From the IMG/VR virus record IMGVR_UViG_2775507075_000002: a DNA stretch of 20,000 nt; one strand, given 5' to 3'. The translations under genes and the position numbers were made by a program. The notes under the pieces were generated by a model. The model saw only the letters and a program-made list of their open reading frames with translations. It was not told the origin of the DNA and searched no databases. Source of the stretch: an uncultured virus (IMG/VR IMGVR_UViG_2775507075_000002). Taxonomy: Duplodnaviria > Heunggongvirae > Uroviricota > Caudoviricetes. Below are positions 1 to 20,000 of this stretch, piece by piece (position 1 is the stretch's first letter; each line of letters starts with the position of its first letter).

Positions 1-16
1 ATAGTTACCGCCTCCG
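1..16 (-). promoter_or_regulatory. Ribosome-binding site and truncated start codon of the next late gene (probably holin)
   Basis: Minus strand reads GGAGG-CGGTAACT-AT at the edge. The position after Q/pR' is where lambdoid holins lie, but the gene itself is outside the window. Confidence 0.5.
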
Positions 17-116
17 ATGGAAGATCGGGAAGCTGTGTGTTTGAAAAGGGTCAGGCCCGTCAGGCTGGATTTAACAACGAAGCGTGTCGATGATGATTCC
101 TGCGGGACCTGATAAT

Positions 117-140
117 AAAAAAGCCATGCAAATGCATGGC
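117..140 (-). terminator. Intrinsic terminator in late leader
   Basis: Minus strand GCCATGC-ATTT-GCATGGC followed by T6. Confidence 0.75.
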
Positions 141-160
141 CTTGTGATTTGAATCCGTTA

Positions 161-189
161 TTTACAAAATGTATTCGAGACAGTATCTT
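161..189 (+). promoter_or_regulatory. Sigma70 promoter for small RNA A
   Basis: TTTACA (161-166), 17 bp spacer, TATCTT (184-189); a same-strand terminator begins about 55 bp downstream. Confidence 0.6.
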
Positions 190-194
190 TCGAC

Positions 195-273
195 TTCCGG
201 ACAAAAAACATATACCGGGACAAAATCTAAATGTAACTGCCTTGCCTGCATGAAACCATGCGGGCTTTTTTTT
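195..273 (+). ncRNA. Candidate ~80-nt small RNA (RNA A), antisense to the late transcript
   Basis: Promoter 161-189; 5' hairpin TTCCGG/CCGGGA (195-220) with a 14-nt loop; terminator GCCTGCATG-AAAC-CATGCGGGC-T8 (244-273). Confidence 0.6.
244..273 (+). terminator. Intrinsic terminator
   Basis: 9-bp stem with one G-U pair, followed by T8. Confidence 0.85.
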
Positions 274-281
274 GCCCAAAG

Positions 282-302
282 AAAAAGCCCACCGAAGTGG
301 GC
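282..302 (-). terminator. Intrinsic terminator, convergent with 244-273
   Basis: Minus strand GCCCAC-TTCG-GTGGGC-TTTTT. Confidence 0.85.
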
Positions 303-443
303 CTTACAGCTATCATCATTTTTTATTAGGTGTGGTGCCGGGTGCCTCCCGGTAAGTCGCCGCCAGTCCACAGACGACTCGCAATGCGCAAAAAAACATA
401 TCAGACTGGCAATGCCCCTCCGCATAGGGGGATTCACCACACC
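282..443 (-). ncRNA. Candidate structured RNA with pseudoknot (RNA B)
   Basis: Closing stem 329-337/435-443 (9 bp perfect); hairpins 415-430 and 338-352; stems 354-361/373-380 and 362-368/404-410 cross each other. G-U pairs form only on the minus strand. Has its own promoter and terminator. Confidence 0.7.
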
Positions 444-446
444 AGA

Positions 447-475
447 AATTTAACATTCAGTCTTTCTGGTTTCAA
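447..475 (-). promoter_or_regulatory. Sigma70 promoter for RNA B
   Basis: TTGAAA (475-470), 17 bp spacer, TAAATT (452-447) with extended TGn; predicted +1 falls within the 5' strand of the closing stem. Confidence 0.7.
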
Positions 476-602
476 TACTCTGCTTGTCTGAGGTATCGGC
501 TCACCATAACCGCCCAGCCTGATGTTATCAGCGTGTAGCGGCTTGTTTTTCTCTTTGATAAAATTGATTCGCAAATGATTAAAACATCAACTGGTGCATA
601 AT

Positions 603-1049
603 ATGAGTAAGTACTCAGACCTTTTACAGGTAATCAAGTCACGGGTTTGCCAAAATAACAACTTCCCCCAAACATTACTGGCAGACTCACACAGTTACAG
701 AACCAGGCAGGTTTGGTACCGAATAGGACAAATATTCACTCTTGAATGTATTCTCGATGAGTACAGGAAACATTTTTCATCGGATTATTATTATCTTGAT
801 AACGATAAGGCTCTTCATCACCTTATCTTCGAAATGACCAAGTGGAAACCTGAAGAGATTAGAAGACTCTCGCTAAACGACTGTCTCTTTATCATTGCCA
901 GTCAACTAAAGCCCAGTTATATGTCAGAAGATGCTGCCGCTGTCCTGGCGTCACTCAATCTGCCGACTGGCCACTATCCTGTTGAGGATTTTCCACAAGA
1001 GGACTGGGATCCCAGGGAAAACTCAGCATTCCTTGAAAGCTATCAGTAG
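603..1049 (+). CDS. Hypothetical prophage accessory (moron) protein, 148 aa
   Basis: AT-rich ORF against the late-operon direction, preceded by extended -10 TGaTAAAAT (556-564); start at 594 or 603. Confidence 0.75.
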   Translation: MSKYSDLLQVIKSRVCQNNNFPQTLLADSHSYRTRQVWYRIGQIFTLECILDEYRKHFSSDYYYLDNDKALHHLIFEMTKWKPEEIRRLSLNDCLFIIASQLKPSYMSEDAAAVLASLNLPTGHYPVEDFPQEDWDPRENSAFLESYQ

Positions 1050-1212
1050 CGACTCGCCCAATCTCCGCAGAGATCTGACTCAGCCGCTCCTCAAGAGCGG
1101 CTTTTTCTGCTATCAGACGGTTGAAGTGGGCAAGATAGATTTTCTGTTGCCCAAGCCAGTCTTCAAGCTGTTGAGTGGTCATGCCCGGGTTAAAAAAATA
1201 TGGTTGCTGCAT
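955..1212 (-). CDS. Hypothetical 85-aa protein with predicted coiled coil
   Basis: GGGGGAA RBS before ATG; heptad-like segment LIAEKAALEERLSQISAEI; directly downstream of the tRNA. Confidence 0.65.
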   Translation of the reverse strand: MQQPYFFNPGMTTQQLEDWLGQQKIYLAHFNRLIAEKAALEERLSQISAEIGRVATDSFQGMLSFPWDPSPLVENPQQDSGQSAD

Positions 1213-1279
1213 AGCTTCCCCCAGATAAGTTACGCATTGTGATCGGGATTCGCTTCAGACGCTGGCCCCTCTGCCGTTC

Positions 1280-1355
1280 TGGTGCTGGTTGACGGAATCG
1301 AACAGCCGACATCCTGCTTACAAGGCAGGCGCTCTACCTTCTGAGCTAAACCAGC
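1280..1355 (-). tRNA. tRNA-Thr (anticodon UGU)
   Basis: 76 nt; acceptor stem GCTGGTT/AACCAGC + ACCA; anticodon arm CCTGC-CT-TGT-AA-GCAGG; T loop TTCGATT; one T-stem mismatch. Confidence 0.93.
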
Positions 1356-1441
1356 AATCTGGTTCAGGGCTCTGCGCGGAGGGCTTTAACGTATCGTGCA
1401 GCACGTCTCTACCCAAGAGCCCTGACCGGATTGCAGATACG

Positions 1442-1469
1442 AAAAAGCCCCGGCATTTGCCGAGGCTTT
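1442..1469 (-). terminator. tR' terminator
   Basis: GCCTCGGC-AAAT-GCCGGGGC-TTTTT, about 40-65 nt downstream of the pR' start. Confidence 0.85.
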
Positions 1470-1500
1470 AAATTTTTTCTTCAACGGTGAACACACAATG

Positions 1501-1542
1501 CCCATCGTTAGAACAAATTAACACGAATTCGGGAAAAGTAAA
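1501..1542 (-). promoter_or_regulatory. Late promoter pR' with sigma-dependent pause element
   Basis: TTTACT-16-TAATTT (extended TG) followed by AACGATGGG, the same initial sequence as the lambda pR' transcript; lies directly after Q. Confidence 0.85.
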
Positions 1543-1546
1543 TATC

Positions 1547-2368
1547 TCACCGCGTTATTTGTTTGAGTTGCGCCTCTGCCCACGCTTCCTCTATATCGAA
1601 TTTAGTGATCAATACGTCGAAGAACGGTTTAACCGATTTCTTCCAGGTATCCAGAGTGATGGCGTCCGTTATCTGGCAAATGGCCCTATGCACAGCAGTG
1701 GAGAGGATTCGCTCATACCCGCGACCACCACAGCGTTTACAGTTACCCATCACAGGCACTCCCTGCTTCTCCGTCTCATCCTGGTTCACTACCTTCCCCC
1801 GACCGTGGCAGTCGTTACAGGCGGCGCTAACAGTCCCTTTTCCCTTGCACTTTTGGCAAAGCACCCGGACCTGCTCCCGGACCGACTTCACCTCCTCCCA
1901 GTATGATGGATAGATCCCCTTTGTAACTTTGACCCACTTCGGCGGTTTGCCGTCCGGATACGTTACTTTGTTGGTGAACGCCACTGCGTCGATGAATCCA
2001 GACCCATTGCAGCAGTCGCATGTTTTTTTACTGGAAGCACTGCGGGAGTAATCCTCAAAGGCGTACTCTGCGAGGATCCGTATAACCCGGGGTTTTACGC
2101 TTGGCGAGAGCTTTCGCAACGCAGCAACCTTATCGCATTTTGTCAGCGCGTACTCAGCCAATAGTCCGATAGCCCGATCCCGGTCATTGTTGCTTATGCC
2201 CATCTTGCCCAGGAAAGCGCTATACCCCATAGCGGCACGTTCCTGGGTCATGCCCATTGCTGCCATGATGTCGGTGCCGGTCAGTGAATCAGAGGCGGTA
2301 GCACGCGGAGAATCGCTAATCAGCGTGGATTTTGCGAAGTGGTATTTCACTGTGTTTTCAAGATTCAC
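1547..2368 (-). CDS. Q: Late antitermination protein Q (lambda Q family)
   Basis: N-terminal SDSPRATASDSLTGTDIMAAMGM closely matches lambda Q; CxxCxGxG zinc motifs; GTG start overlaps the upstream stop. Confidence 0.93.
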   Translation of the reverse strand: MNLENTVKYHFAKSTLISDSPRATASDSLTGTDIMAAMGMTQERAAMGYSAFLGKMGISNNDRDRAIGLLAEYALTKCDKVAALRKLSPSVKPRVIRILAEYAFEDYSRSASSKKTCDCCNGSGFIDAVAFTNKVTYPDGKPPKWVKVTKGIYPSYWEEVKSVREQVRVLCQKCKGKGTVSAACNDCHGRGKVVNQDETEKQGVPVMGNCKRCGGRGYERILSTAVHRAICQITDAITLDTWKKSVKPFFDVLITKFDIEEAWAEAQLKQITR

Positions 2369-2487
2369 GCTGCGGCCCTCTTTGGCTGTTTTGGTTTGGT
2401 CTGGTTCAGGTTGTGCTTTGCTACTGGCGGCATACTGGCGCGCTTAACGCTCTCGGTTTGGTACTGCATGAAGTGATCGAGGGTCAT
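2365..2487 (-). CDS. Small 40-aa hypothetical protein (MTLDHFMQYQ...KRAAA)
   Basis: Read by hand, not in the ORF track; ATGA overlap with the rusA stop and GTGA overlap with the Q start. Confidence 0.65.
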   Translation of the reverse strand: MTLDHFMQYQTESVKRASMPPVAKHNLNQTKPKQPKRAAA

Positions 2488-2840
2488 AGAGAATCCCCAA
2501 TGATGATCTGCCCTTTCTCGCCCCATATTTTGGTGATGCGGCAATCCCAGACGTGTGAATCATCCTCATAGAGGGCGTCCATTAGGGCTTTCAGCATATT
2601 GTCGCAGTCGGGCTTTGACTGATGTGGACGTCCTGCGTATTGCGCTCTCTTTTTCTGACTCCAGCTTTGCGGCATAGGCATGACGAACGTGACGTGAGCG
2701 CCGGAGTCTGGCAGGTGAATTTTGCGCAGACGAGCTTCATCACAGAACGCCCGGTAACGTATTACTTCCGGACGCTGCTTCCACTTATCAGCTCTGGTCA
2801 TCCTGGGTTTGCCGATGGGCGTGATATCGTAGATTTTCAT
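2484..2840 (-). CDS. rusA: RusA-family Holliday junction resolvase
   Basis: KPDCDNMLKALMDAL and DDSHV catalytic motifs; nin-region position. Confidence 0.9.
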   Translation of the reverse strand: MKIYDITPIGKPRMTRADKWKQRPEVIRYRAFCDEARLRKIHLPDSGAHVTFVMPMPQSWSQKKRAQYAGRPHQSKPDCDNMLKALMDALYEDDSHVWDCRITKIWGEKGQIIIGDSL

Positions 2841-3133
2841 GATTTGATGAGTCCCTCTTTCCGCCAGATTTCCAGGGTGCGCATTACCCCCTCTGCGTGC
2901 ATCAGGCGCAATTCGTCGTAGGTGAAATCGGTGGTTTTGGTTCTGCCGTCAATTACGTCATGGCACCCGTTGCAGGCGATCGCCGCCTGAGTATCGTCAG
3001 GCTTGCATCCTGTGCCGCACGTACCCGCCAGGCGGTAATGCGCCAGCACGCTGGTTTCCGGGTTGCCGTTGCAGTGCCCGGGGATCCGCACGGTACATTC
3101 GCGGCCACGCGCCTCTTTGCGTAGGTTCGCCAT
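2837..3133 (-). CDS. DUF1364/YbcO-like putative nuclease
   Basis: MANLRKEARGRECTVRIPGHC...LAHY...ACNGCHDVIDGR pattern; start placed at ATG 3133. Confidence 0.85.
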   Translation of the reverse strand: MANLRKEARGRECTVRIPGHCNGNPETSVLAHYRLAGTCGTGCKPDDTQAAIACNGCHDVIDGRTKTTDFTYDELRLMHAEGVMRTLEIWRKEGLIKS

Positions 3134-3135
3134 AC

Positions 3136-3342
3136 TCACCCCCACATCCTGTTGCGCCAGCGAGAGTCTGGCCGAGGCGGATTTTTGTCCTCCACCAGCT
3201 GCACGCTGACGGTCCATGTCATAAAGTCAGGGTTTAAGCTTCGTTCGACCTTTACGCCCCGCTGACGATATCTCGCTACCAATTCTTCGGCCTGCTGCGT
3301 TGTGCATTCGAGATGGTGAAACCATGAGTGTTTCATCGGCAT
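3136..3342 (-). CDS. Phage hypothetical protein, 66-68 aa
   Basis: TGATG overlap with the upstream stop; fills the operon gap exactly; alternative start at 3336. Confidence 0.75.
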   Translation of the reverse strand: MPMKHSWFHHLECTTQQAEELVARYRQRGVKVERSLNPDFMTWTVSVQLVEDKNPPRPDSRWRNRMWG

Positions 3343-3938
3343 CACCCCGCGAAGCTTAAAAGCTGGTTTGCGGCGTTCTCGGCGTCCAGCAGGCTGTTGA
3401 ACGAACGAGAGAGGATCCATCGCCAGAGAACATCGAGCGATGCTTTGTACAATTCCTGGAACTCACATTCGTCCATGCTTGCGAAAGAAATGCTGCGAGG
3501 GTGTTTTTTCAGTGTGCCGTCCGGCAGCTGTATGGCGTCATAGTAGCCGGCTTCAACGATGACCCACGCCCGGTAAGCATCGAAGGATTTGCAAATACTG
3601 ATATAGCCGGATCGCTTCTCGGCTATTCGGTCGAGATATTGCCCGCCGGCATCAAGTAACGCCGATTCACTCCCGCCATATGCAGCAAGGTATTTGGCGT
3701 AACCTGTGATAAGCCTGCGCTCGTTAGACGAAATCGCCCCGCCGGTAGGTTCCCAATATTCAAAGCCGAGATTGAGTAAAGCAAAGTAACGGCGGTGAAA
3801 CGCCGGATTGCGGACAAGCTTATAATCGGCTTCCAGAACGGATCCGAGCTTGCATTTTGATTGCAGAAAATCACTGGTCTCCGGCGTCGCGGGGATCAGG
3901 ATACCTTGAGATTGTTTTATTAAGTGAAGCTGCGCCAT
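3342..3938 (-). CDS. DUF1367 family protein
   Basis: RNPAFHRRYFALLNLGFEYWEP and PRSISFASMDE motifs; GGAG RBS. Confidence 0.85.
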   Translation of the reverse strand: MAQLHLIKQSQGILIPATPETSDFLQSKCKLGSVLEADYKLVRNPAFHRRYFALLNLGFEYWEPTGGAISSNERRLITGYAKYLAAYGGSESALLDAGGQYLDRIAEKRSGYISICKSFDAYRAWVIVEAGYYDAIQLPDGTLKKHPRSISFASMDECEFQELYKASLDVLWRWILSRSFNSLLDAENAANQLLSFAG

Positions 3939-3995
3939 CACGTTCTCCGGTGGCGCATTACTGTCAGGTGGCTGGTTGTTCAGACCAGCACTACA

Positions 3996-4025
3996 AGTAT
4001 GATGTAGCTAGCTGTTATGAGTCAA
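3996..4025 (-). promoter_or_regulatory. Possible internal promoter upstream of the DUF1367-Q operon
   Basis: TTGACT-18-CATACT followed by hairpin GCTGGT/ACCAGC (3971-3989). Confidence 0.4.
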
Positions 4026-4243
4026 TTTTTAGAGCTCATTTCCTTAATAACCTCCACTAATGATTTTCTTGTCCAGAGGTGTTCATCTTTAGCAATTTTC
4101 CTAACCGATACTTCACTATTAATATTCGATAAAAGGATTCGGTCATTCAAAGCTAATCGGAATGAGCACAACACATGTCCGGATCCGTCCGTAATGGTGG
4201 CCCACACATTCCCCTGCTGATTTGGGTCAATACCATCTGTCAC
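4022..4243 (-). CDS. Small protein, candidate SOS-induced antirepressor
   Basis: GTG at 4243 after AGGGGG RBS (alternative ATG 4276); directly downstream of LexA-controlled dinI. Function is inferred from synteny only. Confidence 0.6.
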   Translation of the reverse strand: MTDGIDPNQQGNVWATITDGSGHVLCSFRLALNDRILLSNINSEVSVRKIAKDEHLWTRKSLVEVIKEMSSKN

Positions 4244-4351
4244 ATTACCCCCTGAGCGACATACAGACGCACTCATAAAAAACGGGTAGCAGCATCAAGG
4301 GAAACGCGAATGCGATGCTCTGGGATAAGAGCCGCCACCATCACAATTAAA

Positions 4352-4585
4352 CTAATAAAACCAGTCGTCTGCGCTTTCCCATGTCTCTTGCAGAATTTGC
4401 TCAACGCGTTTTTTATCGCCATCAGCGCCGCCCAAAACGCTAAGGCCATCGTTGCTTGTGCGTCGAATGGTTAATTTGCAGTCATCATAAGACTGAGATA
4501 AGCGGCGCAGCAATTCTTGTTCGAGCGCAGGTACGGCGCCATCAGGGAGTTTTTTATGTTTATCAATTGTGACTTCAACTTTCAT
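4352..4585 (-). CDS. dinI: DinI family DNA-damage-inducible protein
   Basis: LPDGAVPALEQELLRRL and ILQETWESADDWF signature; GAGG RBS. Confidence 0.95.
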   Translation of the reverse strand: MKVEVTIDKHKKLPDGAVPALEQELLRRLSQSYDDCKLTIRRTSNDGLSVLGGADGDKKRVEQILQETWESADDWFY

Positions 4586-4604
4586 GGTTAGCACCTCACA
4601 TAAA

Positions 4605-4647
4605 CACTGTATAAATAAACAGTATACTGGGAGAGTGAAATGGTCAA
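4605..4647 (-). promoter_or_regulatory. SOS promoter with LexA box
   Basis: CTGT-ATAAATAA-ACAG (4607-4622) overlapping the -10 of TTGACC-17-TACTGT. Confidence 0.92.
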
Positions 4648-4708
4648 GAGGTTAAGGGCTCTTTTTGCAAAGGCTATGAGTCTGTTTAACATGATGTTTT
4701 TCACTATT

Positions 4709-4730
4709 AAAAAACCCGCCGAAGCGGGCT
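4709..4730 (-). terminator. Intrinsic terminator
   Basis: CCCGC-TTCG-GCGGG-TTTTTT on the minus strand. Confidence 0.85.
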
Positions 4731-4733
4731 TTA

Positions 4734-4811
4734 TCATGCTGCAATGTCTTTTTTCAGGCTCATCTCCGGTAAGTTAGCTCTCACCAGCGCTTTAGCATGC
4801 AGCGGAGTTAC
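4734..4811 (-). pseudogene. Displaced 3' remnant of the cytosine methyltransferase gene
   Basis: Encodes VTPLHAKALVRANLPEMSLKKDIAA*, versus VPPPFAEALVRANLPEMCQTRAAA* at the end of the intact gene. Confidence 0.85.
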
Positions 4812-4845
4812 CCACATGGTGGAGATTTGACGTTAAACGCACTCT

Positions 4846-5166
4846 TCAAGGTTTTACCAGACTGAATTTTATTGTATCCCGATACACCCCTGGATGGCCT
4901 GGCACAAACTTACACTTTTTAATAGCAACCTCAGTTTCCCTGAAGAAAACCTCATCGCCCGTTATGTCTACTGAGTACACTTCGCCTTTATCATTAACCC
5001 ACGCCGCATAATCGACACTCCCTTCAGTTCTCAATGCCTGAGCCTTCACTGGCATCACTGGCGCAGGACAACTTATACGCACAGGTGATATTTCTTTTTT
5101 ATTATCAATAGCAAACACCACGTTTGATATAAGAGCAGCACTAACCAGAAGTATTAATTTTTTCAT
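4846..5166 (-). CDS. Secreted stand-alone TonB C-terminal-domain protein, 106 aa
   Basis: Signal peptide MKKLILLVSAALISNVVFA, then PVMPVKAQALRTEGSV...VNDKGEV...FFRETEVAIKKCKFVPG, which fits the TonB_C pattern. Confidence 0.8.
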   Translation of the reverse strand: MKKLILLVSAALISNVVFAIDNKKEISPVRISCPAPVMPVKAQALRTEGSVDYAAWVNDKGEVYSVDITGDEVFFRETEVAIKKCKFVPGHPGVYRDTIKFSLVKP

Positions 5167-5283
5167 AAACGATACCAACTCTGTTTTCCTTGCGTCCAAA
5201 ATTCACTAATGCGCATTTTGCATGCAACACCGTAGGTGTGTTCCGCTTAGGCACCGCCCCTTAGGGTATGGGGGGATTATAGT

Positions 5284-7143
5284 TTAAGCTGCGGCTCGCG
5301 TCTGGCACATTTCTGGCAAATTAGCCCTTACCAGAGCCTCAGCGAACGGGGGCGGTACCGCATTGCCACAGCGGGCCACCTGCTTATCCTTGGCGTATTT
5401 CACGCCGCGGTAGTCGCGATCGATGATGTACCACTCAGGGAATCCCTGAGCGCGGTATAACTCATGCGGTTGCAGCATTCGCATCCCGATATCAACGATG
5501 CGGTAAGTTACCCCGGCGATTTCCACCAGCCCAGTGCATTCCTCTCCGCAGAATTCTTGCAGGAACGCCAGCACCTGCTGCGCTCGCTCTTCGTCATAGT
5601 CCTCGACCGCCAGAGTCGTTTTAACCTCCCCTACGTGCTGGCCGCCAGCAGTTATAGTCGGCATCGGTTCATCGGTGCGCTGGCCATCCCGGCAGGTGCC
5701 ACGCAGTTTCACGAGGTGAGAAGCAACCACGGCATGGTGATCAACTGTCGTCACCGAGTGCGCAGGTTCATCCAGCCCGACGCCCGGACCGGTGTAATTC
5801 CCGCCGTAGTGTTTCGCCAGGAATGCTGATACCAACTGCGATTTACCGCCGCCGCCCGCTGTGATTGTTGCGCTGGGCTCGTCTGCGCGGTGGCCAACAC
5901 TGGCGCCAAACTGGCGAGCGATAACCGGAGCGACGACGCAGGCGCGCGACTCTTTCAGGATGGTATGGGCTGGTTTATCGAGCGAGCGGGGTTTCGCCTG
6001 GTATTCACTGCCGCCATTACCAGCCATGAACGGTGCCAGCTCAGCTTCAACGATGCCGAGAGCGTGGCCATTCCCGCCCGGGCGTTTTGACGTGCCGGCG
6101 GTGACCGTAGGTACCGGTTCGGTAACTGGCTGCCCGGTGGCGCCGGTGCGGAATTTTGTCAGATGCGGTACCGCGACTGCGTAGCCGTGGGTTTTCGTAA
6201 TTGTCTGCAGCGGATCCGTCAGCGGCTGCCCCCGGAAGCAGTCGTATTTGCCTTTGGTTGTCGTGTGGTTGCACTTAACGATAAACGGCGACGCACTGTC
6301 GATAACGAAGCGCTGGATGCCGCGGGCAATGCGCCGGAGCGTGTTTTCCGCCAGCGGCTTTTTGCGGCCAAAAATCGACGGGGCTGGGATGGACCAGTCG
6401 ATGCATTCTGCAGCTGTGCGCCACGGCGCCAGCTTGCCTGCCTGCACCGCGGGCGATTTAGGATCTCCATGAGTGGCTTCCGGCCATACAATCGGCTTCC
6501 CATCGCAACGCATCACCATGAAGAATCGCTTACGGATGGTCGGCGCACCATAATCACATGCGCGCAACTCGCGATACTCAACAGTGTAGCCCAAACCGTT
6601 TACCAGTCGTGCTGCATCCTCGCTATCAAGCGAAATATTCAGAAATTCGCAGCATTCGGCCAGCGCCGGATGATCCGCTGAAATGCCTGTGGTCAGCATG
6701 CCAATGAATGCCTCAAAAGTCTCGCCAGCACGGGCAGGATCTGGACGCATTTCACCAGCGAGCAGCGGCCCCCACGTTTTAAATTCTTCAACGTTCTCCA
6801 GCTTCATCACTCGGGGTTTAACATCCAGCCCCCAGCGCAGTACCACCCAGGCCAGTCCACGGATCGCTTTCTCGACAGGCTTAGCTCCTTTCGCTTTTGA
6901 AAAGTGACGACAATCTGGTGAAAACCACGCCAGCGCTACCGGGCGGCCAGCGGTCGCGACCTTTGGCCTGACTTCGTAAACCGATTCGCAATAGTGCAGC
7001 GTGTCCGGGTGATTGGTGGTATGCATAGCAACCGCGTTCGGATCGTGGTTTATCGCGATGTCCACACTACGCCCAATCGCCAGCTCAATCCCCGTTGAGG
7101 CGCCACCGCCACCAGCAAAGTTATCAACGATGATTTCTCTCAC
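5284..7143 (-). CDS. Orphan C5 DNA cytosine methyltransferase, 619 aa
   Basis: Motif I DNFAGGGG, motif IV SPDC, motif VI ENV, motif VIII RKRFF, motif X GNAVPP; GTG 7143 overlaps the upstream stop. Confidence 0.95.
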   Translation of the reverse strand: MREIIVDNFAGGGGASTGIELAIGRSVDIAINHDPNAVAMHTTNHPDTLHYCESVYEVRPKVATAGRPVALAWFSPDCRHFSKAKGAKPVEKAIRGLAWVVLRWGLDVKPRVMKLENVEEFKTWGPLLAGEMRPDPARAGETFEAFIGMLTTGISADHPALAECCEFLNISLDSEDAARLVNGLGYTVEYRELRACDYGAPTIRKRFFMVMRCDGKPIVWPEATHGDPKSPAVQAGKLAPWRTAAECIDWSIPAPSIFGRKKPLAENTLRRIARGIQRFVIDSASPFIVKCNHTTTKGKYDCFRGQPLTDPLQTITKTHGYAVAVPHLTKFRTGATGQPVTEPVPTVTAGTSKRPGGNGHALGIVEAELAPFMAGNGGSEYQAKPRSLDKPAHTILKESRACVVAPVIARQFGASVGHRADEPSATITAGGGGKSQLVSAFLAKHYGGNYTGPGVGLDEPAHSVTTVDHHAVVASHLVKLRGTCRDGQRTDEPMPTITAGGQHVGEVKTTLAVEDYDEERAQQVLAFLQEFCGEECTGLVEIAGVTYRIVDIGMRMLQPHELYRAQGFPEWYIIDRDYRGVKYAKDKQVARCGNAVPPPFAEALVRANLPEMCQTRAAA

Positions 7144-7409
7144 GCGTATTTCCCCATGGCGCATGCCAACGAACGAGCCGCGGCGATAATTGACGATACC
7201 GGCATTTTCTCCAACCACATACGGTTGATATGATGATGCAGTCGGCGTTGGTGATGCGCCGGCAATTCACCGGCGTTTTCGACTTCAGAGAAAACCATCG
7301 TTACTTCAGCGGGCCATACAGTTTCTGGTACATCCACCAGCAGCAGCTGCTCCAGCTCTAGAATGCGTTTGCAGGCATACTGCAGCGATGGTTCCATTTC
7401 CTTGTTCAT
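7140..7409 (-). CDS. Phage hypothetical protein, 89 aa
   Basis: 4-bp overlaps with both neighbours. Confidence 0.75.
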   Translation of the reverse strand: MNKEMEPSLQYACKRILELEQLLLVDVPETVWPAEVTMVFSEVENAGELPAHHQRRLHHHINRMWLEKMPVSSIIAAARSLACAMGKYA

Positions 7410-7657
7410 GCCTGCGATCCTTCCAAAGCAACCGCTATAGCTTCAAAAAAACCATCACGGGTATGATTTGTCATCGCTGGTACGAATGCAGCCATCAACA
7501 GCTCCTGATCGCAGTTTTCGTCTTCAGAGAGCATCGCTATTTTTTTATCCAGACGATTCTTTGCGTCCTGCAGCTGCTCGTTCTTACTGGCGCGTTGGAT
7601 GTAGTCCGCAATGATTGCGATCGCTTTGTTCGTCAACTTCACTGTGACTTCACTCAT
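7406..7657 (-). CDS. Phage hypothetical protein, 83 aa
   Basis: ATGA overlaps on both sides. Confidence 0.75.
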   Translation of the reverse strand: MSEVTVKLTNKAIAIIADYIQRASKNEQLQDAKNRLDKKIAMLSEDENCDQELLMAAFVPAMTNHTRDGFFEAIAVALEGSQA

Positions 7658-7854
7658 AATTTGCTCCCGATTTTCTCAATCGTTTCCAGCAAAAGCCGAC
7701 GGCGCGTATTCTCGGCAAAGTGCCGGCGCCCGGTATCTTTGTGGTAAAACTCGTTTTTTCCCACCACCCTCATACTTTCCGTCGCGTGCAGCTTTTTACG
7801 TTTCGGTCCGTCTTTGGTAATCACAATACCGATATGAGTTTTCTCGATAGTCAT
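7654..7854 (-). CDS. Phage hypothetical protein, 66 aa
   Basis: GGGGAGG RBS and ATGA overlaps. Confidence 0.75.
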   Translation of the reverse strand: MTIEKTHIGIVITKDGPKRKKLHATESMRVVGKNEFYHKDTGRRHFAENTRRRLLLETIEKIGSKL

Positions 7855-8219
7855 AAGGCCTCCCCGCGCGCAGTTGTCGGCCTACTTGCGCAGATAGCTT
7901 CCTGCACATCCAGAACACGCTGAAATACAGGACTGCCCAGCAGGCTGTAGTTCATACCAACAGCCGTTTTTGGCACCAGGCCAAACCGCTTCATGTCAAA
8001 GTCGATAACGGCCCGCTGATCGCGGAACAACCCCAAGCGACCATGCCGGACAACCTCGCCAGTCGCTTCTGCTTCGGAAAAATACCGCTGAACAGTAGCG
8101 CGGCTCAGGCCCAGTTTTTTCATTGCCTCGGCGGTCGTGAGTCGCCCCTGATGCCAGGTGATCCGAATCACTGCACGGACGTACTCTCTGCGCTCAACTG
8201 CTGACAATGCTCTAGCCAT
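7851..8219 (-). CDS. DUF977-like winged-HTH protein
   Basis: GRLTTAEAMKKLGLSRATVQRYF helix-turn-helix; GAGGT RBS; follows the dnaC-like gene. Confidence 0.8.
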   Translation of the reverse strand: MARALSAVERREYVRAVIRITWHQGRLTTAEAMKKLGLSRATVQRYFSEAEATGEVVRHGRLGLFRDQRAVIDFDMKRFGLVPKTAVGMNYSLLGSPVFQRVLDVQEAICASRPTTARGEAL

Positions 8220-8226
8220 ACATACC

Positions 8227-8976
8227 TCACTTAACGACACGCAAATGACGCACGTTTTTGCGATAGCTGTCCCATTCAAAATTCACCCACATACCGCCGT
8301 CCATCTGGAGACGGTCAAGAATCCGCATACCCAGTGTTTCCTTCAGCGATTCATAGTTCAGGTTGGTTAGGATGCCGACAGGTCGCATGGAGGACAGCCG
8401 GCGATCGATAACCTGATTCAGGATGACTTTTTCACCGCTGCTTCCGCGCTGAATACCCACCTCATCCAGAATAAGCAGGTCCACATGGCACAAATCGTCC
8501 AGCAATGACGCCTCTGACTGCCCGCCGTCATAGCACTCGCGAACACGTAGCATCAGGTCAGGAATAGTCACCACCAGCACAGAGCGGCCACCAGCCAGCA
8601 GGTGATTTCCGATTGCGGCCGCCAGATGGTTTTTCCCGGTGCCTGGCGCTCCGCTGAATACGAAGCTCGCAAACCCTAAGCCGAATTGCTGCGCGTAACT
8701 TTTCGCCATCGAGAGCGCCCGACGCTGGCCATCCGACTCAACCTGATAGTTCGCGAATGTGCAGCCGCGGTGCAGATCCTGAATTCCTGCACGTCCAAAG
8801 ATTTTCTCTGCACGTGCACGCTGGTTTTGTTTTTCCAGTTCCTCACAGCGCTTACGGCCTTCTTCGGCTTGCCAGGCACGCCATTCATCAACGCTGCCGA
8901 ATTTTGGCTGAACGCCAGGGGGAATGAGTTTTTTCAGTCGCTCCAGTGCATTCCCGGTACCAATCATGTTTTTCAT
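8227..8976 (-). CDS. DnaC/IstB-like helicase loader ATPase
   Basis: Walker A GAPGTGKNHLA, Walker B LLILDEVG, TNL and RILDRL motifs. Confidence 0.95.
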   Translation of the reverse strand: MKNMIGTGNALERLKKLIPPGVQPKFGSVDEWRAWQAEEGRKRCEELEKQNQRARAEKIFGRAGIQDLHRGCTFANYQVESDGQRRALSMAKSYAQQFGLGFASFVFSGAPGTGKNHLAAAIGNHLLAGGRSVLVVTIPDLMLRVRECYDGGQSEASLLDDLCHVDLLILDEVGIQRGSSGEKVILNQVIDRRLSSMRPVGILTNLNYESLKETLGMRILDRLQMDGGMWVNFEWDSYRKNVRHLRVVK

Positions 8977-8978
8977 CG

Positions 8979-9866
8979 CTACCCCCTGAATCCCGATGGG
9001 ATGGTTTTGTCAGGTTCCGAAATCTGATTGGGATCTCGTGCGCCTGGCGCCTGCTGAATCGCCCACGGTTCGCTGAAATGCATACCAGGGCCAAAAAACG
9101 TTTTCGCCTGTTTCACGTACTGCGTGTTGAGGATTCCCTCGGCTTTAACGAAAGCCGCGTAACGCACCACTCCTGCGAAGATTTCCGCCGTAGTGGTTCC
9201 ATCCCTGATTCGGGCATTCCAGGCTTTGAAGGCATCGGATTTGCTGTTACCCCCTGCCCGCTTGGGATAAACCGACCAGACCTGCTCGAACTCATTCGGG
9301 TATATTTTTTGAGGTTCAGGTTTATCGCCTTCGTCCTGATTCTGATCGTCAGGGGGTGTGGCGGAGCCATGCCCCGAACTATCTTCCTCCTGATCCTGTT
9401 CCTGCTCCTGATCCTGTTCCTGGTTAAGGAACGGTTCGAGAACCCTTTCGGAACCCTTTAGTTTTGCGATACCAATGTGGGATATTGCCGAGGCTAAAAC
9501 CCGCGCCAGCTCTGGCTTCACCGTAGATTTGTCCGGGACCTGATCAAACAAACGAAGTGCTGCAATTCCCTGGTTTGGGTTTTCAACTGAATTCCAGGTC
9601 AGAAAGTTACGAATTAGCACCCATTTCGATGACGAATCACGCGTTGCGAAACCGTTAGCCGATAGCTCATCAAACCCTTTCGAAACCCTTTCAGGAGTCC
9701 AAGCAAGGTCTTCCGAAACGTATCCATCAGGCAGCCTGAAGCATCCGATCATGTTTGTGTGTTGCCCGGTGAGCAGGTACAGCGCCAGCAACCTGGCATC
9801 ATCCGATACCCGGCGCATTCCATCGCTTATCCAAAATGATGTATGCACCTTGCCGTAATCACGCAT
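8979..9866 (-). CDS. Phage replication initiator (O-equivalent)
   Basis: N-terminal wHTH-like region, EQDQ linker, C-terminal FEQVWSVYPKR...AFKAW motif; upstream of the loader; contains iterons. Confidence 0.88.
   Translation of the reverse strand: MRDYGKVHTSFWISDGMRRVSDDARLLALYLLTGQHTNMIGCFRLPDGYVSEDLAWTPERVSKGFDELSANGFATRDSSSKWVLIRNFLTWNSVENPNQGIAALRLFDQVPDKSTVKPELARVLASAISHIGIAKLKGSERVLEPFLNQEQDQEQEQDQEEDSSGHGSATPPDDQNQDEGDKPEPQKIYPNEFEQVWSVYPKRAGGNSKSDAFKAWNARIRDGTTTAEIFAGVVRYAAFVKAEGILNTQYVKQAKTFFGPGMHFSEPWAIQQAPGARDPNQISEPDKTIPSGFRG
9388..9423. repeat. Six tandem TCCTGN hexamers (QE/QD linker)
   Basis: tcctga tcctgt tcctgc tcctga tcctgt tcctgg. Confidence 0.9.
9429..9693. repeat. 11-bp iterons (RAACCCTTTCG), probable replication origin
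   Basis: Units at 9429 (degenerate), 9440, 9451, 9672 and 9683 inside the initiator gene. Confidence 0.7.
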
Positions 9867-9883
9867 AGAGACCCCGTTGTTGC

Positions 9884-10678
9884 TTAAACTGGTGTGTTTT
9901 CATCACCAAGCACCCACCGCAAAGCCGCTGCGTATTCGCCGCTGGCGGTTTGAAGTTGCTGGGTAATTTCCTTACGGGATTTAAGACGCGGCTTTGTGTC
10001 ACCGAGAACAGCGCGCTGGCGACGAGCTTTCTCGTGGCCAGTTACACCCTCTGCCGCTGCCTCTAACTGTTTGACCGTTTCCCGTTGCTTTTCCGGTGGC
10101 ATATCGACCAGCTGACGCGCTTGAGTGACAGTGACTTTTCCAGCCTCAACCGCCGCCTGGACGGCCTGCGTAGCATCCAGTAGAGCCACGGTTGCCTGGA
10201 CCGTTTTTACGCTGCAGCCAAAAAGCAGGGCAATGTCATTTTCGTCATGACCGTATTCCATCTGCTGAACCATTTTTTTGGCCCGGCCCAGTGGGGTATC
10301 TGGTTGCGTTATCTCGTTTTCGCTGACCATGTATTTGGCCATTTGAATGGCTGAACCGCGCTTAGCTATACCGGGTACCGGCCAGGGTTCCAGCCCTGCC
10401 CGCTTTCTCCTGGCGTTTGCTTCCTTAGCGTTCTTTACGCGCTGCCGACCTGCCACCACACAGGTTTTCCCTGTCTCCGGGTCCTTCCACACGATAATTG
10501 GTTCGAGTACCCCAAGTTCCATGATGTTGAGGATCACAGCTTCATTAAGCGGTAGGTGTACGCGTTCGTCGTAAAGCGGGTGTGTTGTATCGGTCACCAG
10601 ATGCAGGTTTTCCGGTTCGAAAAACAGGACGTTGCTTTTACCGCTGGCGCCGTACGCGTCGATCGAGTTTTTAGCCAT
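9884..10678 (-). CDS. ParB/Srx-like N-terminal domain + HTH protein
   Basis: GVLEPIIV...VVAGRQR and SEN motifs; HTH ENDIALLFGCSVKTVQ. Confidence 0.85.
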   Translation of the reverse strand: MAKNSIDAYGASGKSNVLFFEPENLHLVTDTTHPLYDERVHLPLNEAVILNIMELGVLEPIIVWKDPETGKTCVVAGRQRVKNAKEANARRKRAGLEPWPVPGIAKRGSAIQMAKYMVSENEITQPDTPLGRAKKMVQQMEYGHDENDIALLFGCSVKTVQATVALLDATQAVQAAVEAGKVTVTQARQLVDMPPEKQRETVKQLEAAAEGVTGHEKARRQRAVLGDTKPRLKSRKEITQQLQTASGEYAAALRWVLGDENTPV

Positions 10679-10692
10679 GGGCGCCCCCGTTA

Positions 10693-10742
10693 TTGAAATT
10701 CAGTTGGTTCATGTTCATAATTTCCACTGTGAATTGATCCAG
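10693..10742 (+). promoter_or_regulatory. pO/poop-like promoter with LexA box
   Basis: TTGAAA-17-CATAAT (10693-10721); CTG-N10-CAG at 10727-10742. Confidence 0.75.
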
Positions 10743-10794
10743 TTAATTCGCAACGAAAGCCGTAGGTGTTGCAGCACCGCGGCTTTCACCTTTC
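10729..10794 (+). ncRNA. OOP-like antisense RNA
   Basis: Starts GTGAATTGATCCAGTTAAT (lambda OOP, from memory: GTTGATAGATCCAGTAAT); long hairpin 10755-10787 whose G-U pairs form on the + strand. Confidence 0.7.
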
Positions 10795-10806
10795 TGAATT
10801 CCAGCA

Positions 10807-11343
10807 TCACGTCACTCCCAGCATTGAAGTGACAATGGCCATCAGCGGCGCCGTTAACTCAGGGTCTATCCGGAACATCTCGACAATTCCCTCGCTCAGT
10901 TCTTTCAGCTTCTGATGGCGTGGTGCCCCCATAGCAACGGCAACCTTTGCTTCGCTGGTTTCTTTTTCCAGACGAGCCAGACGGGACATAAAACTGTCTT
11001 CGGGCAATAGACGGTGACGGTATTCCAGAGGAAGAACGGCCATGATTGCCGGGGTAAGAAGGCGAACGTACTCGCGATAGCGCTCAGAATCGGCCGGGTT
11101 GTCCAAGTAGCGAAAAAGCTTCTGTCGGGCACGGCTGATATCATCAGGGAACGCGATCTCCTCGCCGCCCTGCTGGCGCCACTCATCGATGATATGTGCC
11201 GACACAACATCCTGGCCCTCAGCTGCAGCCCAGGCGCGAACAGCAGAACGAATTGCGTCGTGATCTGACTCTCTCAGCTGATTTCGCTTTATCAGGGCGC
11301 CGGTGTTGAATCCGGTATTTTGTTGAAAGGAAAGTGTTTGCAT
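10807..11343 (-). CDS. YdaT-family CII-like regulator
   Basis: AIRSAVRAWA, RQKLFRYLD and LTPAIMAVLP motifs; directly after cro. Confidence 0.85.
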   Translation of the reverse strand: MQTLSFQQNTGFNTGALIKRNQLRESDHDAIRSAVRAWAAAEGQDVVSAHIIDEWRQQGGEEIAFPDDISRARQKLFRYLDNPADSERYREYVRLLTPAIMAVLPLEYRHRLLPEDSFMSRLARLEKETSEAKVAVAMGAPRHQKLKELSEGIVEMFRIDPELTAPLMAIVTSMLGVT

Positions 11344-11345
11344 AG

Positions 11346-11573
11346 TCAGCCTTCCTGTTTCGGCAGGCCGTCAGTGGGGTTTGGGTAAATGTCACCACGC
11401 ATCTGATGAGGGGTAACCTTCCATCCGAGAGCCTCACAAACTGGAATTACGCGATGAGCGGGGGTCTCGCTATTCAGCCAAAGGCTAACTGTTTGAGGGG
11501 TTGTGCCGAGTCGTTTAGCCAGCTCGGTCTGGCTCATGATTGAGCAGATAATGGTTTTTAGATTCGTATTCAT
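11346..11573 (-). CDS. cro: Cro/YdaS-family HTH regulator
   Basis: SQTELAKRLGTTPQTVSLW HTH; VTPHQMRGDIYPNPTDGLP tail; AGGAGG RBS. Confidence 0.9.
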   Translation of the reverse strand: MNTNLKTIICSIMSQTELAKRLGTTPQTVSLWLNSETPAHRVIPVCEALGWKVTPHQMRGDIYPNPTDGLPKQEG

Positions 11574-11623
11574 AAAGCCTCCTTGGAGATACAAGAAAAC
11601 ATTACATCACCAAATTAGATATA

Positions 11624-11674
11624 ACAAGTTTTTCTTGTGTTAATCTTGCAATGTCTTCTACAAGTAAGGCTTGT
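11624..11674. promoter_or_regulatory. OR operators, ACAAG-N5-CTTGT palindromes
   Basis: Perfect copies at 11624-11638 and 11660-11674, between divergent cro and the repressor gene. Confidence 0.8.
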
Positions 11675-11686
11675 AAAATGATAAAT

Positions 11687-12112
11687 ATGAAAACAGAACA
11701 GCATGAAAACTTTGTCCGCAGGCTCCAGCTCATCCAGGATCAAACTGGCTGGAACCTATCTGAGATTGCCAGGAGAGTTACTGTTTCTCCTCAGGCTGTT
11801 CAACAATGGGCCAAAGGTGAAACAACTCCACGCGGTGAGCGCCTTAAAAGACTTGCGGCTGTAACTGGTAAACCTGAGCATTGGTTTTTCATGCCGCCAG
11901 ACGAAGATGGTGAGAATGTTTCATCGCAGACAGAACCTGAAGCGCCTGGCCGGAACGAACTGGATGACAAAGAGAAAGCCCTTTTAGCTCTCTTTAACCA
12001 GATGCCGGAAGCCGAGAAGAACAGGCTAATAGTCCACGCAAAAGCCACTTTAAAAGAACTAGACCTCCTCAAGGATGACGTTCTCAGTATCATCAAAGAT
12101 ATTAACGATTAA
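11687..12112 (+). CDS. Prophage repressor (XRE HTH, DicA/RacR/Gifsy type)
   Basis: LSEIARRVTVSPQAVQQWAKGETTP HTH; divergent from cro; no S24 peptidase domain; start at 11687 or 11678. Confidence 0.9.
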   Translation: MKTEQHENFVRRLQLIQDQTGWNLSEIARRVTVSPQAVQQWAKGETTPRGERLKRLAAVTGKPEHWFFMPPDEDGENVSSQTEPEAPGRNELDDKEKALLALFNQMPEAEKNRLIVHAKATLKELDLLKDDVLSIIKDIND

Positions 12113-12168
12113 ATTCATATGATTAGCTGCTATCCATATCGGATAGCCGTTTCCCCACGCCCTCAATA

Positions 12169-12220
12169 ACAACATTTTCTTGTATTTCTCCTTGTAAAAA
12201 GCAAATTTACCTTGTAACGT
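12169..12220 (+). promoter_or_regulatory. pL promoter with OL operators
   Basis: TTGTAA-17-TAACGT (12192-12220); operator variants ACAAC-N5-CTTGT (12169-12183) and GCAAA-N5-CTTGT (12201-12215). Confidence 0.7.
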
Positions 12221-12295
12221 TATTCACATCGACAACAAACGCATTGTTGTCAGGTGGTAAACGTTCCGCTGGCCGGCGACAAGGCAGAGGTTGAA

Positions 12296-12394
12296 ATGAG
12301 CAAGCACGGCATCAGAGCCCTGGTCATTTCGGCAGTAGTTGGGCTCTTCATCTGGATCGCGCTTTTCAGCGTACTGAGGGAGATATTTCTATGA
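12296..12394 (+). CDS. 32-aa single-pass membrane peptide
   Basis: GAGG RBS; MSKHGIRALVISAVVGLFIWIALFSVLREIFL; ATGA overlap with the next ORF; not in the ORF track. Confidence 0.7.
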   Translation: MSKHGIRALVISAVVGLFIWIALFSVLREIFL

Positions 12395-12504
12395 ATGATT
12401 TCGCACGCAAACCCGCTCGTCAGCAGGCTGTTCGTTTAAGTCCGCTGTCAGCTTTCATCCGCCGGGTGTGCTACATGCTCGCGCAAAAAGGAGACCCTTT
12501 ATGA
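12391..12504 (+). CDS. 37-aa peptide, possibly CIII-like
   Basis: GGGAG RBS; MNDFARKPARQQAVRLSPLSAFIRRVCYMLAQKGDPL; ATGA overlaps on both sides; not in the ORF track. Confidence 0.7.
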   Translation: MNDFARKPARQQAVRLSPLSAFIRRVCYMLAQKGDPL

Positions 12505-12692
12505 GCACGATGTTTGCCCTGGTTCTCACCGTCAGCATGCTGACGGGCGGTAATCAGGATGTCCTGCTCGGCGTTTACGACACTGAGAATGGCTGCAAGG
12601 CAGCTGCAGAAGAGCAACACGTGAAAGCTGAATGTTATCCGCTGAAAGGTGTACTGGACGAGCATCCGGCCGGGTTCACGGTGCAAATGTAG
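12501..12692 (+). CDS. DUF1482/YebW-like small protein
   Basis: MFALVLTV...LLGVYDTENGC...ECYP pattern; AGGAG RBS. Confidence 0.8.
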   Translation: MSTMFALVLTVSMLTGGNQDVLLGVYDTENGCKAAAEEQHVKAECYPLKGVLDEHPAGFTVQM

Positions 12693-12700
12693 GGGGAAGA

Positions 12701-12856
12701 ATGCAGAAGAAATGCGGTTACTGCCGTAAAGCAATCGAGGGAAAACCAGTGGTAAGCACCCTGTTGTACCTCCAGGGGAACCAGCTCGCACGGAAAGAAA
12801 AAGAGTATTGCTCAGAACGTTGCGCCTCTCACGACCAGATGGCTCACGAGGGCTAA
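12701..12856 (+). CDS. YdaE-like zinc-binding protein
   Basis: CGYCRK...YCSERCA...QMAHE; upstream of recE as in Rac. Confidence 0.8.
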   Translation: MQKKCGYCRKAIEGKPVVSTLLYLQGNQLARKEKEYCSERCASHDQMAHEG

Positions 12857-12993
12857 CGTAAACCCGCCGAAGCGGGCTGTACGTCCGGTGCCACCGACCA
12901 AAGTTACACCGGAAATTACCAAAACCAATGACCACCCTGAATGGGCGCTACCAATGGCCCTGGGGATTCTACATCCAAAATAGAGGCTATCAC

Positions 12994-15900
12994 ATGGAAT
13001 ATTTTTATCTGATAAAAGCGACTCAAAAATCGGGTAAAGCTGATGCCGTAATCTGGCGCACTAATAAATCAGAAGCTCGCGCCCTTCTGCAGCTGGACGT
13101 CGATCTGGAAGACGCTGGGATCGAAACAGGCCGCGGCAAAGAATATCAAAAACCAATTCGCACCGATTTCCCGGTATTCAATGACCTTCCGGCGGAAGGT
13201 GTTCTCGATTACTCATGGTGCGAACGCTACCAGCTCGGCGATGATGGTCGCACCTGGGCTCTGAAGCCAGGTCAGGTGCCTGCGGATCATCACATCGATG
13301 ATGCCGGAGTAACCTCTGAGGCCGTTACTGGCGAGCTGGTTGATGCCAATACCACTATCGACGCGGTACAAGATGAGACCGTGGAAACTTTCGGTAGTGA
13401 TGAATACCAGGACGATTCCAGCGCGCTTTTTAACGTGGCCGAACTCCCCTTTCGCGCGCAGCTGCTTGCGCAGTACATGGCCGAAGAACGTCACGTTTAT
13501 CATATCAGCATGCCTCACCGGCAGGAGCTGTCAGCTCTTGAAATGGACACTGATAACGCAGCCGTCCAGGATCTGATTCTGGCCGCCGAGAATGTCCCTG
13601 AAATCAAAAAATACGATATGCCGGCGCTCTGGAAATTCACCAGCGCCAATAAAAAAGTCTTCCCGGAAGGGAAACGGCATGAGCTCGGTAAGCGTATCCA
13701 GTTTGCTAAGCTGTGGTTCGCCACGAACGCGATCGACCGCGGCATTCTCACCAGGGAATGGGCTGCCGGTAACTGCATTTCTTCGGTTTTGAAAACCGAT
13801 GCAGGTACGAATGCTGGCGGCGGTAATAAAACCGATCGCAACCCTGACTACACCCATACCCTTGATACGCTCGATGTAGAAATAGCCCTGGCCACAATGC
13901 CAATGGATTTCGATATCTACAATTTCCCGGCATCAATTCACCGCCGGGCCAAAGAGATCGTCCAGAAGAAAGAAAGTCCGTTCAAGGAATGGTCTGCAGC
14001 GCTGCGCAAGGTCGCAGGCATCCTGGATTATTCCCGCGCAGCGATTTTTGCCCTTATTCGTGGCGCCACCAGCGATATTCACCATTTCCCGGTAAGTCTG
14101 CAGACCTATATCAATGCGAACCTGACCGAGCATAAACATGACGCCCCTTCTGCTGAGACGCTTGAAAAAGCTGGTCATGTTTCATCTGCCGCCGTCACTC
14201 TGGACGCTGTGAAAAAGGCTATCGATGGAGATGAAGGTGTGCCTGACCTGGAAGCTCTCCCAACTGACTTTCAGGTAATTGGCAGCGAACTGGTGAAAGA
14301 AGCTCAAAAGAAACGTCCTGACGCTAATCAGGTTCTGGCCTCCGAACGTGGTGAATATGTCGAAGGCATCAGTGACCCCACGGATCCGAAGTGGATAACA
14401 GAAGACCTGACCAAACCCAAACAGCCTGAAGTTTCAAACATGGGCAATGGTGTTTTTTCGATTGATGGTCTGATGGATAGCCAGCCAGCACCAGCACCAG
14501 CACCAGCACTTTCTATCGTGGACCAGGCGCGCCAGCGCGCTGCAGAAGAAAAATTACATCCAGCTAATTCCGGGGGAACCACCAGCGATGTGCAGATGGA
14601 AACGGCTCAGCCGGTCGAAGACGAAAATGATAATGCGGTATCAGCAGGCGAAGGTGCTGATGAGCCTCCTGCGCAAACAATTGCCGTGAACATGAGCAAA
14701 ATACTGGCTGAACGCTGCCCGGATCTTACCGCCGAAGTGCTGAAAAGCCAGGTTTCAGAGAGTGCTCATAGCGATGAAGAGGAAGAGGCTGAACAAGCAG
14801 CGCCAGCATGGCCGGAGTATTTCGAGCCTGGTCGATATGAAGGCGTGCCAAATGAGGTCTACCACGCCGCTAACGGCATCAGCTCAACGATGGTTAAAGA
14901 TGCCCGGGTATCGCTGATGTATTTCGAGGCGCGCCACGTATCCAAAACCATCCAGAAGGTGCGCTCTCCTGTTCTGGATATGGGCAATCTGGTGCATGCA
15001 CTGGCGCTGCAACCTGATCAACTGGAAAAAGAATTCAGTATCGAGCCGGAAATCCCGGAAGGCGCCTTCACCACGACTGCGACGATCCGCGCGTTTATCG
15101 ACGAATACAACAATGGGCTTCCGCCGCTGTTGAATGCTGACGACATCAAGGCGCTGCTGGAGGCGCACAACGCCAGCCTGATCGCCCCCCTCAGCACCGA
15201 TGAGATCAAAGCACTCATTGAAGAACACAACGCTAGTCTGCCAGCGCAGACCGCTCTGGGGAACGATATCAACGAAACAGGACAGAGCTACATGTCTCTG
15301 CCAGTTAATTTCCAGCGCATTGAAGAAGGCCAGAAACAGACCGCGGCTGCAATGAAAGCCTGTATCAAGGAATTCAACGCCACCCTGCCGCCACAGCTCA
15401 AAACCAGTGGCAGCCGGGAAGCGCTGATGGAAACTCTGGCAATCATCAATCCGGATCTGGTTGCTCAGGAAATGCAGAAGCCCTCACCAGTTAAAACCAG
15501 CGGCAGCCGCGATGCCTTACTGGAACAGCTGGCAATCATTAACCCTGACATGGTTGCTCAGGAAGCGCAGAAGGCGCAGCCGCTGAAAGTATCAGGTACT
15601 AAGGCGGATCTGATTCAGGCCGTGAAATCGGTTAAGCCGGATGCCGTATTTGCCGATGAGCTGCTGGATGCATGGCGCGAGAACCCGGAAGGAAAAGTGC
15701 TGGTTACCCGCCAGCAGCTGGCTACGGCACTGGCCATTCAGAAAGCACTGTTGAATCACCCGACCGCTGGCAAGTTGTTGACGCACCCGAGCCGTGCCGT
15801 CGAGGTGAGCTATTTCGGCATTGATGAGGAAACCGGGCTGGAAGTTCGCGTGCGCCCTGACCTTGAGATAGACATGGGCGGCCTGCGCATTGGTGCGGAC

Positions 15901-16254
15901 CTGAAAACCATCAGTATGTGGAACATTAAGCAGGAAGGCCTGCGCGCGAAGCTGCACCGGGAAATCATCGAGCGCGATTACCACCTGAGCGCGGCTATGT
16001 ACTGCGAAACCGCAGCCCTTGACCAGTTCTTCTGGATATTCGTCAACAAAGACGAGAACTACCACTGGATCGCCATCATCGAGGCATCCGAAGAACTGCT
16101 GGAACTCGGCATGCTGGAATATCGCAAAGCAATGCGTGCCATCGCGAACGGTTTCGACACTGGCGAATGGCCGGCGCCGATTACCGAAGACTACACCGAA
16201 GAACTTAACGATTTTGATATGCGCCGTCTCGAAGCGCTGCGCGTACAGGCATAA
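12994..16254 (+). CDS. recE: RecE/exonuclease VIII family 5'-3' exonuclease, 1086 aa
   Basis: C-terminal PD-(D/E)xK domain (YHAANGISST, EVS, RVRPD, DLKT, YHLSAAMY); long N-terminal extension; GAGG RBS before ATG 12994. Confidence 0.92.
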   Translation: MEYFYLIKATQKSGKADAVIWRTNKSEARALLQLDVDLEDAGIETGRGKEYQKPIRTDFPVFNDLPAEGVLDYSWCERYQLGDDGRTWALKPGQVPADHHIDDAGVTSEAVTGELVDANTTIDAVQDETVETFGSDEYQDDSSALFNVAELPFRAQLLAQYMAEERHVYHISMPHRQELSALEMDTDNAAVQDLILAAENVPEIKKYDMPALWKFTSANKKVFPEGKRHELGKRIQFAKLWFATNAIDRGILTREWAAGNCISSVLKTDAGTNAGGGNKTDRNPDYTHTLDTLDVEIALATMPMDFDIYNFPASIHRRAKEIVQKKESPFKEWSAALRKVAGILDYSRAAIFALIRGATSDIHHFPVSLQTYINANLTEHKHDAPSAETLEKAGHVSSAAVTLDAVKKAIDGDEGVPDLEALPTDFQVIGSELVKEAQKKRPDANQVLASERGEYVEGISDPTDPKWITEDLTKPKQPEVSNMGNGVFSIDGLMDSQPAPAPAPALSIVDQARQRAAEEKLHPANSGGTTSDVQMETAQPVEDENDNAVSAGEGADEPPAQTIAVNMSKILAERCPDLTAEVLKSQVSESAHSDEEEEAEQAAPAWPEYFEPGRYEGVPNEVYHAANGISSTMVKDARVSLMYFEARHVSKTIQKVRSPVLDMGNLVHALALQPDQLEKEFSIEPEIPEGAFTTTATIRAFIDEYNNGLPPLLNADDIKALLEAHNASLIAPLSTDEIKALIEEHNASLPAQTALGNDINETGQSYMSLPVNFQRIEEGQKQTAAAMKACIKEFNATLPPQLKTSGSREALMETLAIINPDLVAQEMQKPSPVKTSGSRDALLEQLAIINPDMVAQEAQKAQPLKVSGTKADLIQAVKSVKPDAVFADELLDAWRENPEGKVLVTRQQLATALAIQKALLNHPTAGKLLTHPSRAVEVSYFGIDEETGLEVRVRPDLEIDMGGLRIGADLKTISMWNIKQEGLRAKLHREIIERDYHLSAAMYCETAALDQFFWIFVNKDENYHWIAIIEASEELLELGMLEYRKAMRAIANGFDTGEWPAPITEDYTEELNDFDMRRLEALRVQA
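14485..14508. repeat. (CCAGCA)4 in-frame microsatellite encoding PAPAPAPA
   Basis: Read directly from the sequence. Confidence 0.9.
15400..15573. repeat. Diverged tandem duplication with 93-bp period inside recE
   Basis: KTSGSREALMETLAIINPDLVAQEMQK / KTSGSRDALLEQLAIINPDMVAQEAQK. Confidence 0.9.
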
Positions 16255-16266
16255 GGGGGAATAACA

Positions 16267-17355
16267 ATGTCCAATTTAGTCGCAACTACTGAAAACCAGA
16301 CCCAGAAGATCGACAACGTTTCTATCCTGACGAACGGTGAATTGTTCAACCGCCTGCGCACGCTCTCGGAAGTAATGGCCAATAGTGGAAACTTCGTGCC
16401 TGAGCATTATCGCGGGAAACCAGATGTGTGCATGGCTGTAGTGATGCAGGCAGCGCGTTGGGGTATGGATCCGTTTGCAGTGGCACAGAAAACCTTCATC
16501 GTGGGTAACTCAGGTGTGCTTGGCTATGAGGCACAGCTGGTGAATGCGGTAATTAACACCATGGCTCCAACCAAAGACCGGATCCATTTTGAATGGTTTG
16601 GTGCATGGGAAAATATCGTTGGCCGCTTCATTAAAAAAACCAGCGGCAAAGGTAACGACTACATCGCGCCGGGCTGGGATTTGCAAGATGAAGCTGGCGT
16701 GGGCGTCCGCGCCTGGGCAACGCTCAAAGGAGAATCAGAACCTCGCGAGCTTGTGCTGATGCTTTCGCAGGCACAAGTCCGCAACTCTACACTGTGGGCG
16801 AGCGACCCCCGTCAGCAACTGGCCTATCTCGCCGTTAAACGTTGGGCGCGACTGTACTGCCCGGATGTGATCCTCGGGGTCTATACCGCCGATGAAATTG
16901 ACGAACGCGAAGAAAGGGTTATCAACCCGGCGCAGACAGAAAAGGTCACGCTGAATGAAATAACACACTCCGTTGGCGATTCCACCAACACGCAAGAGCC
17001 TGCATCTAACGTTGACTCTGTTGCTCACGAACTCCGAGAGCGGATTGATACAGCTGACTCAGTGGACCAGGCCAAAGCCATTCGTGTAGACATCGAATCA
17101 CAGAAAGCTCTGCTGGGTACTGCTTTGTATACCGAACTGAAGAGTAAGGCGGTGAAACGCTACTACCTTGTTGATGCGAAGAACAAAGTTGAGGCCGCCA
17201 TAAATTCACTTCCTAACCCGGGGGATCCGGAAGCCGAAGCGTTATTCGCGAAGGCAGAAAGCACCCTGACCTCATCGCGCCGCCACCTCGGTGATGAACT
17301 GTATGACCAGTTCCGCATCACCCTGGACGACATGAAACCGGAATACGTGGGCTAA
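16267..17355 (+). CDS. recT: RecT-family single-strand annealing protein
   Basis: VPEHYRGKP, MQAARWGMDPFAVAQKT and WARLYCPDVILGVYT motifs; follows recE. Confidence 0.88.
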   Translation: MSNLVATTENQTQKIDNVSILTNGELFNRLRTLSEVMANSGNFVPEHYRGKPDVCMAVVMQAARWGMDPFAVAQKTFIVGNSGVLGYEAQLVNAVINTMAPTKDRIHFEWFGAWENIVGRFIKKTSGKGNDYIAPGWDLQDEAGVGVRAWATLKGESEPRELVLMLSQAQVRNSTLWASDPRQQLAYLAVKRWARLYCPDVILGVYTADEIDEREERVINPAQTEKVTLNEITHSVGDSTNTQEPASNVDSVAHELRERIDTADSVDQAKAIRVDIESQKALLGTALYTELKSKAVKRYYLVDAKNKVEAAINSLPNPGDPEAEALFAKAESTLTSSRRHLGDELYDQFRITLDDMKPEYVG

Positions 17356-17389
17356 GGGAGGCGGGAGGGTTCACCCTCCCGGTAACGAT

Positions 17390-18040
17390 ATGACGAAAAT
17401 TACTGAACGCGGAATGATTTTTAACGCTGAGATGGTGCGGGCGCTGCTGAGCGGCAGGAAAACGCAGACCCGGCGAATCATCAAGCCGCAGCCAGAGGCA
17501 ACATTAAGCGGAAGTTTATCCGGTAAGTGGTTAAGCAGACCTCTTAACGGACTGTTGTTGCCGAAAATTGAAGATATCGCAATCCATTGTCCGTTCGGTG
17601 TCGTCGGTGATCGCATCTGGGTGCGAGAGACGTTTCAGGGGCCACTGTTCGACTACGACCTAATGGATAGCTATTGCAAAGACCCCACTCCGTTTGAGAA
17701 GCCCAAATTCTGCGTTTATAAGGCTGATGGAGTGCCAGCGCCAGAGTTTTACGATGCAGATGATGAACTGCATTGCTGCTGGCGACCATCTATCCACATG
17801 CCGCGCTGGGCCAGCCGCATTCTTCTGGAAATCACCAACGTGCGGGTTGAACGACTGAAGAGCATCAGTGACGGCGATGCGATACGCGAAGGGTGCAGTA
17901 CCGCCGACATGAAGAGTGGCGACTGTGTAGCTGATGTGTTCGCGCGCCTGTGGGCGTCAATCTACGGCGACGAATCCTGGAATTCCAATCCGTGGGTTTG
18001 GGTTATTGAGTTCAAACGAATTGAGGAGCTGACAGCATGA
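17390..18040 (+). CDS. ASCH/PUA-like phage protein
   Basis: MVRALLSGRKTQTRR, GDRIWVRETF, WRPSIHMPR, AIREG and NPWVWVIEF motifs. Confidence 0.8.
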   Translation: MTKITERGMIFNAEMVRALLSGRKTQTRRIIKPQPEATLSGSLSGKWLSRPLNGLLLPKIEDIAIHCPFGVVGDRIWVRETFQGPLFDYDLMDSYCKDPTPFEKPKFCVYKADGVPAPEFYDADDELHCCWRPSIHMPRWASRILLEITNVRVERLKSISDGDAIREGCSTADMKSGDCVADVFARLWASIYGDESWNSNPWVWVIEFKRIEELTA

Positions 18041-18345
18041 GTCTTAAACATCGATTACCTGAGCTGGAAGCCAGCATCGACCCGGCAGCATTGCGTGCAG
18101 CCGCCGACGAATATTCGGATCTGCTTCTGACTTTGTGCTTATGCATGAAGATGGCCGGCCCCACCCGGGCGAACGTGCGCGCCTGCGCCAGCGAGCTTAA
18201 AAAACGCCTGACAACCTGGCACAGCCATAAAGAGCTCAATGCAATTCTGTCCAGTTGGGATCCCGTTGGCTATGTTCTCGGCCTCCGCCGTGAAGCGAAC
18301 GACAACGCGCGCGCAGCTGGCGATCCGGTTGATGTCTTTGTATGA
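18037..18345 (+). CDS. Phage hypothetical protein, 102 aa
   Basis: GAGGAG RBS; ATGA overlap. Confidence 0.78.
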   Translation: MSLKHRLPELEASIDPAALRAAADEYSDLLLTLCLCMKMAGPTRANVRACASELKKRLTTWHSHKELNAILSSWDPVGYVLGLRREANDNARAAGDPVDVFV

Positions 18346-18352
18346 GGTGAAT

Positions 18353-18592
18353 ATGCGACTGATTAACCGAAGCAAACAATCACCACTGGGCCGCCAGGCG
18401 TGCGATGCGGCACTGGCAAAACACGTTGAGCTTTATGGAGCCTACGGGCGACAGAAAACGAAAAGAACTTATACGGTGGTGGTTCAAGGCTCAAAGATCA
18501 CTGTAGAAGTTGTTAACAGAAAAAGTAGCTATGTGGCCACAGCCATGAGCTGCGCGCGCCGGCTACACCATCTGCCTGGACAATGTAACTAA
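18353..18592 (+). CDS. DUF4060-like protein
   Basis: GAGGTG RBS; AALAKHVELYG...VEVVNRKSSYVATAM pattern. Confidence 0.75.
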   Translation: MRLINRSKQSPLGRQACDAALAKHVELYGAYGRQKTKRTYTVVVQGSKITVEVVNRKSSYVATAMSCARRLHHLPGQCN

Positions 18593-18601
18593 GGGGTTTT
18601 T

Positions 18602-18916
18602 ATGACTAATACATCTCATAAATCAGATGAAATTTTGATAACCGATGACGTTCTGTCCAGATACAAAATATCGCGCAGCACACTCTATTTCTGGAGCACT
18701 CCATCCCGGATGCCCTCTTACTTTGCTCAGCCATTCCCGCAGCCTAAAATAAATGGCAGCCCTAAAAGGTGGAGACTTTCAGACCTGCTGGCCTGGGAAG
18801 ATAACGTGGGGATCAAACCAGAGGCTGACCAACCAGCTTCTCAATGTGATCCTGCCAAACAGCAAGCCAGTGACGCTGATCATCCAGATAATCATGCAGG
18901 TTATAACGTGCCATAA
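18602..18916 (+). CDS. xis: Excisionase / AlpA-like recombination directionality factor
   Basis: DVLSRYKISRSTLYFW...FPQP...RWRLSDLLAW winged HTH; adjacent to the integrase. Confidence 0.85.
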   Translation: MTNTSHKSDEILITDDVLSRYKISRSTLYFWSTPSRMPSYFAQPFPQPKINGSPKRWRLSDLLAWEDNVGIKPEADQPASQCDPAKQQASDADHPDNHAGYNVP

Positions 18917-20000
18917 CACCTGCCATATGATGGCCAAGCAGTTTTTCCACAACATGTGGCGGCGCACCTAATTCAGAAAGGCGTGTCGCCACTGTTCTTC
19001 TGAGGTCATGGAGAGACCAGGGCTTCATGCCTGTTTTAGCTATAATCTGAGCAGAAAACAGAGCGACGTTTGGTTGTAGTGGCGGTCTGTCATCTTCTGG
19101 CCCTCTGTAGCGTGACAGTGTCACAACGTGTTTTGAAACTGACGTTTCCTTCTCTGCTAACATCATTCTTACTACTGCCTCGGGAAGTGCCCTTCTGACC
19201 GATTTCCCGGTTTTATAATCGCTTGCCGGAATGGTCCACGTTTGCTCATGGAAATCGAACCACTCCCATCTTGCTGTCCTGATCTCCGTACTCCGGCAGC
19301 CAGTCATGATGAGAAACTTCATTATCAGCTGTTGTCTGTACTTCAATTCAGGAAGGATGTTCCAAACTGTTTTGATTTCCTCATCACTCAATCTGCGATC
19401 TTTTACGGATGCTGTGAGACCTACGTCAGAGCGCCTAAGGCTCTCAATTGGGTTCACATTAATTACCCCTCGATTGGAGCAAAAACGGAACGTACGCTGC
19501 ATCAGCCCAAGCATCTGACCAGTGACAACTCTTCGCCCCATGCCATCAAAAAGGTTAAGCCAGTGCGCTTTAGTGGTCTGATCAACAATCATATTCCCCA
19601 GGACAGGCGCTATATGGTTATTGAAGTCCCGCCGGTTAACCTTGATTTTCACAAGACCTTCAGGGATGCAGTAATACTTTTCCCAGTAATCGAAAGCCTC
19701 TTTGACGGTGAGCGCTTCGACTTTTTTCTGTTTCTCCAGAACTGTTTGCCGTCTCGGATCTAGTCCTTCTGTCAACCAGGCCCTGAACTGCTGTCTACGT
19801 TCGCGAGCTTGAGATAAGGAGGTGGTGGGATAATCGCCAATCGTTAGCTGAGCGGCTTTCCCGTTCCATCTGTAGCGGTAAAAGAATGTTATACTGCCGG
19901 AAGTAGACAACCGGACATTCAGACCATGAGCGTCCGATATGACCTCGATCTGGTCTCTCTTTTTGCCAAGAGCTTTTCTTAATTTTGTGTCGGTAAGCAA
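18813..20000 (-). CDS. int: Tyrosine integrase with N-terminal arm-binding domain
   Basis: TGCRSTEI, HDLRRT, LLGH and ARYN catalytic residues; LTDTKLR...GLNVR...YRYRW arm-binding domain; TTG start exactly at the window edge. Confidence 0.96.
   Translation of the reverse strand: MLTDTKLRKALGKKRDQIEVISDAHGLNVRLSTSGSITFFYRYRWNGKAAQLTIGDYPTTSLSQARERRQQFRAWLTEGLDPRRQTVLEKQKKVEALTVKEAFDYWEKYYCIPEGLVKIKVNRRDFNNHIAPVLGNMIVDQTTKAHWLNLFDGMGRRVVTGQMLGLMQRTFRFCSNRGVINVNPIESLRRSDVGLTASVKDRRLSDEEIKTVWNILPELKYRQQLIMKFLIMTGCRSTEIRTARWEWFDFHEQTWTIPASDYKTGKSVRRALPEAVVRMMLAEKETSVSKHVVTLSRYRGPEDDRPPLQPNVALFSAQIIAKTGMKPWSLHDLRRTVATRLSELGAPPHVVEKLLGHHMAGVMARYNLHDYLDDQRHWLAVWQDHIEKLVGQPLV

What the first reader, a model, noticed from the sequence alone, without database searches (positions are those of the whole stretch)
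161..475. Convergent two-RNA cassette: a hairpin-loop sRNA complementary to the linker of a pseudoknotted RNA
Seen: two non-overlapping convergent units, each with a 17-bp-spaced sigma70 promoter and back-to-back terminators (A: +, ~195-273; B: -, ~443-282). The 14-nt loop of A's 5' hairpin contains AAAAAACATAT (203-213). The same 11-mer recurs on the + strand at 391-401, so B carries the exact complement AUAUGUUUUUU, in its longest predicted unpaired segment (381-403). Inference: a cognate RNA-RNA pair (sRNA plus sponge, or RNA effector plus antidote) between Q and the lysis genes, working independently of Q. A could also pair with the late mRNA leader there and tune lysis. Caveat: six of the 11 nt are an A run, so chance is possible.
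Basis: partly seen in the sequence, partly recalled or inferred. Interest (0 to 1): 0.85.

Follow-up and report, generated by a model that had tools for sequence, protein, structure and literature searches.

The report
Prophage STnc100 with convergent small RNA
Between the late-gene activator Q and the lysis genes of a Klebsiella prophage lie a well-known phage small RNA (STnc100) and, facing it, an unannotated small RNA gene, but the short sequence match that suggested the two pair with each other is not kept in related phages.

Summary
The sequence features are real. Two convergent promoter-to-terminator units sit tail to tail, and AAAAAACATAT occurs at 203-213 and 391-401 and nowhere else in the 20 kb.

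Unit B is not new. It is Rfam STnc100 (RF02076, 108 bits), a prophage sRNA family related to PasD. Public stranded RNA-seq shows it as abundant minus-strand RNA that drops about 17-fold at its terminator.

Unit A matches no Rfam family. It belongs to a set of five sequence types in Klebsiella and Salmonella (Fels-1) prophages. All keep a TTTAC[A/T]-16/17-TAnnnT promoter and a GCGGGC-U7 terminator tail to tail with the STnc100 terminator. Plus-strand RNA over A is only about 3 reads deep.

- Of 38 window-type A units, 7 lie next to a B whose linker has lost the match, or next to no B core.
- The other four A types share no more than 8 nt with their B.
- STnc100's linker is hypervariable.

Most likely A acts, if at all, as an antisense RNA to the late-operon leader. 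Interest is moderate.

The parts
447..475 (-). Promoter of unit B (STnc100): -35 TTGAAA (475-470), 17-nt spacer, TG-extended -10 TAAATT (452-447)
   Evidence: Found by the scan. The -35 TTGAC-like and -10 hexamers are kept at the same distance from the GTGGTGAAT core in most of 35 distinct STnc100 copies, while the spacer varies. X15 coverage ends at about 440. X22 reads run through the promoter from upstream.
274..469 (-). Unit B = STnc100-family sRNA (Rfam coordinates). The transcript from its own promoter probably runs from about 441 to about 276.
   Evidence: RF02076: 108.1 bits against a gathering score of 47, E = 3.7e-23, full model. Fold -66.5 kcal/mol, z = -3.2. Depth is up to 577 on the strand expected for a minus-strand RNA and falls to 33 past the terminator.
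381..405 (-). Hypervariable linker/loop of STnc100. It carries AUAUGUUUUUU, the complement of 391-401.
   Evidence: Unpaired at 405-392 in the MFE fold. This region differs in length and sequence in nearly every one of 35 distinct STnc100 copies.
276..305 (-). Terminator of B: stem 305-284, then a U-tract
   Evidence: Minus-strand RNA depth drops from about 575 to 33 across it in X22, and cDNA fragment ends pile up at 307-310.
161..189 (+). Promoter of unit A: -35 TTTACA, 17-nt spacer, -10 TATCTT
   Evidence: TTTAC[A/T], a 16-17-nt spacer and TAnnnT are kept in all 5 sequence types of the unit although the flanks and spacers differ. Within the window type the spacer carries 4 substitutions while both hexamers stay intact.
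195..273 (+). Unit A: candidate ~79-nt RNA. 5' hairpin 195-220 (loop 201-214 with the 11-mer at 203-213), AU-rich linker, terminator 244-265 plus T8.
   Evidence: Fold -22 kcal/mol, z = -4.1. Terminator found. No Rfam family reaches its threshold. Plus-strand RNA is about 3 reads deep: in X22 it spans 41-220 with no step at 195, and in X15 it lies at about 201-243 only.
120..143 (-). Second minus-strand terminator, between unit A and the holin
   Evidence: Read-through minus-strand RNA falls from 16 to 2 here in X22, with 7 fragment ends at 155.
1..16 (-). Holin ribosome-binding site and first bases of the start codon. The gene runs off the left end of the window.
   Evidence: In phage ST974-OXA48phi18.2 the annotated holin CDS ends at locus 4903 of L001, which is window position 2. 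GGAGG can be read on the minus strand at 12-16.
1442..1542 (-). pR'-like late promoter and short terminated RNA directly after Q (context, not part of the cassette): TTTACT (1542-1537), 16-nt spacer, TG-TAATTT (1520-1515), AACGATGGG at 1509-1501, terminator hairpin 1466-1447 plus T5
   Evidence: Read. Hairpin confirmed by the fold. Block 1547-1501 is 85-89% identical to unannotated DNA of E. coli phages HK225, mEp237 and PHB10. In HK225 the match starts 21 nt after the Q-like gene, and an annotated rho-independent terminator begins 20 nt after the match ends. Weak isrJ-like hit: 21.6 bits against 37. The simple scan listed neither the promoter nor the terminator.

Best explanation
The interval between Q and the holin of this Klebsiella lambdoid prophage holds two independent small transcription units, set tail to tail inside the leader of the late operon.

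Unit B is an ordinary member of the known STnc100/PasD family of prophage sRNAs. It has its own conserved sigma-70 promoter and an efficient terminator. It is made in lysogens, and it is not the pR'-tR' transcript, which lies 1 kb upstream next to Q.

They are kept in at least five sequence types in Klebsiella and Salmonella (Fels-1) prophages and are always placed against the STnc100 terminator.

A is encoded antisense to the leader segment that lies between two minus-strand terminators. Its obligatory partner is therefore any late transcript that reads through B's terminator, not B itself. I infer that A, if functional, acts in cis. It would either pair with and destabilise read-through late RNA, or interfere with it by convergent transcription, helping keep the holin silent in lysogens.

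The 11-13-nt match between A's loop and B's linker is specific to one lineage and is not under detectable selection.

Shown: the identity and expression of B, the use of both minus-strand terminators, the architecture and conservation of A, and the loss of complementarity in relatives. Inferred: that A is transcribed from its own promoter, and any effect on late RNA or lysis.
For: Unit B:
- STnc100 at 108 bits.
- Its promoter hexamers are conserved across 35 distinct copies.
- In X22 the minus-strand depth is 575 over B, 33 after terminator 1 and 2 after terminator 2. X15 coverage ends at about 440.

pR' lies elsewhere.

Unit A family:
- Five types share TTTAC[A/T]-16/17-TAnnnT and a GCGGGC-U7 terminator. 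Four of the five fold with a hairpin at or next to the 5' end; the Fels-1 type does not.
- A promoter-to-terminator pattern of this form hit 15 of 401 Enterobacteriaceae genomes and 0 in the reversed control. Thirteen hits share the RyhB core, and all 7 that were tested score as RyhB in Rfam. The other 2 are A-family units, so the pattern picks real sRNA genes.
- Some plus-strand RNA ends before A's terminator in two runs.

The pairing is not conserved:
- 7 of 38 window-type A units lie beside a B without the match, or beside no B core.
- A-run lengths vary independently.
- The other A types share at most 8 nt with their B.
- Only 2 sequence types among the 35 distinct STnc100 copies aligned (window/phi8.2 and Fels-1) have the convergent terminator at all, so B does not need A.
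Against: - Plus-strand RNA over A is very weak. It is about 3 reads deep, 0.5% of B in X22 and about 8% of B in X15.
- In X22 that RNA starts at or before 41-60 and shows no step at A's predicted start. A's own promoter is therefore not demonstrated.
- Standard libraries under-sample ~80-nt RNAs, so this is inconclusive either way.
- The match is statistically unusual for this pair (6 of 2000 shuffles). It is 13 nt in the commonest variant, the highest value among 27 STnc100 linkers examined. A lineage-specific interaction therefore cannot be excluded.
- The 31 loci that keep the match are near-identical sequences, and the 7 that lost it are recombinants that might simply be non-functional combinations.
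- No experiment bears on the cis-antisense role.
Confidence: 0.55

Rival explanations
1. One reading: A and B are a cognate trans-acting pair (an sRNA and its sponge or antidote). They would pair through A's hairpin loop (ACAAAAAA(A)CAUAUA) and B's linker (AUAUGUUUUUU(U)G), at least in the Klebsiella window-type lineage.
For: - The exact 11-mer occurs only twice in 20 kb, both times here.
- A complementary run of 11 or more arose in 6 of 2000 shuffles of the pair.
- The match is 13 nt in 18 of 38 window-type loci, the largest value among 27 distinct STnc100 linkers.
- Both sites are predicted unpaired.
- Phage-encoded anti-sRNAs in this genome region are a known kind: AgvB and AsxR are cited in 10.64898/2026.05.13.724894 (passages read).
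Against: - There is no compensatory change anywhere.
- The same A lies beside diverged or unrelated linkers, or no B core, in 7 of 38 loci. A-run lengths drift independently.
- Four other A types lack any match longer than 8 nt with their B.
- Seven of the 11-13 nt are an A/U homopolymer.
- A hairpin loop of 14 nt cannot form a continuous 11-13-bp helix unless its stem opens (established RNA geometry; inference).
- A is at most 0.5-8% of B in the two informative runs, which is poor stoichiometry for a sponge.
Confidence: 0.12
2. Unit A is not a functional RNA gene. The region is only a terminator block that insulates the lysis cassette: two minus-strand terminators and one plus-strand terminator that stops stray antisense transcription coming from the holin side. 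The promoter-like hexamers would be incidental.
For: - The promoter match is only 9 of 12, and such sites are as common as in shuffles.
- In X22 the plus-strand RNA begins upstream of the supposed promoter and simply ends before the plus-strand terminator.
- Both minus-strand terminators are clearly used.
Against: - The -35 and -10 hexamers, with their 16-17-nt spacing, are kept in five otherwise dissimilar sequence types.
- They also survive 4 spacer substitutions within the window type. That is hard to explain without selection on a promoter.
- The 3 plus-strand reads in X15 lie only inside A's body, at about 201-243.
Confidence: 0.25
3. The repeated 11-13-mer is a DNA-level element: two direct copies of a protein-binding or recombination site 188 bp apart. 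It would not be an RNA-RNA pairing determinant.
For: The two copies are direct repeats on the same strand, and the flanks are unrelated.
Against: - No third copy exists in the window.
- One copy is lost in recombinants while the other stays unchanged.
- No candidate binding protein or known motif was identified.
- The sequence is low in complexity.
Confidence: 0.03

Closest known systems
STnc100 (Rfam RF02076), overlapping EcOnc27/sRNA103 of E. coli O157 and related to PasD1/PasD2 of EPEC
   Same: Unit B scores 108 bits over the full model. It shares the invariant GGUGAAUCCCCC...GGGGC and CCGGGAGGCACCCGG cores. It lies in a lambdoid prophage between a PF03589 Q gene and the holin/lysozyme genes, as described for PasD and STnc100 (10.64898/2026.05.13.724894, passages and section 15 read). 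It is expressed as a discrete RNA.
   Different: Nothing essential. Its hypervariable linker carries a U-run not seen in the other copies aligned. In Stx2 phages STnc100 lies just downstream of stx2B (PMC12370729 and PMC12711010, passages read); here it follows a tRNA-Thr gene and an opposite-strand ORF.
Phage-encoded anti-sRNAs / sRNA sponges (AgvB, AsxR) in the late region of EHEC prophages
   Same: The location is similar: the Q-to-lysis interval of lambdoid prophages. The idea of one small RNA titrating another through a short complementary stretch is also the same. That AgvB and AsxR are anti-sRNAs is recalled; the preprint passages read only list them as sRNAs found near Pas genes.
   Different: Those sponges target core-genome sRNAs, and their function rests on experiments. 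Here the proposed partner is the neighbouring phage RNA, and the complementarity is not conserved.
Phage cis-antisense RNAs (lambda OOP against cII, P22 sar against ant) - recalled, not tested here
   Same: Each is a short, terminated RNA made from its own constitutive promoter on the strand opposite a phage operon. It is therefore fully complementary to any transcript that crosses it.
   Different: A overlaps an untranslated leader about 190-270 nt upstream of the holin start, not a coding region or a ribosome-binding site. No effect on the target has been shown.
Short pR'-tR' transcripts of lambdoid phages (lambda 6S RNA, StxS, IsrJ)
   Same: They are constitutive, terminated small RNAs in the late leader that Q-modified polymerase reads through (StxS: abstract of PMC7547250 seen in a search listing).
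   Different: The unit of that kind in this window is a different one, at 1542-1442 directly after Q. B lies 1 kb further downstream and has its own promoter.

Membership tests
STnc100 (RF02076) | Covariance-model score at or above Rfam's gathering threshold over the full model | tested here: met
   108.1 bits against 47, model positions 1-206 of 206, E = 3.7e-23, minus strand 469-274
STnc100 (RF02076) | Conserved core motifs and closing helix shared with other members | tested here: met
   In the alignment of 35 distinct copies the two cores are nearly invariant. The closing helix GUGGUG/CACCAC varies on both sides, for example AUGGUG/CACCAU and GUGAUG/CAUCAC. This was read by eye; no formal covariation count was made.
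STnc100 (RF02076) | Expressed as a discrete small RNA on the predicted strand, ending at its terminator | tested here: met
   X22 depth is 575 over the body against 33 after the terminator, with about 95% of reads in one orientation. X15 shows the same orientation, with coverage from about 305 to 440.
STnc100 (RF02076) | Hfq association | not testable with these tools
   Reported for EcOnc27 and for PasD (PMC12711010 and PMC8550237, passages read). No data exist for this copy.
Cognate sRNA-sponge / anti-sRNA pair | Complementarity between the two RNAs maintained (co-varying) across homologues | tested here: not met
   Of 38 window-type A units, 31 keep 11 nt or more; these are near-identical sequences. 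Three keep 8 nt, 3 have unrelated linkers and 1 has no B core. No compensatory change was seen. Types T2-T5 share at most 8 nt with their B.
Cognate sRNA-sponge / anti-sRNA pair | Both RNAs are expressed in the same cells | tested here: inconclusive
   B is abundant. Plus-strand RNA over A is about 3 reads deep in each of two runs. Two other runs did not carry the locus: 1 and 0 reads laid.
Cognate sRNA-sponge / anti-sRNA pair | Physical A-B duplex and a regulatory consequence | not testable with these tools
   Needs RIL-seq, CLASH or EMSA with compensatory mutants.
Cis-encoded antisense RNA | Transcripts from both strands overlap the same DNA | tested here: inconclusive
   In X22, minus-strand read-through RNA (depth 16-33) and plus-strand RNA (depth about 3) both cover 161-240. 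The plus-strand RNA was not shown to start at A's promoter.
pR'-tR' short late transcript (lambda 6S / StxS / IsrJ type) | The promoter lies directly downstream of Q, with a conserved promoter-proximal element and a terminator within about 100 nt | tested here: not met
   Not met for B, whose promoter lies 1070 bp from the end of Q, beyond a tRNA gene and an opposite-strand ORF. Such a unit does exist at 1542-1442.

The most novel reading that the evidence does not exclude
Unit A represents a new family of prophage small RNAs that serves as an RNA safety catch on the lysis cassette. It would be a constitutive antisense RNA, boxed in between two late-leader terminators and always set against the STnc100 terminator, that neutralises late transcripts leaking past STnc100 in lysogens. 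In the Klebsiella lineage it would additionally talk to STnc100 through an 11-13-nt loop-linker contact, coupling the two RNAs.
Probability: 0.15. Interest if true: 0.7.

Novelty: new member of a known kind. Interest (0 to 1): 0.38.

Why it matters
STnc100/PasD RNAs are very common in enterobacterial prophages, including Shiga-toxin phages, and their function is still unknown. Three results here may be useful to those working on them:
- A subset carries a conserved convergent partner unit.
- The STnc100 linker is a hypervariable cassette on an invariant scaffold.
- STnc100 is distinct from the true pR' transcript.

If unit A does control read-through into the holin gene, it would be a new layer of lysis control in lambdoid phages. 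The specific claim that made the finding exciting, a cognate RNA-antidote pair, is not borne out.

Tried and rejected
- B as the pR'-tR' '6S-like' transcript, with a Q-binding element in its promoter spacer. I first inferred this from the swapped spacer in phage phi8.2. I rejected it for three reasons. phi8.2 has an IsrJ unit between its Q and STnc100. The window has a separate pR'-like unit right after Q. STnc100 often occurs in tandem copies.
- Covariation from close relatives. The four Klebsiella phages that carry A are 98.5% or more identical over it, so they are uninformative.
- Homology search for A in 401 Enterobacteriaceae genomes. All 26 matching genomes matched the B part or the terminators (query 159-356), and none matched A's body.
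- RNA.duplexfold energies of whole A against whole B. These were uninformative: -38 observed against -40.5 +/- 4.2 in shuffles.
- RNA runs X18 (1 read) and X20 (0 reads) did not carry the locus, so they are no test.
- Rfam with permissive thresholds over A gave only sub-threshold, terminator-driven hits.
- Coding potential. ORFs 149-253 (+), 169-453 (+) and 162-440 (-) run through terminators and have no Pfam match. The 31-aa frame 17-112 (+) is not kept in the homologous leader of L023 (read).
- The earlier-findings index had nothing for this sequence or for the combined search words.
- The Klebsiella RIL-seq paper PMC10907235 says nothing about this locus in the passages matching 'prophage' or 'sponge'.
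- Searches (preprint not held; term syntax) returned errors and were not pursued.

Full report
**Context**

The window is the late-regulatory region of a Klebsiella lambdoid prophage, read on the minus strand.
- Window 100-600 is 97-99.8% identical to Klebsiella phages ST974-OXA48phi18.2, ST846-OXA48phi9.2 and KPP5665-2, and 71% of it matches ST11-VIM1phi8.2.
- Going leftwards, the order is:
  - Q antiterminator, 2368-1547 (PF03589 plus a DnaJ-type zinc finger; phrog_127).
  - tRNA-Thr(UGU), 1355-1280.
  - An opposite-strand 151-aa ORF, 594-1049 (no Pfam match; phrog_5286 of unknown function).
  - The interval under study.
  - The holin, whose start codon straddles window position 1-2 according to the annotation of phi18.2.

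**The observation**

- The scan finds TTTACA-17-TATCTT at 161-189 (+) and TTGAAA-17-TAAATT at 475-447 (-). It also finds terminators at 244-265 (+) and 305-284 (-), plus a further minus-strand terminator at 143-120.
- Promoter-like sites are no more frequent than in shuffles (3 against 2.1 +/- 1.3), so on their own they prove nothing. Terminator-like sites are enriched (5 against 1.8 +/- 1.5).
- Unit A folds as a 6-bp hairpin with a 14-nt loop, a single-stranded stretch and the terminator (-22 kcal/mol, z = -4.1).
- AAAAAACATAT lies at 203-213 and 391-401 and nowhere else in 20 kb.
- A complementary run of 11 nt or more between A and B arose in 6 of 2000 dinucleotide shuffles.
- Two details are inexact. 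The unpaired stretch around the match in B's MFE fold is 405-392, and it is not B's longest unpaired segment. B's 5' end is discussed below.

**Unit B is known**

- It is a full-length member of Rfam STnc100 (RF02076; 108 bits against a gathering score of 47).
- STnc100 is a prophage sRNA family:
  - It overlaps the Hfq-bound EcOnc27/sRNA103 of E. coli O157 (PMC12711010, passages read).
  - It lies downstream of stx2B in Stx2 phages (PMC12370729, passages read).
  - It was recently argued to share ancestry with the Hfq-dependent PasD1/PasD2 sRNAs, which sit between a PF03589 Q gene and the holin/lysozyme genes (bioRxiv 10.64898/2026.05.13.724894, abstract, section 15 and passages read; PMC8550237, passages read).
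- In 401 sampled Enterobacteriaceae genomes, 26 matched the window's B part. Rfam scans of the fetched loci show that STnc100 often occurs in two to four tandem copies, three of them in Fels-1.
- I aligned 35 distinct copies with their upstream DNA. This shows:
  - a conserved TTGAC-type -35 and a TAnnnT -10 at a fixed distance from the invariant GUGGUGAAUCCCCC core;
  - a closing helix that changes on both sides;
  - a linker between the first hairpin and CCGGGAGGCACCCGG that is hypervariable in length and sequence.
- The window's AUAUGUUUUUUUG lies in that hypervariable linker.

**Expression**

One call laid four public raw-read RNA runs on window 1-600. Two did not carry the locus (1 and 0 reads). 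The other two were informative.

Run X22 is stranded and carries a phi8.2-like variant.
- Depth over 361-400 is 574-577 in the orientation expected for a minus-strand RNA.
- It falls to 33 at 281-300, just past terminator 305-284, then stays at 16-19 over 161-240 and falls to 2 left of terminator 143-120.
- B is therefore abundant, its terminator stops about 94% of transcripts, and the second terminator stops most of the rest before the holin.
- However, 199 reads continue about 30 nt or more upstream of position 456, through the predicted promoter. In that strain some transcription enters B from upstream.

Run X15 is a single-cell library.
- Its coverage of B ends at about 440 (13.9 at 421-440, 0.15 at 441-460). 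This fits the predicted start about 7 nt after the -10.

Plus-strand RNA over unit A is weak in both runs.
- In X22 it is about 3 reads deep from 41 to 220, drops to 0.1 at 221-240 and is zero from 241. It starts left of A's promoter, shows no step at 195 and stops just before A's terminator hairpin.
- In X15 about 3 reads lie only at about 201-243.
- So A's terminator is probably used, but A's own promoter is not demonstrated. An ~80-nt RNA is poorly captured by such libraries.

**Unit A is a conserved unit, not a one-off**

- By blastn, A's body occurs only in the four near-identical Klebsiella phages, and no Rfam family fits it.
Sixty of these carry one of five sequence types: T1 (window type) 38, T2 15, T3 (Fels-1) 4, T4 1 and T5 2.
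- All five types keep TTTAC[A/T], a 16-17-nt spacer, TAnnnT and a GCGGGC-U7 terminator. Four fold with a hairpin at or next to the 5' end followed by an AU-rich stretch; the Fels-1 type does not.
- Within T1 the promoter spacer carries four substitutions while both hexamers stay intact.
- As a specificity check I ran a promoter-to-terminator pattern of this form over 401 genomes.
  - It hit 15 genomes, and 0 in the reversed control.
  - Thirteen hits share the RyhB core sequence, and all 7 that I tested score as RyhB in Rfam.
  - The other two are A-family units.
  - The architecture is therefore that of real sRNA genes.
- I conclude that A is probably a genuine small transcription unit (about 0.6), carried sporadically by prophages.

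**The cognate-pair test**

They do not. The 38 T1 units break down as follows:

| Neighbouring B | Loci |
|---|---|
| Linker gives a match of 11-13 nt (near-identical sequences, not independent) | 31 |
| Linker changed (...AAAAAAATAACT... twice, ...AAAAAAAAATAT... once), A unchanged | 3 |
| Linker entirely unrelated, no shared 7-mer in the loop | 3 |
| No STnc100 core within 300 nt | 1 |

- The homopolymer lengths combine freely. Counts as A-run in unit A / A-run in B's linker: A6/A7 10 loci, A7/A7 18, A8/A7 2, A7/A6 1.
- Types T2-T5 share at most 7-8 nt with their neighbouring STnc100, and not in the 5' hairpin loop.
- Among 27 distinct STnc100 linkers compared with 700 nt of flank on each side, only the window type reaches 13 nt. 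Runs of 10-11 nt occur elsewhere by chance.
- Of the 35 distinct STnc100 copies aligned, only two sequence types have a convergent terminator at all, so B does not depend on A.
It does not exclude a young, lineage-specific interaction, which I put at about 0.12.

**What A more likely does**

- A is encoded antisense to the piece of late leader that lies between two functional minus-strand terminators.
- B and A do not overlap: B ends at about 276 and A at about 273.
- Any transcript that escapes B's terminator, about 6% in X22, and every Q-modified late transcript, is fully complementary to A over about 79 nt. That is far more than the 11-nt trans match.
- The most economical mechanism is therefore cis-antisense action on read-through late RNA, or convergent transcriptional interference, reinforcing silence of the holin in lysogens.
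- This is inference from geometry and conservation only. I give it about 0.3-0.35 within an overall 0.55 for the picture 'real cassette, pairing not the function'.
- The main rival, at 0.25, is that the block is only a set of terminators and the promoter is incidental.

**Where pR' is**

- Directly after Q's stop codon (1549-1547) I read TTTACT-16-TGTTAATTT, then AACGATGGG, and about 40 nt further a strong hairpin plus U5.
- Block 1547-1501 is 85-89% identical to unannotated DNA of E. coli phages HK225, mEp237 and PHB10.
- In HK225 the match starts 21 nt after the Q-like gene, and an annotated rho-independent terminator begins 20 nt after the match ends.
- Rfam gives a sub-threshold isrJ-like hit here (21.6 bits against 37).
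- AACGAT resembles the sigma-dependent pause element of lambda pR'. This is recalled, not tested.
- This unit, not B, is the likely Q-dependent late promoter with its short terminated RNA. B and A are separate modules embedded in the late leader.

**Novelty and verdict**

- B is already known.
- A is a new candidate member of a known kind: a prophage small RNA or cis-antisense unit.
- I did not find it described. Rfam 15 has no family for it. Searches for 'STnc100', for PasA/PasD/RIL-seq, for Klebsiella RIL-seq and prophage sRNA, and for late promoter / Q / small RNA / holin / antisense turned up nothing on such a unit.
- PasA/PasC, which sit next to the holin in E. coli, could be counterparts.
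- The headline claim of a cognate RNA pair is not supported. Interest is moderate (0.38).

Noticed in passing
window 1442-1547 (-): A pR'-like promoter lies directly after the Q stop codon: TTTACT-16-TG-TAATTT, then an AACGATGGG element, then a ~65-nt RNA ending in a strong terminator. The promoter-proximal block is 85-89% identical in E. coli phages HK225, mEp237 and PHB10. There is a sub-threshold isrJ-like Rfam hit. This is probably the real Q-dependent late promoter and its short terminated transcript.
   Followed up: partly
window 1280-1355 (-): A tRNA-Thr (anticodon UGU) lies just downstream of the pR'-like unit. The placement is the same as for the tRNA genes of Stx phages (recalled).
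   Followed up: no
window 594-1049 (+), terminator 1082-1102 (+): A 151-aa ORF lies on the strand opposite the late operon and has its own terminator. It has no Pfam match and falls in phrog_5286 (unknown function). Opposite-strand ORFs sit in the same position in Fels-1 (STM0904) and HK225 (gp66). It looks like a moron inserted between pR' and STnc100.
   Followed up: partly
window 120-143 (-): A second minus-strand terminator lies about 120 nt upstream of the holin start. It is used in vivo: read-through RNA falls from 16 to 2 in run X22. The holin is therefore shielded by two terminators downstream of STnc100's promoter.
   Followed up: partly
L003, L029, L036 (Fels-1), L010, L016, L011, L018, L030: STnc100 occurs as two to four tandem same-strand copies in many prophages, each with a different linker. 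Some copies lack a terminator (for example L035, L007, L008 and L020). Why promoter-RNA-terminator modules pile up in the late leader is unexplained.
   Followed up: no
window 381-405 (-) and the alignment: The STnc100 linker is hypervariable on an otherwise nearly invariant scaffold. The loops of the two invariant hairpins (GUGCGG and AGGCA) are themselves invariant. This suggests a specificity cassette plus a conserved tertiary or protein contact.
   Followed up: no
window 17-135 versus L023 1273-1375: The leader between the second terminator and the holin ribosome-binding site is 78% conserved in an unrelated genome, although it holds no conserved reading frame. It may be a structured leader element.
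   Followed up: no
L002 4450-4526 (-): In phage ST11-VIM1phi8.2 a different Q-like gene is followed by an IsrJ unit (63 bits) and then by the same STnc100 + A cassette. The homology with the window breaks inside the spacer of STnc100's promoter, while both hexamers are retained.
   Followed up: partly

Follow-up and report, generated by a model that had tools for sequence, protein, structure and literature searches.

A predicted five-way junction with a kissing-loop helix in the prophage-encoded RNA STnc100

What is the compact, multibranched RNA encoded between the antitermination gene and the lysis genes of a 66.8-kb Klebsiella-type provirus, and how might it act? The question is posed by a sequence-only reading of the window (the whole 20,000-nt stretch of provirus DNA analyzed here), which proposed a structured minus-strand RNA with an H-type pseudoknot and its own promoter, left its family and function open, and called for an Rfam search. 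That search was run and returned RF02076, STnc100, on the minus strand at 469-274 with 108.1 bits against a cut-off of 47 (E value of 3.7e-23), spanning the full model (positions 1-206 of 206). The Rfam scan of the locus found no second family at its cut-off, ribozyme families included. The proposal of a structured RNA stands, and a new RNA family is ruled out by the RF02076 match, the outcome that the reading itself had named as removing its novelty. The locus is a further copy of the catalogued STnc100 family, and the revised anatomy is the new part.

The provirus carries one STnc100 copy, which is intergenic and lies between the late promoter and the lysis genes. Read along the minus strand, the order is Q, tRNA-Thr, an 85-aa open reading frame (ORF), a 151-aa gene on the opposite strand, the STnc100 RNA, and holin:

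1547..2368, minus strand: antitermination protein Q (PF03589, E value of 5.5e-43)
1280..1355, minus strand: tRNA-Thr(UGU) in the same late leader (tRNA search)
955-1212, minus strand: late gene of 85 aa (phrog_3501)
594-1049, plus strand: ECs1072-family moron of 151 aa (NF033230)
274..469, minus strand: Rfam STnc100 match covering promoter region, core, tail, and terminator (108.1 bits)
161..273, plus strand: candidate convergent sRNA gene, with a promoter-like site at 161-189 and a terminator at 244-273 (sequence signals)
Starting at position 2 and continuing beyond the window: holin gene (phrog_785)

The same arrangement is found in Klebsiella phage KPP5665-2, which carries an identical 211-nt stretch, likewise between Q and holin. 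Among 50,697 phage records, 111 match the query in part, and 4 of these match over 80% of it. The tie to lambdoid late leaders, which the earlier reading had pointed to, is borne out by these homologues in the Q-holin interval and in phage records. The NF033230 moron on the plus strand overlaps the end of the 85-aa phrog_3501 gene on the minus strand. A 117-aa ORF elsewhere in the window (4846-5199, minus strand) has a weak likeness to the TonB C-terminal domain. Two ORFs that overlap the RNA, at 162-440 (minus) and 169-453 (plus), were considered as protein genes and rejected, as neither has a Pfam family.

All elements named by the sequence-only reading are present on the minus strand between 443 and 329. 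The closing stem pairs 443-435 with 337-329, the hairpins CCCCU-AUGCGG-AGGGG and CCGGG-AGGCA-CCCGG lie at 430-415 and 352-338, and GCCAGUC (410-404) pairs with GACUGGC (368-362), the latter within the loop of an 8-bp stem (380-373/361-354). The region also folds better than chance, with a z-score of −2.97 and 2 of 200 shuffles as good. The comparison with homologues revised how these pieces are arranged, and the window copy is parsed as follows:

447..475, minus strand: sigma-70-type promoter (TTGAAA-17-TAAATT), with the −35 element at 475-470, the extended −10 element at 452-447, and an inferred start at 440
435..443, minus strand: 5′ strand of P1, pairing with 337-329 (inner six pairs 98-100%, outer three 74, 67, and 45%)
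432..434, minus strand: J1/2 linker AAU (98-100% conserved in 125 rows, partly set by the search anchors)
416..431, minus strand: P2 hairpin of 5 bp with a bulge at 419 and loop UNNGC at 426-422 (99.7% paired)
413..415, minus strand: 5′ strand of P3, pairing with 381-383 and closing L3 (122, 116, and 108 of 125 paired)
404..410, minus strand: kissing strand in L3, pairing with 368-362 in L4 (swap test)
384..403, minus strand: variable single-stranded part of L3, a loop of 18-52 nt across homologues
381..383, minus strand: 3′ strand of P3 (covariation)
354..380, minus strand: P4 hairpin, 380-373 with 361-354, its loop holding 368-362 (basal five pairs 93%)
338..353, minus strand: A353, which is invariant, and the P5 hairpin (loop AGGCA), directly joined to the 3′ strand of P1 (99.8% paired)
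329..337, minus strand: 3′ strand of P1 (paired columns)
306..328, minus strand: A-rich single-stranded tail (column conservation at most 43% across 149 tails)
276..305, minus strand: intrinsic terminator (terminator scan, which places it at 305-284)

Homologues were collected by scanning sets of viral and genome sequences with motif patterns, which gave 257 distinct cores, 131 of them at <85% identity. Removal of two non-family sequences, two mis-anchored duplicates, and two unparsed cores left 125 rows with a mean identity of 60%. The search anchors impose part of the invariance of J1/2 and P5; all 93 distinct cores recovered with the 5′ anchor alone carry a P5-like 3′ motif, 74 of them exactly. 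On the MAFFT alignment, the nested P1-P5 model pairs 91.9% of cells and reaches a covariation score of 0.371, compared with 0.153 for shuffled and at most 0.092 for slid models. The first hairpin proposed earlier most likely forms in another register: the original one pairs 84.3% of cells, its last pair forming in 64 of 125 rows, whereas the bulged register, CCC-CC with GG-N-GGG around a UNNGC loop, pairs 99.7%, with two-sided change in three pairs. P3 joins the bases directly after P2 to those directly before P4 (122, 116, 108, and 66 of 125 rows at successive positions). Its mean length is 3.37 bp versus 2.47 ± 0.07 in 5,000 permutations, its third pair occurs as GC (59), AU (20), UA (13), and CG (12), and pair types switch 6 times at position 2 and 21 times at position 3 on a tree computed from the remaining columns. 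All of the basal five pairs of P4 show two-sided change, with 93% paired, and P5 has a compensated third pair in two loci (L501 and L506). The linkers of the resulting five-way junction measure 3, 0, 0, 1, and 0 nt.

The crossing stem of the earlier reading proved to be a real helix, as judged by covariation and by swap tests that need no alignment, and it is of another kind than claimed. Its 5′ strand is enclosed in the loop closed by P3; it is therefore a loop-loop (kissing) helix and not an H-type pseudoknot. With P3 and P4 set aside, a helix of at least 6 bp forms in 102 of 125 own pairs versus 26% of swapped pairs, while the 3′ part of L3, used as a control for the kissing strand, gives 20 of 125. 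The helix begins with 62 different 5-mers. In an alignment-free loop-swap test, the pairing energy of the strand following P2 is −10.1 kcal/mol with its own P4 loop, −6.8 with the loops of other copies, and −6.0 with shuffled loops, and the best of 10,000 permutations reached −7.7. The plain MAFFT alignment shows just 27-30% pairing in the columns of the kissing helix, because the variable linkers misalign it; the swap tests were used instead for this reason. Among 27 held-out cores, a set that includes at least one likely false match and several wrong P4 registers, 19 have a P3 of at least 3 bp and 14 a kissing helix of at least 6 bp (26% when swapped). For the window copy, two nested readings are nearly equal in energy (−41.6 and −41.2), so the choice of nested fold rests on covariation.

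Collectively, these data predict a core of about 112 nt in which a kissing-loop helix locks a five-way junction, with its helices supported by covariation. The RF02076 consensus differs from this fold in lacking P3 and the kissing helix and in having another P2 register. A description of such a fold was not found in the text of the largely open-access papers searched. The junction and the loops L2 and L5 carry the conservation, which L3 and the tail lack. Both loop motifs are present in 246 of 252 cores, and the U..GC of L2 in 250. Few loop variants occur among the 252 cores, with no compensated change between L2 and L5. We infer a contact between L2 and L5 and stacking of P1 on P5, which would give a tRNA-sized body. 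The kissing helix is shorter than 5 bp in 8 of 125 rows, which represent variants without the knot. A 95-nt variant from Escherichia coli (L046, 1194-1302; L117, 218-326) has an extended P3, a short P4, and no kissing helix and retains L2 and P5.

The proposed promoter of its own is supported by homologues. A promoter at the same distance occurs in 36 of 137 main-group members, compared with 5.1 ± 2.2 after shuffling, while the match by itself is at chance level (3 sites in 1-1600 versus 2.1 expected). Conservation of P1 falls off outside the pair at 440, consistent with a start there, in which case the promoter-driven RNA would hold about six of the nine closing pairs. The core of the window copy is intact, its A-rich tail is 23 nt long, and it is followed by a terminator and no gene, which is not the arrangement of a riboswitch.

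Evidence for expression comes from a copy identical to window 443-151 (L455), in strains other than the window's own. This copy gives an abundant, discrete minus-strand RNA of about 165 nt in two sequencing runs (X21 and X22). In the stranded run X21, with strand assigned by a rule for such libraries, depth over 331-420 is 502-576 on the minus-RNA side versus 22-28 on the other, and it is 15-33 over 151-300. Run X22, which is unstranded and labeled as possibly DNA, has about 7,400-fold depth over the core versus about 140-fold past the tail, a fall of about 50-fold just before the terminator. Most X22 reads cover the tail, and their ends pile up at positions equal to window 310-307, probably the last accessible stretch before the terminator. 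A few chimeric X22 reads rejoin at the position equal to 440. In the strains behind both informative runs, the DNA upstream differs from that of the window, and part of the RNA begins upstream of 440: 199 X21 reads run into upstream DNA unlike that of the window, and 109 X22 molecules start 48 nt before the inferred start, beside a transposase-like ORF of 348 aa. The reads hint at an additional start at the edge of the transposase-like element. Of 100 loci, 9 have such an ORF directly before the promoter (e.g., L439, 1426-2472; L455, 1-164). Three further runs (X14, X15, and X16) have 92, 104, and 22 reads, mostly partial; runs X17 and X19, with 1 read and with 7 reads of a relative, lack the copy and are uninformative.

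The sequenced RNA is mostly untrimmed at P1, unlike a tRNA. Between 407 and 329 the depth stays level, and the internal pile-ups of 5′ ends are not the same in the two libraries, whose reads show no reproducible internal break of the kind expected from self-cleavage. On the plus strand, the candidate at 161-273, an RNA of about 78 nt whose terminator faces that of STnc100, has a depth of only about 3-fold over its body in the stranded run, too little to show expression. Convergent sRNA dyads, such as AsxR/AgvB, are described in passages on enterohemorrhagic E. coli (EHEC) prophages (PMC4104026), and the 161-273 candidate is likely the convergent partner of STnc100 in a dyad of this kind.

One publication (PMC9029176) counts STnc100 among the most abundant of the annotated sRNAs in bacteria, and about 3,000 viral stretches contain its 3′ motif. 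Matches to model R1, scored on 24 candidates per genome and therefore of limited sensitivity, were found in 21 of 151 genomes in a family-level sample, 3 of 151 in an order-level sample, and 1 of 151 in a class-level sample. The last is the center genome itself, so that at this depth the class sample shows no spread beyond Enterobacterales. Four loci labeled as outside the order (L277, L313, L316, and L329) are ordinary cores whose labels or assemblies are possibly wrong, and two non-enterobacterial matches (L282 and L382) were dropped as lacking P1/P2. A covariance model gave 5-12 matches in each of five genomes, which were chosen for having a match. Plasmids also carry the element (242 of 72,556 records match). 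Large Klebsiella plasmids account for 161 records at 90-95% identity, and a 92% identical copy (L668, 2997-3113) is flanked by an IS21 element on one side and by an unannotated stretch on the other.

The surroundings of the core vary widely. Most copies do have a tail, and a crude scan found a terminator within 110 nt in 69 of the 134 cores with enough flanking sequence. The next copy follows within 30 nt in 5 of these 134, and a tRNA in 2 (5-8 nt before the tRNA). A same-strand tRNA lies within 1 kb in 20 of 101 cores. Among tRNAs near homologues, CAU, UCU, UCG, and UGU anticodons dominate. A Pantoea plasmid contains two units, each with a promoter, three copies, and a terminator, in which the cores stand in tandem without tails. 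Three-core arrays with one promoter-like site and one terminator also follow a Q-like gene in Pantoea (L486, 570-1614; L320, L327, and L331). Cargo found after other cores includes terminator tails, dicB, kilR, ash/Rha, kdgM, and tRNAs, and C4 and isrK lie directly downstream of some copies. Copies are also chromosomal: of 37 loci scanned, 5 have one before a KdgM porin gene (L518, L521, L523, L527, and L531), in the order divergent LuxR-type regulator, core, and porin gene, possibly a domestication as an mRNA leader. Across 100 viral loci, a single 47-nt 5′ part is joined to 21 upstream and 19 downstream sequences of 75-100 nt.

A second branch of the family, marked by a GCGGC P2, occupies early operons. 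None of 11 members has a promoter of its own, 2 of 17 loci reach the Rfam cut-off, and a long P1 (at least 14 bp) occurs in 9 of 17 copies, compared with 1 of 167 others. Two unannotated members are in E. coli K-12, one in Qin between dicF and dicB (1649452-1649583; L544, 17452-17583; 65.8 bits) and one in Rac between kilS and kilR (1418260-1418392; L545, 7260-7392; 63.7 bits). Each stands right after a DicF-type terminator and shortly before a cell-division inhibitor gene (dicB or kilR), and a scan of the K-12 prophage DLP12 found no STnc100 copy. Free energy alone predicts the five-way junction for the Qin copy, on a P1 of 26 bp (z-score of −5.3). The 72-nt DicF is reported, with reference to Faubladier 1990, to be made by RNase III; with the annotated 5′ end as its start, its 3′ end would fall at 1649453, ten pairs below the five-way junction. 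A published list of RNase III sites gives 1649470 for dicF-dicB, 17 nt from the computed position, and 1418510 for kilR-sieB, which is not at the Rac copy. The literature search on KilS and on processing of the kilR/sieB leader found nothing relevant. A third unannotated core lies in phage P1 (AF234172.1, 70076-70203; L666, 2497-2624), 30 nt before tciA, in a region with the annotated ban operon, a dicF-like feature, and genes for tRNA-Asn, -Thr, and -Ile. Phage SfV also carries a copy of this branch. In long-P1 copies the structure may merely serve as a cleavage site.

Several relatives have been studied as regulatory RNAs, and the published passages on the STnc100 family give neither a mechanism nor an established function. 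EcOnc27/sRNA103 of EHEC is described as overlapping STnc100, and EcOnc27 as binding Hfq (PMC4104026, PMC7873438). A common ancestor of PasD and STnc100 has been reported from RNAalifold consensus folds (PMC8550237; 10.64898/2026.05.13.724894); the text on this ancestry mentions no pseudoknot, kissing, junction, or DicF, and the consensus figure may show more. The same sources describe PasD1 and PasD2 of enteropathogenic E. coli as Hfq dependent, and a bioRxiv report places PasD2 in the most abundant CsrA chimera (10.64898/2026.08.12.744399). We located PasD from RIL-seq rows (PMC8550237); among the rows listed, the Hfq chimeras of PasD involve mostly its 3′ end, and a few PasD2 rows involve the 5′ part. 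With a score of 35.3 bits, PasD retains P1, P3, the kissing helix, and P4. Unlike the window copy, it lacks P5 and the UNNGC loop (the L2 motif), and its U-rich tail is longer. Since PasD is nevertheless Hfq dependent, these invariant parts are not needed for Hfq action. Of the features of an Hfq-dependent sRNA, the window copy has the terminator with a U tail and lacks a conserved single-stranded seed (tail columns reach at most 43%); a lineage-specific seed may lie in the tail. In the supplements of a Klebsiella Hfq study (PMC10907235), the copy was not found, and the strain may lack it or the lists may give coordinates only.

The data establish that the RNA belongs to STnc100, that its helices covary, that an identical copy is transcribed, and that the core occurs in a range of gene contexts. 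On this basis we favor, at a probability of roughly 0.4, a core that acts by its shape and not through base pairing, likely binding and titrating a host RNA-binding protein with its P2 and P5 loops, a mechanism suggested by conservation and context. Of the roles put forward by the sequence-only reading, the decoy or protein-binding one thus remains the best candidate. In the predicted fold, the invariant parts (J1/2, L2, A353, and P5) form one face and the variable parts the other. This invariant face, the several production routes, the arrays free of cargo, and the loss of the face in PasD together favor an autonomous RNA acting by shape. Host polymerase would transcribe the RNA from its own promoter in the lysogen, from 440 to about 276; P1 would stack on P5 and the two invariant loops would touch, forming the tRNA-sized body. 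In early operons, RNase III would cut the lengthened P1 and free the same core. The unconserved tail would be a trailer, which some lineages (PasD) may have made into an Hfq-dependent regulator. Candidate partners would be a tRNA- or RNA-cleaving defense or decay enzyme or a reader of tRNA-like shapes. Few copies stand in tandem or before a tRNA, which weighs against this shape-based reading, and an ordinary-sRNA view fits the tails and terminators of many copies, the Hfq-bound relatives, and the presence of PasD2 among the top CsrA-bound RNAs. A bolder and, in our estimate, rather improbable version would make STnc100 a tRNA-shaped decoy, made from its own promoter in lysogens, excised by RNase III in Qin, Rac, and P1, and amplified in tandem, that neutralizes a host anti-phage protein targeting tRNA or sensing RNA, with PasD as a decayed copy carrying an Hfq trailer.

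Four other explanations were weighed against protein binding by shape, and we rank a protective cap next, followed by a guide, an aptamer or ribozyme, and a recombination site. Compact RNA folds hinder RNase E scanning, and the core could be a protective 5′ cap and processing landmark that blocks RNase E and marks RNase III cuts while the downstream cargo acts. This is possible, at a somewhat lower probability than the favored reading: P1 begins at the inferred start site, the cargo is as varied as listed above, the same 47-nt 5′ part precedes at least four unrelated downstream sequences in the 100 viral loci, and PasD and EcOnc27 are described as Hfq bound in the passages cited above. A cap leaves unexplained why tail-less tandem copies each retain the fold and why loop sequences are invariant where a plain hairpin would suffice, and PasD is still an abundant Hfq RNA despite the loss of L2 and P5. 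More doubtful is the guide-like role that the sequence-only reading suggested for the single-stranded segment of the scaffold. In this view, L3 or the tail would act as antisense to phage or host mRNAs in the manner of C4 and CI-type RNAs. L3 is single stranded and is anchored by P3 and the kissing helix, it varies from copy to copy, also among tandem ones, and the direct downstream position of C4 and isrK at some copies would suit such a role. The segment is unconserved, and its pairing with neighbors does not exceed controls: over 100 loci, the longest match of L3 to same-strand neighbors averages 7.64 versus 7.50 ± 0.08 when swapped, that of the tail 8.02 versus 7.76 ± 0.10 (a small excess), and the longest match in its own genome, 11 nt, is equaled in 12-17% of shuffles.

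The lysine riboswitch is an aptamer built on a comparable junction and kissing-loop architecture, and the tight five-way junction, the kissing loop, the dozen or so invariant unpaired bases, and the position of some copies in 5′ leaders would also suit a ligand-binding aptamer (a sponge for a signaling molecule) or a ribozyme. We consider this improbable, as the locus has no expression platform, just a promoter, the core, and a fixed terminator; the flat depth and library-dependent pile-ups give no sign of self-cleavage, and no other Rfam family reaches its cut-off. Least probable by far is that the conserved ends are DNA exchange points for moron swapping in the late leader, the RNA being incidental. 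The many partners of the 47-nt 5′ part on both sides are what such exchange would leave, but the two-sided changes in P1-P4, the strand-specific G-U pairs, and the high strand-specific expression require selection on an RNA fold. As the sole explanation, exchange is largely refuted; it may be a side effect.

The revised anatomy bears on well-studied systems. An intricate conserved fold is absent from the Rfam model of a highly abundant annotated sRNA family, and a branch of that family is unannotated in two laboratory workhorses, E. coli K-12 (dicF-dicB and kilS-kilR) and phage P1 (before tciA). The reason why lambdoid prophages keep RNAs beside lysis and cell-division genes, called unclear in one account (PMC7873438), is now testable in K-12. 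A true protein decoy would be an RNA-only device for counter-defense or host takeover.

Among known systems, the closest are members of the family itself: STnc100/EcOnc27 and the window copy share the place between late promoter and lysis gene, the convergent dyad, and the two conserved motifs. A class II tRNA has five helices with a long variable arm, and C4 of phages P1 and P7 and CI of P4 are tRNA-like phage RNAs. The core resembles these in helix order, in a first and last helix joined without a linker, in a short linker before the second, and in some loci with tRNA genes. Unlike a class II tRNA, it has no T-loop, D-loop GG, anticodon loop, or 3′ CCA, its arms 3 and 4 kiss, and the sequenced RNA is untrimmed at P1; ARAGORN and RF00005 searches of the window core were negative. 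The likeness to tRNA is a lead, not membership, in which the order fits and the stacking is predicted. GGA triplets in the core, and the CsrA chimera of PasD2 in the bioRxiv report (10.64898/2026.08.12.744399), resemble features of PasE-type CsrA-guiding sRNAs and the CsrB/C sponges. A CsrA sponge was considered and rejected: the P2 GGA occurs in just 53 of 125 rows, the GG of P5 is paired, and the loop GGA is unconserved. GOLLD and ROOL occur in tRNA-cluster context. Both are several times larger than the core, and neither matches the window element in Rfam; like it, they are ornate RNAs associated with prophages and have kissing loops (PMC12286853).
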